Assembly: GCA_965226795.1 (NCBI GenBank)
Contig: CBDDDZ010000005.1
Coordinates: 2,176,001 to 2,240,000, forward strand
Source: Candidatus Latescibacterota bacterium
GTDB lineage: Bacteria; Latescibacterota; UBA2968; GCA-2709665
Reading direction: 5' to 3'
DNA length: 64,000 nt
The notes under the pieces are model-generated. The model had not been told where the DNA came from and made no database searches. It worked only from the letters and a program-made list of their open reading frames with translations. Of this stretch, positions 1 through 64,000 are shown one piece after another. Position numbers and translations under genes: made by a program. Within the stretch, counting starts at the first letter, position 1. Each line of letters begins with the position of its first letter.

Positions 1-551
1 CCCTCATCGTGTCCTGGCCGCCTGAATTGCCGCACGGCAAAAACGACGCCGTTATCAGCCTCATAGACGTGGGACCCACTGTTCTGGACCTGGCCGGCAC
101 GCCACTTCTACCCGATGTGTCGGGGAGGAGCTTCGCCGGTTTCCTGAGGTGCGAAGGAACGATTCCCGACTGGCCCCACGAAGTCTTCTCCGAGTACATC
201 GGGCTCCTTGGAGATCAGCCCGCCTGCATGGTCCGCCGCGGCCCGTGGAAGCTGAACTACTATCACGAATTCCAATCCTGCCAGCTTTTCAATATGGTCG
301 AGGATCCCGGCGAAATGCACGACCGCGCGGAAGATCCGGACTGCCGGGGGATCGTTGCGGATTGCAAGGACAGAATTCACGCACGGTGGTCCGCAGAGCG
401 CGTGCTCATAGACGCCGAAAAGCAGAACCGGGCGCGAGACCTGATCCGGCGATGCGGATACGGCCCCATGCCCCATCCCGTCTCCCCCTTCGCCGCTTCT
501 GAGGGCGACAATCGGTTCGATTTTTCCCAGTTGCCCGGTAATCGGCCCTAA
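1..551 (+). CDS. Sulfatase family protein, C-terminal part (5'-truncated by window edge)
   Basis: PLIVSWP..SLIDVGPTVLDLAG..GRSF..MVRRGPWKL..QLFNMVEDPGEMHD is a typical sulfatase C-terminus. Confidence 0.85.
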   Translation, partial: LIVSWPPELPHGKNDAVISLIDVGPTVLDLAGTPLLPDVSGRSFAGFLRCEGTIPDWPHEVFSEYIGLLGDQPACMVRRGPWKLNYYHEFQSCQLFNMVEDPGEMHDRAEDPDCRGIVADCKDRIHARWSAERVLIDAEKQNRARDLIRRCGYGPMPHPVSPFAASEGDNRFDFSQLPGNRP

Positions 552-711
552 CAGCCCGTTGAAAAAGCCCATCCGGTCTGCGGCCGGCTCTTGTGCCCGA
601 ATCACTGCGTTGCGCTCCCTCCCCGAATCCCCCGATTCGGCTCGGTCGCGCGCCTTGTCTTCGGTCACAATGGCTCGGCCTCGCCTGCAGAGCGACTTTC
701 TCAACGGACTG
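552..711. mobile_element. 160-bp MITE, copy 1, with CTAA target duplication
   Basis: TIRs CAGCCCGTTGAAAAAG / CTTTCTCAACGGACTG; CTAA at 548-551 and 712-715; close second copy at 36546-38590. Confidence 0.85.
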
Positions 712-722
712 CTAACTGGCAC

Positions 723-2390
723 TCAGTCTTCGCTCTTCAATATCCCCTCAGTCGCCTCGGACCACGCGCCGCAGCGGATCTCCAGGGTCCGATCGACGGG
801 CGTCAGCAGCGTAATCAGAATCCGGAACGCCTCCGGTGACTGTTCGCTCCAGCGCATCTGCCACATCCGATGCGCGTATGCGCCGGGCCCGACGGCGATC
901 GCGTCGCCTCCGACGTGGTAGGTCGCGTAACCCGTTTTCAGGAACGCAGTCTGGCCCGCTATGCCTTGGACTGCGACGCTATCGAAATCGAGTTCCCCGC
1001 CGGGTGCAAAATCGCAAGCGATCTGAAGCGGCACCCTGTCCATCGCATCCGCCACAATCCGCAGGTCGAACCCGCCCTGCACTTCTTTCACCGTCAGATC
1101 CATCGCCAATGGCGGAACGGCGGAGAACCTTCGACGCCAGCGCGCCTCCTCCCAATGCGTCTGGTCCACCGGTTCGCCCAGCGGATGGAAATACCCCGGG
1201 CTGTCGTAGTGCCACCCCCTCCCGGGATGCGTTATGCGAATCCCGCCCTCCTCCTCCCGCAAGTCCTCCCCCACAAACTGCCCCGTGCCATAGTAAGTTG
1301 CACACACCTGCACCGCAGTCAATTCGGCTTCGCCGTACTTCAAGCTGAAAGCCGACGTAATCCCCGAGGCCGTTGTCGCGCTCAATCTCCCGCGGCGCAC
1401 CCGCCATATGGCCGAAACCGGATAGACCTTCGAATAGCTGTCTGGCAGCGGTTCGCGCTTCAGGTTATCCTCCCGCCATTCCGGGTGTTCCAGGAACGGG
1501 TGAAGCGTCCAGGGCGGCCCGCCGGGTTCCAGATCGAACAGCCAGTCGGCGACCGCCGCGTAGAATCCGTTTTCCTCCATGCGGGCCATCGCATAATAGC
1601 TGTCCACCAGTCCCACGGGAATCGTCTGCGTCCCCCGATCCTGCCGTTGAGACAGATTCGTCACGACCGTACCGTCGGCATGCAGGAGATGGTAGGAAAG
1701 GTCCAGGTTCTTCCGTACCGGATCCAGTAACTCCGGCCGGTCCAGCACCGTTGCCGCGATCCTCAGCGACCGGTTGCAGACCGCGTTGTAGACCCCCGTG
1801 CTCCGCTCGGTATACTCTCCGTCCGCATTGATATCGATGGTCTCCGCCAGGTAGGCCTCGATCGTGTCCATGACATCCAGATCCGGAAACAGCGCCCTCG
1901 CCTGCGCAAGCGCCGAGACCAGCACCCACCTGTGGTTGGGCGTGTGGAAACCGCCTTCGGCCATCCCGGGCGCGGCCGTTCGAATCAACTCGCCGAGCGC
2001 CTCAGCGATCTCTCCGGCCCCGGCATCGTCCGCAACCTCCCGCGCCGCCGCCACCACCGGCGCCATCGACTGCACCAGAAAACCTGTATCCGGCGCCGAA
2101 TCGAAATTCGTAACCACAAGGTCGAATCGTCCGGATTCCCTACGGATCCTCCGGCCGAACTCGGCTCCCAGGAGGATTCGCTCGAGGATTTCGGTACTCC
2201 GAAAGTGTGCGGAGCCCTCCATCAGATAGGCATAGCAGAGAGGAACGACCTGCCCCACACCGGTTCCCCCCGCCACACCGTCGTCCACAAATCCTCCGAA
2301 GTCAGGCAGCGAACGGTCCAGGATCTGTCTGGACAGGATGGACGCCACCCGGTCATCGAGCAGCGGCAACAGGGATTCATAGGTCAGCAT
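723..2390 (-). CDS. Conserved hypothetical protein, possibly heparinase II/III-like
   Basis: 555-aa ORF with GGFHTPNHRWV and DGEYTERSTGVYN motifs; helical N-terminus and beta-rich C-terminus. Confidence 0.6.
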   Translation of the reverse strand: MLTYESLLPLLDDRVASILSRQILDRSLPDFGGFVDDGVAGGTGVGQVVPLCYAYLMEGSAHFRSTEILERILLGAEFGRRIRRESGRFDLVVTNFDSAPDTGFLVQSMAPVVAAAREVADDAGAGEIAEALGELIRTAAPGMAEGGFHTPNHRWVLVSALAQARALFPDLDVMDTIEAYLAETIDINADGEYTERSTGVYNAVCNRSLRIAATVLDRPELLDPVRKNLDLSYHLLHADGTVVTNLSQRQDRGTQTIPVGLVDSYYAMARMEENGFYAAVADWLFDLEPGGPPWTLHPFLEHPEWREDNLKREPLPDSYSKVYPVSAIWRVRRGRLSATTASGITSAFSLKYGEAELTAVQVCATYYGTGQFVGEDLREEEGGIRITHPGRGWHYDSPGYFHPLGEPVDQTHWEEARWRRRFSAVPPLAMDLTVKEVQGGFDLRIVADAMDRVPLQIACDFAPGGELDFDSVAVQGIAGQTAFLKTGYATYHVGGDAIAVGPGAYAHRMWQMRWSEQSPEAFRILITLLTPVDRTLEIRCGAWSEATEGILKSED

Positions 2391-2633
2391 GCAAGTTTCT
2401 CCTTGTCGTGCGGGAATGGTGGCCGAATCTCCGGCGCCCGTCCAAAAAAATACCCGCGGGCGCGTTCGTCTGTCTCTCCTAAATTAATGCACGTCACAGG
2501 AAAAACAAACTTGACTTTTCTGATCCGGAATTAGTTTATTTCAATGAACTGTTCGGATTAGCACGAGTGTATATTGTTGTCGGGCCCCGCGGCCGGTCCC
2601 TCCGGGCGCGGGGCGATTCAGGAAGGAATTCAT

Positions 2634-3521
2634 ATGCGTCTTTTGTTGGTCATCTTTTCCACCGTTTCCGGACTCCAGTTGTTTTCTCATAGTTCGAGGG
2701 TATGCGCGCAGCCCGAGCCGCCTCGTTCCGGCTGGTACGCAGGCGCGACACTCGGACTCAATCGAGCGAGCGACATCGATCAGAAGGGTTGGAATCGCGA
2801 CACGTTCTGCTATCCGACGGACGCGTGTTTCGATCTGGATCCGATTCCCCGGATTTCCGGATACCGCTGGCGGTACAATAACGTAGCCGCCGGAGGATAC
2901 GCTTTCCGGGCCTCGATCGGGCGCATTTTCGATCGCAAGCGCGCGGAACTTTCACTCGCTCAGCGAAAGAACGGCCTTGACCAGATTTTCCAAAGCGTCA
3001 CCAATTACGAGGGTGTGCCCATGGAGGATCGTCCAGGCGGAACGGTCGAATCCAATGACCGGTCTTCGATCGACCATCTCATCGCGCGCACGCTTTCCGT
3101 GGACGTCTATTACGATTTTCCGCTTGCGCGCCTCAGGGTATCCGCGTACCTCGGCGGCGGGCTGGGCGCCGCGCACCTGAAATTGGCTGGCGCCCACTAC
3201 TCCAACGATCACAGGGAGACATCGGTGAACGCACAGGCCTACGACCCTCCGCTGTCGTTCTACAACAGCCGGCAGGACGGCGACCTCTCGGACGTGGTCC
3301 TGGCAGGGAGCGTGCACGCGGGGGCCGATTATGTGGTGAGCGACAGGACGTTTCTGGGATTGAAGCTGACGTATTCGATGACGGGCGGCATGGATGTCCG
3401 GGGGGAATACTCGACTCATCCGATGCACAGCCTGGATCCCGGCTTCACCAGCCACAATTCGTTCGCCGGTGCCAGTCACTGGACATTGACACTCAACGCC
3501 AAACGGTTTTTTGGCAACTGA
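2634..3521 (+). CDS. Outer-membrane beta-barrel protein (opacity/porin-like)
   Basis: Signal peptide, GWYAGATLG, VYYDF..YLGGGLG strands, aromatic C-terminal strand; GGAAGG RBS. Confidence 0.75.
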   Translation: MRLLLVIFSTVSGLQLFSHSSRVCAQPEPPRSGWYAGATLGLNRASDIDQKGWNRDTFCYPTDACFDLDPIPRISGYRWRYNNVAAGGYAFRASIGRIFDRKRAELSLAQRKNGLDQIFQSVTNYEGVPMEDRPGGTVESNDRSSIDHLIARTLSVDVYYDFPLARLRVSAYLGGGLGAAHLKLAGAHYSNDHRETSVNAQAYDPPLSFYNSRQDGDLSDVVLAGSVHAGADYVVSDRTFLGLKLTYSMTGGMDVRGEYSTHPMHSLDPGFTSHNSFAGASHWTLTLNAKRFFGN

Positions 3522-3606
3522 ATCGGCCATCCGGCACCCCCGAGACACCTCGGCGACCGGACCGCCGGCTTCAATTCGCCTGGTACTTGCGGGACGGAGA
3601 AGGACG

Positions 3607-4908
3607 ATGAGAAAAAAAGCTGCCGGGCACGGATTGTTCGAACTCTACAGGCGCGATCCTGACGAGGCCGACGAGCTTCTGTTCGGCCGCGAGACCTATC
3701 CCGACCGGCGCGGATTCCTGAAAAATGCAGGATTGGCGATTATGGGCGCCCTCGTCGGCTCGACCATTCCGTTCCACCGCAATATTCCGGCGCATTTCAT
3801 TCCTTCCGTACTCGCTACGGAGAGGGTCATTCACGGCAAAGATGGGATTGTCGTGATCAACGAACGTCCCGTAAACGCAGAAACGCCGCCCCACCTGCTG
3901 GACGACGCTATCACACCGACCGGGAGGCACTTCATCCGTAATAACGGCCATCCTCCAGAAAACGTGAATACGGCGGGTTGGACGTTGACTGTCGACGGCC
4001 GGGTCGACCGGCCGATGAGGCTCGGCATTGACGAGCTCAAACGAAGGTACGAGGTGGTCACCCGCGCCCTGGTGCTGGAGTGCGGCGGCAACGGGCGCGC
4101 GTTCTTCGACCCTCCCGCGGATGGCGATCAATGGACGTTCGGCGCGGTTGCCTGCTCGGAATGGACGGGTGTCCGCCTCGCCGACGTCCTCAAGGCCGCC
4201 GGGGTGAAGAAGAGCGTCGTCTACACCGGGCACGAAGGAGCCGATACCCACCTTTCCGGCGAGCCCGGCAGGCTGCCGCTCTCCCGAGGCGTGCCTATAG
4301 CGAAGGCCATGGACGAACACAATCTCATCGCCTTCGCCCAGAACGGTACGCCCATCCACCCCATGAACGGCGCGCCATTGCGCCTGATCATTCCGGGATG
4401 GTCGGGATCCTGCTCACAGAAGTGGCTGACCCGCATCTGGCTGCGTGACCGCGTCCACGACGGTCCGAAGATGACCGGCACATCCTATCACGTTCCAAAC
4501 CGCCCGATCGCGCCCGGCGAGAAAATGAATGAGAAGGACTTTGAAATAATCCATAGCATGCCGATCAAGTCTCTGATCACGAATCCCCCTAACGGCCACA
4601 GGACGGCCGACGGATCGCTGGAAGTTCGCGGGCACGCGTGGGCCGGCGACCGGCGCGTGGATGCCGTGCATCTGTCGATCGACTTTGGCGCAACCTGGAT
4701 GGAGGCGAAGCTGGATGAACCGGTGAATACTTACGCGTGGCAGAACTGGCGCGGCAGGGTCGCCTTTCCCCAGGAGGGCTACTACGAGGTCTGGGCCCGG
4801 GCGACCGACTCGCACGGCGTGAGCCAGCCACATGCGATTGCCTGGAACCCGCGGGGCTATCTCAACAATACCATGCACCGGGTTGCGGTAACGGTAGAAG
4901 GCGGTTAG
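3607..4908 (+). CDS. Sulfite oxidase family molybdoenzyme (SoxC/SorT-like), Tat-exported
   Basis: DRRGFLK Tat motif; HFIRNNG, LECGGNGR (Mo-ligating Cys), WTGVRL, NGAPLRLIIPGW, WARATD. Confidence 0.9.
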   Translation: MRKKAAGHGLFELYRRDPDEADELLFGRETYPDRRGFLKNAGLAIMGALVGSTIPFHRNIPAHFIPSVLATERVIHGKDGIVVINERPVNAETPPHLLDDAITPTGRHFIRNNGHPPENVNTAGWTLTVDGRVDRPMRLGIDELKRRYEVVTRALVLECGGNGRAFFDPPADGDQWTFGAVACSEWTGVRLADVLKAAGVKKSVVYTGHEGADTHLSGEPGRLPLSRGVPIAKAMDEHNLIAFAQNGTPIHPMNGAPLRLIIPGWSGSCSQKWLTRIWLRDRVHDGPKMTGTSYHVPNRPIAPGEKMNEKDFEIIHSMPIKSLITNPPNGHRTADGSLEVRGHAWAGDRRVDAVHLSIDFGATWMEAKLDEPVNTYAWQNWRGRVAFPQEGYYEVWARATDSHGVSQPHAIAWNPRGYLNNTMHRVAVTVEGG

Positions 4909-5039
4909 AGAGAAGAGGGTAGACGGAAGAGATAAGCCGTTTTGGTAACTTTTCCGTATCAATCGTCGGCTAATGGGCGCTCGTTGTGCGAAATATCGCA
5001 ATTGCTTAAAACCTGGGTCTGCTCGTCCTTTCGTTTAGG

Positions 5040-5935
5040 AGAGGGGGTCGGGGGAGAGGTTCTCGTGAGCGAGACTGGTGAGGTCTGGTGTCGCGCTGTC
5101 ACTTATACCGTCACACCATTTACAGCTTTATGGAACTGCGTTCCGGGCGGACACAGGCATTACCGCTCTCACCAACTTTATTTTTCTCTTCGTCCTTTTT
5201 CTTATTCGCGTAAGAAAAAGGACCAAAAAGAATCGCGCCGCTCGGCGCGGGGCCGGTTTTTCCGTGAACCACCTCAGGGCCGTAAATGGGAATTAGGTGG
5301 CCTAAGAGCGCCTCAGGCGTGCCCATACAGCGGCGATGGACGGATTACCACGGAAAAACCCCCAACGCCACCACCGGACGAACGTGAGGTTGAACCCGAA
5401 GGACCGCCGTATGGATTTGCGGTCGTACCGCCTATCGATGCATGCTTTGTCCCGCGCCACGTTTGAGTTTGCAGGGGCAACCCTTGTGGTTGCCCGCATT
5501 TCGGCGCTGAAGTTGATTGTCTGGTTTTTTTTTAATAGCTGACGGCTGATGGCTGCTCGTATTAAGGAAGCCATGACGGCTATTAACACGATTCCTCTCC
5601 AGAGCGCTCCCAAAGCAGAGCGTGTGGTTCCGTCCAGCGCCGGAGCCGATGTTCCTCCTCGGCTCGCAGGGCAGAAATTCCTGTGCATCCCATGAGGCAA
5701 TTCGCGCTGTGCATATAGCAGGCCCCGCGCCTAGCGGCGACTTTTGGTTCCTTTTGGTCGCTGCAAAAGGAACGCGCCGCAGGCAGGGAATTTGGGGAGA
5801 TGTGGGTTTTGAAATTGGCTTTCGGTTTTTGCTTCAAGCTGATAGCTTACGGCTGAAAGCTGATAGCTCTTTCCGAGGGGGCCGGGGGGAGAGGTCGCCG
5901 TGAGCGCGAAACCGGATGTGGTGCGGTGTGGTCCT
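5040..5935. repeat. Composite non-coding REP/palindrome cluster
   Basis: Imperfect direct repeats at ~5040-5095 and ~5875-5930; inverted repeats at ~5216-5255 and ~5721-5755; REP-like GGGCAACCCTTGTGGTTGCCC; GCTGATAGC-type heptamer runs. Confidence 0.6.
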
Positions 5936-6024
5936 CTCCCTTCTCCCGTCTCATGTCTCCCGGCCTTTAACTGACAGCTGTTAGATGATGCCTTTTGTGA
6001 CCCGCACCAACCGGAGAGATCTCC

Positions 6025-6732
6025 ATGTCACTCACATCCGAGCAGGTACACCTGTTTCGCCACAACGGCTTCCTCAAATTGGAAAACCGGCTCCCGGAGG
6101 AACAGGTTGAAAAGCTCAAGAAGACGATCTTGAGGAACTTCCAGGAAGAGGTGCAACCGGTCGTGCGTGACAGGGAAGGACGTGTCGTACGCATTTCGGC
6201 CGTGGTGGACAGAGAACCCGTTTTCTTCGAAACGGCTTCCAGCCCACTGGTCCTGGATCCCCTGGAATCCCTTCTGGGCCCCAACATAGAACTCATCAAG
6301 AACCGGCACAACCACGCCACGCTCCGCCTGGCCTCGGAGAACCGGCCGGAGGGCTTGCACCGGGACGTCAGGCAGTGGTCACGGACCATCTTCACCGTTA
6401 TCTTCTACCTGCAGGAAACAACCGTGGAAAACGGATGCACCCTGGTCGTGCCCGGCTCCCACCATTTCCCGGGTGTCGACGGCCGTCTATACGACGAAGC
6501 GCGGACACGACATCTCCTGGACCAGGCCCTGCCCGTGCCCATGCTTGAAGGCGGCATGCTCGTCATCGACAGCATGATCATGCACGGCGTTGGACAGAAC
6601 AAGACGGACGGCACCCGGATGAGTATGACCGTGGGTTACCACAGCGTGGACGAAATCGCCGACCTGGAGAATCCCCACCGGATGCTGGTGCGCGGCGAAC
6701 GACCCTACGACGGCAACGTACCCCGGAATTAG
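6025..6732 (+). CDS. Phytanoyl-CoA dioxygenase (PhyH) family protein
   Basis: FRHNGFL, HRD iron motif, ENGCTLVVPGSH, distal HG..N...R. Confidence 0.9.
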   Translation: MSLTSEQVHLFRHNGFLKLENRLPEEQVEKLKKTILRNFQEEVQPVVRDREGRVVRISAVVDREPVFFETASSPLVLDPLESLLGPNIELIKNRHNHATLRLASENRPEGLHRDVRQWSRTIFTVIFYLQETTVENGCTLVVPGSHHFPGVDGRLYDEARTRHLLDQALPVPMLEGGMLVIDSMIMHGVGQNKTDGTRMSMTVGYHSVDEIADLENPHRMLVRGERPYDGNVPRN

Positions 6733-6799
6733 GGGTAGCCCGGCCGCGGCGGAGGGAGAATCATCCGCGTCGTCTCGTGTCTGCCGTACCCGTCGCGGA

Positions 6800-9700
6800 T
6801 TATCTCTGCATCTCAGTCAAGCCATCCATCCTGATTCGCGCGACACCGCGGGTGGCTTCGTGAAAATTGTAGCTTGTGTCATCGCCCCCAGTCAGGCTGA
6901 ACCAGGAAACATCGGCGCTGATCCCGTCCAACCGCTCACGCGTACCGGGGTGGTCCCGATCGATCAGAAAGATCGCCTCGGCGCGGAATTCCTTTTGTGA
7001 ATCGGCGAATCCCGGGTCGCGCGTCCCATACTCCGCAACGATGTCTTCGATCGTATATGTCCTGATACCCGTTGCTGTAAACACGGGTGATCCGTTTTCG
7101 AGAACCAGCCGGCCGTCCTGCTGCAACCAGAACGCGCCTTCGGCAACCATCAGGTCCGGGACCCGGTCGGCTGCCAGAAAGCCCGTCAGATACAGTTCAA
7201 TGGGACTGTAGGGCACTGTGTTTTCAGCGTATCCACGGGTCACGACATCACCTGCCGTGTAGCGGCCATTGGCGAACTCCACCAGATTATCGGCTACGAA
7301 TCCGCCCAACTGACCGTTTGCGCTGCTGAACCCCCAATGTCCTCCATAGCCGCTGACGACGATGTATGCCGCCCATTGATGCATCAACTCGTGCAACATC
7401 GGTCCGTTTCTGATGCCGTCCCGTTCCACCAGGAACAGAAAGCACTTCATCCTGCCACTCGAACCGAAGGTCCCCTCCTCATCCGCGTAGATTGTCTGAC
7501 CGATGCCACGCACCTGATTGCTGACCGGATAATTGACGCCGAGAAAGGGATATTGCCCATCGCCACGCTGCAGATTGGCAACGACAAATACGAAGTCGAA
7601 TTCATCACTGAAGCTGCGGAAAAAGCCTCTTACCACCTCGATTCGTTTTGCGTCTGTGAACGAAGTCGAGGTCCGGAGATCCACGCCCGGCAGGGGCACG
7701 ACATACACGTTGTCGTTGTAAATCTGTGGTCCCGAGTCAACTGTAATCAGAACTTCGTCGTATGAAACGTTTACACTTCTTGCTTGTAATGCAGGGATGT
7801 GCTCATTGACGGACGCGCCGTTGAGCGGATTGTCCCTGAGATCGATTTCATCTCCGGCGCCCGTCAATCCCGCATTTTTAACAAGTGGCGAAATGTCCGC
7901 TATATTATTGTACCTCAAATTTACGACGTTAAGTTGCGTCAGTCCGGCCAATGGCGACAAATCCGTGATTTTATTACCCTGAAGGCCGAGATGTTGCAGT
8001 TTCGTCAGAGCTGCCAGCGGGGCAATGTCGGACAACCCGCTAAAGGTGAAATAAAGTATCTCGAGATCGGCCAACCCGGATAGAAGGGAAATATCCGGCG
8101 TGTTGCCCCCATCTCCCAGGTATAGCCTTTTCAGATTCGTCAGAGAAGAAAGCGGCGAGAAATCCGTGACACCAATCGACTGCAGATGCAGGTCCTCCAG
8201 AGCGTTCAGGTTGGTCAGCGGGGCTAATCCTCCGGAAGCATCGTTTATCGGATTGCTGTTGATCCACAATACTCTGAGTCCGGTCAGGCCTGACAAAGGA
8301 GAAATATCACTGATCAGGTTATACCCGAGAAACAGATCCTGCAGATTTACCGCATGTTGTAAGCCATCCAGGCTCTCGATACGCCGACTGGCAGATATCA
8401 GAATAGTCAACGAAGCCATTTCGTCGGCGTAAACCGGGGACTCCGAGCCGGTTTTACCGAGAGCCTCCGCCAGAACGGAACGCAGGTTGCTATCAGGAAT
8501 GGCTACTTGCCCGGGAGCCAGCGGTTTACCTTCCCCTGGCGGCGACCAGTCGCTCCTTCCTTCCGAGTTGCCCGCCCGTACCTGCACCTGATAGAGCGTA
8601 TTTTCCAAGCCCGAGATTGTCGTCATCGTACGCGGGCCAGCGTGCGGCCAGTCAGTGAAGTCGCCACTGTCACCTGCCCGGTACCGGACATCGTAGTCGG
8701 TGATTGGCGAACCGTTGTCTGGAGGCGAGGTCCAACCCACCTTCAGGCCGCTCGCCACGCCCGTCACCTTCGGTGCCGCAGGCCTGCCGGGTGGCGCGGA
8801 AGTGGGTTCGTCAACGTCAGTGACGGCGATACCCACAACGACGTTGGTGCGTTCCCCACGTCCGTCGCTGGCGCGGACGTTTACTGAAAATCGGTCCCGC
8901 ACTTTATGGTCATAATCGATTCCTTCCCTGGTCCTGATCTGCCCCGTGCCTGCATCAATGGCGAAGTGCTCCGCGTCGGCGCCCCACAGGCTGTACGTGA
9001 GCGTATCGCCATCAGGATCCTGCGCTGAGACCGGATCGCCGACCGGCCTGCCTGCGGGCATATTTTCATCCACGGAACGGGTCAAGGGTAGCCCAGTGCG
9101 AACACCGGCGCGCGGTTGACTGTATCGCCGAAGCTCCTCGCAAAGGTCACGAAATCGTCGAACCCAATGCCGCCATCTCGGTTCAAGTCGTATTTCGCCT
9201 CGTACTTTTCTCCGCCCACTCGATGTCCGAACGCGCGGGCAAACAGCACGAAGTCCGCAAAACCAACGAGCCTGCTGCCGTCAAAGTCCGCGGACGGAAG
9301 TGCGGCAAGCTGCAGGGCGACACTGGGCGCCGGGGTCGAGACCTCCTTCCGTCCGCCCCTGGACAGTTCAGCGCGCAGCAGCCGGATCTCCGTTTCCGAA
9401 AACTCGTCTGTCGTGCGAAAGCGCATGGTGCCGACCAGGCCCGCATTCATCGTTGCCGATCCGCTCAATGCGGCGACGTGGATCGTGACCGTCGCGGAAT
9501 CCTGTATCGCAAGCACATCGGCACCGGGCAGCACGTCGCCCGCATCGAATCCCTCGTAGACCACCTGGGTGGCCTCGTATCCGAAGCGCACGGAAATACT
9601 GTTTGCACCCTTTATGTTCGAGCCGAAGATTTGAATGGCGTCGGGCCCATCGAAAGGATGGTCCAGGGACGAAAGGGCCTGATCGCCGTCGGATTCGTCC

Positions 9701-9825
9701 AGGTCCAGAGCGAGGGAAAAAGCGCCGGGCTGCGAGGATGTCGGCTACGGAAGAGCCAGCATCAGATAAGCAAGCAGAGCGGAGAGCCCGGCGGCAAGGT
9801 GCGTACAACTGCAACGTCGTTTCAT
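6800..9825 (-). pseudogene. Large secreted multidomain protein (cohesin-like, EF-hand/dockerin-like, cadherin, FN3, LRR, HExxH peptidase), disrupted
   Basis: ATG 9825 with signal peptide; in-frame TAG at 9745-9747; frameshift near 9085 (NRAPVF / TRSVDEN); DFDG..VGFADF, DPDGD, internalin-type LRRs, HELMHQW. Confidence 0.8.
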
Positions 9826-9921
9826 CCGGGTTCGACTTCCGAGCGATCGTCTCAGAATTGCAGGATGCGCATCCTTGGATTGAATGGGGTGCACGGGGAT
9901 ACCATCGCTGCATGTGGGAGT

Positions 9922-10932
9922 CTAATTGGCGGCTATTTCTCTGACGATCCTTCCGGTTTTTCCGATGAGCCTTCCGATCTGGATCTGAATGACGTCATCG
10001 TCCAGGTATCGTGTGTGGGCAACGACTGGAGCCGCGGTATGCACGGCGAAAGGGTTTGTTATTTCCACAATGCGATTGAAGCGTAGGTTTTCGCCATCCA
10101 CACGGAAATTTGAAAAGGATACGGTGAAAACAGGCACGTCCCCGATGGAAATGGTTCCGCCGTGGCCGTAAATCTCGACGAATATCGTGTTGATCGCACG
10201 CAACGAAAGCGTTCGTCCGGGGAACGCCAGTGCGCCGATGATGGTTGTCTCATCCGTACTCAGATCAGTCGCTTCCATACGTACCCAGGTATGCACATAT
10301 CGTCCCCAGCTGTACGCGACATCATCGGCAGTATAGTTCGCGGGAAGCGGCGCTCCCTCCACAACGTCCGACTTGACCAGACAGAGGCGATAGGATCCAT
10401 TCTTCCATCTGAAGTCGTTGCGCACGCTGATGAAGTCTCCCTCGTAACCGGCACTCCTGAAAAGGCCGCCCGGCGCCTGCCTGATCGCATCCGGATTCCG
10501 CTCTTCCCATCGAGAGAAAATCGCGCCCCGGTTCCGGCTAACGAAGGATGTTCGGGCCTCGTCACGGTCTGAATAGCCGTCGATTCGCGTCTGTACGCCT
10601 CCGTAAAAGCGTATGCGGTTGATCCGCTGGTTAAACGGGGATATATACACGTTGATATCGTCGGGCAGGTTTCCGGTGATGCGGAAGGTCGTGCAATAGG
10701 ACTGGATGTCGTTCGGTTCATTCGTGGCGTATAAGTGCACGTTCACGAGGTGCCATGGCGTTTTTATCCGCGTATCCGGCGGGAGGTTGACTGATTCGGA
10801 TCCCGTCGTGCGCTCCTGGCTACAGGCCCACACGAAACCTGCGGCGACCGCCGCCATCATCGCAAAGAAAATCACGCTCGGAAGCGTGGCAGCCCTGCGC
10901 GCCAGGACGCGAGATTTGAAATTGCGTTTCAT
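9922..10932 (-). CDS. Hypothetical exported protein or lipoprotein
   Basis: 336-aa ORF; hydrophobic N-terminus ending in WAC; beta-rich body. Confidence 0.65.
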   Translation of the reverse strand: MKRNFKSRVLARRAATLPSVIFFAMMAAVAAGFVWACSQERTTGSESVNLPPDTRIKTPWHLVNVHLYATNEPNDIQSYCTTFRITGNLPDDINVYISPFNQRINRIRFYGGVQTRIDGYSDRDEARTSFVSRNRGAIFSRWEERNPDAIRQAPGGLFRSAGYEGDFISVRNDFRWKNGSYRLCLVKSDVVEGAPLPANYTADDVAYSWGRYVHTWVRMEATDLSTDETTIIGALAFPGRTLSLRAINTIFVEIYGHGGTISIGDVPVFTVSFSNFRVDGENLRFNRIVEITNPFAVHTAAPVVAHTRYLDDDVIQIQIGRLIGKTGRIVREIAAN

Positions 10933-11079
10933 TTTGACAATTTACCGGCGCAAAGCGGGCGTCTTGAGGTGTAAAATCGTTACTTTCCGAACCTGAACAC
11001 GGTAGACAAAGAAACGCCAGCATCGGCCACAGCCATTGCTGGCGCATTCGCTCTCAGATGGACTGCCGAGCCACCGGAC

Positions 11080-11838
11080 TCAGGTCTTTCTGCCTGCGAT
11101 CAACAGCTTTTGGGGCAGCCCCGCAAACGAAGCCCCCTCCCACTCCTCGGCCTTATCCCCGATCTCCTCGAACCTGATCAGGTCAATGCCCTGTTCGATG
11201 ACCGCGTTGAGATACTCTGAAACCGTCCAGTGGAATTCATATTGCACCATGTCATCCGACGCTTCAGCACGGATGTCCTCGGCGACCTTGTATTCATGCG
11301 GGCCGTTGTCGAAGTAGCTGTGTCCGACTTCCAGCGACCCATTCGAATCCTTCCAGATTCTTCGAAACGGATGGTACTCGCTAATCAGAAACAAACCGTT
11401 CGGTCGCAATATCCGAATGGCTTCCCGGTAGTAGGCTCTCAGATCACAGACTCCGACATGGCCCCCCGTGTACACCAGATCGCAGGAGGCACATTCCAGT
11501 CCGCTCAGATCCGTGACGTCGGCTTCCACGAATTCGATACTGAGATCCAGTTCATCGGCGCGTCGCCGGGCTACCTCCAACTGTTCGGCTGAAATGTCCA
11601 CGGAAGTGACACGTGCGCCCATTCCAGAGAATGCGAATACCGCGAGGTTGTCGCCGCTGCCCAGAACGCAGACGTCCCGGCCTTCCACGGATCCGATCAA
11701 ATCCAGTTCCTGCACGAGGAAGACCTGCTCCGGCTGCCGGTGGGCAATACGCCACGTGCCGCGTCTATCGTGGCTTGCCGCCCACTCCGCCGCGCCCAGG
11801 TTCCAGCGGTCCCTGTTCGCGCGGTGATATTTGTTCAT
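11080..11838 (-). CDS. Class I SAM-dependent methyltransferase
   Basis: VCVLGSGD, VTSVDIS, FVEADV, ILRPNGLF, HPF. Confidence 0.9.
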   Translation of the reverse strand: MNKYHRANRDRWNLGAAEWAASHDRRGTWRIAHRQPEQVFLVQELDLIGSVEGRDVCVLGSGDNLAVFAFSGMGARVTSVDISAEQLEVARRRADELDLSIEFVEADVTDLSGLECASCDLVYTGGHVGVCDLRAYYREAIRILRPNGLFLISEYHPFRRIWKDSNGSLEVGHSYFDNGPHEYKVAEDIRAEASDDMVQYEFHWTVSEYLNAVIEQGIDLIRFEEIGDKAEEWEGASFAGLPQKLLIAGRKT

Positions 11839-11883
11839 ATCGGTCCATTCGTTTGAGTATCGCGGCCTGATCCCGATCGGTAC

Positions 11884-13965
11884 TCAATGCGCATTGTCCA
11901 GTACCGCCACGTAGGCGTCGTACAGGCTCTGGACCTTCTCGACGTAATGCACGGGCTGGCCGCCGCGGCAGTAGCCGTATCGCGCCCGTTCGAAGTAAGC
12001 CGGTTGGGAAAGCAGGCGCATCGCCTGCTCCACGTTGCCGAACCAGCGGTTGGGGTCCCATCCCATCTCGCGCGCCAGGCGGCGGGCATCCAGCAGATGT
12101 CCGTAGCCCACGTTGTAGGATGCCAGGGCAAATCGAATCCGCGACTGCGCGGGAATCTCCAGATCGAAGCGCTCGATCAGTTGATGCATGTACTTGGTGC
12201 CGGCGTGGATGCCCTGTTCGGGATCCTCCAGGTCGGTGAATCCCAAATGTAATCCCGTTTTCGGCATCACCTGCATCAGGCCCATTGCGCCCACCCAACT
12301 GACGGCGTCGGGGTTGAATTTAGATTCCTGGTACATCTGCGCGGTAATCAGGCGCCAGTCCTGGCCGTACTGTCGAGAGTACTTCTTGGCAAGGTCGTCG
12401 TATGGCGACAACTGTCCGCTCAATCCGACACGCGTTGAATCTTTGGCCCTGGCAATCCCTCGTTCGTTCTCGAAATACCGCTTCTTCATCATGTTGAAGT
12501 AAAGACCGCCTTTTTCCCGCCTGATGTACTTGTTGAGCGATGCCAGCAGGGCCGGGTTGTCCTTGCGCACGGCCCAACCCAGCATCGTGGACTTGATGCT
12601 GAAGGCGGCTCTGAGCCTGCGGCCGTACGAACGCTCCACGTCGAGCAGGTTGGAATCGGCAATTGTAAGGTCATAGCGTCCGGACTCGACCCCGGCCAGT
12701 ATTTCTTCGGTCTCGATGTCATCCGGCAGTTTGATAATCCGGAGTCCTTCCACGGAATCTTGCAACGCCGTCAGAGTACTATAAAATGAGGAACTGGCGC
12801 GAACGTGGAACGTCCGGCCGGCCAGATCGCTCAGGCTGGCAATCGAATCGTCGTCCGCACGCACCACGACGACCTCTTCCACCTCGTTATACGGCCTCGT
12901 GAAATCCGCCTCCGCCTGCCGTTCGGGGGTTATGGTCATAGCCGCGGCCACCACGTCACCCTTGCCTTCGTTCAAATGCGACAGCAGTTCCGCATGGGAT
13001 TTCGGGATTACGATTTCCAGGCGCAGGCCATGTTCGGAGGCGAACTTTTTCATCAGTTCGTACTCGAACCCCACCTGCAGGCCCCGGTGAATAAAATAGG
13101 TCATCGCGTTGTTGCGCGTGATCATGCGCAGCCGGCCCCGCTCGATCAGCCCCGGGAGATCGTCGGTGAATTCGTGTTGCCGCTCGCGAGAAAAGTGCTG
13201 GGCGAGGAGGAATTCATCCACTTTGGTTTTCAGTTGCGTATCTCCGGGCCGCATCATCATCGCGATCGGCCGATCCATGGCCAGCACCAGCGGCGTCGTC
13301 AAACTGTCATAGTAGCTTGACAGGGCGTACCAAAGATGGGAGTCGGATACGGTGGCCTCGTAGTCGCCCCGGGCGACCCCGTCCAGCAATGCTTCGATGT
13401 TCAGCGTTTCCGGGACGTGGCGGATCCGCAACGATGGAACTTTTTTCTGGAGTTCGATAAGGGTCCGCTGGTAGGAACTGGACTTCCGCACGCTGATCTC
13501 CATACCACCGAGATCCGAGATCGTTTCGGGCTTCTTGCCGCCCGATTTCGTGACCAGGAATTCGTCCACGTACATATATGGGACGGAGAAAGCAGCTCGC
13601 TCCTGGCGTTCGGGCGTGATGGTCAGGCTGGCCAACACAATGTCGCCTTCGCCCTCGAGCAACTTTCCCGTCATTTTGGAGAAATCTCCGACCTGGACGA
13701 GAACCGGGTTCAGATTGAGGGCTTCCGCAAGCTCCCGGGCGATATCGTAAGTGAGTGTCACCTGTTCGCCTTGTCGGGGCATATAGGCGATCGGTTCCAG
13801 CGGGACGATCGCCCTTAACGCGCCCCGCGGCCGCAACTCGGGCAGGTCGCCGGTATATTTGGGCGCGGCAGACGGCTTCCGGACTTTTTCAGGTTGGCTA
13901 CACTGTAGAAGAACGCACAGTGCGGCCACTCCGACGGAAACGTGAACGCTGAATCGGTGCATCAT
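11884..13965 (-). CDS. mltF: Membrane-bound lytic murein transglycosylase F, with tandem substrate-binding domains
   Basis: Two SBP_bac_3-like domains plus an SLT domain (YQESKF, GAMGLMQVMP, ALASYNVGYGH, YGYCRG). Confidence 0.9.
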   Translation of the reverse strand: MMHRFSVHVSVGVAALCVLLQCSQPEKVRKPSAAPKYTGDLPELRPRGALRAIVPLEPIAYMPRQGEQVTLTYDIARELAEALNLNPVLVQVGDFSKMTGKLLEGEGDIVLASLTITPERQERAAFSVPYMYVDEFLVTKSGGKKPETISDLGGMEISVRKSSSYQRTLIELQKKVPSLRIRHVPETLNIEALLDGVARGDYEATVSDSHLWYALSSYYDSLTTPLVLAMDRPIAMMMRPGDTQLKTKVDEFLLAQHFSRERQHEFTDDLPGLIERGRLRMITRNNAMTYFIHRGLQVGFEYELMKKFASEHGLRLEIVIPKSHAELLSHLNEGKGDVVAAAMTITPERQAEADFTRPYNEVEEVVVVRADDDSIASLSDLAGRTFHVRASSSFYSTLTALQDSVEGLRIIKLPDDIETEEILAGVESGRYDLTIADSNLLDVERSYGRRLRAAFSIKSTMLGWAVRKDNPALLASLNKYIRREKGGLYFNMMKKRYFENERGIARAKDSTRVGLSGQLSPYDDLAKKYSRQYGQDWRLITAQMYQESKFNPDAVSWVGAMGLMQVMPKTGLHLGFTDLEDPEQGIHAGTKYMHQLIERFDLEIPAQSRIRFALASYNVGYGHLLDARRLAREMGWDPNRWFGNVEQAMRLLSQPAYFERARYGYCRGGQPVHYVEKVQSLYDAYVAVLDNAH

Positions 13966-14117
13966 ACGAATCTCCTGGTTCCGGACTATGATTATTGAGA
14001 TTGACTGTGATTAAAGGCATGAAGAGATTGTAATTGATGTGATTTTGGGTTTGACCTTTAAGGATTGATGGCGAAAGGAAGAGAAGAGATGACATGTACA
14101 TCGCTCGGCCGAAGCCA

Positions 14118-14275
14118 CCTGCCTGCAGCAGGCAGGCGGATGTGCGCCTGCGCCCTGAGTCGCTCCCTGAGCCGGTGCCCTGAGTTTGCCGAAGGGTCGG
14201 CGCAGGGTGGTCCCTGAGCCTGTCGAAGGGTAGCGAAGCGCGGGCATTTCGACAAGCTCGTTTCGACAAGCTCAA
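14118..14275. repeat. REP-like palindrome cluster
   Basis: CCTGCCTGCAGCAGGCAGG; repeated CCCTGAG..GTCGAAGGG; TTTCGACAAGCTC twice; same family recurs at 33668-33710. Confidence 0.7.
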
Positions 14276-14471
14276 CGCACGCAATGACCACGCTTCAATA
14301 CGCGATCTTCCCTCCCCTCCCGGTGCCGGGGAGGGGTCGCCATCCGGTGGCGCGGCAGGAAACATGCAAACTCCCCGCTCTTCCCTTGACCCTTATCATT
14401 GACGCGAATCTCTGAACAGGCAGCATGAACAAGGGTGTACCCATTTTGCGTAGAAGTCGCCCTGTAAGACT

Positions 14472-15095
14472 CTATTCCCAACCCGCTCGCAATTCCGGGC
14501 GGGGCAACGATGGATCGGGGCGCCAGTTCTCCCATCCCCCTGAATACAGCCCTCCTTGACCTTCGATTTCCGCAACGGCGCGGTCTCCCTCTTTCCTCAC
14601 CGACCTGCCCTGCCCGGGTGTCATTCGGCCCTGCGCCACGGCGAGGTCGAGTTCATCCCGATCCTTCCATTGCCAGCTTCGGTCCGGTTCTACGACAATA
14701 TCCAACTGGTGATCCGTGAAATCAAAGCCCAACCGCGTACGTGTCAATTTACTCTGGAGATTTACATACCATCCCTGAAACACGCCATCGGCCGACCACC
14801 GCACCCACGTTGCGCGATAATCGCCGGGCCCGACGATGATCAGAAGCTCCGCCCACTTCCAGATCGAATCCGACAGTGCCCAGGATCCGATCACCCAATC
14901 CCGTGGCTTGCCGGAACGATGCGCCCGCAATTCCGGCTTTTTCGTCGGTGTCCCTACCGGAAGCCAGAGCGCGATTCGTGCATCGGAATCCTCGACAACG
15001 GTGACGGGTTTCACGTCGATGAGTTGACCATTCTCGTCCAGTTCTCGATAGAGAATGGTTTTCCCGCAGCGAAACCTGGATCGCACCGAATCCAT
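14472..15095 (-). CDS. DUF402 domain protein
   Basis: PVTVVEDS..LWLPVGT, FQGWYVNLQ, DHQLDIVV, WKDRDE. Confidence 0.85.
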   Translation of the reverse strand: MDSVRSRFRCGKTILYRELDENGQLIDVKPVTVVEDSDARIALWLPVGTPTKKPELRAHRSGKPRDWVIGSWALSDSIWKWAELLIIVGPGDYRATWVRWSADGVFQGWYVNLQSKLTRTRLGFDFTDHQLDIVVEPDRSWQWKDRDELDLAVAQGRMTPGQGRSVRKEGDRAVAEIEGQGGLYSGGWENWRPDPSLPRPELRAGWE

Positions 15096-15143
15096 AGAAA
15101 GGAATCCGTCGTGTTGAAGCCGAATACACGAAACGACGGCATG

Positions 15144-15365
15144 TCAATCCATCATTTCCGCTGATCCATTGACGGAGCCCCGCGATTCGAGGCTGCCGTT
15201 GTCCACGAACCACTGCGAATTTGCGTACAGCGCCATGACGGATTTGTGTTTGAGGAATCCTTCTTTTCGGTAGAATTCCTGCTGGCCATGCACACACGCC
15301 AGGATCACCTTGGGAACGGCGAGTTTCCGGAGGATTGATTTCAAGATAGCCCGGCCGATACCGTT
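15144..15365 (-). pseudogene. GNAT acetyltransferase, C-terminal fragment
   Basis: NGIGRAILK..FYRKEGF present; N-terminal half absent. Confidence 0.65.
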
Positions 15366-15932
15366 TCAGGCGCCCTCCCGGGCTATTCGCATCTCGCCAC
15401 GGCCGCTCTGGTATTTCAAAGCATTCAGAAACCTTGCCACGTCGGCTCGCGACCGCAGAATCACGATGTTCTTGTCGTTCCTGACCCGGTCCAGGTGCTT
15501 CAGTATACCCGGCAGGCGTGTCCCGTTGTAATTCCAGATCCATTTCAGAAACTCCCCATCGGGCAACTGCTCCCTGCAGCCGGGATTGATGTCCGGGCGG
15601 CTGCGTCCCAGATACCTGATCGCCCGTTTGAATACCTGAAACAGACAGGTGAAGCGGGACGGCGCCAGCAGGATTACCGTATCGCTGGCGGCTATCCGCT
15701 CGCCCATCGTTCCACCGTAGTTCCCGTCCAGTATCCAGGCGTCACGACTGAGAAATTCCGCGTGCCGGCGTCGCCATTCCTCTGACGACGGTTTCTCCCA
15801 GTTGGGCTTCCAGTGGGCGGCGTCGAGGTGTATGACCGGCAGATCCAGCAGAGGCCCCAGCTTGACGGCCAGCGTGGACTTTCCCGCACCCCCGCAACCG
15901 ATGATGCAGACCTTGCGCATGCAGGTGGTCAT
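15366..15932 (-). CDS. DNA topology modulation protein (FlaR-like) P-loop kinase
   Basis: IIGCGGAGKSTLA, HLDAAHW, WILDGNY, GCREQ..FLKWIW. Confidence 0.85.
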   Translation of the reverse strand: MTTCMRKVCIIGCGGAGKSTLAVKLGPLLDLPVIHLDAAHWKPNWEKPSSEEWRRRHAEFLSRDAWILDGNYGGTMGERIAASDTVILLAPSRFTCLFQVFKRAIRYLGRSRPDINPGCREQLPDGEFLKWIWNYNGTRLPGILKHLDRVRNDKNIVILRSRADVARFLNALKYQSGRGEMRIAREGA

Positions 15933-15974
15933 TTAATCGCCTGTCGTCTGGATATAGAACCTGAGACACTGTCG

Positions 15975-16928
15975 TCAGAACCGATATACAAAGTCCACGT
16001 ACGGCAGGCCGGGGAAAAATGCTTCCTCCCCTAACGTGTTGATAAGTGCGAGGTCAACGCTCATTCGCCTGCCGAAAAACCGCAGCCCCAGCGAGACCAC
16101 GGGATCGTCCACGCCCGGGAAAATCCAGTTCTCCGTAACCAATGCCGTGTGTTGACCCAAGCGATGCTCTGCGCCAACCATCACCATGGGACGATCCGCC
16201 AGGGCTCCGTCTTTAAACCCGTATCCGAGCCCCGCAGTCAGGCTTGCATCGGGTTCCCCCAACGTCACCACACCATACACGATGCCCACAACGGCGTCAC
16301 CATCAGGGACACGTACGAGAAGGGCGCCCGTTGAGAGTTGAAATGTACGCTCCTGTACCAGCCCGATTTTGGGCGCGATAAAGAAGAGTTGTTCGTTTAT
16401 ATCCCTGCCGGGAAAGATCGAAAACCCGCCTCCCAATGTAAAACGGTCGGATATGCCTAGAGAAAAACCCGGAAAAAAGAGATAGTAGACAGAAAAATAA
16501 CCTGTACCCTTTTCCAGCGTACGCGCCTTCGGCGCAAAGAACAGCCGCGATTCGTTGGGATTTTTGAACCAGATCTCGCCACCGTGTACGGAAGCAGCGG
16601 GTAATGTCTCGATGTATCTGATCTTTGCAATGGGGATTCGGATGACGCCCAGGTCCGTCTCGAATTCGATCTCGTCACCGCCGATGCGCACGATGCGCCC
16701 CACATTCGACGAGCCATCCGTCGTCTCTATCACCTGCATCGTGCTGGAATCGGGAATCACCAATCGGGCCGCCAGGGATGCGCTATCAAGTCGCGTATAC
16801 CCCGGGCGACCTTCCGCGAAGGCAGTGCCCATGCCCCACGGAGCAATCACGGTGCAGATCGAGGCGAGCAGTAAGCAGATCATCCCCGTGCCACACACAG
16901 GGATAACGGCGCGAGTCTTGATTTCCAT
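15975..16928 (-). CDS. Hypothetical outer-membrane protein
   Basis: Signal peptide, amphipathic beta strands, C-terminal YVDFVYRF. Confidence 0.7.
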   Translation of the reverse strand: MEIKTRAVIPVCGTGMICLLLASICTVIAPWGMGTAFAEGRPGYTRLDSASLAARLVIPDSSTMQVIETTDGSSNVGRIVRIGGDEIEFETDLGVIRIPIAKIRYIETLPAASVHGGEIWFKNPNESRLFFAPKARTLEKGTGYFSVYYLFFPGFSLGISDRFTLGGGFSIFPGRDINEQLFFIAPKIGLVQERTFQLSTGALLVRVPDGDAVVGIVYGVVTLGEPDASLTAGLGYGFKDGALADRPMVMVGAEHRLGQHTALVTENWIFPGVDDPVVSLGLRFFGRRMSVDLALINTLGEEAFFPGLPYVDFVYRF

Positions 16929-17818
16929 GAGATGCGATCCTTTCTAAGACCCGTGGGTCGGGTTGAAATCCGCCAGGGCTGCAGTACGAGCGGTCGTGTT
17001 GGTATACGTACGGGCGTGCGCCACAGGACAAGCGAATCGTAATTCGCTCTGAGCCACGTGGTTTCTTCCGTGAGTTGCGCGAGGTCTCCCCGTTCGTAGA
17101 AGAGGGACCACGGGAAAAGGCCGGACTTTCCCAGCGTCTCTATCCTGCGGTACTCCTCCGACTGGAGATCGAATACGGCGTCCAGGATTTCACCGGGTGT
17201 CGTACCATACGTGCCGGAAACGACGTTCAGTCTGGCCCTGAGATCAGGTTTGGCGGAAAACCCGGCTTCTCTCCAGTGGTCTTCACCTCGCAAGGGCACC
17301 GCATACCATGCAAACTGTCCGACATCCCAGAGAGGATCACCCGGCTCGGCAAAATCCCAGTCGATGACGCCCCGAAACGTCCGCCCTTCCCAGACCGTGT
17401 TCCAGGGTCCGAGATCCCCGTGTCGGATGGTCATGCCCGGACGCCATTGGACACCGGGAACACACCATTCGACATCCTCCGGTGGTTCGAAATCCCGTAC
17501 GACGTCGTGATACCGGGACAGGAATCGGGCGACCTCGGCGAGGCCGGTATCCTCGAGCATCACGTCGGGCCAGGGCCGCAGGGCGACCGCCCCGGGGATG
17601 AACGAAAGCACCTCTCTACCCTGTTCGTCGAATCCGAGGACACGGGGAACGCCCTGAAAGCCAACCGCTTCCAGGTAACGCAGCAGGGAATGTACAGCCG
17701 GAGTCCACCCGTGCGCAGGCCGCAGCACGGTGTCCCCGATGCGCACAACCCGATTGACCACGCCGTGGACGGACTGGCCCTCCGGCAACATTCTCGGATC
17801 CTCCTCCCCGCTTTTCAT
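16880..17818 (-). CDS. Aminoglycoside phosphotransferase (APH)-like kinase
   Basis: VVRIGDTVLRP, HGDLGPWN, IDWD; start placed at ATG 17818; tail overlaps the next gene. Confidence 0.85.
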   Translation of the reverse strand: MKSGEEDPRMLPEGQSVHGVVNRVVRIGDTVLRPAHGWTPAVHSLLRYLEAVGFQGVPRVLGFDEQGREVLSFIPGAVALRPWPDVMLEDTGLAEVARFLSRYHDVVRDFEPPEDVEWCVPGVQWRPGMTIRHGDLGPWNTVWEGRTFRGVIDWDFAEPGDPLWDVGQFAWYAVPLRGEDHWREAGFSAKPDLRARLNVVSGTYGTTPGEILDAVFDLQSEEYRRIETLGKSGLFPWSLFYERGDLAQLTEETTWLRANYDSLVLWRTPVRIPTRPLVLQPWRISTRPTGLRKDRISWKSRLAPLSLCVARG

Positions 17819-17945
17819 TTTGCTCCTTGAGAGGCCGGCCTCAACACATGCCTGACACCTCGGCGCCCAGTTTCGGCGCGACTCTCCTGGGGCGATATCG
17901 TCGACGCATTCGATAAACCGCCGGCAGCCATCGGAAACGAGATGA

Positions 17946-18251
17946 CTACCCTCCGCCGAGGTGCGGACGCACTTCCCGGTCCAGGCGGTCCGCCAGCGCG
18001 TCCTCGGCGACATCCAGTTCGTAGTCCGTCTGAATTTTCATCCAGAATCCTGGCGATGTGTAGAAGTAACGGGCGAGCCTCAGCGCCGTATCCGCGGTAA
18101 TGCCGCGTTTGCCCAGCACGATCTCGTTGATTCGTCGCGGCGACACCGCAATCGAAAGCGCCAGATGGTTCTGGCTGAGATTCATCGGCTTGAGAAACTG
18201 TTCCAGCAAGACTTTCCCGGGATGAACAGGAACCGTTTCCCCATCGCGCAT
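17946..18251 (-). CDS. higA: HigA addiction module antitoxin
   Basis: PVHPGKVLLEQFLKPMNLSQ..RRINEIVLGKRGITADTALRLARYF.TSPGFWM. Confidence 0.92.
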   Translation of the reverse strand: MRDGETVPVHPGKVLLEQFLKPMNLSQNHLALSIAVSPRRINEIVLGKRGITADTALRLARYFYTSPGFWMKIQTDYELDVAEDALADRLDREVRPHLGGG

Positions 18252-18264
18252 CAAACTGACTCCA

Positions 18265-18545
18265 GGTTGATCGTGTACGATCCAAACGTCGCGGGAGCCG
18301 CCGGTTCGGCAGGTGAAACCAATTCGCGATCGGTCGCTGATTGGGATACCGTGCCGGATCGCCGGGGCGCACGGAGGTTGCAGTGCGATTGGCTGACGGA
18401 ATTCGAAGCTCAACCCGTGTCGTCATCGACTATCAACTTAACGTGCGAAACCGGAGAAACACGGCAAGTGGAATGTCGGCGTGTGTTTTCCGGCACGGCG
18501 CGCTGAAATATTCGTTGGGTCACTGTACACATGAAGAATCGCACT
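18265..18545 (-). pseudogene. higB: Degenerate HigB toxin remnant
   Basis: Fragments in different frames (TQRIFQR, ELRIPSANR, GIPISDRSRIGFTCRTGGSRDVWIV) echo HigB motifs DLRIPPANR and SIRINDQWRICF; directly upstream of higA. Confidence 0.6.
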
Positions 18546-18557
18546 GTCGATAAAATA

Positions 18558-18650
18558 TATAACGATTTCCGTTAAATGACAAATGTTAAATATTAAGCGT
18601 TAAATGTATAACATTAAACGATATATATTAAACGGATAGCATTAAACGTG
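18558..18650. repeat. AT-rich array with 14-bp period upstream of higBA
   Basis: TTAAA at 18572, 18586, 18600, 18614, 18628 and 18642; palindrome TAACG-N5-CGTTA at 18560-18574. Confidence 0.75.
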
Positions 18651-19144
18651 ATACGTTTTACCCTTCGAAGGCGCAATTTTCAATGTACCAGGTCCGCCGG
18701 CGACGTAAACGCATGCCAACCGCGGAACGGTTACCGGAAGTCCGTGCGGATCAGCGTTGATTGAACCCGGGTCGGATTTGTCCTCTTGCAACAATTCCGG
18801 ATGTTCTCATCATTCCGATTCTTGTTCGGCTCTTCTGGATAGTTTGGGAGTCGATACCATTCGCGGTATGAAATCCCATCGAATTACTGTCGCGCTGATT
18901 TGGGGTTGCACGACATGTCGACGACATCCTGACTTTAGGGACAACCCCTATCGCACAACATAGATGATGATTCGTCTGTCTCCCACAGGAATGTTCGCAT
19001 AAGCGGCTTTTGCATCGGAATCGGATTCCACAGAAATCCCGTTTCTCGCGTTGCCTTCATGGTCGAGTAAGAAAAAGGGATTCCCGCTAAATAGCTTATC
19101 CAGCGGGAATTCGGTCGTATTGGTATTCAGGTAGAGAAACAATG

Positions 19145-19582
19145 TTACTCTACGTCAGACTCGCCTCCTCGAAACCGGGTCAGAAAATGACCCACCCTGA
19201 GAATCTTTATTTCCCGAAAGGGGCCCAGATCAAGCAGGTCATCGTCACCGCTGATAATTATATGTGCGCCTCCGCCCACGGCCAATTCCAGAAATTTATC
19301 ATCTTTGGGATCTCGACATACCGTAATCTGTTCAATTGGTTCAATGAATATTGCCCGCCCAACCAACGCCTCAAGAAATTCTTCACGCTCCTCGGCAGTC
19401 ACATATCGCTCAAACTTCTCACGGCTGATCACCTCGTCTATTTCCTCTAAAGTCGTCAGGGATAATAATACCTGGCCGTTCTGAAGCGCGTGCCGAAAAG
19501 CTCGCCCAGGCTTTGAATCCTCAAATATGAGTGCACTAACGAGCACATTGGTGTCAAAGACATAACGAGCACTACCGTTCAT
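19145..19582 (-). CDS. PIN-domain putative toxin
   Basis: VFDTNVLVSAL, CRDPKDDKFLELAV, IISGDDDLL. Confidence 0.92.
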   Translation of the reverse strand: MNGSARYVFDTNVLVSALIFEDSKPGRAFRHALQNGQVLLSLTTLEEIDEVISREKFERYVTAEEREEFLEALVGRAIFIEPIEQITVCRDPKDDKFLELAVGGGAHIIISGDDDLLDLGPFREIKILRVGHFLTRFRGGESDVE

Positions 19583-19799
19583 TGATAATTGACTCCAAAA
19601 TTTCCGGCGTCATGCCTCGTTCCTGTGCCTTACGGCTGATGTCGCTCATAACCTCTTCAAGAGACCTTTTCGTTCTCGCCACATCACTAAGCTTAAGGCT
19701 AAGCAGGGCATCCAGTTTACGCTGTTCTGCTTCGGAAGCTATTTCATAGGCATGAGCGGCTTCCGAACTAACGCGAATTTGAATCATCTTCGTGTCCAT
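19572..19799 (-). CDS. Putative antitoxin of the PIN toxin
   Basis: 75-aa ORF overlapping the PIN gene start; SRKAQERGMTPEILESI C-terminus. Confidence 0.75.
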   Translation of the reverse strand: MDTKMIQIRVSSEAAHAYEIASEAEQRKLDALLSLKLSDVARTKRSLEEVMSDISRKAQERGMTPEILESIINER

Positions 19800-20058
19800 T
19801 GCATTCTCCCTTGCCGTTTATCTTTCGTCGAGTCTGCAGAGGTCTATCAAAGTGTATTATTGCAAAGCACAATCATCAAGTGATATTCTGAGTACGCAGG
19901 TCCTGGTTTATCTTTGCTTGACGAAAGGAAAACGCAATTTTCGACGTGCCACGTCTGCTGACGACGTGCGCGCTTTCCGACAGCGGAACGGTTGCCGGAC
20001 GTCCGCGCACCCCAGCGACGCAGCACTGGACATTCCGCCTGAGGCCATGGCGGAAGTC

Positions 20059-20737
20059 TCAGCTTTGCGTCAACCTCAACATTTTCGAATCACCGGGCCG
20101 GAACTCGAAGGGCACGGACACCAGTTCGACGTTTGCCCACCTTTGCACGGTCTGTATTGAAAAGTCCAGATGCCTCGATGGTTCACCCGCCATGTCGAAC
20201 AATGGAAATACCCGGACCTCTCTCCCGACCCGAAGCAGTTCCCGGAGGAAGGAGAGGTGCGTTTCGAGGTTGAATTCCGCGGTGTACAGAAACAGCAGAT
20301 GCGAACAGAGGACGAGATCGAAGGACTTCGATCGGAAGGGTAACCCGGGCAGGCTCCCCGAAACGTAACGACCTCTCCGGGTTACTGATTGAAAATCGCA
20401 AAGAAAAGTGTTCAGGATGTCGCGGCGCAGCCGGAGGACCTGTTCGGGGCTTCCGTAGTGGTCCCAAAGGAACCGTTCGCATTCCCGCGAGCATCCGCGC
20501 GGCTGTGGTTTCGAAACCGGCCTTCAGATCCCGGCCGGAAAACCTGTAAATGGGATCGACGGCGACAACGAATCGCCCCGTTTTGCCCCATTCGGCGGCG
20601 AACGAAGACGGTCCGCCGCCGCAGTCCAGTACGCGCGCCGACGGCGAGACGTCGGACAACGCGAAGAACGCCTCGTATTCCGCCGCGCCCCGGCCCCATG
20701 CAGGAACGGTTCCCCCAAAATCGAATTCGCTTGACAT
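20059..20737 (-). pseudogene. SAM-dependent methyltransferase, frameshifted
   Basis: WGR...EY..F, VLDCGGGPSSF, VDPIY; frameshift near 20475; continues LPGLPF..FDLVLCSHLLFLY..EVRVFPL to TGA at 20059. Confidence 0.85.
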
Positions 20738-20959
20738 AGGTCTGCAAACCAGGACGGGACACCCGTCGAAGGTGTCCGGTGAGTGTTCGAGTACGGTTTA
20801 TCTCTTATTTTTTCAAAATGTTATTACCAGACCGTCGGGTTGCCACCCATCCCATTTTCCGGGCACGTCTCTTGTTCAGAGCTGGCGCATCGACTGGTCG
20901 CGGATGCGCATGTGCCGAAGCCCTCAAAACGGATTTTGGCGTCGGTTCCTGTATGCGGT

Positions 20960-21938
20960 CTATCGATACCACGTCCACCCGGCGCGCGTTGCCGGATAGA
21001 CCAGTTCTTCTCTCAAATGCAGGTTCTTCACTTCCGGATCCTCAACACCGCGACGTATGTCAACTACAAATCGATATAATCTGTTGTCCGGATAGGCCGT
21101 CCTCCGGGTTGTGACCTGGGCGGCCGGTGAAAATCCGAGCTTCTCGAGTTCATCCATGTAGATCGCCTCAATGCGCTCCACCAGTTCTCGCCTGTCACTG
21201 GCCCTGGCGAATCCCTCCCGCAGAAAGGGACAAACCTCAACGGCGATACCTTCAAGCTTCATGAACTCTGCCCACAACCACTTGTGATAGGGCGCATATC
21301 GCCGATTGATCAGAAAACCAACCTTCATCGCGTACTCAGCGAATCTCGTCCAATAGGTAAACGCGGTCACGTGGTCTCGCCCGAGCCTCGGCCCTGAAGA
21401 GATGCTTCCGCCCCCACTCCCAGCACCAGGACAGGCAGGCACCCATTCGCTGCCTCCATAGATCCTCCGGATACCTGGAGAACGCTCTGAGGCGAGCACT
21501 GACAAAGCCGGGTTCATCGTGAAAGAGCCGGCTCGGAGTCAGTTCGAAAAGATATGATTCCGGAATTCGCAACCAATCCTTTGGGGACTCAGGCGGCTCC
21601 GAGAATCCAACCCTGCTTTTTATATAGCTGCAGACTTCCACTACACGGCAGGTCCTTTCGGGTGGATTTTCCCAGTGAAACCCATCGTACTCCTGAGGTA
21701 GCGAATCCAGTATTTCCTGCAGACGATCGCCGTAATCGTCGAAGTCCTCCCTGCCAAGCCATACGGTGAATCCCGGTCCCCAACCGTGGTCGCGCGACAC
21801 GTCGTCGTCGTTCTTGTGCGCTTGTGATCCGAACTCGACGCCGACGGCCAGTCTCCGCACACATCCGGGTAATCGCCGCTCAATCGCGGGGAGCCCGATC
21901 TCGCGAAAGAACCTTTCCGAGAGTTCAAATCCTCTCAC
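20960..21938 (-). pseudogene. DUF4037 domain protein, frameshifted
   Basis: GFELSERFF, GS..DDDVSRDHGWGP in one frame; YAPYHKW in another; shift near 21380. Confidence 0.85.
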
Positions 21939-22221
21939 GAACCCTCCACAATAGGGCGACGTACTTGATGGAAGTCGCCAACCTGCTGTTTACAAAACCC
22001 ACGAAGTCTGTTTTCAGCCTGAAGGATAATTTCATCCACTTCGTCACGAATCAACCGGTCGGTCTCCATTTGGCTGCCGGGCATATTTACCCTCAACAGT
22101 GATTAAATCTCGAAAGTCCCAGGGGCGAATTATCCAAAGCTCATATCGCCGCTGGTATGACCACGGCCGATTCTACTTGCTTCCGGAATCATCGCTAGAC
22201 CCTCGATTTTTCGCATCCCAA

Positions 22222-22524
22222 CTATCCCTCAGTCGCAACGAGACCCCAACGCCTGCTCATGCGTTTTAATTCAGGAAGACGTTCAGGCCAATTATGTAAA
22301 GTCGCCGGATCAAAATCGGCGCCATTCGGCCATACCAGAGTATGGACCTCTGGGTCAATCCGAACCTGATTAAATAACGATACATCGCGAAGTGGACCGA
22401 ATAACTCGCCTTTCAATATGGCATGGAAATCGATTATCTGTTCCGTTTCGTCGTCAAAACATACCCGAAGCGTATACGGCGAGAGTATTTCGAAAAACAC
22501 CACGCGAAATATTGGATGGTGCAT
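22222..22524 (-). CDS. DUF2442 domain protein
   Basis: LRVCFDD, GELFGPLRD..FNQV, TLVWPNGADFDP. Confidence 0.88.
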   Translation of the reverse strand: MHHPIFRVVFFEILSPYTLRVCFDDETEQIIDFHAILKGELFGPLRDVSLFNQVRIDPEVHTLVWPNGADFDPATLHNWPERLPELKRMSRRWGLVATEG

Positions 22525-22535
22525 GTCGATCTCCT

Positions 22536-22805
22536 TTATTGAAGAGGATCAATTTTGAAAGGTGCTCGACCCGATTGCAATCTTTCCCAATCTTCCAGTA
22601 ATTCTTCATGGTGCAGTTCTATCCAGGCCTCAATCCGGCGCTGTTGTCGCCGGGGAAGCTGACCGGCAATCATTTCAATTTCATCAATGGCATATACCCC
22701 AACGTCCCCTTGATAATAGGCGTGAAAATGAGGTCGGTGATGAGGCACATAAGGCTCAGCATACATGCGTATTATGATGCCGAAAAATCGGGAAACCTCG
22801 GGCAT
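22536..22805 (-). CDS. DUF4160 domain protein (partner of DUF2442, putative TA pair)
   Basis: MPEVSRFFGIIIRM..HHRPHFHA..ELLEDW..KIDPL. Confidence 0.9.
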   Translation of the reverse strand: MPEVSRFFGIIIRMYAEPYVPHHRPHFHAYYQGDVGVYAIDEIEMIAGQLPRRQQRRIEAWIELHHEELLEDWERLQSGRAPFKIDPLQ

Positions 22806-23128
22806 TTCAAGTCTCGCTGGTACGATTTGGAACAAACGCTACTGGCTTCCAGACATTGCCATACTGCCAACCTGGCTCAGCCGTCATCATCGCGTCCATT
22901 CCACTCCCGGCAAAACTCAATGGAAAGATAACACCCACATTCCCTACCACGGGCGAACTGACAATCGTCACGACATATCAGTTGATGAACTGGCGATGCA
23001 TTCCGTTTTTGATTCGACCCTGTAGAGAATCAGATAGCCGATTCCATTCGCGCTCGGCATACGCATCGAATTACTCTCGGACGGATTCGGTATTGTATGT
23101 CATTCGTAAGCTCCTACGGAATATACGG

Positions 23129-23641
23129 TTACGACCCGTTGACGTCCGCAAGCCCTTCGCGGCCCTTTCGAATGACGGCATCGATAAATCCGCCCTTTCC
23201 GGCCTGATAGGATTTTCGGTCTGATCCAGACCGATGAACCAGATCCTGTTTCAATCTCATATAATCTTCCGCAAGGCCGTGATTCGATCTCAGGCAGTCC
23301 CGGAACAGGATCGTTTGATTCCAATCCTTGCTTGTTTTTTCGAACATGTGAATGTGATGAGTGCGCGGCTCACCCTTCCGGAAATAGTGCCTTCGAGGGA
23401 TCCCGTTTTCGCCCTTGAATTCGTATCCGATCCCGGCAAGGGGCTCTATGCATACCCCGGCGCCCTCGAAGTCGTCGACAGCGATCGCGATGTTCAGGAT
23501 CGGCTTCGCGGACATCCCCGGGATCGACGTGCTGCCGACATGCTGGATATCGTCGACGAAATATCCTATTGCTTCATCGATATTCTCTTTCTCCAACTCG
23601 AACAGACGTTTCCATTCTTCCCGAAACGGAGAAATGGTCAA
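23129..23641 (-). CDS. GrpB (UPF0157) family nucleotidyltransferase-like protein; start uncertain
   Basis: IQHVGSTSIPGMSAKPIL, THHIH, FRDCLR, Y..LK..Y..GK; conserved LGLKRG lies upstream with no ATG. Confidence 0.85.
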   Translation of the reverse strand: MTISPFREEWKRLFELEKENIDEAIGYFVDDIQHVGSTSIPGMSAKPILNIAIAVDDFEGAGVCIEPLAGIGYEFKGENGIPRRHYFRKGEPRTHHIHMFEKTSKDWNQTILFRDCLRSNHGLAEDYMRLKQDLVHRSGSDRKSYQAGKGGFIDAVIRKGREGLADVNGS

Positions 23642-23668
23642 ATCTCCACGCTTCAGGCCAAGTAAGGG

Positions 23669-24121
23669 CTACTGGCTGAACAGTTCCGGGATATGGTCTT
23701 GGGTCAAGAAAGTCCGCAGTTCCGGATCCACCCTCGCCATGGAACGGTGGGTGATCCAGGAAAAGGCAAACACAACACCGGCTTCGGGGCCCACCGTTCC
23801 AATATGGTCCCATTTGTCCGGTAAATTGCAATCGGCCGCGAACAGGTAATCCGTCCTTTCCACTTCCGATTGAATATACGGTTTGAAGTATCGGGTCGTT
23901 CCAATCTTGCGAATGAATTGCAGGTTTTCGATCCCTGACTCTTCCTGGGTTTCACGGTGCGCGGCCTGAAGCGGCGTTTCACCGGCCTCGATATTGCCTC
24001 CCGGAAGCCGATAGAATTCGTAGCCGACGGATTTGAGCTTCAAGACCAGCAATTCGCATCTCTCAGCTGCGTTGCGTCTTATGACGACCGCGAAAGCCTT
24101 TTTCACCATGGGCACATTCAT
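23669..24121 (-). CDS. NUDIX hydrolase
   Basis: Nudix box GGNIEAGETPLQAAHRETQEESG. Confidence 0.9.
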   Translation of the reverse strand: MNVPMVKKAFAVVIRRNAAERCELLVLKLKSVGYEFYRLPGGNIEAGETPLQAAHRETQEESGIENLQFIRKIGTTRYFKPYIQSEVERTDYLFAADCNLPDKWDHIGTVGPEAGVVFAFSWITHRSMARVDPELRTFLTQDHIPELFSQ

Positions 24122-24196
24122 ATTGTCGCCACGAGTGAGAAAATGGGATGGGCGGAGCGCTGCGGCGTGATAATTGCGACCGCTTTCCTCCTCGCT

Positions 24197-24724
24197 TCAT
24201 AGGCCGAAAGCGACACGGATTTCCGCCAGCGTCTCCTCCGGCGTCTGACGGCTGTTGTCGATCACCGTTCCGATTCCCGGATCGATGTGTGGTGCTTGAT
24301 ATTGTTCGCGTATGCGGCCTCGTTCGAGATCGGACAGTTCGCGCTGGCCCCGGTCGGATATGGCTACTTCGAGGGGCGGCCGAAGCGTAACCGCGTGTAT
24401 GATTACGCCTGCATTTGCCGCTTCACGTTCGAAGAGCGCGTGTTCGCGTTGTGAAATCGGCCACGTAACCACGACATTGAACCCGCGCGAGAGCCAGTTT
24501 CGCGTCAACGTCAACGCATCTTCAAGACAGTAAGGGATTGCATCCGACAAGCTCAGGCAGTCGGCGAAATGCCGAAGGTCATCGACCTCGATGTGGACCG
24601 TCCCGGCCAGGTTTTCGGCCAGGAGCCGACCGATGGTCGATTTCCCGGCATTGATTGAACCGTTGATAAAGATCAGCATTGACCGTGGGCGAATATGCCT
24701 GTTCGGGTTTCCCGGCTCGGCCAT
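24197..24724 (-). CDS. P-loop kinase-like (AAA) protein
   Basis: LIFINGSINAGKST; start at ATG 24724 (coupled to upstream TGA) or at 24679. Confidence 0.8.
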   Translation of the reverse strand: MAEPGNPNRHIRPRSMLIFINGSINAGKSTIGRLLAENLAGTVHIEVDDLRHFADCLSLSDAIPYCLEDALTLTRNWLSRGFNVVVTWPISQREHALFEREAANAGVIIHAVTLRPPLEVAISDRGQRELSDLERGRIREQYQAPHIDPGIGTVIDNSRQTPEETLAEIRVAFGL

Positions 24725-25500
24725 CAATCGACGAGGCCCCAGAGACGCTGCCGCGCCTCGGACCAGTCCCGCCAATCCGGGTGCACGTGTTTGATCGCCG
24801 TCAGGTCGCGCGTGCGGCCGCCCGGCGGAAAATAGTTCCAGCCCATGGCGCGCCTCGGACCGGCCGCCGTCTTCAACCCCGTGGCGTGCCAGCAGGAAGG
24901 CGTCCACACCAGGGTCCACCTCGGATCGAGGACAACCTCGACCTCGTGAGGATGGCGGGCGAAGCATTGTGACGGTATCTCATCGTGTGTCCCGGTGGCC
25001 AGTTCGAGTTGCAGCAGCTCCGCCGCGACCTCCTCCTTCGGACGGTGCTGGCTGCCGGGCAGCACCCGCAGCGGCCCGTTGCTGGCGTCGTGGCGGTCGA
25101 GGGCCGTGCGGAAGGAAACCTGCCTGACTTCCGTACTGCCGTCCGCGTGCCACAAGACCTGCCGCTCACGCCGGCGGCCGCCACTGTCTGCCTTGGAGGC
25201 GTCGCCGATACCGCAGGCGCCCACGTGCACCTCCTCCACGCCCAGGATCCGCCGCGCCGCATCCACCAGGTCCTGGCGCTCCACCATCTGCAGCACCGGT
25301 TCGCCGATCATCAGGAACTGGCAGGCAAGCCGATTGCAGCCCGCGGGGAACTCCGTGCGCTCCCACTCCGGTTCCACTTCCTGCTGCCGGTTGTCGACCT
25401 GGCGCACGCCTTGCGCTCCCAGGGGATTCGGGACCAGGAAAAACCCGTTACGCTCGAAGTGCGCCAGCTGGTCGTCGCTGATCTTCAGAAGATTCTCCAT
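24724..25500 (-). CDS. PhyH family dioxygenase
   Basis: FERNGF, WHAD, NGPLRVLPGSQ, WH, R. Confidence 0.85.
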   Translation of the reverse strand: MENLLKISDDQLAHFERNGFFLVPNPLGAQGVRQVDNRQQEVEPEWERTEFPAGCNRLACQFLMIGEPVLQMVERQDLVDAARRILGVEEVHVGACGIGDASKADSGGRRRERQVLWHADGSTEVRQVSFRTALDRHDASNGPLRVLPGSQHRPKEEVAAELLQLELATGTHDEIPSQCFARHPHEVEVVLDPRWTLVWTPSCWHATGLKTAAGPRRAMGWNYFPPGGRTRDLTAIKHVHPDWRDWSEARQRLWGLVD

Positions 25501-25503
25501 AGT

Positions 25504-26580
25504 TCAAGCCCTCGTTACGGTTAGTTCTGCCAATTTGCCCTCATCCAGTTCGACGCCGAGGCCAGGTCCCTCGAACGGAGCCAGGTAGCTTCCTTCGGCC
25601 CGCACGCGCTCCCGTGCCGGCGAGGCGGTGTACAACAAGGGTCCCATCGGATCGCACGGCAGTTGGACCTGGGGAGAGGCGATGCCCACCGCCACCTGGG
25701 CACTGACGCCCAGCGTGGACTCCTGGTCGGTGCCGATCAGGCACGGCATGCCGGCGGACTCCCCCACTGCAAGGATGCGCTTGATATGAGTGGGTCCACC
25801 GCACACGCAGGCGACATTGAATGCCGTACAGGCGCCGCGGTCGGCCGCCTCCCAGGCCTGCTGCAGAGACCAGATATGCCAGGTCACCGGCAGGTCCACG
25901 CGTTTGGTAAACTGAGCGCTGGAACGCAGGTCGCGGGTCGGCTGCTCGAAGTGGTACGGATCGTGATGCCGCAGCCTATCGCCGTAGCGCAGCACCTCCT
26001 GCCAGTCGTGGAAGCGGCCCGAGAAGTCGATGGACTTCAGCCGGATCCGGTCGCCGTGCCTGGACTTCATTTCGGCGAGGAAGCGATCGTCGAGGTCCAC
26101 GTCGCCGGAGACGTAGTAACGGAACAGGTGGTGGCCGAGGTCGACCAGACGCTGCAGATAGGAGCCGGCACGCTCGAAGTCCTCGATCACCTGCCACCCG
26201 AAGATCGGGTAGCAGCAGTAGAGCGCGTCGCGCACCTTGCCTCCGAACATCTGGTACGCGGGCACGCCCTGGGCCTTGCCGTTGAGATCGTATAGCGCCA
26301 GGTCGACGGCGCTTGCCACGTGCGGGTCGGAGACGGTGCTGCGCCAGTTTCGGGCGCGGGCGAAGTCGTTGATCTCGTTGATGCGCCGGGCGTCACGGCC
26401 CGTCAATTGCTCGTTCAGTTCCCGCGCCAGGGCCGGCACGTCGGCGCACCGGCTGTCCGATGCTTCACCGAGGCCGACGGGACCGTCGTCCACATGCACC
26501 TTGATAAGCACGTGTCCGGAGACGTGCCCGTAGAAACGCGGCGTCTCGATCTGAATGACCTCGATGCTTTCGATATTCAC
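25504..26580 (-). CDS. Mandelate racemase/muconate lactonizing enzyme family protein
   Basis: GLGEA, AVDLALYDLNGK..GVPAYQMFGGKVRD, FEQP, GPGLGVELD. Confidence 0.9.
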   Translation of the reverse strand: MNIESIEVIQIETPRFYGHVSGHVLIKVHVDDGPVGLGEASDSRCADVPALARELNEQLTGRDARRINEINDFARARNWRSTVSDPHVASAVDLALYDLNGKAQGVPAYQMFGGKVRDALYCCYPIFGWQVIEDFERAGSYLQRLVDLGHHLFRYYVSGDVDLDDRFLAEMKSRHGDRIRLKSIDFSGRFHDWQEVLRYGDRLRHHDPYHFEQPTRDLRSSAQFTKRVDLPVTWHIWSLQQAWEAADRGACTAFNVACVCGGPTHIKRILAVGESAGMPCLIGTDQESTLGVSAQVAVGIASPQVQLPCDPMGPLLYTASPARERVRAEGSYLAPFEGPGLGVELDEGKLAELTVTRA

Positions 26581-26698
26581 GACTGTCTCCTGGCTCCGTA
26601 CATAATCACTTTATAGACAAAGCGGGAACTTACAAATCAGGTTCGGCAACACCTGTCGTTCCTTCGAAATAGGGACTCTCCAGGACAAGGTAGAATTC

Positions 26699-27271
26699 TT
26701 ACGCTGAATCGCCAAGCAGGAAAGTCAACCTCCTGTTGAACCGGAAACTCTCGTCGGGAACGACGTATTCCAATCGATCGCACAGGAAGGATCCCGATGG
26801 CGCCGTATCCTGGAGACGCGCGCAAAGCTGGAGGCTTTCGTCAATTGAAATGAACTCGGCAATCGTCATGTGTGGGGCAATGCGGCGTCTGCGATGCGCC
26901 TCGGCGGCGAAGCCTGACGCGCCGTGGAGGACATGTTTCAGGCGCTCGATCGGCTCTCGCGGCGTTATGGGATACGCGACACCGGCGTACCGCGTCGAGG
27001 CGTGCGGTTTGTCGTAACAGAGAGTGAACCGCTGGACACCGGAGACGACGCCGCGGATTTCGTCGGCAAGCGCGGGGGTCATTTCGCGGCTCAAGGGATC
27101 GGACAAAGAGATATGCGACGGACACCAGGCCGCCGAACGGGGATCATACCTGGCTCGCAGGAGGTCAATCTCCCGTGACACATCGGGAGGCGGCAGGATC
27201 AGAATGAGGCCCAACCGGTAGTTGCGTTGCCAGTCTTCCCACTTCGTCGTGTCCTCTACATACCTGATCAT
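26699..27271 (-). CDS. 2H phosphoesterase (2'-5' RNA ligase family)
   Basis: Two HxS/T motifs (HISL and PHMTI); LRARYDP. Confidence 0.85.
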   Translation of the reverse strand: MIRYVEDTTKWEDWQRNYRLGLILILPPPDVSREIDLLRARYDPRSAAWCPSHISLSDPLSREMTPALADEIRGVVSGVQRFTLCYDKPHASTRYAGVAYPITPREPIERLKHVLHGASGFAAEAHRRRRIAPHMTIAEFISIDESLQLCARLQDTAPSGSFLCDRLEYVVPDESFRFNRRLTFLLGDSA

Positions 27272-27603
27272 TCGCGAAGGACCGTAAGTACCTGCTCAAT
27301 GGAATTGACAAGCCGTTGCCTCGGGACGGCGCCAACCAGGCGATCCACGACGCGTCCATTCTTGAAGAGCAGGAGGGTTGGCAGGCTCTGAATTCCGTAC
27401 CGGACTGCCGAGGAATGGGAGGTGTCGAAATCCATCTTTCCGACTTTCAATCGCCCGGCGTATTCAACAGCCAGTTCCTTTACAATCGGATCGATAAGGC
27501 GGCAAGGCCCACACCAATTCGCGCCAACGTCGACGAGGACGGGCCGGTCTGAGGAAATGACCTCCGTTTCAAAGGTCGCGTCCGTGAAAGTAGCGGGTTT
27601 CAC
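27268..27603 (-). CDS. trxA: Thioredoxin
   Basis: WCGPC active site; YGIQSLPTLLLFKNG. Confidence 0.92.
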   Translation of the reverse strand: MKPATFTDATFETEVISSDRPVLVDVGANWCGPCRLIDPIVKELAVEYAGRLKVGKMDFDTSHSSAVRYGIQSLPTLLLFKNGRVVDRLVGAVPRQRLVNSIEQVLTVLRE

Positions 27604-27872
27604 CAGTTTCTCCTCCTCTCTCTGTGTGATTGCTCGTTTGGATCAAGGCGTGAATAAGCCGGAAAGAAGAAATCCGGTTCGATGGACTGAACCCTGCCAA
27701 GGTCGCACATCAGACCGATGTGCTGAGCATTTGGGGCAATCCTGCCGGTCTCCCATCGAGCAATGGTGGACTGGGGGACCTCCAGGATATCTCCCAACTG
27801 CTGCTGAGTCATCCCGACGGTCTGTCGAAACTGCCTGATCCGCAACCAATCGAACGGCACAAAAACCCCCAC
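27600..27872 (-). CDS. XRE family HTH transcriptional regulator
   Basis: IRQFRQTVGMTQQQLG..VPQSTIARWETG. Confidence 0.85.
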   Translation of the reverse strand: MGVFVPFDWLRIRQFRQTVGMTQQQLGDILEVPQSTIARWETGRIAPNAQHIGLMCDLGRVQSIEPDFFFPAYSRLDPNEQSHRERRRNW

Positions 27873-27882
27873 AAATTATATC

Positions 27883-27923
27883 ATATTTGCTATAAATATA
27901 GCAGAATATCTGTCGACTGTCAA
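27883..27923 (-). promoter_or_regulatory. Sigma70 promoter with an overlapping palindromic operator
   Basis: TTGACA-N17-TATATT on the minus strand; inverted repeat ATATTTGCTAT-N4-ATAGCAGAATAT across the -10 box. Confidence 0.7.
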
Positions 27924-28077
27924 TGACGATTTCGACCTTGACAGATTCATCCGCTTGGAATTGGACAGGCTGCAGAGGGGGTGGCGCTGTTCGCGCCTAT
28001 GCGGTGTCGTGATGCGCGTGCGTCGACAGGCCGGCGCGGGCGGTGGGCCGCAATGCAGTTTCTGTACGGACGCAGGA

Positions 28078-28818
28078 TCAGGCGCCTTGAGACTGCTCAC
28101 AAAACACGCCGGTACCGAACTCGACGAAGGATCCCACCTCGGTTTTGAGCAATTCAGCTTCACCTGGCGTCTCCCTGCCCTGGTAGGAATCCACTGCCGC
28201 GTCGATCAGCGGTTTCCATTCAGGAAACCGTTCACAAGTCCAGGCGCCACTGGAAAACTTCGACACCGCCACGTTCCGTTCCTGTACGCTGTACATGATC
28301 CGGCACATATTGAGGACACAATAGTCCGGGTATCGCAGGTTCTGCTCGATGAACTTCAACTCGTGCTTGAGAGCGGTCAAAATTTCGTCCCAGGATGGCG
28401 CCGGGAAGATCTCCTTTGGGGGCGGACCGTAAAGCGTAATATAGCGTCCGGCCCTGACGTGCGCGCAATGCAATGCCCACGCTTCGTCCCGCATATCGGG
28501 CTGCAACTGGTGGACGGGCGGACGCGTCTCCAGGGCATCCTCGCGCAGTACGAGATAGGCATCCAATTCACCGCCCAAAGGCGGAAAACGGCCCGAAAGA
28601 TCTCTCTGCAATTGAAGAATTGCGTCTTTTTCCCGGCCATTCAGCCGTCCTTCCAGGATCACGTGACAGTCGATATCCTGTACAACTCCCGAGTCCGGAA
28701 ATACCGATGCGCCATACATGTAAATGCCATGCAAATTCGTATCGAGGATATCCGCAAGACCCCTGACGAAGGCCTGGCAGACCTCGCGGACAGATGCGGG
28801 TAATTGGGCGAATTTCAT
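28078..28818 (-). CDS. Aminoglycoside adenylyltransferase-like nucleotidyltransferase (DUF4111)
   Basis: GIYMYGA..DID, LYGPPP, YCVLNMCR, VSK..G.W. Confidence 0.85.
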   Translation of the reverse strand: MKFAQLPASVREVCQAFVRGLADILDTNLHGIYMYGASVFPDSGVVQDIDCHVILEGRLNGREKDAILQLQRDLSGRFPPLGGELDAYLVLREDALETRPPVHQLQPDMRDEAWALHCAHVRAGRYITLYGPPPKEIFPAPSWDEILTALKHELKFIEQNLRYPDYCVLNMCRIMYSVQERNVAVSKFSSGAWTCERFPEWKPLIDAAVDSYQGRETPGEAELLKTEVGSFVEFGTGVFCEQSQGA

Positions 28819-28871
28819 AGGGCACACGGGCGTGATGACGAGCCCGTCGGAATACCTCTGGCAGCATCCGG

Positions 28872-28959
28872 TTCTAAGACGCCTGACGCTGCCTTCCGCC
28901 GGACGCAACGACGGGCGTTGAAATATAGGACGGCGTAGTGGCAACCGGTTGTTAACAGC
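28872..28959 (-). repeat. Degenerate attC-like site
   Basis: Inverse core GTTAACAGC (28951-28959) matches the cassette-start core at 29823-29831; the other arm is decayed. Confidence 0.5.
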
Positions 28960-29046
28960 TGTTGCGCCCCAATGGGTGCGGCTGGGTCAAGTCAGCCCTA
29001 TGGAGCGAATTCGGTCACTGTAGTGCCGCTCAAAAGCAGTTCGAAT

Positions 29047-29799
29047 TCAAGATATTCCCCACGCCTCTCCTCGTTTTTCCATCGAGTCCACGACGACGGA
29101 GCCGAAGCCAAAGGCCACATAGTGGCGAAGGTCTGAAGTATCCGCCTCGAAGAACCCTGAGTCCCTCAGACGCGAAAACAATCGAAAGGCTGGCCAGACT
29201 GGATTGTGAAGCAACACGCCGACCAGTATCTCTTTGCTTCCCAGGAACGCTTGTTCAAAATCGATGAACTTGTATACGACGCCATCCCGCAGGAACAGAT
29301 TCCCCGGATTCCAATCCAGTTTGATCAACAGCTCGTCCGAAAGCTCAACTTTCGCAACCTGCTCGCTGAGTTCGTGGAAAAGCGGAGCGCAATTGTCGCC
29401 ATTGGATGCCAGCCGAGACAAACTTTCATGTAGCGAGGCGAGAGTCTCATCCGCCCCCCGCCCTTCGAAATACTGGTCTTTCAAGTCCGAACAAGGTGCT
29501 GACGCGTCGAATAAATGTGCGATCTGATCGACGTAACTATCGGTCAGCATGTTCAAATCGTCAGTGGTCAGATCTACGTCGTGCATCAGGTCGCCGGTCA
29601 CGTGCTCGACTACGATGAAGGCGTCCGGACTCGAATCCAATAAGGTCGGAATCAGCTGAGACCTACCATAGTGCCGGTAAAAACCGACCTCACGCCTGTA
29701 CCTGCCGGCTGGGTCGCCATTCTGATTGTAGGTCTTCCTGACTGAACCGTCAGGCAGATAGTCGATCTGGCTCTTGCGGCACGGACCTGGCGGCTTCAT
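29047..29799 (-). CDS. Kinase/phosphotransferase-like cassette protein
   Basis: VRK, RE..FY, DWNPGN, FIDFEQ; lies between attC-like cores. Confidence 0.7.
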   Translation of the reverse strand: MKPPGPCRKSQIDYLPDGSVRKTYNQNGDPAGRYRREVGFYRHYGRSQLIPTLLDSSPDAFIVVEHVTGDLMHDVDLTTDDLNMLTDSYVDQIAHLFDASAPCSDLKDQYFEGRGADETLASLHESLSRLASNGDNCAPLFHELSEQVAKVELSDELLIKLDWNPGNLFLRDGVVYKFIDFEQAFLGSKEILVGVLLHNPVWPAFRLFSRLRDSGFFEADTSDLRHYVAFGFGSVVVDSMEKRGEAWGIS

Positions 29800-29824
29800 T
29801 GACTGCCCTCGCAAGCGCAATTGC

Positions 29825-29910
29825 TGTTAACTTTTTCGCCGCGCTCGAACCTCACATCGGTTGGGCGAAGGCGCGCATACACCCAGGCAGCGGGCACGGG
29901 CACGTTTTGC
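29825..29910 (-). repeat. attC-like site
   Basis: TAAC..GCCGCGCTCGAACC..GGTTGGGCGAAGG..CGGGCACGG..GTT; same family as 35678-35758. Confidence 0.7.
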
Positions 29911-29935
29911 AGTCGAGCTCCATCGCCTCCTTGAC

Positions 29936-30868
29936 TCAGAAGTGTGCGATGGGCTTCATCAGAACCGTCCACAGACCCGACATTCCGAAAAGTCCGGCTT
30001 CATCAGGTTGAACGGTCATGGGCTGAAACTCAGAAATCTCGAAATGGTGTTGCATAATACGCCTCAGGCTATCTTCGAAGTAGCCAATTCCCGGCGGTAT
30101 TTTCCCTTTTCGTATACCTCCCGGTCCTCCACGGGTCGCCAGACATAGCACCCTACACCCCGCCAAATCGCCCAGGATTCCTTCACGGTTATCGGCGATT
30201 TGGACAGCACGATCTTCCGTCAAGTCGAGAACGGGACGTGAACAAACAATCCCCGCTTCCGCGAGTGCCTCCCACTTGAAGATTTCAAAACCTGCTGTCT
30301 CGACTTCCTGAACCAGACTCTCTGGCAAACCCCAGTAACGCGTTGCGATCCCATTCTCTATTTTGCATCGGGTCACAGGATCAAACGGATAATCTGCCTC
30401 CTTTGGCTCACCGCATTTTGACATGACGATGAATAACCCCTGAGACTTCAGTACACGATGAACATTCTTCAAGAACGCAATGCGGTCTTCGCCGATGATA
30501 CAATGCAGGCAAAGGGCATCTATGATCACGTCGAAAAACCCATCCTGATAGGGTAAATCGAGGACGTTCCCAACTCGGAAATCCGCTCTCAAATTCTGTT
30601 CCTCGCGCTTCTCCTCTGCCCAGGCGATCGCCGTTGGAGAGATATCGATTCCATAGGTTTGAAAGCCCTTCTCTGAAAGTAGCAGAGAAAGATCGCCGGC
30701 GCCACATCCTAACTCAAGCAAAGTTGCCGATTCCAACTGCTGCGAGACATTGGTCACTTTCGCAAACGAATCCTGATAGAGTTCCGGTGTATTATATCCT
30801 GAAGCACCCTGTTGCCTGAGTTTTTGGAATTTCCTCTCAAAAACCCCTGGATAGTCAGTCTTCAACAT
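29936..30868 (-). CDS. Class I SAM-dependent methyltransferase, probably with a chimeric C-terminus
   Basis: LLELGCGAG, GIDISP, FDVIID..CLHCI; later segments resemble other methyltransferases. Confidence 0.8.
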   Translation of the reverse strand: MLKTDYPGVFERKFQKLRQQGASGYNTPELYQDSFAKVTNVSQQLESATLLELGCGAGDLSLLLSEKGFQTYGIDISPTAIAWAEEKREEQNLRADFRVGNVLDLPYQDGFFDVIIDALCLHCIIGEDRIAFLKNVHRVLKSQGLFIVMSKCGEPKEADYPFDPVTRCKIENGIATRYWGLPESLVQEVETAGFEIFKWEALAEAGIVCSRPVLDLTEDRAVQIADNREGILGDLAGCRVLCLATRGGPGGIRKGKIPPGIGYFEDSLRRIMQHHFEISEFQPMTVQPDEAGLFGMSGLWTVLMKPIAHF

Positions 30869-30955
30869 TTGTTGCTCGCCTCGGAGAAATACGTGAGGGA
30901 TAGCGGGGCCATTGCCTCTTCATATCCTAACTACAAATCCCAAATCTGCCGTGGC

Positions 30956-31022
30956 ACATAACGTTTCACCGTTGGCGAACCTTACGCAGCTTGGTTGAAA
31001 GAGGTAAAGCCGCGGGTTATAT
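30956..31022 (-). repeat. attC site
   Basis: Minus strand ATATAAC (holds the GNAT stop codon) ... GTTATGT; shared CGAACC..GGTTG core. Confidence 0.75.
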
Positions 31023-31547
31023 CGGCATTCGTAAGGAAGAAAGGTCACGCCTGAAGCGAATTTGACGTCCTTCATCTCGAACCCCACCATCACGGCGCCA
31101 CCCCATGGCCTCGTAGAAAGCGATTCCTCGCTCGTAACCTTCTACGCTCCACAGTATCGCCTTATCGTAGCCGTCTATAACCAGAAAGCGTAAAGCGACA
31201 GACGCCAATGCCTTGCCAACGCCTGTGCGCCAGTACGACGGATCGACTGCAATGGTATCAAGTTCACCCAGATGAACATCTTCCGGATCTCGGCTGGGTC
31301 CGATGCCGACGAACCCTACAGTAGAACCCCTACGCTCGGCTACCCACCAACGATGTGGGACAGCCTGACCAAGATCATGTCGCCAGCGCTCAGCAAGGGA
31401 TGGCGTCACAGTTCTATCGGACTGCGACAGCAGTGCGCCAAATCCGGCATTCCACGAATCGACATAAATCCGTGCTGCAATATCGGCATCAGCGGCCGTA
31501 GCCGATCGGATCGTTGGTGGTAATTCTCGTGTTCTGTTCGGTCTCAT
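31017..31547 (-). CDS. GNAT acetyltransferase (cassette gene)
   Basis: IRSAT..D..IARIYVDSW, VDPSYWRTGVGKAL, FYEAMGW. Confidence 0.9.
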   Translation of the reverse strand: MRPNRTRELPPTIRSATAADADIAARIYVDSWNAGFGALLSQSDRTVTPSLAERWRHDLGQAVPHRWWVAERRGSTVGFVGIGPSRDPEDVHLGELDTIAVDPSYWRTGVGKALASVALRFLVIDGYDKAILWSVEGYERGIAFYEAMGWRRDGGVRDEGRQIRFRRDLSSLRMPI

Positions 31548-31577
31548 CTGATTGCTATTGTTTCTTCATCCAATGTC

Positions 31578-31640
31578 ACATTACGTCCCGGAGTGCCCGA
31601 ACCTGCGCAGCAGGTTTGTCTGGAGCGAAGGCGGGCAATC
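31578..31640 (-). repeat. Degenerate attC-like site
   Basis: ACATTACGT..GTGCCCGAACCTGCGCAGCAGGTT..GCGAAGG matches the family; core mutated. Confidence 0.55.
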
Positions 31641-31715
31641 AATGATATTTGAAATAAAGAATCTTCTGTATCGGATGTTCCCTCGAACGTCTGATTTACG
31701 TGGCGAATGAGAGCG

Positions 31716-32282
31716 TTATTTTCGCGCAGTCATTCGGTCGAATGCGTTGGGACGACGCCGGGATTTCCAAGCATCGATCAGAGCGTCCACGTTGTCCTGG
31801 TTCGGCTGCAGCGAGTCAATTTCCAGATCGTAATCCGAGAAACCGTGGACTACTTGATGGTCCATTCGAGCTTCTCCGGCTCGTCGATTTCCCCTCTCGC
31901 GCTCCCTTAGCTCCAACTCAGAAGGCGGACAGTGTATGCCAACAAAAAACACGTCCAAGCCAGCGAGTAATTTTACTAGATCGGACATCCACACTTCATT
32001 TTCAATAATGTGCTCGACGATGAGATTGTTGGCCGCATCCGCTAAAACTGGCAGACAGCGATGAAACCCATCGAAGACAGCGGGTCTCATGGCTGACCAA
32101 TCAATTTCACCGCTTCGAATTCGTTCCATCGGCAGGGCGTTTGAATCGCGAAGGTGGTCAAACGAAAAGTGCCAGAATGGGATTGGTAGCGATTGTTGTA
32201 GCTGGCGGGCAAGCGTCGACTTCCCGGAACTCGACGCGCCGTTGATGAGGATGATTTTCCCTGGTTCACGAGTGATATCCAT
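31716..32282 (-). CDS. Chloramphenicol phosphotransferase (CPT)-like kinase
   Basis: ILINGASSSGKSTLA, GIHCP..EL..RE..RGNR..GEA, YDLEIDS. Confidence 0.85.
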   Translation of the reverse strand: MDITREPGKIILINGASSSGKSTLARQLQQSLPIPFWHFSFDHLRDSNALPMERIRSGEIDWSAMRPAVFDGFHRCLPVLADAANNLIVEHIIENEVWMSDLVKLLAGLDVFFVGIHCPPSELELRERERGNRRAGEARMDHQVVHGFSDYDLEIDSLQPNQDNVDALIDAWKSRRRPNAFDRMTARK

Positions 32283-32432
32283 GACGTGTCTATTGACCTA
32301 ATCACCAGCCCTGCAAAGAGAGATCGCCGTACTAACTCAGACTGATGAGCGAGTTCAGTTTTACCACGTTCTCATTACATATTGGCACAGAGGGGATGCG
32401 TTCAAGCGATTCCTCGAACAAAAACTCGAAAA

Positions 32433-33050
32433 GGTGGAGCAGACATTCTTGTCTGCTCACATGCATCAAACCGAAACCTCAGAATCTTGAATCCGGGCAC
32501 GCCACACCTCGCCGGCGTCTCCCCCACCGGAAAAGGGACGGCGCCATTGATTGGATCACCTTTTGCCTCGCTGACGCGATCACCGGGACAAACGCCGCGC
32601 CTTTCAGGATGCGCGTAAGCTGTGGCTCAAGCGGCACCGCGAACCGTGGACGGACGCCGAGTGGAAATGCATCTGTCACACGTGCGCCCACACTCTGAGG
32701 AAGCCGGCAGGCTGACGAAGCCTCCGTCCGAATTCGTTAGCGAAGGCTTCTGCCACATTTACAATGGAATGGACGGGAGATTCTTCGACTGCGCTCAGAA
32801 TGACAGGGCGGGGGATCATCAGAACTGTCATGCTGAGGAAACCGTCAGGCTGACGAAGCATCTCCTGCTCGCGTCGGATGATGCCCGGGCGTTTATCTTT
32901 GGACCCGGCCTGCCAGGCAGCACATCCGTTCCCTCTCATGCGGCGGCATCCATCAGCCTTCAGCAGACAGCAAGACAATGAAAAGGGCAGACAGGAATGT
33001 CTGCCCCACCTTCACACACACTCCCTCGACGGCTCGACAAGCCATTGTGC
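32433..33050. repeat. REP-like palindrome cluster
   Basis: GTGGAGCAGACATTCTTGTCTGCTC and its inverse GGGCAGACAGGAATGTCTGCCCCAC; GATTCTTCGACTGCGCTCAGAATGACA / TGTCATGCTGAG..GAAGCATCTC. Confidence 0.65.
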
Positions 33051-33097
33051 GGGGGTGGAGATGGTCGATTCGCGAATAAAGCAGCCTGAGCCATGGT

Positions 33098-33496
33098 CTA
33101 CACGAATACTGAGGGCGAGACGCCAAATCGCCTGGACAAAGCACGTATCTGTCGGATGTTCAGCTCTCGCTTACCGCTCAGAATCTCCGAAACCACCCCT
33201 TGCGAACCCACCTCCGGCAAATCCGACTGAGTCAAATCATGCTCCTCCATGAGAAGTCGGAGTGGATCTGCACCCTCCAAGTCGGGCATGGAATGGTTTT
33301 GTTCTTCCCACGCGTGGACAACGGTGCCCAGCGTATCGAGCAGGGAATAAAGCGGATGCCGCTCATCAGTGCCCACTTCATCGATCAGGCTGTTGAGCCG
33401 CTTCAGGGCCAAGTCGTATTCCCGCTCGTTCCGGATCTTGAGTAACGCACTCACTTGCGTCCAGGATCGCTGAAGTTGGGTAGCAATAATACTCAT
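33098..33496 (-). CDS. higA: HigA-type antitoxin (HTH)
   Basis: IRNEREYD.AL..L..L, LRLLMEEHDLTQSDL..GSQGVVSEILSGKRELN..I..LS.RF.V. Confidence 0.88.
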   Translation of the reverse strand: MSIIATQLQRSWTQVSALLKIRNEREYDLALKRLNSLIDEVGTDERHPLYSLLDTLGTVVHAWEEQNHSMPDLEGADPLRLLMEEHDLTQSDLPEVGSQGVVSEILSGKRELNIRQIRALSRRFGVSPSVFV

Positions 33497-33645
33497 ATCC
33501 TCCATCCTCCACGGTCATAGGCCTGGTGTGTAAGTACATCACGGATGTATACTTTGCCCCGATTGAAGTGAATAGAGACAATCAGGCGGTACTTGTTGCC
33601 GGCGATGTTAAACACGACGAATTCTCCGACTTTATCGGCCGAAGG
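33493..33645 (-). pseudogene. higB: HigB toxin, 5'-truncated
   Basis: PSADKVGEFVVFNIAGNKYRLIVSIHFNRGKVYIRDVLTHQAYDRGGW; ATGA overlap with higA; N-terminal half missing. Confidence 0.85.
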
Positions 33646-33802
33646 CGGGCCGCCGTACGCCAAGGCGCCCCTTTGACAACCCTTCGACAGGCTCAGGACA
33701 AGGCTCAGGATAAACTCCGCGGCGCAGCGCCCGTGAATCGCGTGTTAAGCGCTGCTACGGCGCGGGGTGGTTATGGTCTTCCTCGCCCGGCCGAGAGCAC
33801 GC

Positions 33803-34186
33803 TCAAATATCTATCCGATAGTCCAACCTGGCTTCGTCCCCTGTCATGCCGCGGAAACCCCAATTACCGGCCGGAGTCTCGAAGCGCGTGATCTCCAGGT
33901 CAATCGGTGCAATCCCCAAATTCTCCCCTATTCGCTCAAACAAAAGGTGGATCAGTTTCTTCCTGACTTCTGCTGAACGTCCCTCCATTAGAGAGATCTC
34001 TATCACCGTGTACGCATCCGTACGTCCCTCCGGATAGTAGAAGTCTTCAGCATCCATTGGGATGAAGCGATGTGCTCGTTTATCGGTCGGAAATGAAAGG
34101 GCGTCAACCATACATGTGTTGATCACATCGGATAGCTTCGCCTTTATCGGATCCAGATTTTGCCTCAGGCCGTAGACTCGAATCAT
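33803..34186 (-). CDS. Tautomerase family protein (cassette gene)
   Basis: DKRAHRF..FYYPEGRTDAYTVIEI..GRS..KK..DLEI..ETP..NWGFRG. Confidence 0.88.
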   Translation of the reverse strand: MIRVYGLRQNLDPIKAKLSDVINTCMVDALSFPTDKRAHRFIPMDAEDFYYPEGRTDAYTVIEISLMEGRSAEVRKKLIHLLFERIGENLGIAPIDLEITRFETPAGNWGFRGMTGDEARLDYRIDI

Positions 34187-34263
34187 GCGGGTTCTCCGTT
34201 CCGGCGAATATGACGGCCTAATTCGCGACGCCTGCGTGTTTGGTATATCGATGCCGCACTTGC

Positions 34264-34348
34264 ACATAACGTTCCTGGCACCCACGAACTTGCCGGAGGC
34301 AAGTTGGGCGAGGGGTGTATACCCCGAGCCGCAGACGGCTTGTTAGGC
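34264..34348 (-). repeat. attC site
   Basis: Minus strand GCCTAAC (holds the GNAT stop codon) ... GTTATGT; branched internal hairpins. Confidence 0.85.
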
Positions 34349-34891
34349 GTAGCCGCCCCTTACGTCTTCGCGCGTGATTCGATAGGCCAGTCTATCCCTG
34401 TCCTCCCACAAGAAGCGTTTCCAGAAACGGAATTCGCACTTCTCTGATAGGCCAACCGACTTTTGATTTCCAGGCATAATGACGCCCACTATTTCCGCCA
34501 GTGCGAGGTTGTCAAAGCCATACTGCACAACAGATCTCATCACTTCAGTTCCGTATCCCTTGCGCCACTCAGATCTTCTTAGGGCACAACCTATGTTGAC
34601 TTCGGGCATATTGGAGATGTAATGAAGGCCGCAGAAGCCAATCAGATCACCAGACTCCTTCTCAATGACACCCCAGTCTCCAAACCCATGCGTATCCCAA
34701 TGTTCGTTGATCTCTACGATCCTCCCTCTCGTCTGCTGGACGTCCTTGTCCGGCCCAGGCCACCAGCGTTTCATAACATCTGGATCTCCTGTCGTCCTGT
34801 GGAGAGCGGGAGCGTCTGCTTCAGTCAGGTGTCGTAAGAGGAGTCGCTCTGTCCCAATAGTGGGCTTGTTCACACTGTTAACTCTATTCAA
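34343..34891 (-). CDS. GNAT acetyltransferase, RimJ/RimL family (cassette gene)
   Basis: TERLLLR, LIGFCGL, WRKGYGTE, N.KS..L.EK. Confidence 0.9.
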   Translation of the reverse strand: MNRVNSVNKPTIGTERLLLRHLTEADAPALHRTTGDPDVMKRWWPGPDKDVQQTRGRIVEINEHWDTHGFGDWGVIEKESGDLIGFCGLHYISNMPEVNIGCALRRSEWRKGYGTEVMRSVVQYGFDNLALAEIVGVIMPGNQKSVGLSEKCEFRFWKRFLWEDRDRLAYRITREDVRGGYA

Positions 34892-34909
34892 TTGAAGGTG
34901 GGAGGTTTC

Positions 34910-35001
34910 GCCTAACGTTTCGCCGGTTTGCGAACCCGCAAAGCGGGTTGCCGAAGGCCAAGGCGCCAGCGGCGGCGCAGCGCAATACCGCGCTGTTAGC
35001 G
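34910..35001 (-). repeat. attC site
   Basis: Minus strand CGCTAAC ... GTTAGGC; inner arms CGGTTTGCG / CGCAATACCG pair with one extrahelical base. Confidence 0.88.
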
Positions 35002-35038
35002 GACGTCGTATCTCGGTCGTGCCTTACTATGCAAACTA

Positions 35039-35647
35039 CTATTTCGACAGAAGCCTTTGCCAGCGATGACCTTCAGGATGCAGAACTTCCAACCCAGTCT
35101 CCAACCATCTCTTCGCCTCGGCGGACATCAGCGGCAGGCACGCTTCAAAGTCTAGTTCATCTTTCGAACGAGAATTCTTAGCTTTGTAAAGAAGTTGGAC
35201 CTCAATCCGTATACAGGGAACACGTCTATATGAAACGATCAAGTCTCCTCGTTGCCCGCCAATCAGTTTGCTGCGCCTACTGAACCACCTGTCGCCTTCG
35301 CTTTCAGTCAACATGATCTGAAGCTGCCACGCCTGTGCGCTGGTATGGCCCCATATGTCATGTATCCCGTAAGGCAAGTACTCTGATTCTGCCCATGGTC
35401 GCAATGAGCCAGGTGGATCAGCCGCGTACAGATGCCAATCTGAGAGCCAGCGCTGTACGTCGAGTTGTTGATCCCGGTACACTATGACGTCAATATCACC
35501 GTGGTCCCGGACGCGCTTTCCCACGAACTGCTCAACCGCATAGCCACCGGCGAGTCCCCACATGAAAGGAGCGTTGGCGAACAATTGCGTCAATTCCTGG
35601 ACTGATAAGGGTTGCCATTGGCTGTAGGGAATCCCAGGAGTGGTCAT
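35039..35647 (-). CDS. Nucleotidyltransferase, aminoglycoside-2''-adenylyltransferase-like (cassette gene)
   Basis: WGLAGGYAV..RDHGDIDV, QLLYKAK..RSKDELDF. Confidence 0.85.
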   Translation of the reverse strand: MTTPGIPYSQWQPLSVQELTQLFANAPFMWGLAGGYAVEQFVGKRVRDHGDIDVIVYRDQQLDVQRWLSDWHLYAADPPGSLRPWAESEYLPYGIHDIWGHTSAQAWQLQIMLTESEGDRWFSRRSKLIGGQRGDLIVSYRRVPCIRIEVQLLYKAKNSRSKDELDFEACLPLMSAEAKRWLETGLEVLHPEGHRWQRLLSK

Positions 35648-35677
35648 GCAGTTCGCATCCTGCGCTTAAACGATGTC

Positions 35678-35758
35678 CGCTAACGTTCTGGCCGTGCCCG
35701 AACCGCGAAGCGGTTGCGCGAAGGGCGCAGCCCGTAGCCGGACACGGACGTGTTATAG
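35678..35758 (-). repeat. attC site
   Basis: Minus strand CTATAAC ... GTTAGCG; arms CCGTGCCCG / CGGACACGG; hairpin AACCGCGAAGCGGTT. Confidence 0.85.
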
Positions 35759-35827
35759 GAAGTGCCAAACCTGTTTCCTTGGCACAGTAATCTCAATTCC
35801 GCGCACATCCTCGCCAAACAGCTCACC

Positions 35828-36511
35828 TCAATCCTCTTTACTGCTTTCCCCTTGCACTTCTACCAGCAAACGACCGAGATCAGGATACTCTCTGTGCGCG
35901 AACTGTCGAATCTCTTCCAATGGAGGAATAGACGTGGGCTTCTCCTTTGGAAGTGCCTTCAAGGCCGACGGAATACGTTCAGGGAAGGTTGCTAGGTGAA
36001 AGCCTCTTCGATTCTGCGCGAAATCAGTGAGAAGTTTACTGTCCTTAAACCTGCAATGTACCGGAAAGAGATACATGGCATCAGCCCGAAATGGACCGAA
36101 AATCTGTGCAACTGCTCCATCTGGAGGTTCTACCGCCGATGAGATTGAAAAAAGCCGCTGTAGGACTTCCTGTCCATGTTCACCTTGTACGTAGACGCGT
36201 CTGAGTGGGATCTCAGAACTATCTTGCGAGATGGCTGTGACGACCAAGAGCCCATATCCATTCAAACGGTGAAACTCCTTACTATCCTTTGGAAACGCAA
36301 TGTCGTGAAACCCAACTCGCGCAGCCACAGCTCCATATTTCTGGTAACGTAACGCGGACTCTGCAATGATTTTGTCAATCCGCGCACTACTCACAGGCTC
36401 AGAAGAGTAGCCAGTCCGCTCTCGAACGTGGAAATGGTCTTCAGCCCCTGTCCAAGCAAAGTCAGGAATATTCACCATCACAACTGCCAGTATTGCCAAT
36501 GATCGTGTCAT
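35828..36511 (-). CDS. Hypothetical exported protein (cassette gene)
   Basis: 227-aa ORF with hydrophobic N-terminus, followed by an attC site. Confidence 0.7.
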   Translation of the reverse strand: MTRSLAILAVVMVNIPDFAWTGAEDHFHVRERTGYSSEPVSSARIDKIIAESALRYQKYGAVAARVGFHDIAFPKDSKEFHRLNGYGLLVVTAISQDSSEIPLRRVYVQGEHGQEVLQRLFSISSAVEPPDGAVAQIFGPFRADAMYLFPVHCRFKDSKLLTDFAQNRRGFHLATFPERIPSALKALPKEKPTSIPPLEEIRQFAHREYPDLGRLLVEVQGESSKED

Positions 36512-36651
36512 CAGATGTACCCTACCTTATCGTCGAGTAACCTAACAGCCCGTTGAAAAAGTCCATCCGGGCTGCGTCCGGCCCTTGTGGCCGAATTACT
36601 GCGTTGCGCTCCCTCCCCGAATCCCCGATTCGACGCGGTCGCGCGCCTAGT

Positions 36652-38531
36652 CCTTAAACAAGCGTGATGGTGAGATTTTTCTGGTCCAAGAGACCGGAAA
36701 GGCCTACCGTTGTTGGAGATAGATGGATTGCGCTAGAAATCATCACTCCAACGCAGGAGACCTTTCCGGTGAAAAGAATATCGGTTGATGACAGCCGCAG
36801 GAACAGTGCTCGTCGCAAACGCAAAGTGGCCGCCCGCCACGGTCGAGCGGGCATTGGCAGGCGCAGCCCCGGCCCATGTTCAGCCCTGGCAAAGTGCACT
36901 ACGAGGTGGGCGCCTACACCGACGCGATGAGTTACGGAGGCATCGGCGCCGTGCATCGCCTGGTCACCAAGCTGGGACTGCCCAAGCGCATCGACGCGTC
37001 GCTGTCCCTGTTGAAGGTGCATCTGCCCTATCATGAGTCGGACCACGTGCTCAACATCGCTTACAACGTGTTGTGCGGCGGCACGCGCCTGGAGGATATC
37101 GAGCGTTTGCGACATGACGGGGCCTACATGAATGCCCTGGGTGCTCAGTTGATTCCCGATCCGACCACGGCGGGTGACTTTTGCCGACGCTTCTCGGAAC
37201 GGGACATCGTCGAACTGATGGCGTGCATCAACGCGGTGCGATCCTCCTTGTGGGCATCGCGTGGCCGCAAATTGCTTTGTGACATCACCTATATCGACGT
37301 GGACGGCACAAACGTGCCGACGTATGGAAAGCGCAAGAGGGGTATGGACATCTCTTACCAGGGCATCTGGGGCTACCATCCGCTGGTGATCTCACTGGCC
37401 AACACGAAGGAAGTGCTCTTCCTGGTCAACCGACCGGGGAATGTGCCCAGCCACACCGGTGCGGCACCCTGGATCGACGCGGCCTTGGCGCTGGTGCAGC
37501 CCCACGCCAAGCGCCTCTGTGTACGTGGCGACACCGACTTTTCCTTGACCCGACATTTTGATCGATGGGCCAAAAGCGTCGACTTCATCTTCGGGATGGA
37601 CGCCAACGCGACGATGCGTTCCCGTGCTGAGGCCCTCGACGAGGCACAATGGCAGCCCCTGCAACGCAAACCCCGTTATCACACCGTGACCGACCAGAAG
37701 CGGAAGCGCAATCAGCCCCACGAGAAACAGCGCATCGTCCGCAAACGGGCCTACGCCAACCTGGTCCTCAACCACGAACACGTGGCCGAGTTCAACTACC
37801 AACCCACGCGCTGTAAACGTGTGTATCGCGTCGTGGTCCTGCGCAAGAACATCAGTAAAATGAAGGGCGACCTTGTCCTGTTCGACGAATGCCGTTATTT
37901 CTTCTATATCACGACACGCACGGACGTAAGCCCCGCCGAGATCGTCGCCTGTGCCAACCAACGCTGCGATCAGGAGAACGTCATCGAGCAACTCAAAAAC
38001 GGCGTCAACGCCTTGCGCGTGCCCCTGTATGACCTGGTCAGCAACTGGGCCTACATGGTCATCGCCGCCCTGGCCTGGAACCTCAAATCCTGGTTTGCCA
38101 TGATGATGCACCGACACCTGGACCGACAGCAGTACGTCCGCATGGAATTCCGGCGCTTCATCCACAGCATCATCTTGATTCCCTGCCACGTCATCCAACG
38201 CGCGCACACCACCACGTTGCGCCTCATCGGCTATCAACCCACCCTCGATCGCCTCTTCAGCACCTGGCGTATCATTGAACGCACCGGATTTGGATAACAC
38301 CAATGCAGCACGACCGATGACACACACACGCCGCGCCATCCCCACACCCCTCAACGGACCGGTGTGTCCACCACGCGCCTGACCGCCACTTCGGATACTC
38401 AATTCACGATAGCGACCACGACAAACACCGCCCCAAAGATCATCCAAAACGCCAATTCCATATAAATCGACACCAACGCCTCACCACAAACACAGATCGA
38501 TGTGCCGCAAACGAAACTCGCTTATTTTAGG
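36652..38531 (+). mobile_element. IS1380 family insertion sequence (1880 bp)
   Basis: TIRs CCTTAAACAAGCG / CGCTTATTTTAGG; CCTAGT duplicated on both sides. Confidence 0.88.
36876..38297 (+). CDS. IS1380 family transposase (5' end possibly frameshifted from GTG near 36768)
   Basis: YHESDHV, PDPTTAGDF, IDVDGT, GYHPL, RGDTDF, RCDQENVIEQLK. Confidence 0.92.
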   Translation: MFSPGKVHYEVGAYTDAMSYGGIGAVHRLVTKLGLPKRIDASLSLLKVHLPYHESDHVLNIAYNVLCGGTRLEDIERLRHDGAYMNALGAQLIPDPTTAGDFCRRFSERDIVELMACINAVRSSLWASRGRKLLCDITYIDVDGTNVPTYGKRKRGMDISYQGIWGYHPLVISLANTKEVLFLVNRPGNVPSHTGAAPWIDAALALVQPHAKRLCVRGDTDFSLTRHFDRWAKSVDFIFGMDANATMRSRAEALDEAQWQPLQRKPRYHTVTDQKRKRNQPHEKQRIVRKRAYANLVLNHEHVAEFNYQPTRCKRVYRVVVLRKNISKMKGDLVLFDECRYFFYITTRTDVSPAEIVACANQRCDQENVIEQLKNGVNALRVPLYDLVSNWAYMVIAALAWNLKSWFAMMMHRHLDRQQYVRMEFRRFIHSIILIPCHVIQRAHTTTLRLIGYQPTLDRLFSTWRIIERTGFG

Positions 38532-38946
38532 CCTAGTCTTCGGCCACAATGACTCGGCCTCGCCTGCAGAGCGACTTTTTCAACGGACTGCTAAACAGTT
38601 GGAGTGAGGAACAGGATCTATCGATTCGTGCTTCCGCTTATTTCGACTGGTACGAGGATAACAAAGGATAAAGCGATAGAAGGTTTTGTGAGCGATTGCC
38701 ACGGTGGTTGGACTCTGCCTTTGCGCCAGTTTTGCATAACTACGGCATTGGCGAACATGCACGGTAATGCGGGCCAGATCGGAGAATTCCCGGACATTCG
38801 GGAACATCACACATTGAAGCTTGAATCCCGAACATTTTCAATGATGCTTTCTTAAGTGCCATTATCTTAACCACATCGCCACCAATTTAAACCTGGCTCA
38901 ACGCTTCCAACATCATTCGGCACTCCTGCGCCCTTTAGACTGCTCT

Positions 38947-39351
38947 CTAATTTTTATGGGGAAATTGTCTCATTAATATAGGCACAGAGGGAAAGTCTAT
39001 CTGGGCTGTTCTTAAATTTCTTTTTCCGTTGTATGTGACAAAACGAGGAAGAATAGCCTGTACTCCACACAAAACATGATAGTGATTACTCAGATGTGAT
39101 AATTTTTCTAGCGTTTCGATCTCTCCCTTTGCTCCCGCATAAAATGAATTTCCTTTGTTTCTTTCGAATTGTTGGATCTTTCTTCTTTTTCTCCACTTTC
39201 TTATTCCTGCAAAAATCCCGTCATCTTTTGCATTGAGTTCATTTCTTAGTTTTCGATGTGCGTTTTCTATATCTTCGAATGTTTTCACAGGTTTAGGGTA
39301 CAAGTCCAAGAGCTGTTTTTCACTATCTGGCCTGCCATAGATTATCGCCAT
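38947..39351 (-). pseudogene. NERD domain protein, truncated
   Basis: GAKGE..L..LS..Y.V..AQIDF then an abrupt end; markedly AT-rich. Confidence 0.65.
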
Positions 39352-39582
39352 TGGACACACTCCAAGATTACAGAGTTCTCATAATCTAACCTGCGATTCG
39401 CACTCAGCCATCCCATCATTTGCACCATCCGTTCTGTTCGCGTTTATTTTTCTCTCCGCCGCAAAACTCCCGATACCACCCGTTGACAATCACCCGGCCA
39501 CACGACACGATGGGAGATTGCCGATAATGCCGCGCTCTCATTGCCCGCTAAAAGATCGCCAGTCCCCGAAATTGCGGCGTAT

Positions 39583-40128
39583 CTAGACCACGCCAAAGTC
39601 GGGGCGGGACAGGACGACCCATGAAGGCAGACCCAACTGTTTCCACAACGCAAAGGGTTCCAATTCGGAAATACGGCTCAAGAAGAGGCTCAGTACAGTC
39701 CCATGCGTGACAAGAGACATGTTTACCCGTGGAAAGCGGTCTGAAAATTCATATACGGCCTTCGAGAACCTGTCATGCGCTTGATCGGCAGTCTCATCTC
39801 CAAAAACCAGATCCGCAGGTCGCGCGAAAAAACGGCCGATTGATTGCTCAAATCGCTCCTTTTCCAGGAAGCCGACGTTGCTGCGGTCATGTTCGTGCAG
39901 CCCTTCAACGGCTTCTACCGGGATGTTCAGCACCCCGGCCGCAATTTCAGCCGTTTCCATGGCCTTGGGTTCGATGCTGCTGACAACCAGACCGAGATCA
40001 TATCTGTCCAATTTCTCACCAAGTATCCGCGAACGGACGGACCCTTCCTCGGAAAGATGCCATTTGTTGGCAGGAACGGCTGGATCGATATCCGGCAACG
40101 AGTGCTTCACGAGAACAAGCGTCTGCAT
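39583..40128 (-). CDS. Histidine phosphatase family protein
   Basis: LVLVKHS, SS.EPKA.ETA, GLHEH, LVTHG. Confidence 0.85.
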   Translation of the reverse strand: MQTLVLVKHSLPDIDPAVPANKWHLSEEGSVRSRILGEKLDRYDLGLVVSSIEPKAMETAEIAAGVLNIPVEAVEGLHEHDRSNVGFLEKERFEQSIGRFFARPADLVFGDETADQAHDRFSKAVYEFSDRFPRVNMSLVTHGTVLSLFLSRISELEPFALWKQLGLPSWVVLSRPDFGVV

Positions 40129-40283
40129 TCTGGCGCGACGACTCCTTCCAGACATTGTTCGGGGACGTTTTCCTGGAGACGAGACACGACGGCAGATTGT
40201 CTCATCAGATTCAGGGCCTGCGACCGTTGCGCCGGAATTCCTTCGTCCAAATCCGACGGGTTTGATCATCCATGCTGGAGGCA

Positions 40284-40922
40284 CTAACGCCCTCCCCCTT
40301 GTAGCGCCTGCTGCACCTCGTTCCGTACACCCTTCCTCTTGTCGTTCGCTATCGACCGCACTGCCGCCAGAGCATCGGGTGTGCCGACTTTTCCTAAAGC
40401 CCTCGCCGCCTCGGCACGCGGGCCCTTTCGTGTATCTCTGAGTCGGGACGCGAGGAAGGGCACTGCCCTTGGGTCGCGAAACACGGCAAAGGCATGGACT
40501 ACGCCGGAAAGCGTCTCGAGGTCATCGGTATCCCCCAGGTCAAGCAGACGATCGAAACAGTCCATCCCAATCTCTCCAAGGATCCGGACGGCAAGATTCC
40601 TTGCGGTGGACGCTGCGTGTCGTACCGGATAAGAGTCACCCGCGTACCGAATGTAGTGAAACGCCACTTCTTCGGCCTCGTTTGCACGTTTGGCCACCCA
40701 ATTGCCGATATTTTGAAGTTCGTCATCTTTGCCGGGAAAATGGCGCATGGATGCCATTTCGATAGCCCCTCGCACGAGTTCATCCGTGGGAAGTCTGGGG
40801 AGAACAGCTCGCGCAAAGTTCGCGATTTCCGCCGTCTCCAGATCGGAATGGTTCGGCGATCGCAGGTCCTCTCCATGTGCAAGCACATCCGAAGGCCGCA
40901 GATGCCTCGCAGAAGCCATCAT
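40284..40922 (-). CDS. HEAT repeat protein
   Basis: DPRAVPFL..RAEAARALGKVG..VRNEVQQAL. Confidence 0.75.
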   Translation of the reverse strand: MMASARHLRPSDVLAHGEDLRSPNHSDLETAEIANFARAVLPRLPTDELVRGAIEMASMRHFPGKDDELQNIGNWVAKRANEAEEVAFHYIRYAGDSYPVRHAASTARNLAVRILGEIGMDCFDRLLDLGDTDDLETLSGVVHAFAVFRDPRAVPFLASRLRDTRKGPRAEAARALGKVGTPDALAAVRSIANDKRKGVRNEVQQALQGGGR

Positions 40923-41015
40923 TGTCGCGCGAGCCAGGGTCCGAAAAGCCTCAAAACGGTTGGCAAATAGAATAAGCGCGAACGCCGTACGAAGGCCTGT
41001 AGGATACGCAGGAAT

Positions 41016-41819
41016 CTATTTGTCAATGACTGCCTTCCAAATCAGGCGACGCTGGCGAACATCAAGTTTCCCCTGTTTTCCGTAACAGGAGAAAATGGCC
41101 CTCAGCGAGTCTTCCAGTTCCGAATAGGACGGCGTTTCATCAGGGTGCCGACCGAACGCGAGCGCCTCGTACAACCGCTTGGGGCCGTCCAGCACGGCTG
41201 GCACGTTGAAAGTCCAACAGCTGTGCAGTTCAATCCTTGCCTCCGCCAGGGACCGGGTAACCGTTTCCAACATCGAGTCCGGAAGGTGATGGTTTTCACG
41301 ATCGAATGGTTCGGGCAATGCGGTATTCCATTCCGGCACTGGAACTCGGCCCGACATGCAAAGCTGGATAAGTACGCCTCCGTTCCTCATAACCTGTTTC
41401 GCGTCAGCAATCCAGTGCACAGGCCCGCGCCTGGAGATGACCAAATCAAGAGAGTCGTCTCCAACGGGTATTCTCACCGTCCCCTGATTTGCCTTCATGC
41501 TTGAATCATGTACGAGGAATGTGACATTTTCCAGCCCGGCGTTGCTGGCATTTTCCTTCGCGGTTTCGATATATGTACTAACGCGATCGTACCCGGTAAA
41601 GCTCCGGCAAAACGGAGCAAGGCGAAGCGCGTCATCACCGTGCCCACAGCCCACGTCCATCACGTCCTTGTCAGTGCGCAGATGCTCCTTCACGAAATCC
41701 AGGTAAAAGGATTCCCCATCGTGGGCTCCGACCTCGACGTCTACTGTTGAGGAAGGGTAATCCTTCTGGTTCGTCGCAAGTTTCTCGTACCACTCCACGC
41801 TGTGCGGACGCGGACCCAT
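41016..41819 (-). CDS. Class I SAM-dependent methyltransferase
   Basis: VMDVGCGHG, TGYD, DLVISRRGP. Confidence 0.88.
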   Translation of the reverse strand: MGPRPHSVEWYEKLATNQKDYPSSTVDVEVGAHDGESFYLDFVKEHLRTDKDVMDVGCGHGDDALRLAPFCRSFTGYDRVSTYIETAKENASNAGLENVTFLVHDSSMKANQGTVRIPVGDDSLDLVISRRGPVHWIADAKQVMRNGGVLIQLCMSGRVPVPEWNTALPEPFDRENHHLPDSMLETVTRSLAEARIELHSCWTFNVPAVLDGPKRLYEALAFGRHPDETPSYSELEDSLRAIFSCYGKQGKLDVRQRRLIWKAVIDK

Positions 41820-42135
41820 CGGCTATATCCCTCAAACGAGAACAAGAGGATTGACGCCGCTTGTTCCGGGCGCTCTCGCAGGCTCGGATGTGCGGCCGTT
41901 CGGTCATCCTGGCAGGCAACAACCTCAGGCGTTAGCCCGCCCCGGATAAAGGCCAGAATACAAAGTGATCGGTCTCTGTCCAGGACTGGGAAAACAAGAA
42001 GCTATCCATTTACGCTTTACTTGATATGGAGTGTTTCGCCGTAATTTGACTGTGTTCGCTGTGTTCGCGATTTGCTGGGTTCGTGATTCTGACGGCCTAA
42101 AGCTGAATGCTGACAGCTTGTTTACAGACCAGGGC

Positions 42136-42411
42136 TTACTTCAGCTTCACTTCCAGTTCTTTACCCAATGCCCTGGCCGCTTTTCTAAGCGTTGACAACC
42201 GAACGTCTCCAGCACGGTTTTCCAGACGGGAAATCGCTGTCTTTTTTGTATGCATCAGCCTGGCGAGTTGCTCCTGCGTTAGGCCGGCCTCTACCCGGGC
42301 CTGCCGCAGCAAAACGCCGAATTCGAATTCCTTATACCCTTCCTCGAATCCTTCTGCGAATTCAGGATCGGACTTTTTCCGTCGCGCAATATACTTTTCT
42401 ACATCACTCAT
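42136..42411 (-). CDS. XRE/HTH antitoxin
   Basis: DPEFAEGFEE..LRQARVEAGLTQEQLA..TKKTAISRLEN..STLRK.A.ALG. Confidence 0.88.
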   Translation of the reverse strand: MSDVEKYIARRKKSDPEFAEGFEEGYKEFEFGVLLRQARVEAGLTQEQLARLMHTKKTAISRLENRAGDVRLSTLRKAARALGKELEVKLK

Positions 42412-42770
42412 GATTCGCGCTCCCTGCTACGATTCAGGTAATCTCGCTTATAGGCTTCAGCTCTTTTGATCTCCCGGGGATCGGTCTTTTGGGTCTTCTT
42501 CAAGTATCCATGGGTGAGGATGAGTCGGTTTCCAGGTATGAAACAGCCAAGAAAAGAGACAGCTTCCCGACTGGTTTAAATCCTGCAATTCCAGTTATCC
42601 GCCGATCCTATCAGTATCCTAAAGAAATCCGACGGAATCCGGTCAATCCGGTCCATGAGTCTAGACACCCATAAGACCCTCTGAGTTTCGTTGGGAGCCA
42701 ACCTTCCAGACAAGCCCTCAACTGGATATTTTCGTTCTCTTGTTCGATTGAATTCAACATGCATTGTCAT
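42408..42770 (-). pseudogene. RelE/ParE (Gp49-like) toxin with a nonsense mutation
   Basis: In-frame TAA at 42576-42578; frame continues LILTHGYLKKTQKTDPREIKRAE to a TGA overlapping the antitoxin ATG. Confidence 0.85.
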
Positions 42771-42877
42771 TTAAAAAGATAACATATGCGTTAACTTCAT
42801 TCAACGAAAAACCCTCCGCAGGCGATTTGAATTCTTCTGGCCGTGCGAAGGGTTGCGGTTCGGCGCGCATCTCTTAC

Positions 42878-43354
42878 TCATACGCCCACGTCAAATGGTT
42901 CAACCGGTGGTCCGTTCCTGGTTAGACTCTCCAGTAGAGAATGAAGATTGCGCGGCGAGAACGTCTCTTCGGACCTGCCGATGGCGTCGATAGACCACCA
43001 GCGGAACTCGCGGAAGGCCGATGCCTCGCCGGGAGCGGCCTTCGCGTCCATGACGGGTTCGAAGTACTCGGTATGTACGAGATAATAGAATTCGTCCTGG
43101 CTGTAGTCGCGGCCATCCCACGTGAATTCGCACTGTCTGGACCAGACGAGTTGTCCCGGAGAGATCCTCGTAGCACCAGTCTCCTCCGCGACCTCCCGAC
43201 GAAGCGCATCCTCATCAGACTCACCGGGTTCCAGGCCTCCACCGGGAGTCACCCAGAACTCACATCCAGACACGGGCTCCTGAATCCTCATCAGTAATAC
43301 ATGACGGTCCGGCGTCATCATCACCGCTCGTACAACTCTTCTTCTTATCACCAT
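42878..43354 (-). CDS. NUDIX hydrolase
   Basis: WVTPGGGLEPGESDEDALRREVAEETG; FRWWS. Confidence 0.9.
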   Translation of the reverse strand: MVIRRRVVRAVMMTPDRHVLLMRIQEPVSGCEFWVTPGGGLEPGESDEDALRREVAEETGATRISPGQLVWSRQCEFTWDGRDYSQDEFYYLVHTEYFEPVMDAKAAPGEASAFREFRWWSIDAIGRSEETFSPRNLHSLLESLTRNGPPVEPFDVGV

Positions 43355-43930
43355 GGCGCCCCGTCTACTCTTTTGTATAACCTCATTAGCTGTTTCGATT
43401 GACGGCGGGTCAGTCCGTCTCAGTTTCGATGATTCACTTCCCCAGCCTGTGACGGTCTGGCCGCGGTCCTAGGTGCCAACGCCTCTGCCGAGCGCCTGGC
43501 GCTGGAGGAGTGACATTCTCTCCCTGCTGCGGCATCCGGTCACCTTGCCAAGATCACAATACGGTTAATCACGATCACGGTTAGCGAAGCAGCGGTCTTC
43601 GGAACGACTCAATGCCCATTCATGTTTGGGAGAAAAGCGAAGAGGGGGGGCCGAGGTTCAGGAAGATCGAACAGCTACAGCCCCCAAGAAGCATGCCCTA
43701 AGTGCCGGAGACATAGAAATTTCCACCTTGGGAGCGCGGTTCTGCCTTTCACCGTCTATCGTGACGACGAAGCGATACTCCTGCTCCTGGCCGTAACTCT
43801 TCTCCTTGTCAAAGTAGTAAAGGATGCCCTGCTCCCTCAGGCGACCACAACTGTATTCCCGATGTACGGGAGGATGCTGGATGTCGTAGTACTTGACCGG
43901 TCCGTAGCAAACAGTTGCAGGTCGGCCTAG

Positions 43931-45627
43931 CCTGAAAAATTCACAAAAAAGGTAGTTTCCTTACCCAAGTCATTGTATTATATTGTGGTTACGCAAATAA
44001 CCATAACACAATGAAACAGGAGGAAACTACCGTGGGAGTTCAAGATACACATCACAGGGTGTCTTTCGCAAGTCTTTCTGGTAAGCCGGTAGAAGCCACC
44101 TTCGACGGAGGCATCCTGACCAGCGACAGCGGGGTGATGCTGCTTCGTGAGGTGGAGGCCAGAACCGGGATTTTGCATAGGATGGTTGCGGCGCTCACGG
44201 ATCGTCGACATCAAAGTTACGTACATCATCAGATGATGGATCTGGTCAAACAACGTGTGTTTCAGATGGCCTGTGGATATGAGGACGCGAACGATTGCAA
44301 TACGTTGCGCGAGGATCCCGGCTTCAAGGCGGCCTGTGATCGGTTGCCGCTTTCCGGTGCGGATCTGGCCAGTCAACCCACGATGAGTCGGTTCGAGAAC
44401 CGGATCAGCAGAACCGATTTGTATCGGATCGCCAAGGCCTTTGCGGATGTGTTTGTCGCCTCGTATGAGGAACCGCCCGAAGCCATTCTGTTGGATATCG
44501 ATGACACGGAAGACAAGGTGTATGGGTCTCAACAGTTGTCGTTGTTCAATGCGTATTTCAATGGCTATTGCTACCAGCCCCTGCATATCTATGAAGGCCA
44601 GACGGGCAAGTTGATCACGACGGTCTTGCGTCCTGGCAGGCGGCCCACGGGTAAAGAGATCGTCACCATTCTCAAACGGGTGATCGCCTACCTGCGCCGC
44701 GCCTGGCCCGACGTGGCGATCCTGTTGCGCGGCGATGCTCATTTTTCGTGTCCGGAAGTGCACGCGTTGTGTGAAGACCAGAATGTGTATTTTGTCCTCG
44801 GACAAAACGGCAACGCCAAACTGCTGCGCTCGGCACAGTCCTTGATAGACCAGGCCAAAACGCTGTATGCCGCTTCGGGAAAACCCGTGCGCCTTTATCG
44901 CTGTTGGGACTATCAGGCGAAAACCTGGGCTTGTCCACAACGCATCATCTGCAAGGCGGAAGTCACCCCGCAAGGAGACAATATCCGATTCGTGGTCACC
45001 AACCTAAAGCGCGCCCAACCGTCATTCATCTACAAAACCGCCTATTGCGCACGCGGCAGGATGGAAAACTTCATCAAGAATCACAAGACCTTTCTCCATT
45101 CCGATCGCACCTCTTGTCACATCTTCCAGGCCAATCACTTCCGTCTCTTTCTCCACAGCGCCGCCTATGTCCTGATGCACGCCTTGGCACAAACCGGGTT
45201 GCGCGGCACGAAGTGGACGAACGCACAGTTCAATACCCTGCAAAACCGTCTCTTGAAAGTCGCCGGGCGCGTTTGTGAGTTGAAAACAAAAATCAGGTTC
45301 CATCTGCCAACGGCGTTTCCACTCAAACACCTTTATCGCAAGATCCTCTACAACCTGGCAACGTGTGTTCCATAACGCATCGTCGAGCTGACCGCGCCTT
45401 CACGTTTGGACCGACACGACCAACAGCCACGGAGACGTCTGTGCTCTTGACAGCGGAATTCAGAGCAAGCTGACGCCACGGAGCAAACGTGCTGCCAGCA
45501 GGCGCCGCCGACACGGCCGGGACACGCCAAATCCGTCTCAGCCCGTGCTCTTTCGTTTCTCGTCTCACTCGGAAGCTCTTTCTGCTTCCTCATACTGCAT
45601 TCCGTGACGATTCATGAATAGGTCAGG
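43931..45627 (+). mobile_element. IS1380 family insertion sequence (1697 bp)
   Basis: TIRs CCTGAAAAATTCA / TGAATAGGTCAGG; CTAG duplication at 43927-43930 and 45628-45631. Confidence 0.9.
44011..45375 (+). CDS. IS1380 family transposase
   Basis: FDGG.LTSDSG, GYEDAND, LASQPTMSRFEN, LDIDDT, RGDAHF, YCARGRMENFIK. Confidence 0.95.
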   Translation: MKQEETTVGVQDTHHRVSFASLSGKPVEATFDGGILTSDSGVMLLREVEARTGILHRMVAALTDRRHQSYVHHQMMDLVKQRVFQMACGYEDANDCNTLREDPGFKAACDRLPLSGADLASQPTMSRFENRISRTDLYRIAKAFADVFVASYEEPPEAILLDIDDTEDKVYGSQQLSLFNAYFNGYCYQPLHIYEGQTGKLITTVLRPGRRPTGKEIVTILKRVIAYLRRAWPDVAILLRGDAHFSCPEVHALCEDQNVYFVLGQNGNAKLLRSAQSLIDQAKTLYAASGKPVRLYRCWDYQAKTWACPQRIICKAEVTPQGDNIRFVVTNLKRAQPSFIYKTAYCARGRMENFIKNHKTFLHSDRTSCHIFQANHFRLFLHSAAYVLMHALAQTGLRGTKWTNAQFNTLQNRLLKVAGRVCELKTKIRFHLPTAFPLKHLYRKILYNLATCVP

Positions 45628-46332
45628 CTAGATGCTTAGAAGCCTCCTTTTCCAAGACCAAGGCGAATTCGTCCGCGGACACCGCAAGAATGTTCATCCA
45701 CCAGTCCCGCTTGCAATCTCTAAGAAAGAGATGCGTAGTCTGATGGATTATGGCGGTTAGGTTTGATGGTTGGGAGAGTAGGCGGCCAACATCCTCTGAA
45801 GAAGGAATCTCTCCTTTGACAAAGGACATACACAGCAGGTACCCGGTATTGTACTGCATTCGAACCAGATCGTCGGCTGTAGGCAAGACAATCCATTGTC
45901 CGTCGTTCTGGAAACTCAACTCTGCTTTCAGAGTGGCCGTCGCTTCGTCGTTGTCTCTTCTTCCTTCCTCTTCGATCTCCCTGAAGTGCTGCGGCTCCCA
46001 CAGCAGCACGGACTTCGCTACTGGTTGGTCTGCTCCTCCCACCGGTCCGGCAAGTGGATACTCCCTCCCGGTGAATCGGACCAAGAAGAAGGGCTCAGCT
46101 GTCTCAAATGTTTGTATGGAAAAAACTGCCACAGTGCTGATCCCTCCCTTCCCGATCCCAATGCCGAAGTGGGATTCGGAGCCACGTCACCCAGCAGGAG
46201 GCCGCGCCTCCGTGATAAGGCCTTCTTGTCGAGGCTGAGGCCCCTCTTTGCAGGGCCTCAGCCTGCTCGTGAGACGATGGGGGCCACCTCCATCTTCTGA
46301 TCCTGTGATCCGTGGTGCGCCGTCAAGGAGAT

Positions 46333-46470
46333 GACCGGTGCAGGTCCGCGTCCTCCACGGCCTCGTAGATCACGCCGCCCTCGACATTTCGTAGCATGGG
46401 CGCCCCCGTGAGGTAGCAGACCGTCGGCGCCACGTCGATGACGCGCACGTGTCGCGCGAGGCGTCCCGAT
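46333..46470 (-). pseudogene. 3' fragment of an alkaline-phosphatase-family gene (paralogue of 53045-54946)
   Basis: GRLARHVRVIDVAPTVCYLTGAPM..VEGGVIYEAV.D.DLHR closely matches the end of 53045-54946. Confidence 0.85.
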
Positions 46471-46645
46471 CCGGCACGACGTTTGGCCACTTCGGCCGAC
46501 CCCACTGAACAATATCCTCGCTGCGAAATGTACCGCGAGACCTCGGACTTCCGGGAGCCATAGACTTTGTATGGGATCTTGTCAAAGGAGCCGTCGCGCC
46601 CCTACCTAAACATAACTTTCTACATGAAAATGTCACCCTATCGAA

Positions 46646-48298
46646 CTAAAGGCGGTCTACCGACCAGTTTTCTTGTAGCCACTCGTCCCATCGACGCGCG
46701 AGGTCAATTTTGGCGGCGCGTACCGCATTAGCGTAGGAGGGTTGATCACGTCGGTCTGGTAACCTGAACGGTAAGCGCACTTTCGTAATCGCTTCCAGTG
46801 CTTCTATCCGGTTCCCAAAGTTCGCTACGCGATCATTCCGAGCGTCTTCTTCGAGACCGGCTGCGATTCTGCCGGCGAATTCTGGAAAAGTCATAATGCG
46901 GGCAAGGTCAAGGGACCCAATCCGGACATCAAGACTCACATCGCTAAAGAGAGCCTCGAGGGGCCTTCGACATTTGGACCAGAGATCCGAACGGACAGAT
47001 AACAGATACACGCCACCCATCCGTACGAGTGGTGAAGCATCTCGAAACGCCCTTAGTATGAATTCCGAATTCACCAAGGATGGTGGCGCGCCTGAAAGTG
47101 CGCACAGAGACGCGGCGCGGACTTCTGCTATGGAATGCTCTGTTTGCGCGCTAATTGTCCCCGCGGCCCAATATGGGAAATCATCACCAACAAAAGACAG
47201 GACTGCATCCTTGGCTTCATCGTGATTTGAACTCGCAAGACGGGCCAACCTGTGTTTCAGGGGCTTTTTCTTCCACAATGACCAGTTTTGGTATGGGGTG
47301 TTCATTGCCTCAGCGGCGGTCTGTGGTTTGCCTTCTGCCATAGCCCCGATGACCGACACCAAGCCAGCCCCCAGATCGGACCATTCCGGTTTCTTTTGAG
47401 ACGTGCCGATTATGGCAGATTTCATTTCATAGGCTGTCCAGCCCGGTTTAGCCTGCCAGAGACACGCGGCTGCACCAAGTAGGGCGGGCCCCGAAAAGGA
47501 TGTTCCCTTTGTGCGTCCGTAGAGGGGAGGAAGGTCCTGTGGCTCTCCGTTAAGATGGTCTTCGATATCCTCTTTTTTTGGGCGTGGCAGGATGATGTTC
47601 TCGGCGGGCGCCAAAATCTCCGGTATCCATTTCCCCTCGAACGTAGTTCCCCGGTTCCCTGGAAATATCCCGGCAAAATTCGGATCCCCATGCGGAGGTA
47701 TTACGACGCCTCCCGCGCAAAGGACGGACGGGGCCGCAGCTTCGGAAGTACCGCAAGTTTCGTCGGGCCGATTCCCAGATGCGGTAACGACAAGCAACCC
47801 TTCAGCAGCCAACTCCTCACAAAGAATGCACCGCGGGTCTGTTTGCCATGGATATATGCCAGCAACAATGTGACTCCTTAGCGCCGTTATTACGCCGCGA
47901 ATCTCGTACTTCCGCCAGTTAGCCCGAATCCATTCCAAAGCCCTGATTTGGGCTGATTCACCCTGACACCCAGGTTCGCCCGGATAACCCTTGACAAGGA
48001 ACAAATCGGCTTCCGGCGCCACACCCGTGTATAGGCCACCAGATTCGGCGCCCGAACCCCCAGCTGCCGCCGCGGCACATAGCGCATGCCAGCTTCCCGT
48101 CCACGTTCCCGGTTCGCTCTCAAATACCTCGGGCGGAGACTCTGACTCAACCGTTCTCCTGATCAGGTACGAAGTACGTCGGTCATTGGTAGTGATATCG
48201 GGATGGTTAGGAAAATCACTGTCGACAACTGCAATCCTTACGTTTCTGCCCGTGAGTTCACTAGGAACCTTAAGGAATTCCCGCAATGACGACCACAT
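46646..48298 (-). CDS. S8 (subtilisin-like) serine peptidase with C-terminal HEAT repeats
   Basis: IAVVDS (Asp), HALCA (His), GVAPEADL, ASGN, GTSFSGP (Ser); helical repeats VRAASLCAL and LVRMGG. Confidence 0.85.
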   Translation of the reverse strand: MWSSLREFLKVPSELTGRNVRIAVVDSDFPNHPDITTNDRRTSYLIRRTVESESPPEVFESEPGTWTGSWHALCAAAAAGGSGAESGGLYTGVAPEADLFLVKGYPGEPGCQGESAQIRALEWIRANWRKYEIRGVITALRSHIVAGIYPWQTDPRCILCEELAAEGLLVVTASGNRPDETCGTSEAAAPSVLCAGGVVIPPHGDPNFAGIFPGNRGTTFEGKWIPEILAPAENIILPRPKKEDIEDHLNGEPQDLPPLYGRTKGTSFSGPALLGAAACLWQAKPGWTAYEMKSAIIGTSQKKPEWSDLGAGLVSVIGAMAEGKPQTAAEAMNTPYQNWSLWKKKPLKHRLARLASSNHDEAKDAVLSFVGDDFPYWAAGTISAQTEHSIAEVRAASLCALSGAPPSLVNSEFILRAFRDASPLVRMGGVYLLSVRSDLWSKCRRPLEALFSDVSLDVRIGSLDLARIMTFPEFAGRIAAGLEEDARNDRVANFGNRIEALEAITKVRLPFRLPDRRDQPSYANAVRAAKIDLARRWDEWLQENWSVDRL

Positions 48299-49096
48299 TT
48301 TCGTTCCCTTCTGTAAGGTCGATTATCACATCCCAAAGGTTGCAGCGGTCTTTGGCCACTACAAGCACTCTGTGATTTACAATCTCACGGTTGCATCCTG
48401 CTGTCCCATTGAAAAGTAGCCAAGTACACCTCAAGACTGCAAGAGTATCTACCAATTCGGCACGATCCTTCCGAATTCCCCTATTCTCGTAGTCCAATCC
48501 TGGATCAAGGACTTTGCAGTCGTAAATCCGTCTTCCGTAACGCTGGATAAGGTGGGTACCGCGTGGGCAAATCTTCCGGTGCCAACTGGTGTATCAGACG
48601 GGAAATATTCGTGCCAGCTCCAATTCCTGTTTTTCTGCGATACGACCTGAATCGAACGACATAATTTGACGATTGCAAACTACCTACTGAATATGCTATT
48701 TAAGTGTCTCAAAATCAAGTCCCCCCTCCCCCAATTCTGAATACCGAATTTGGCAACTGATCTGCAAAATTACCTGTTATTAAACATCTTATGAAAAAGA
48801 TAGAAAGACGCAGAATTCTTGTGAATTCCTATATGCAATGCATTGCACGAATTATGGTGGGACAGTTTGGAATTATCCGCAGGTGGAGGGTCGATTACAA
48901 TAGAATCTGCGAAATGCGGCGGGCGCGTTCAGGGAATTTGCGGGGGAACCGTGCAGGTCTAATGTGCGCTCGTCCGGTGTGGATCGAGGCACCGTTTATC
49001 CGAAGAATCCTGCAAGCAGGACTGATACACAATTCAATCCCGGATCAGGACAACGGTAGACACAGGAAAGTACCGATATGCGCCGCTCTCCCGAGT

Positions 49097-52280
<3,184 letters not shown>

Positions 52281-52687
52281 GACTTGCGTCCCAGTTTGAT
52301 CTGCTTGGCGACCCCGAGCAATGATAATTTCAGAAGACGATAGATTAAACCAAAAATATCAAAAACCGTGCCAAATTACCATGTACATATTTTTCAGGGA
52401 GTTATACAGTGGGGAGGATATCTCATTAATCTGAAGGTGTTCATTAATGATACAGTGATGTCCGAAAACGGACACTCGGGAGGTGCCGCGGTGGGTTTGC
52501 GGGAGATGGATGCCACGGTGCGTGTTCAGGGAACGTCGGCGTATTCGGCCGCTGAGTTCATTGCCGCCGTCAAGACGATGCCTGTCCCGAGTCGATTGGC
52601 GCGAGGTAGGGACTTCAAATGACACAGAAGGAGCGAAGGATCGCTCCTGATATTCCGGGGACGCCGGAATCCGGTGGGCTGAACATC

Positions 52688-52966
52688 CTATATCAGACCG
52701 AGGTCCTCATAGATGGCGCTGTTGGTCTCTCTATTGCGGACTTGATGGGCATCCTCTCCAGGTGTGCCGTTGAAAATGCATACGACAACCAGGCTCGCAT
52801 CGGGATCCACGAAGGCGATCGACGACTGGTAACCCGCATTTCCAAACGCGCGCGGAGAGGCGTATCGCCCGAACCCGTACGGAACCGACTCTTTGCCGTA
52901 GCTGTTCGAGTTGACATAGAATCCCAGTCCCATGTCCACGATATGACCCAGGACTTCGTCCTTCAT
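52688..52966 (-). pseudogene. Serine hydrolase/beta-lactamase family C-terminal fragment
   Basis: MGLGF..SPRAFGNAG..SSIAFVDP..AIYEDLG; N-terminal catalytic part absent. Confidence 0.7.
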
Positions 52967-53044
52967 GCCGGTTCGATGGCGGGCGGTGATCGCTTCAACG
53001 GTCCGGGGAAGAAGAAGCCTCTTCCCTTTGAACTGACCGGGCGC

Positions 53045-54946
53045 CTACCGGTGCAGGTCCGGGTCCTTCACGGCCTCGTAGATCACCCCACCCTCGACGT
53101 CGTTCGGCATGGGCGCCCCCGTGAGGTAGCAGATCGTGGGCGCCACGTCGATGACGCGCACCTGGCGCTCGAGGCGCCCCCCGGAGCGCACACCGGCGCC
53201 GGCGGCGATGAAGGTCGAGTGTTGGCCGGCCATGCCGAAGGTCACCGAGGGGAGCTGTTTCCCGTGGGCGCCGTCGAACTCGGGGCGCAGGGCGTAGACC
53301 ACGTCACCCACGCGGTCCGACCACAGGTTCACCATCTCCGCGTCCTCCCGGGTGAGCGCGAGGGCGAAAGGACGCCGCCCCGTCTCCGGGTCCTCGTAGT
53401 CGTGTAGCGCCCGGATAATCTCCCGGCAAACGGCGTCGTAGTCCGCGGGATCGACGATACCGCCGGGCTCCCGCCCCTTCAGGTTCACGAAGATGTGCAC
53501 CAGGCCGACGTCGGCCGCCCGGGTGCGCGTCCAGTCGATGCACCGGTTGCGGCCGCGGCCCTCGTATTTCAGGAACCCGGCCTGCGCCAGCACCGCGGCG
53601 ACGTTGACGACGGTATGCTGCTGGGAGGTGCCGCCGTGATCGGAGACCACGAAGAAGGCGGTGTCGTCCCCCGCCAGCCGGCGCAGGCGGCCAATCCAGC
53701 GGTCGATGGAGGCGTAGGTGCGCTCAACCCCTTCGCGGCAGCGCCTCTGCACCGCCGGCGGCGCCCCGGAGTGGGGATCGGCGGCGCGCAGGAAGAAGTG
53801 GCTGGTATAGTCCGAGGCGTGGGTCTCCGTCATCAGCAGGTCCCAGTCCCCGGAGCCGGCGAGGTGCTCGGCCACGTCGGCCAGGCGCTGGTGGTGGAAC
53901 TCGAGCAGTTCGAAGTAGGTGTCGTCGTCGATCAGGCCGAGGGCGTCGCGGCCCGGGTTCTGCAGGAAGTTGCCCACGTGCCGGTCGATGTCGCGGGCTA
54001 CGGAGGCGGGCTTCGTATAGCCGTCGGGCGGCCAGATCTGGGGGATAAAGAGCTCGAAGGCGTCGGCCTCCGGCGTCAGCGTGATCAGCTTGGCCCGCAC
54101 GTACCCGCGCACCTTCCGGCCGTCGATCTCGAAGCGGTCCAGCCACCACTCGCTCCACTCCCCCACTCCCAGGTCGGCCAGCGGCCGGGCGGCATCCTTC
54201 GACCGGCAGAGGCGCACCCGGTCGTAGCCGCCGGCTCCGCTGGCGTAGATCAGGGCGTGCAGCGGCACGGGGGCGCCCTCCCGGCCCCGGTTCATGCCCT
54301 CGCGGCCCCTCGCCAGGGGCTGGATGGTGAGGACCGCCTCCTTCGCCGGCCTCGTCGATTCGGGCGCTCCGGTCCAGCCCACAGCGTCGACCAGAGTCAC
54401 GGGGTCGAACTCGCGCACCCCCTGCAGGGCGCTCGGGTCCAGGCTCTCCGGGTCGCGCTGGGCCTCGAGCCGCCTCGGCGCCCACTTGCCGCCGACGAAA
54501 AGGTGATAGCCCGCCACCTGGTGGTGGTTGGAGACGCCGGGGCCGGTGCCCTCCACCTGTACCCCCGAGCGCACCGTGGGCGGCCACGACATCTCCCACT
54601 TTACGAGAATCGGCTTCCGGCCGCCACGCTCGAAGGCGTTCCAGATGTACTCCGAGCGCGACAGGGAGGTGTCGATGCCCCAGAGCGTTCGGTCCAGGGG
54701 CTCGCCCACGTGGCGGATGTTGAAGTCCAGGATTCCGTGTGTGCCCGGCCACGAGCCGGTGGACAGGGCCGTCCAGCCCGGCGGCGTGAGGGTTGGGAAG
54801 ACGCCGACCATGGGCCGCCAGACGCCCGCCTTCATCAGGGCGCGCACGTTGGGCATGTGGCCGGCATCGGCCATGTTCTTCACCAGCTCCATGCTGGCGC
54901 CGTCCATTCCGGCGACGATGGCGCGCCGGGCGCGAGCCGTACTCAT
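53045..54946 (-). CDS. Alkaline phosphatase superfamily protein (type I phosphodiesterase/nucleotide pyrophosphatase)
   Basis: GMDGA, PTLTPPGW..LSTG..PGTHGI, VVSDHG, VNLKGREP.G.V, IDVAPT. Confidence 0.9.
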   Translation of the reverse strand: MSTARARRAIVAGMDGASMELVKNMADAGHMPNVRALMKAGVWRPMVGVFPTLTPPGWTALSTGSWPGTHGILDFNIRHVGEPLDRTLWGIDTSLSRSEYIWNAFERGGRKPILVKWEMSWPPTVRSGVQVEGTGPGVSNHHQVAGYHLFVGGKWAPRRLEAQRDPESLDPSALQGVREFDPVTLVDAVGWTGAPESTRPAKEAVLTIQPLARGREGMNRGREGAPVPLHALIYASGAGGYDRVRLCRSKDAARPLADLGVGEWSEWWLDRFEIDGRKVRGYVRAKLITLTPEADAFELFIPQIWPPDGYTKPASVARDIDRHVGNFLQNPGRDALGLIDDDTYFELLEFHHQRLADVAEHLAGSGDWDLLMTETHASDYTSHFFLRAADPHSGAPPAVQRRCREGVERTYASIDRWIGRLRRLAGDDTAFFVVSDHGGTSQQHTVVNVAAVLAQAGFLKYEGRGRNRCIDWTRTRAADVGLVHIFVNLKGREPGGIVDPADYDAVCREIIRALHDYEDPETGRRPFALALTREDAEMVNLWSDRVGDVVYALRPEFDGAHGKQLPSVTFGMAGQHSTFIAAGAGVRSGGRLERQVRVIDVAPTICYLTGAPMPNDVEGGVIYEAVKDPDLHR

Positions 54947-54981
54947 GGGATCTCTCCTGACGTGTAAGTGAATGGGGCCCT

Positions 54982-56052
54982 TTATGGAAGACGTGGTATG
55001 ACTTCGTTCGCCATCAACGCCATCGAGCGCTTCATCTTCGCCTTGTCATCCCAGTCGTGGCCGATCATCAGCACCGTGCCGAAACCGCCGGTGACGTCGT
55101 ACAGCTCCTGCAGGCGCCTGGTTACCGTATCGGGACTGCCTACGATGGCAATCTCATCGATGATGTATTCGCGCGTAACGTCCGTATCGGACATCTCCGG
55201 ATTCATCTTCGGCAGATCCAGCATATTGGCGATTTCGAGCATGCCGCGAAGGTACACCAGCGAGTCGGCGAAGGCGCCGCCGAGGGCGTGCTCGCGAGCC
55301 TGGGCATCGGTCTCGCCGACGTAGATGCTGCGTGAAATCCGCCAGTCGCCCCGGTCCGGTTCGTCCCGCCCCCCTTCCACGGCCCCCTGGGAGTACATCT
55401 CCCAATGCCGTTTCACCTTGTGCGACGGCGCCATATTGATGCTGATCGGCAGAAACCCGCGCTTGCCGGCTGTGGTGGCCGCCATCGATTCCTCCTTCAC
55501 GATGCTCATGGCGATGGGTGGATGGGGCTTCTGATACGGCTTCAACACCTCCCCCAATCCGAGCTCCGGGACCTTCTCCGTCATCGCGACGTTCCAGAAA
55601 TCCCCCTTGAACTCGAACGGGCCGTCTTCGGTCCACAGTTTCAGGACGATGTCCATCGCCTCGAGGTTCATCAGCCCCTGGGTGCGCGGATCAGGCAGAT
55701 CGAACAGCGGCCAGTCGGTCGGTACGCCCCCCTGCCCGAAGCCGACGTTGATGCGTCCCCGGGACAGGTGATCGAGATAGGCGAGTCGGACCGCCACGTT
55801 CGCCGGGTGATGCTGCGTCATGATGGTGACCCCCGTGCCCAGACGGATCCTCTCCGTCTGCGGCAGGACGTGGGCGATGAACAGATCGTTGGCGGGAATC
55901 GGCTCCCACATCGCGGTATGGTGCTGGCCGACCCAGGCCTCGGCGAATCCGAGCTCCTCGGCCCACAGCACGCACTCGATATCTTCTTCGAATGTCTGGG
56001 TGCGGTTCTTTTGCGGCGGATGCAGTGGCATCATGAACGTTCCGATTTTCAT
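54982..56052 (-). CDS. LLM class flavin-dependent oxidoreductase
   Basis: MKIGTFMMPLHPP, ELGFAEAWVGQHH, IRLGTGV, LDHLSRGR, PYQKPHPP, IVGSPDTV. Confidence 0.92.
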   Translation of the reverse strand: MKIGTFMMPLHPPQKNRTQTFEEDIECVLWAEELGFAEAWVGQHHTAMWEPIPANDLFIAHVLPQTERIRLGTGVTIMTQHHPANVAVRLAYLDHLSRGRINVGFGQGGVPTDWPLFDLPDPRTQGLMNLEAMDIVLKLWTEDGPFEFKGDFWNVAMTEKVPELGLGEVLKPYQKPHPPIAMSIVKEESMAATTAGKRGFLPISINMAPSHKVKRHWEMYSQGAVEGGRDEPDRGDWRISRSIYVGETDAQAREHALGGAFADSLVYLRGMLEIANMLDLPKMNPEMSDTDVTREYIIDEIAIVGSPDTVTRRLQELYDVTGGFGTVLMIGHDWDDKAKMKRSMALMANEVIPRLP

Positions 56053-56171
56053 TTTTTCGTTCTCCCGAACAACCTGAACCCATTGCCTGTTGTAGTCCTC
56101 TTCTTCATTCACCGTCTACAACTTCGTGCAGACCGCAGTCCTCTTATTCCTTATGCGGCCGCTTTCCCGAC

Positions 56172-57065
56172 TCACTGATTGTCCCTATCGACAGTGTCAG
56201 CTCCTGGCGTTCTCAGACTCTCGAACACAGCGGCGGACAGGATGATCAGGCCGCCGATGATTTCCCTGCCGGACGGAATTGCAGCCAGGAAGATCACTGC
56301 GATAATCACACCGTAGACTGTCTCCAGCGCCAGGGTAATCCCGACAACCTTGCCGGAAAGGTGCCGCTGGCTGTTGACGAAGAGAATCCGTGCAAATCCG
56401 GTCAGCACCACCCCCAGCACCACCACGAGCAGGATGTCCCTGGTACCGGGCATTTCGAAAAGGGTTTCATCGTAAAGCATGAATGGCAGAAGCAGCAGGC
56501 CGGCGATGCCCATTTCATAGGCTGAGATGTCCCAGCTATTGTATCTGTCGATAATTCGTTTCTTGCGCAGCAGGATGATGAACGGGAGCATCGCTCCGGA
56601 GGCAACGCCGTAGATTGCCCCCTGAAAATTCGCATTGGACAAATCGAAATCCGGCGCAAGACAGTAGACACCAATCATTACTGCGACTGCACTGGCGAAG
56701 TCTATGGCCCGGAGTCTGACGTTGAAGAAAAAGCTCTCCAGAAACACCATGAGCACCGGGTACGTATACGTCGTCACCAGGCCGATCGCTACCGTTGATA
56801 CCTTTATCGATTGGAAGAAGAGCACCCAATGTATAGAAAGCAGGCCCGCGATCGCGGCAAAGGTACCAAAGTCGCTCCAACTCCTGACGGGCACGTGGCT
56901 CTTGAGACGTCTTGCGACAACGATAAGGACGATCGCTGCCAGAGACGTCCTCCAGAAGACAATCTGGTACGGGTCGAGGTCGACTGCCTTTCCGAAGGGT
57001 GCGATGAATCCATACAGGAGGGTCGCAACGTGCACCTCGGCGAGCGCACGGGACCTACCTGTCAT
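56172..57065 (-). CDS. DMT/EamA family transporter
   Basis: About 10 hydrophobic segments; HWVLFFQSIKVSTVAIG; ETVYG. Confidence 0.88.
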   Translation of the reverse strand: MTGRSRALAEVHVATLLYGFIAPFGKAVDLDPYQIVFWRTSLAAIVLIVVARRLKSHVPVRSWSDFGTFAAIAGLLSIHWVLFFQSIKVSTVAIGLVTTYTYPVLMVFLESFFFNVRLRAIDFASAVAVMIGVYCLAPDFDLSNANFQGAIYGVASGAMLPFIILLRKKRIIDRYNSWDISAYEMGIAGLLLLPFMLYDETLFEMPGTRDILLVVVLGVVLTGFARILFVNSQRHLSGKVVGITLALETVYGVIIAVIFLAAIPSGREIIGGLIILSAAVFESLRTPGADTVDRDNQ

Positions 57066-57942
57066 CTGTCAGGCTCGATGGCGGGCGAGGACGTTGACGA
57101 TTTCGCGGCATTCCTTTTCGATCCCTGGTTGAAAAGGGATTTATACACCTGAGTGACCCTTTAATATTAACCTGAATGATTCGTAACTCCCTGACAAACG
57201 AGGAGGTTACATATGACGATACTTGAACTGACGAACATGTTTCCAGATGATAAAGAGGCTTCGGAATGGATAGCCAAGGTGAGATGGCGATATGGGGTGC
57301 AATACCCTCGCTGTTCGGGGTCCGATATCCATGAGGGAACTAAGCATCACACAATGCCCTACCGTTGTCGCATTTGTCGAAGGTACTTCTGCGTCAAGAC
57401 CGACACAGTGATGAAAGGTTTTCTGTTGGGTCCTCAGGTGTGGGCGGTAGCCGCATATTTGATATTACAGTACACATCAAGGGTGTTCCGAGTACTTGTG
57501 TGGCGAAGTATCTGGGAGTCACGCAGAAGACGGCATGGTTCCTGATGCATCGCAGACGAACAGCGTGGTCACGGAGGCAAGGCTTTTTCACTGGGTTCGT
57601 AGAAGTCGATGAAACATATCCCGGCGGGAAAGAAAAAAACAAGCATGCTTGTAAGAAGATGAAGGCGGGGCGGGGTACAGTAGGCAAGATCCCTGTCGTT
57701 GGAGCGCTGGATAGAGAGACCCACACAGTAGATGCGACGGCCATCCAGAATGCGGACGGCCCGACGCTAAGACGCTTCGTATACCGGCACGCCCGACTGA
57801 AGGCAACGGTCTATACTGACGATGCTTCGGCGTATACCAGTCTGACGCACGTTACGCACAAGAGCGCCAAGCATTCGGCAAAGCAGTATGTAGAAGGGCG
57901 GTGCACACCAACGGCATTGAGTCATTGCGGCGCAGACTCCTA

Positions 57943-59122
57943 GTGTTATGTCCCTAAAATAACTTGATTAATTATTGAAGTTGTCCTATGTTCTCTCTAA
58001 ACATTTTTGCACCTTTCAATAAAGGAGAGAGCCATGGGACGTGGTCGCCCTCGGAAGCCGATTGTGTTGAGTGCTGAGGTCCGTGAGGAACTGACGTCAC
58101 TTTCACGGTCTCGTACGTTGTCGCATGGTCTCGTGCGACGTGCCAATATCATCTTGATGAGCGTCGAAGGTCTCAGTAACCGTGTGATTGCCCAAAAAGT
58201 CGGGCTGAGCCAGCAGAGTGTCATCACCTGGCGTAACCGCTTTCTCCAGCAGGGGTTAGTGGGTCTGTATGATGAACGCCGTTCGGGCAGACCACGCACC
58301 GTCGAGGCCGAGGAGATCACCGCACTGATCCGGAAGACGCTCACCACAAAACCCGAAGATGGCAGCACCCAATGGACGTGTCGATCCATCGCTGTCGAAA
58401 CGAAGATATCCAAATCCGAGGTGCAACGTATCTGGTCCACATTGGGGATTGCGCCACACCGGCAGAAGCACTTCAAGCTATCCAACGATCCCTTCTTCAC
58501 TGAAAAAGTGCACGACATCGTCGGACTGTATCTGGACCCACCCGATTGTGCGATGGTGCTTTGTGTCGACGAGAAAAGCCAGACGCAGGCGTTGGAACGT
58601 ACCCAACCGCTTTTGCCGATGGGGCTGGGATACGTGGAGGGCGTGACGCACGATTACGTCCGCCACGGTACCACGACGTTGTTCGCCGCCCTGGACATTG
58701 CCTCAGGCGAGGTTTTGACGCAATGCAAGCGCAGGCACCGCCACCAGGAGTTTTTACAGTTTCTCAACCACATCGACCAAAACATACCTGAAGATCTCGA
58801 TGTACACTTAATCGTCGACAACTATTGTACGCACAAACACACCAAGGTGAAACGATGGCTTTCAAAAAGACCCAGATACCACCTTCACTTTACCCCCACA
58901 TACGCATCCTGGCTCAACCAAGTCGAGATCTGGTTCAATATCATCACACAGAAAGCCATCAGGCGGGGCTCCTTCAGATCCGTGAGAGAACTCATCGACA
59001 GAATCCAAACCTTCACCGACAACTACAACAAGACGTCGAAGCCATTCGTCTGGACCGCCACCGCAGTATCCATCCTCCAGAAAATCGAACGATTATGTAA
59101 ATCTATTTCTGGGACATGACAC
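57943..59122 (+). mobile_element. IS630 family insertion sequence
   Basis: TIRs GTGTTATGTCCC / GGGACATGACAC; TA duplicated within CTAG. Confidence 0.92.
58034..59119 (+). CDS. IS630 family transposase
   Basis: [47 protein letters not shown] after GGAG. Confidence 0.95.
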
Positions 59123-59585
59123 TAGGCGTTGCTTAAAGGAGGGTATATGAGCACTTACCACAAAATGAGTTTGAAGCATCGCAACCGACACATTCAGGAA
59201 TTTTCGGGCCGGCACAATGGGAAGTGGCCCCTGTATGGTGCCGCAAAGCTGAAGGCGGTCTTCGCTGGCATGGTGGAAGAACGTCTTTCCTATGCTCAAC
59301 TGGTCGGAGGTGAATCATGATTCTTCGAGGTAGTTCGATGCCTGACGAAAAGTGGAAAATAAATGGCACGAGAATGCTTCAACATTTGCTTTCTCGCGCC
59401 GCGAAAGATTCCCATTGTCTTTTAGAAGAACTTCTATGCTCTCCTGAAAACGACTCAGGAAGAGCGAGGCGGGACTTAAGGCGTTATTGCGTTGGTTTAT
59501 ATTATAGACTCCTTGGGCGATGGAAGTCAAAATGATGGCCAAGGATGGGGAAACGTCTTTGTGTCCCATTCAACTACTCCTGGAT

Positions 59586-61340
59586 TTATTTCCCGAAGGC
59601 AGTGGTGAAAATGAGGAAGTCGCTGAAGCCTATCGCTCCGTCTTCATCCAAATCAAATCGTTCTTCATATTCGGCTTCGTCTTCCGTGGTCCCAAATACA
59701 TCAACAAACATCAAAAAATCTACAAAATCCACTTTGCCGTCGCCATCGAAGTCTGGTGTGGGCTTGGCTTGTTCTTGGGTTCTTGCTAATATTGTTGCAT
59801 TTTCCAGCTTGACATCGGCGTTGTAATCGTAGATTTGTTGCCATTCAGCAATTGCTTTTATGAGGGTTATCTCCGTGGAGTGGAATTTTTCAAGCGTCTT
59901 AAAATCCAACGTTAAAAACAATCCACCTTCTTTTGGCGCAGGGACTGGCCAGAACCATCCTCCATCATCAACATAGCCTGGCAAAATATCCATTACGAAA
60001 ACTCGCCGACCTTCTTCCGGTTTTCGAAAATCAACGTCTACTTTCGCCACGCCTTCCAACGCATCACCAACTATATAATACGCGGGCGACACTTGGGTAT
60101 AGTCATATTCGAAAGACAACCTAAAGCGACCCATGTCTTTTATGTCTTCTGCGAAAATTTGCACCGCAAAGCTATCTTCCGGCTCCACAATTACCGTTGT
60201 ACCCTTCTGGTTTCTTGGGCCTATGTCTGCGTCTAAAGAGAATTTGAGATTTTCAGGAGCTTCTATGGCCACATCCAACCAGAAATGTTCGTCTTTGAAA
60301 TTGCCGTGTGTATCAATGACTCGGACAAATATATCGTGGGTATCCAGATCCAATAGGGTCTCGTTTGGTGATGAGGGGACGATGCCGTTATATGCCCATC
60401 GAACATTGATCTGAGATACGCTTGGAAGGCGAAGATAGTCTTGAACTTCCAGTTGGCCATACGCCACAGAATTTTGATCCGTTGTTTTCACAAACAAAAA
60501 AGCTTGGTGCAGCAGTCCGCCGCGCGCGCTGATAGCAATGTCAACATAGTGTCGGGCGCTCCCGCGCTTGTAATAGCGGCCTTCTACAAGCTTCGCGTCA
60601 AGACCTACCAAGCTTAAGGAAGAGTTAGGATTGAAATAGGGATGCGTCGAAAGGTAATCAGCGTTACACTCGGATATTTTCTCTACGTTGTTTCCATAGG
60701 ACATGATGAAGGCATTATCATGGAAATTGTGTTCCAAGCAGAAGGCATGACCTAACTCATGGGCGACCACGAAAAAAGCGAACTCCGATGGAAGAAACAA
60801 AAAGCCTCTGTTTTTGTTGAAAGCACCTGCGACGCCACCGACTGCTACGCCCTGATCCTTTAGAATACGGCTTCCGTTTTCAATTACGACAAAGTATATG
60901 TTTGTGGCCTCAAAATCAAAAACCTGCGCTACTTCGATATATATAGAATCAAGGACACTCGGGACATAATGGGCGTTTGGAAAATTTCCTGTGAATTGAT
61001 GAACTAAAGGGTTTCCACTATCGTCCCTTTCAATTTGGAATTCTCTGTTTTGGTGCCCGTGCGCTTTCAGACTTTTGGTGTAAAACGCTTGGGTGCGTTG
61101 TATTGTGGTTTTCATGCAATCCACAACAGCTTGCCTGAATGCGCGATCAGACGGCGTGAAGTATATCATACGTACCGTTTTGGGTGGTCCTGACTTGAAT
61201 ACGGCGGCTCGTTTATTCGCCGCCGTCAGTTCCCCAAGGCTTTGCAGCCGTTCTGTATCGAGTCGGATACATCGTTCGCGTCCAGATAAGTCCGTAACTA
61301 AAATGACCAAGAAAAACAGAACCGTCTTGAACAATGTCAT
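59586..61340 (-). CDS. Secreted zinc metalloprotease (metzincin-like) with cohesin-like and EF-hand/dockerin-like domains
   Basis: Signal peptide; AHELGHAFCLEH and Met-turn IMSY; PDFDGDGKVDFVDF..FDLDEDGAIGFSDF. Confidence 0.85.
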   Translation of the reverse strand: MTLFKTVLFFLVILVTDLSGRERCIRLDTERLQSLGELTAANKRAAVFKSGPPKTVRMIYFTPSDRAFRQAVVDCMKTTIQRTQAFYTKSLKAHGHQNREFQIERDDSGNPLVHQFTGNFPNAHYVPSVLDSIYIEVAQVFDFEATNIYFVVIENGSRILKDQGVAVGGVAGAFNKNRGFLFLPSEFAFFVVAHELGHAFCLEHNFHDNAFIMSYGNNVEKISECNADYLSTHPYFNPNSSLSLVGLDAKLVEGRYYKRGSARHYVDIAISARGGLLHQAFLFVKTTDQNSVAYGQLEVQDYLRLPSVSQINVRWAYNGIVPSSPNETLLDLDTHDIFVRVIDTHGNFKDEHFWLDVAIEAPENLKFSLDADIGPRNQKGTTVIVEPEDSFAVQIFAEDIKDMGRFRLSFEYDYTQVSPAYYIVGDALEGVAKVDVDFRKPEEGRRVFVMDILPGYVDDGGWFWPVPAPKEGGLFLTLDFKTLEKFHSTEITLIKAIAEWQQIYDYNADVKLENATILARTQEQAKPTPDFDGDGKVDFVDFLMFVDVFGTTEDEAEYEERFDLDEDGAIGFSDFLIFTTAFGK

Positions 61341-61394
61341 TCCCTTTCTGTTCTGTGACGTGGTGGCCGTTGGCGCCCGCAAAGGGCGCCGGGC

Positions 61395-61527
61395 CTTGTC
61401 ACGCACCGCAAGGGAATACCGGAATTGTCCCGCTTATTCGGCCAAGTTGGGGTAGCTAATCCCAACCGTAGCTAGCCTTATTCGGGGGGAGGCCCGGCAC
61501 AATATATGACTTGCTGTGTGTGACGGG
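61395..61527. other. Candidate structured RNA / 5' leader
   Basis: Imperfect 18-bp closing stem, nested inner stems, duplicated CTTATTCGG and GTAGCTA; minus-strand TTGACA-N16-TAATAT immediately upstream. Confidence 0.4.
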
Positions 61528-61622
61528 CGCATATTATGGCGATAAGGTTGAATGTCAAGAGTAAATTGAATTTACCATTTAGCGTCGGTAGATTTGCGAA
61601 ACTCCTCTAAGGAGGTGCGGAA

Positions 61623-61754
61623 ATGACAGAAGAGAAGAAGGACTGTTCACAGATGCCAGAGATAATATCGGACACGCCAGAAAATCTCATGAGGATGCTG
61701 GTTAACACACCCCCGACGACTGAGCTGAATGCAAAACAAGAAGCCCAGCGTTGA
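61623..61754 (+). CDS. Small hypothetical protein (43 aa)
   Basis: Strong RBS TAAGGAGGT; MTEEKK..ISDTPENLMRMLVNTPP. Confidence 0.5.
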   Translation: MTEEKKDCSQMPEIISDTPENLMRMLVNTPPTTELNAKQEAQR

Positions 61755-61896
61755 AGCCTCAATGTAAGACTCTAACTTCGGCCCAGGCAGTTCGAATATA
61801 CCAGAAATGTTGCTGGCCGGTACACTCTTGACATTGAAGGGGTCTCTGTCGTTCTTTTGACTGTCTAGATAAATCGAATAAACACGAAGAATCGCG

Positions 61897-62130
61897 ATGC
61901 CTGAGCCATCTGTCATTAATGGCCTGGAAGAAAAGATCAGTCGTCTGACTCTGGATGAGCAATTGCAGCTGATTGAAAGAGTGAGTCACCGAATTCGGGT
62001 TGATATTACTGCGAATACTGACATCGATGCTCAATTGAGCAAAATGGCCGCCGATCCTGAAACTCAAAAGGAAATCCGGGAAATCGAGGACGAATTCTCC
62101 CCGACAGAGGGAGATGGGCTGGATGATTGA
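61897..62130 (+). CDS. Putative antitoxin
   Basis: 77-aa ORF coupled to a mazF-like start; LTLDEQLQLIE..MAADPETQKEI. Confidence 0.7.
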   Translation: MPEPSVINGLEEKISRLTLDEQLQLIERVSHRIRVDITANTDIDAQLSKMAADPETQKEIREIEDEFSPTEGDGLDD

Positions 62131-62225
62131 TGGCAATAGTGCGAGGTGAAATATACTTCGTTAATCTAAATCCGGTGAAGGGGCGAGAGCAGTCGGGTCG
62201 CCGCGCAGTGCTGGTTCTGTCCACT
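62130..62225 (+). pseudogene. mazF: PemK/MazF toxin, 3'-truncated
   Basis: RGEIYFVNLNPVKGREQSGRRAVLVLS, then similarity stops. Confidence 0.8.
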
Positions 62226-62352
62226 TCGAGAGCGTCACGAGAAGACACCAGGCTCGGTGTCATCGTGGCGTCTTTTTTCAGTTCATTTATAGCTCATTCG
62301 GCTGCCGTGGGTTTGGTTCGATTTCCAATTGCAGCCATCGCACGCTCCACAT

Positions 62353-63012
62353 TCACGTGTATATCCCGATCATCATCCGACGCACCTTTACCGACGCCTC
62401 CCCATCCGCGACCAGGGCCGTCCTGATCGCAGGAGCCAGCACCTGCCCGGCCGGAAAGCCCTCGGGACCGCAGGAAACGTAAGAATATCCCAGGTGCGCC
62501 TGCGCGGTCTTTGTTTCGCAATTGACGATAACCGCCAGGTCCAGGTCCTCGATCACGGTCCCCCTGTCGGAGAGATTCCCGTCGCCGCCTTCGGCGAAGA
62601 GCGTCCTCTTGCCCTCCGAAGACCCGTCCCGCAGCAGGAGTTCCACGCGGCCTGCCTGGCCCACGCCGGCATCGCCCGGGACCGCTTCGAGTTGAATTCC
62701 AACGGCGCCGTCAACCTGCGACACGAGGCCCAGGCCCAACTCCGCCGGTCCGTCCACCGTCACCCCGATCGCCTCCAACTCCAGCACCTTCACCACGGAC
62801 GTGCTCAGCGGGGACCCGGTCAGCGTCACGCCGTCGCCGGCAATTCCCCTGGCGATCATCGCATAGTGGCTTCCATAGGGATCGGTGTAGTCATACGCTG
62901 ACGCCGTGGACGATCCGGTCAGCGATTCCATCATCCACACCGGCAGGCCGTGCGTGAAATTGACCTCCTCGACCTCCGCGTGATACGTTGTACGCAACAA
63001 CCTTCGGTTCAT
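62353..63012 (-). CDS. Hypothetical protein
   Basis: 219-aa ORF with GGAGGA RBS, downstream of the glycosidase-like gene. Confidence 0.6.
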   Translation of the reverse strand: MNRRLLRTTYHAEVEEVNFTHGLPVWMMESLTGSSTASAYDYTDPYGSHYAMIARGIAGDGVTLTGSPLSTSVVKVLELEAIGVTVDGPAELGLGLVSQVDGAVGIQLEAVPGDAGVGQAGRVELLLRDGSSEGKRTLFAEGGDGNLSDRGTVIEDLDLAVIVNCETKTAQAHLGYSYVSCGPEGFPAGQVLAPAIRTALVADGEASVKVRRMMIGIYT

Positions 63013-63066
63013 GGTTCCTCCCCCGGCATCCGGTCGCTCGATTTCTATGAGTCCCGCGTCTCGTTT

Positions 63067-63978
63067 CTACTTCCATTCCATCACCGCGGCGTTGATTCCG
63101 CCGCACAGAAGGTATAGCTTGTCCTCGTGGAAAACCGGAAAGGGCCAGTGGCCGGATTCCAGCACACAACCCATGTCCTCGTACGGACCCGTCACGTCCG
63201 AACCCTCCGAAAGCGCACCGGAAAGCCCTCGCTGATCGTTGAATAGCATCAGCCAGCGGTCCCACAGCCGCACGAGGATCGATGCAAACGGCCCCCGGCT
63301 GCCCGGTGTGTTCCCCAGCAGCGGTTTTTTAGACAGCCGCCAGTGGATCCCATCCTCGCTCATCGCCAGGCCCGCCACCGTCGTCACGCCGTCCGCCTGC
63401 GCGTTCCACCCGAGACCGTTCCCCTGAAACGTCCCGATGAACATGGGGCCGTCCTTGACCACCCGCACATAGCTCACGCTCTGACCGTACCAGTGGTTTT
63501 TTCGATTCGGATGTGTTGTCATTATGGGGAACACCTGCTGCTCGAAATGGATGCCGTCAGTTGAAGTCGCCAGCGCCGTCGGCTGCACGCCGGTCGGGTG
63601 TACTCCATGGAAATACATGTAGACCTCCCCGTTGTGCATTACGGCCGACGGAGAGGAGATGTGCTTCGTGAACGACGTCGCCGCGAGTTCCAGCACGGCC
63701 TGCCGCCACGTCCACGGCCCCAGCGGGTGCCCGGCCGTCGCGAGCCAGATTTCCGAGCCGTCGTGCGTCGCGACGTAAGCATAGTATGCATCGATCGGAT
63801 CCGGCAGCACGCCCGCCGTCGGAATTGCCGAGATGTACGTCGCGTCCTGCCCCGCGAATTCCTGATCGTCCGTCGCCGCCAGCACCGGATTTCCCTCGTA
63901 CTGAACCGCCTTCGGAAGATGGAACGACATCTGTCCCGCGGCGCTGGCCGCCGTGAACTGCAACGGAAAGGTCTTCAT
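63067..63978 (-). CDS. Five-bladed beta-propeller glycoside hydrolase-like protein (GH32/43/130-like)
   Basis: YEGNPVL, LATA.HPLGPW, HISSP, MYFHG, ATSTDGIHF, AMSEDGIHW. Confidence 0.75.
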   Translation of the reverse strand: MKTFPLQFTAASAAGQMSFHLPKAVQYEGNPVLAATDDQEFAGQDATYISAIPTAGVLPDPIDAYYAYVATHDGSEIWLATAGHPLGPWTWRQAVLELAATSFTKHISSPSAVMHNGEVYMYFHGVHPTGVQPTALATSTDGIHFEQQVFPIMTTHPNRKNHWYGQSVSYVRVVKDGPMFIGTFQGNGLGWNAQADGVTTVAGLAMSEDGIHWRLSKKPLLGNTPGSRGPFASILVRLWDRWLMLFNDQRGLSGALSEGSDVTGPYEDMGCVLESGHWPFPVFHEDKLYLLCGGINAAVMEWK

Positions 63979-64000
63979 CTTGTCTCCTCACTGTATACGT

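Follow-up and report, generated by a model that had tools for sequence, protein, structure and literature searches.

A decayed cassette array in a Latescibacterota genome points to a possible second way of running an integron

Sedentary chromosomal integrons consist of an IntI integrase (VchIntIA, PDB 2A3V; model TIGR02249), an attI site and attC sites, and in some of them the integrase is co-oriented with the cassettes. The I2 helix is held, in the accessible part of PMC7790495, to be the innovation that lets integron integrases use folded single-stranded sites, and integron surveys, as far as the available text of PMC4889954 describes them, count only enzymes with I2. Clusters of attC sites without an integron integrase are termed CALIN in the accessible parts of PMC4889954 and 10.1101/2022.02.28.482270, and the latter reports that integrons are scarce in Firmicutes and Bacteroidetes. 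Members of the I2-less group considered here may be among the 21 non-IntI recombinases next to attC sites in Cury's tree. Our literature search, largely confined to main texts outside subscription journals, found no description of an I2-less integron-like system. An integron-like system that has attI, mobile cassettes and covarying hairpins yet lacks both I2 and extrahelical bases would directly test the view that I2 was the innovation. If such a class exists, it would be invisible to searches demanding the IntI insertion and classical attC sites, cassette pools with resistance-like cargo would be being missed, cassette shuffling would be independent of I2, and part of the reported scarcity in Firmicutes and Bacteroidetes could be explained.

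The window, a stretch of 64,000 nucleotides, holds an array in which six plus-strand junction sites lie between single minus-strand genes, as the first-pass annotation had described. The first cassette carries a hypothetical gene (ORF 35828..36511) with no family match, and in its leader sits a multi-copy IS1380-family element on the plus strand (36546..38593; NF033539, 298 bits). The right boundary previously placed at 36545 is the end of this element and not a site, and a candidate further site at 36541-36547 was rejected, as the letters there are the end of IS1380 and a short duplication of the target. Beyond the element lies a minus-strand attI-like remnant (38737..38873; crossover core GTTA at 38740-38737) with no integrase frame behind it. 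This remnant is absent from the first-pass annotation. Inward from the first cassette, a site with a 7x4 loop and an unbulged stem scoring 8/9 (35678..35758, 78 bits) adjoins the cassette of an aminoglycoside-adenylyltransferase-like nucleotidyltransferase (35039..35647; PF10706, E 4.5e-8), of which a second, partial copy lies at C5:2330660-2331017. A site with a 7x4 loop and one bulged T in its 9-bp stem (34910..35001, 71 bits) precedes a RimJ/RimL-type GNAT gene (34343..34891; PF13302, E 9.2e-33), the stop codon of which lies in a site with a poorly paired inner stem (34264..34348, 55 bits). A tautomerase gene follows (33803..34186; PF14552, E 4.3e-22). Next to it, at 33640..33750, the sequence retains the right half of a site with an inserted repeat and an inverse core (33744-33750), one of two places where remnants had been noted.

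The array continues with an HTH antitoxin-like gene (33098-33505; PF01381) and, recognised by its frame, the 3' remnant of its partner (33496-33642). This minus-strand pair (33098..33642), which we assume to be HigAB, had no NCBIfam match, and a 90% copy lies between two sites at C5:2343249-2343803. It is followed by a chloramphenicol-phosphotransferase-like kinase gene (31716..32282; PF07931, E 2e-42), a half site in which the sequence keeps only the left arm and branch (31578..31640, 20 bits), a GNAT acetyltransferase gene (31017..31547; PF00583, E 9.3e-15), a shortened site containing that gene's stop codon (30956..31022; 13 bits, E 0.53) and a SAM-dependent methyltransferase gene (29936..30868; PF08241, E 1.3e-22). 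A complete site with a mutated inverse core (29825..29910; 53 bits, 7x4 loop, unbulged stem 7.5/9) then adjoins an ORF (29047..29799) without a match in Pfam, NCBIfam or PADLOC, presumably kinase-like from a phosphotransferase motif. The second noted remnant, near 28950, is the inverse core closing this cassette (28951..28966, plus strand), which matches the cassette start at 29831 over 9 bp and, after a 2-nt mismatch, over 5 more. The last gene, a nucleotidyltransferase with an AadA_C domain (28078..28818, minus strand; PF13427, E 6.8e-12), is an old cassette whose own site is gone; in the relative G016 a 77% homologue sits between two model hits. Strong model scores (53-78 bits) occur in only four of the six window sites. 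Rfam at its gathering threshold assigned no family to the sites and matched only group II introns in the window, and a direct-repeat search did not recover the site family. Toxin-antitoxin, GNAT and transferase genes are also the cargo of sedentary chromosomal integrons.

These sites carry AAC/GTT triplets with cassette-specific complementary cores. Three matches between a cassette start and its own inverse core, claimed in the first-pass annotation, are exact: 10 bp for the nucleotidyltransferase cassette, 8 bp for the RimJ-type GNAT cassette and 9 bp for the kinase-like cassette, where the first 6 bp are palindromic and only the extension is therefore informative. Of the seven window pairs tested, these three are intact, that of the tautomerase cassette is partial and three are poor. 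The match exceeds chance: over the whole array (33 adjacent pairs) 3.88 of 6 positions agree, against 2.36 ± 0.18 of 6, with a maximum of 3.24, in 20,000 permutations. Both GNAT stop codons (TAA at 34343-45 and 31017-19) do lie inside inverse cores. The strict RYYYAAC consensus is found in only one of the five complete window sites. Crossover in an AAC/GTT core, inverse-core stops and decay with distance are shared with sedentary chromosomal integrons. Long outer pairing was rejected as a unique mark, seven classical cassette pairs also matching over 7-13 bp.

In build, by contrast, the sites differ from classical attC. They have a 7x4 loop where classical sites have 6x5, and a mostly unbulged, covarying 9-bp stem in place of an L box with an extrahelical base. 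The branched top is conserved across sites (CGAAC..GTTG..CGAAGG), which bears out the shared branched loop seen at first pass, and outer position 11 holds a T.G mismatch; at this position none of 26 cassettes here and 2 of 56 in relatives match, though neighbouring positions do. We scored the sites with our own script against a classical template (L box, extrahelical base, 6x5 spacer), whose geometry we take to be that of attC. Sites near true IntI genes scored 6.5-7 of 7, whereas none of the 31 sites of this genome reached 6 of 7 and 21 of them fitted best without a bulge. Among relatives' sites, which were chosen with a model itself derived from the 7x4 shape, 1 of 100 reached 6 of 7 and 86 fitted best without a bulge. 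The term attC, in its classical sense, is not supported for these sites. When covariation was scored on a structure drawn from the same sequences, 87% of cells were paired and 57 were compensatory, compared to 23.8 in shuffles, a level reached in 0 of 500; two of five measures were not above shuffles (179 and 192 of 500). The inner stem is variable in sequence, with pairing kept and a fixed offset from the core. Collectively, these results suggest that site structure is conserved over sequence. A first covariance model, R1, was set aside for a mis-registered hairpin.

The genome (G000) has 30 model hits, eight of them absent from the training set; all share a strand and fall within a single 153-kb block (C5:2205825-2359068), tied to gene ends and not scattered genome-wide. 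The block ends 120 kb beyond the window at a tyrosine recombinase, whose gene (PF00589 and PF13495) lies 880 bp past the last site, and the window array is the decayed far end of this 153-kb array. The window itself contains no PF00589 match, and the first-pass annotation had likewise seen no tyrosine recombinase there. The attI-like remnant matches the integrase-adjacent copy (C5:2359816-2359950) at 81% over 116 nt. Four attI-like copies occur in the block, each then followed by a different cassette, unlike sedentary chromosomal integrons in that several attI copies share one block. Six integrase-adjacent copies, from G000, G013, G008 and G015, are alike as far as GTTA, past which they differ with the first cassette, and loose ends at the attI-like core were seen in runs X1, X16 and X17, from three studies. 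In several genomes the insertion point follows the I2-less gene at a distance of ~130 bp, and the attI-like site is tied to the 3' end of this platform recombinase gene. An insertion site fixed beside a gene and a one-way array of single-gene cassettes are likewise features of sedentary chromosomal integrons. A Pc promoter search in 38600-39500 gave a single promoter-like match, which lies on the opposite strand, with 1.6 expected by chance. Two other candidate recombinases were rejected: a 346-residue frame at C5:2103311, with no site within 100 kb, and the XerC-like gene of the genome, with no site nearby.

By sequence, the best solved relative of the array-end recombinase is 2A3V (E 5e-41), and for an intact relative from G017 this is also the best by fold. 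Like the integrases of sedentary chromosomal integrons, it has SAM_4 front and catalytic domains, with VchIntIA the nearest. Unlike those integrases, the enzyme lacks the I2 insertion of ~42 residues, query 153-181 facing IntI 170-240. TIGR02249 matches it in two pieces at 205 bits, under the cut-off of 265, with positions 175-234 unmatched, and a quick tree places it outside the 13-row IntI clade. The absence of I2 and a score of 211 bits on NF040815 (cut-off 220) recall XerA/XerC/XerD. It differs from these in that its match to them among solved structures is lower than to IntI, in that a XerC-like gene exists besides it in the genome, and in adjoining a cassette array. In G000 the gene has a frame break between the front domain and the rest, because of which the array is probably frozen or weakly active in this genome.

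Many members carry an extra front domain that sedentary chromosomal integrons lack and that is probably HARP-like. The array's own domain matches HARP (PF07443) at E 0.027, under the Pfam cut-off, and 34 of 53 relatives match at E<=0.05, the best with 22 bits against a 25-bit mark. Foldseek gave a weak best E of 0.033, and VIA gave Z 7.6 to UvsW (rmsd 2.8, 70 aligned) and Z 4.0 to the SMARCAL1 HARP domain (rmsd 1.9, 48 aligned). HARP/MotCF-type domains (SMARCAL1 HARP, the N-terminal part of T4 UvsW, the XPB damage-recognition domain) share the predicted beta-beta-alpha-beta-beta-alpha-beta fold and are top or near-top fold matches; here, in contrast, the domain is fused to a recombinase, and all scores are below significance. 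Not every relative needs the domain; in G016, 44 sites accompany an I2-less enzyme, divergently set, with no HARP match.

Cassette order differs among relatives and is not fixed. G010 holds the 35039..35647 cassette among other neighbours, with homology starting and ending at two TAAC cores, and in G008 the equivalent of the 30956 site is joined to another cassette at a TAAC core. One contig of run X1 joins 34917, the start core of the RimJ/RimL-type GNAT cassette, to the attI-like site at 38737, with 35 letters on one side and the stretch in between left open. No circular-cassette joint occurred in the contigs compared; contigs drop rare forms, and this is hence no evidence either way. Together, these comparisons indicate that the unit of movement is the cassette, delimited by the TAAC/GTTA core. 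Decay of the sub-array is evident in the IS insertion, the half sites and the deletions away from cores in relatives; the IS1380 insertion point is empty in G013 and G008. As a decayed example, the window has its value as evidence on the ageing of such arrays.

We consider it likely that the window holds an old sub-array, now orphaned, and that the integron-like system to which it belongs is run by an I2-less recombinase. Behind the attI-like site lie mobile cassettes of one gene each, which this IntI-related enzyme, the putative catalyst, would insert and shuffle by cutting folded single-stranded junction sites, presumably on the bottom strand, at the AAC/GTT core. In place of extrahelical bases, the landmarks may be the 7x4 loop, the branch and the position-11 T.G mismatch, and the front domain, dispensable in some members, may bind the branch. 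The first-pass annotation had proposed a CALIN or decaying integron assembled by IntI. Gene cassettes built by recombination, in a decayed local cluster that has no integrase nearer than 120 kb, agree with that proposal; the sites that are not classical attC, the attI-like remnant kept in the window and the block running to an I2-less tyrosine recombinase do not. That a true IntI, lost or acting from elsewhere, built the cassettes with the I2-less recombinase as a bystander appears very unlikely. The integron-like cores, inverse-core stop codons and cassette content would fit it, and an intI gene could be missing since the genome is 95.9% complete; IntI is also present in the family, in G017. 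However, no IntI exceeds the TIGR02249 cut-off in G000 and only 2 of 41 genomes have one, compared with site-model matches in 29 of 41, the sites fail the classical template, and the insertion point follows the I2-less gene. Moreover, the two site types of G017 sort with two enzymes: classical sites lie near its IntI, and the window-type family lies behind its two intact I2-less enzymes.

Least probable is that another host or mobile recombinase, XerC/D or SAM_4 integrases on IS91-like elements, moves the cassettes. Many relatives do hold arrays without an intact platform enzyme, and of the six IS-borne SAM_4 integrases of G020 at least three are found within arrays or next to them; but none of the four PF00589 matches of G000 is an IS-borne integrase of the SAM_4 type, and the attI-like site keeps its fixed place at the 3' end of the platform gene. 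It is unlikely, too, that the I2-less recombinase acts on double-stranded DNA in a Xer/Cre-like manner via 16-bp outer arms, with the inner hairpins serving, for example, RNA structure or directionality. The outer arms are indeed long, and the enzyme is without the helix that, in the accessible part of PMC7790495, allows IntI to recombine single strands. Minimum-energy folds of individual sites, which are unreliable, take two of three rejoined sites away from the proposed inner structure, and the lowest energies of top and bottom strands are about equal. Against this, the inner stem, at a constant offset from the core, stays paired despite sequence change, and the cassettes all face one way. 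Neighbouring sites share only the 4-bp core, which, from tyrosine-recombinase chemistry, would be too short an overlap for the second exchange of strands. Our preferred reading remains action on folded single-stranded sites. The sites are without the classical bulged bases, and the likely recombinase is without the segment regarded as essential in integron integrases, which points to a possible second way of running an integron. We lean slightly towards a wider proposal: a second, widespread, search-invisible integron class in which an I2-less recombinase, often with HARP-type fork-binding help, acts on folded single-stranded ends marked by the 7x4 loop, branched top and T.G mismatch, shuffles independently of I2 and fills part of the 'integron-free' phyla.

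A recombinase homologue at E<=1e-40 was present in only 10 of the 41 genomes, some of them IS-borne. With the queries used, the own genus yielded no intact full-length front-domain enzyme; besides the frameshifted gene of G000, that of G013 is 5'-interrupted and those of G008 and G015 are in pieces. First cassettes nonetheless differ among strains of this genus. Among 23 named loci given to the site model there were no matches, and a family-blind site detector was too noisy for counting on 79 named loci. An offset-3 scan of 12 of the 79 gave plausible sites in five Bacteroidota loci (L033, L039, L054, L058 and L066) and none in six. G020 has 68 sites and, besides IS-borne relatives, only a 3' fragment of the enzyme. 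Its six 314-residue SAM_4 integrases were rejected as platforms, the three examined each preceding a transposase-like gene and having no HARP match. The elements carrying them are, we assume, IS91-like; IS91-like elements prefer GTTC targets, which would explain their insertion into these sites.

The window corresponds to C5:2176001-2240000 of the genome under study (G000). All six palindromic sites described in the first-pass annotation were located, at window positions 29825-29910, 30956-31022, 31578-31640, 34264-34348, 34910-35001 and 35678-35758, each between single minus-strand genes; their core is TAAC/GTTA. The cassette genes encode a methyltransferase, two GNATs, a CPT-like kinase, a tautomerase, a nucleotidyltransferase and an HTH protein, the latter presumably of HigAB type. 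The reported cassette end-matches of 10, 8 and 9 bp are exact and the stop codons of both GNAT genes lie within the inverse core, so the observation itself is confirmed. A covariance model trained on 22 complete G000 sites gave 53-78 bits for four window sites, all of them training members, and 20 and 13 bits for sites 31578 and 30956. End-matching was tested with 36 hand-placed sites of the block on the same contig (C5), using adjacent pairs <8 kb apart. Over the whole block (33 adjacent site pairs) the mean was 3.88 of 6 positions beyond GTTA, compared to 2.36 ± 0.18 when the pairs were permuted 20,000 times; the two ends of a single site match at 2.42. Among the seven window pairs, three end-matches are intact, one is partial and three are poor.

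The array is far larger than first described. In a genome scan that scored 150 of ~5,300 first-look candidates, the model matches (30 of 30) fell on one strand at C5:2205825-2359068, eight of them outside the training set, and the genes of this block are mostly minus-strand and cassette-like. Model matches also flank a homologue of window 28082-28825 in the related genome G016 and two homologues of window 22286-22807 in G015; window genes beyond the limits first drawn are thus cassettes in relatives. A profile search found a lone half site of the same family outside the block (C3:286123-286197, minus strand).

Comparison with relatives, a check proposed in the first-pass annotation, revealed that cassette order differs in G010, G008 and G013. 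In G010 the nucleotidyltransferase cassette stands between other neighbours, with homology spanning one TAAC core to the next, and in G000 itself an incomplete duplicate of this cassette, identical in its start, stands behind another site. In G008 the 30956 site is joined at its core to a different cassette, and G013 has the middle block in common with G000 but other cassettes adjoining its recombinase. One contig of sequencing run X1 joins 34917 to 38737 (35-letter side; the letters between are not known), as if the RimJ cassette stood first at the attI-like site of the window. G013 and G008 also carry deletions with ends away from the cores, which we read as decay. Several sites carry an inserted short repeat, which we take to be REP-like, in their variable arm (window 33670-33715; C5 2282621, 2295092, 2314934, 2318227 and 2323240).

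The DNA behind the recombinase is kept up to GTTA and then differs (six copies, four genomes), and in three sequencing runs, each from a different study, contigs depart from the reference at this attI-like core. Attachment-like matches of this kind occur in 19 of 41 genomes. The four copies in G000 (C5 2214737, 2285123, 2341910 and 2359816) each precede a different cassette, and part of the recombinase gene's 3' end accompanies some of them; arrays of G013, G008 and G014 have several copies too. Because the window copy at 38737-38873 (81% over 116 nt, no integrase frame behind) precedes its cassettes, the array first described is a sub-array that has an insertion site of its own. At 38600-39500 there was no conspicuous Pc-like promoter: one promoter-like sequence on the opposite strand compares with 1.6 expected by chance. 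An IS1380 element (36546-38593) is inserted in the leader of the first cassette of this copy; the site is empty in G013 and G008. The left 107 nt of the element (36546-36652) recur without transposase in ~20 places, MITE-like.

On the bottom strand the order is AAC, then 7 nt, then a stem of 9 bp with CG at its end; next come an AAC..GTT hairpin and one or two hairpins that vary, and last the stem partner, 4 nt and GTT. Among 31 complete G000 sites the best offset was 2-3 in 22 and the best fit bulge-free in 21, and none fitted the classical attC template of our own script at ≥6/7. Relatives' sites with exact cores (n=100) had offset 2-4 in 93, were bulge-free in 86 and fitted the classical template in one, counts biased by a model that favours the 7x4-type shape. 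This set derived from 116 of 199 model matches (13 loci, 7 relatives), with G000, G013 and some loci excluded. Of 10 loci near true IntI genes, the template scan recovered sites of classical type in 5; of 4 loci with the I2-less enzyme discussed below, in none. The stem covaries: 87% of its cells were paired, compared to 30-41% in slid controls, and 57 were compensatory (0/500 shuffles), with two count measures not above shuffles. Cassette ends pair across ~16 bp except at position 11, which matches in 0/26 G000 and 2/56 related cassettes and is T.G in 39 of 47 well-matched cassettes. In seven classical cassette pairs, position 11 matches in six, and pairing extends beyond the core there too. 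One Bacteroidota pair (L054), judged by eye, has the same position-11 pattern. Longer AT-rich Bacteroidota sites with offset 3 lie downstream of related recombinases (L054:13454-15076; L039:13030-13162 and 20600-20731; L066:20751-20881).

As noted originally, the window lacks a tyrosine recombinase: none of the genome's four PF00589 matches falls within it. One such gene lies 880 bp past the last site of the C5 block, in the orientation of the cassettes; the block itself contains a 3' fragment of this gene. The IntI profile TIGR02249 aligns to it in two segments (14-174 and 235-315), scoring below cut-off, and among solved structures VchIntIA is its closest relative (E 5e-41). Since its residues 153-181 face VchIntIA 170-240, ~42 residues corresponding to the I2 insertion are missing. 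In a quick tree of 96 proteins it belongs to a group of 19 rows (support 94) that is separate from a 13-row IntI clade (100) and from a 23-row group holding IS-borne proteins (95), the three without set order. The family is large (at least 7,916 members at E≤1e-30 among 8,000 candidates scored). Upstream of the G000 gene lies a frame for a small domain weakly matching HARP (E 0.027). A frame break separates the two, at a place where the contigs of run X14, which may be the source sample, are gap-free; two relatives in G017 have both in a single frame. Among 53 aligned members, the HARP profile matched 34 at E≤0.05, with 22 bits at most (cut-off 25), and predicted front-domain folds weakly matched UvsW, XPB and SMARCAL1 HARP.

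The earlier reading as an IntI integron or CALIN is partly supported: mobile cassettes and decay agree with it, but the absence of I2 and of the extrahelical-base L box, and the attI-like site in the window, do not. The system appears to work like a sedentary integron, but because its recombinase lacks I2 and its sites lack that L box, we do not class it as an IntI integron or classical CALIN. According to passages of Escudero et al. (PMC7790495), I2 docks extrahelical bases and blocks second strand exchange; among the features of an attC site, passages of Nivina et al. (PMC7439510) name the R box, extrahelical bases, the spacer and the terminal structure. The portions of Ghaly et al. consulted give archaeal IntIs the insertion, those of Neron et al. 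(10.1101/2022.02.28.482270) make integrons very rare in Firmicutes and Bacteroidetes, and those of Cury et al. (PMC4889954) report few non-IntI recombinases beside attC, judged not to be IntI. Our literature search, with supplementary files outside its scope, found no published description of this integron-like class.

Most likely, the I2-less enzyme would insert circular cassettes at attI and excise cassettes between sites, cutting in AAC/GTT. The stem covaries at a fixed offset, which suggests a folded single strand as substrate, with loop, branch and mismatch as putative landmarks. The HARP domain would not be required in all cases, because G016 has 44 sites and an enzyme that lacks both I2 and a HARP match and is set divergently to cassettes of this site family. 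The 5' end of this recombinase and its apparent attI recur as a duplicate at a distance of 5.5 kb (L023:7800-8100, 12456-13580). Of 41 genomes, 29 have sites, 2 an IntI above cut-off and 10 a close homologue of the I2-less enzyme, so orphaned arrays are common; these counts speak against a simple link between sites and enzyme, the related genomes not being independent. The G000 array is probably frozen. Multi-copy elements with a SAM_4 integrase and a transposase-like gene, which we assume to be IS91-like, lie in or beside arrays in G020 (L107:14958-15746, L108:5065-5853, L109:13646-14434) and directly adjoin true intI genes in G017 (L110, L125).

Elsewhere in the window, group II intron domains at 50337-51066 on the minus strand (RF02003, 92 bits; RF00029, 48.5 bits) lie between the two parts of an ABC-permease-like gene, and no reverse-transcriptase-sized ORF was seen there. 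A non-coding 270-nt repeat (32395-32667) has at least eight copies on four contigs (74-87% identity), and a 90-nt direct repeat (18667-18756 and 19928-20017, 74% identity) recurs 1261 nt apart. Part of the stretch is present in sponge metagenomes.
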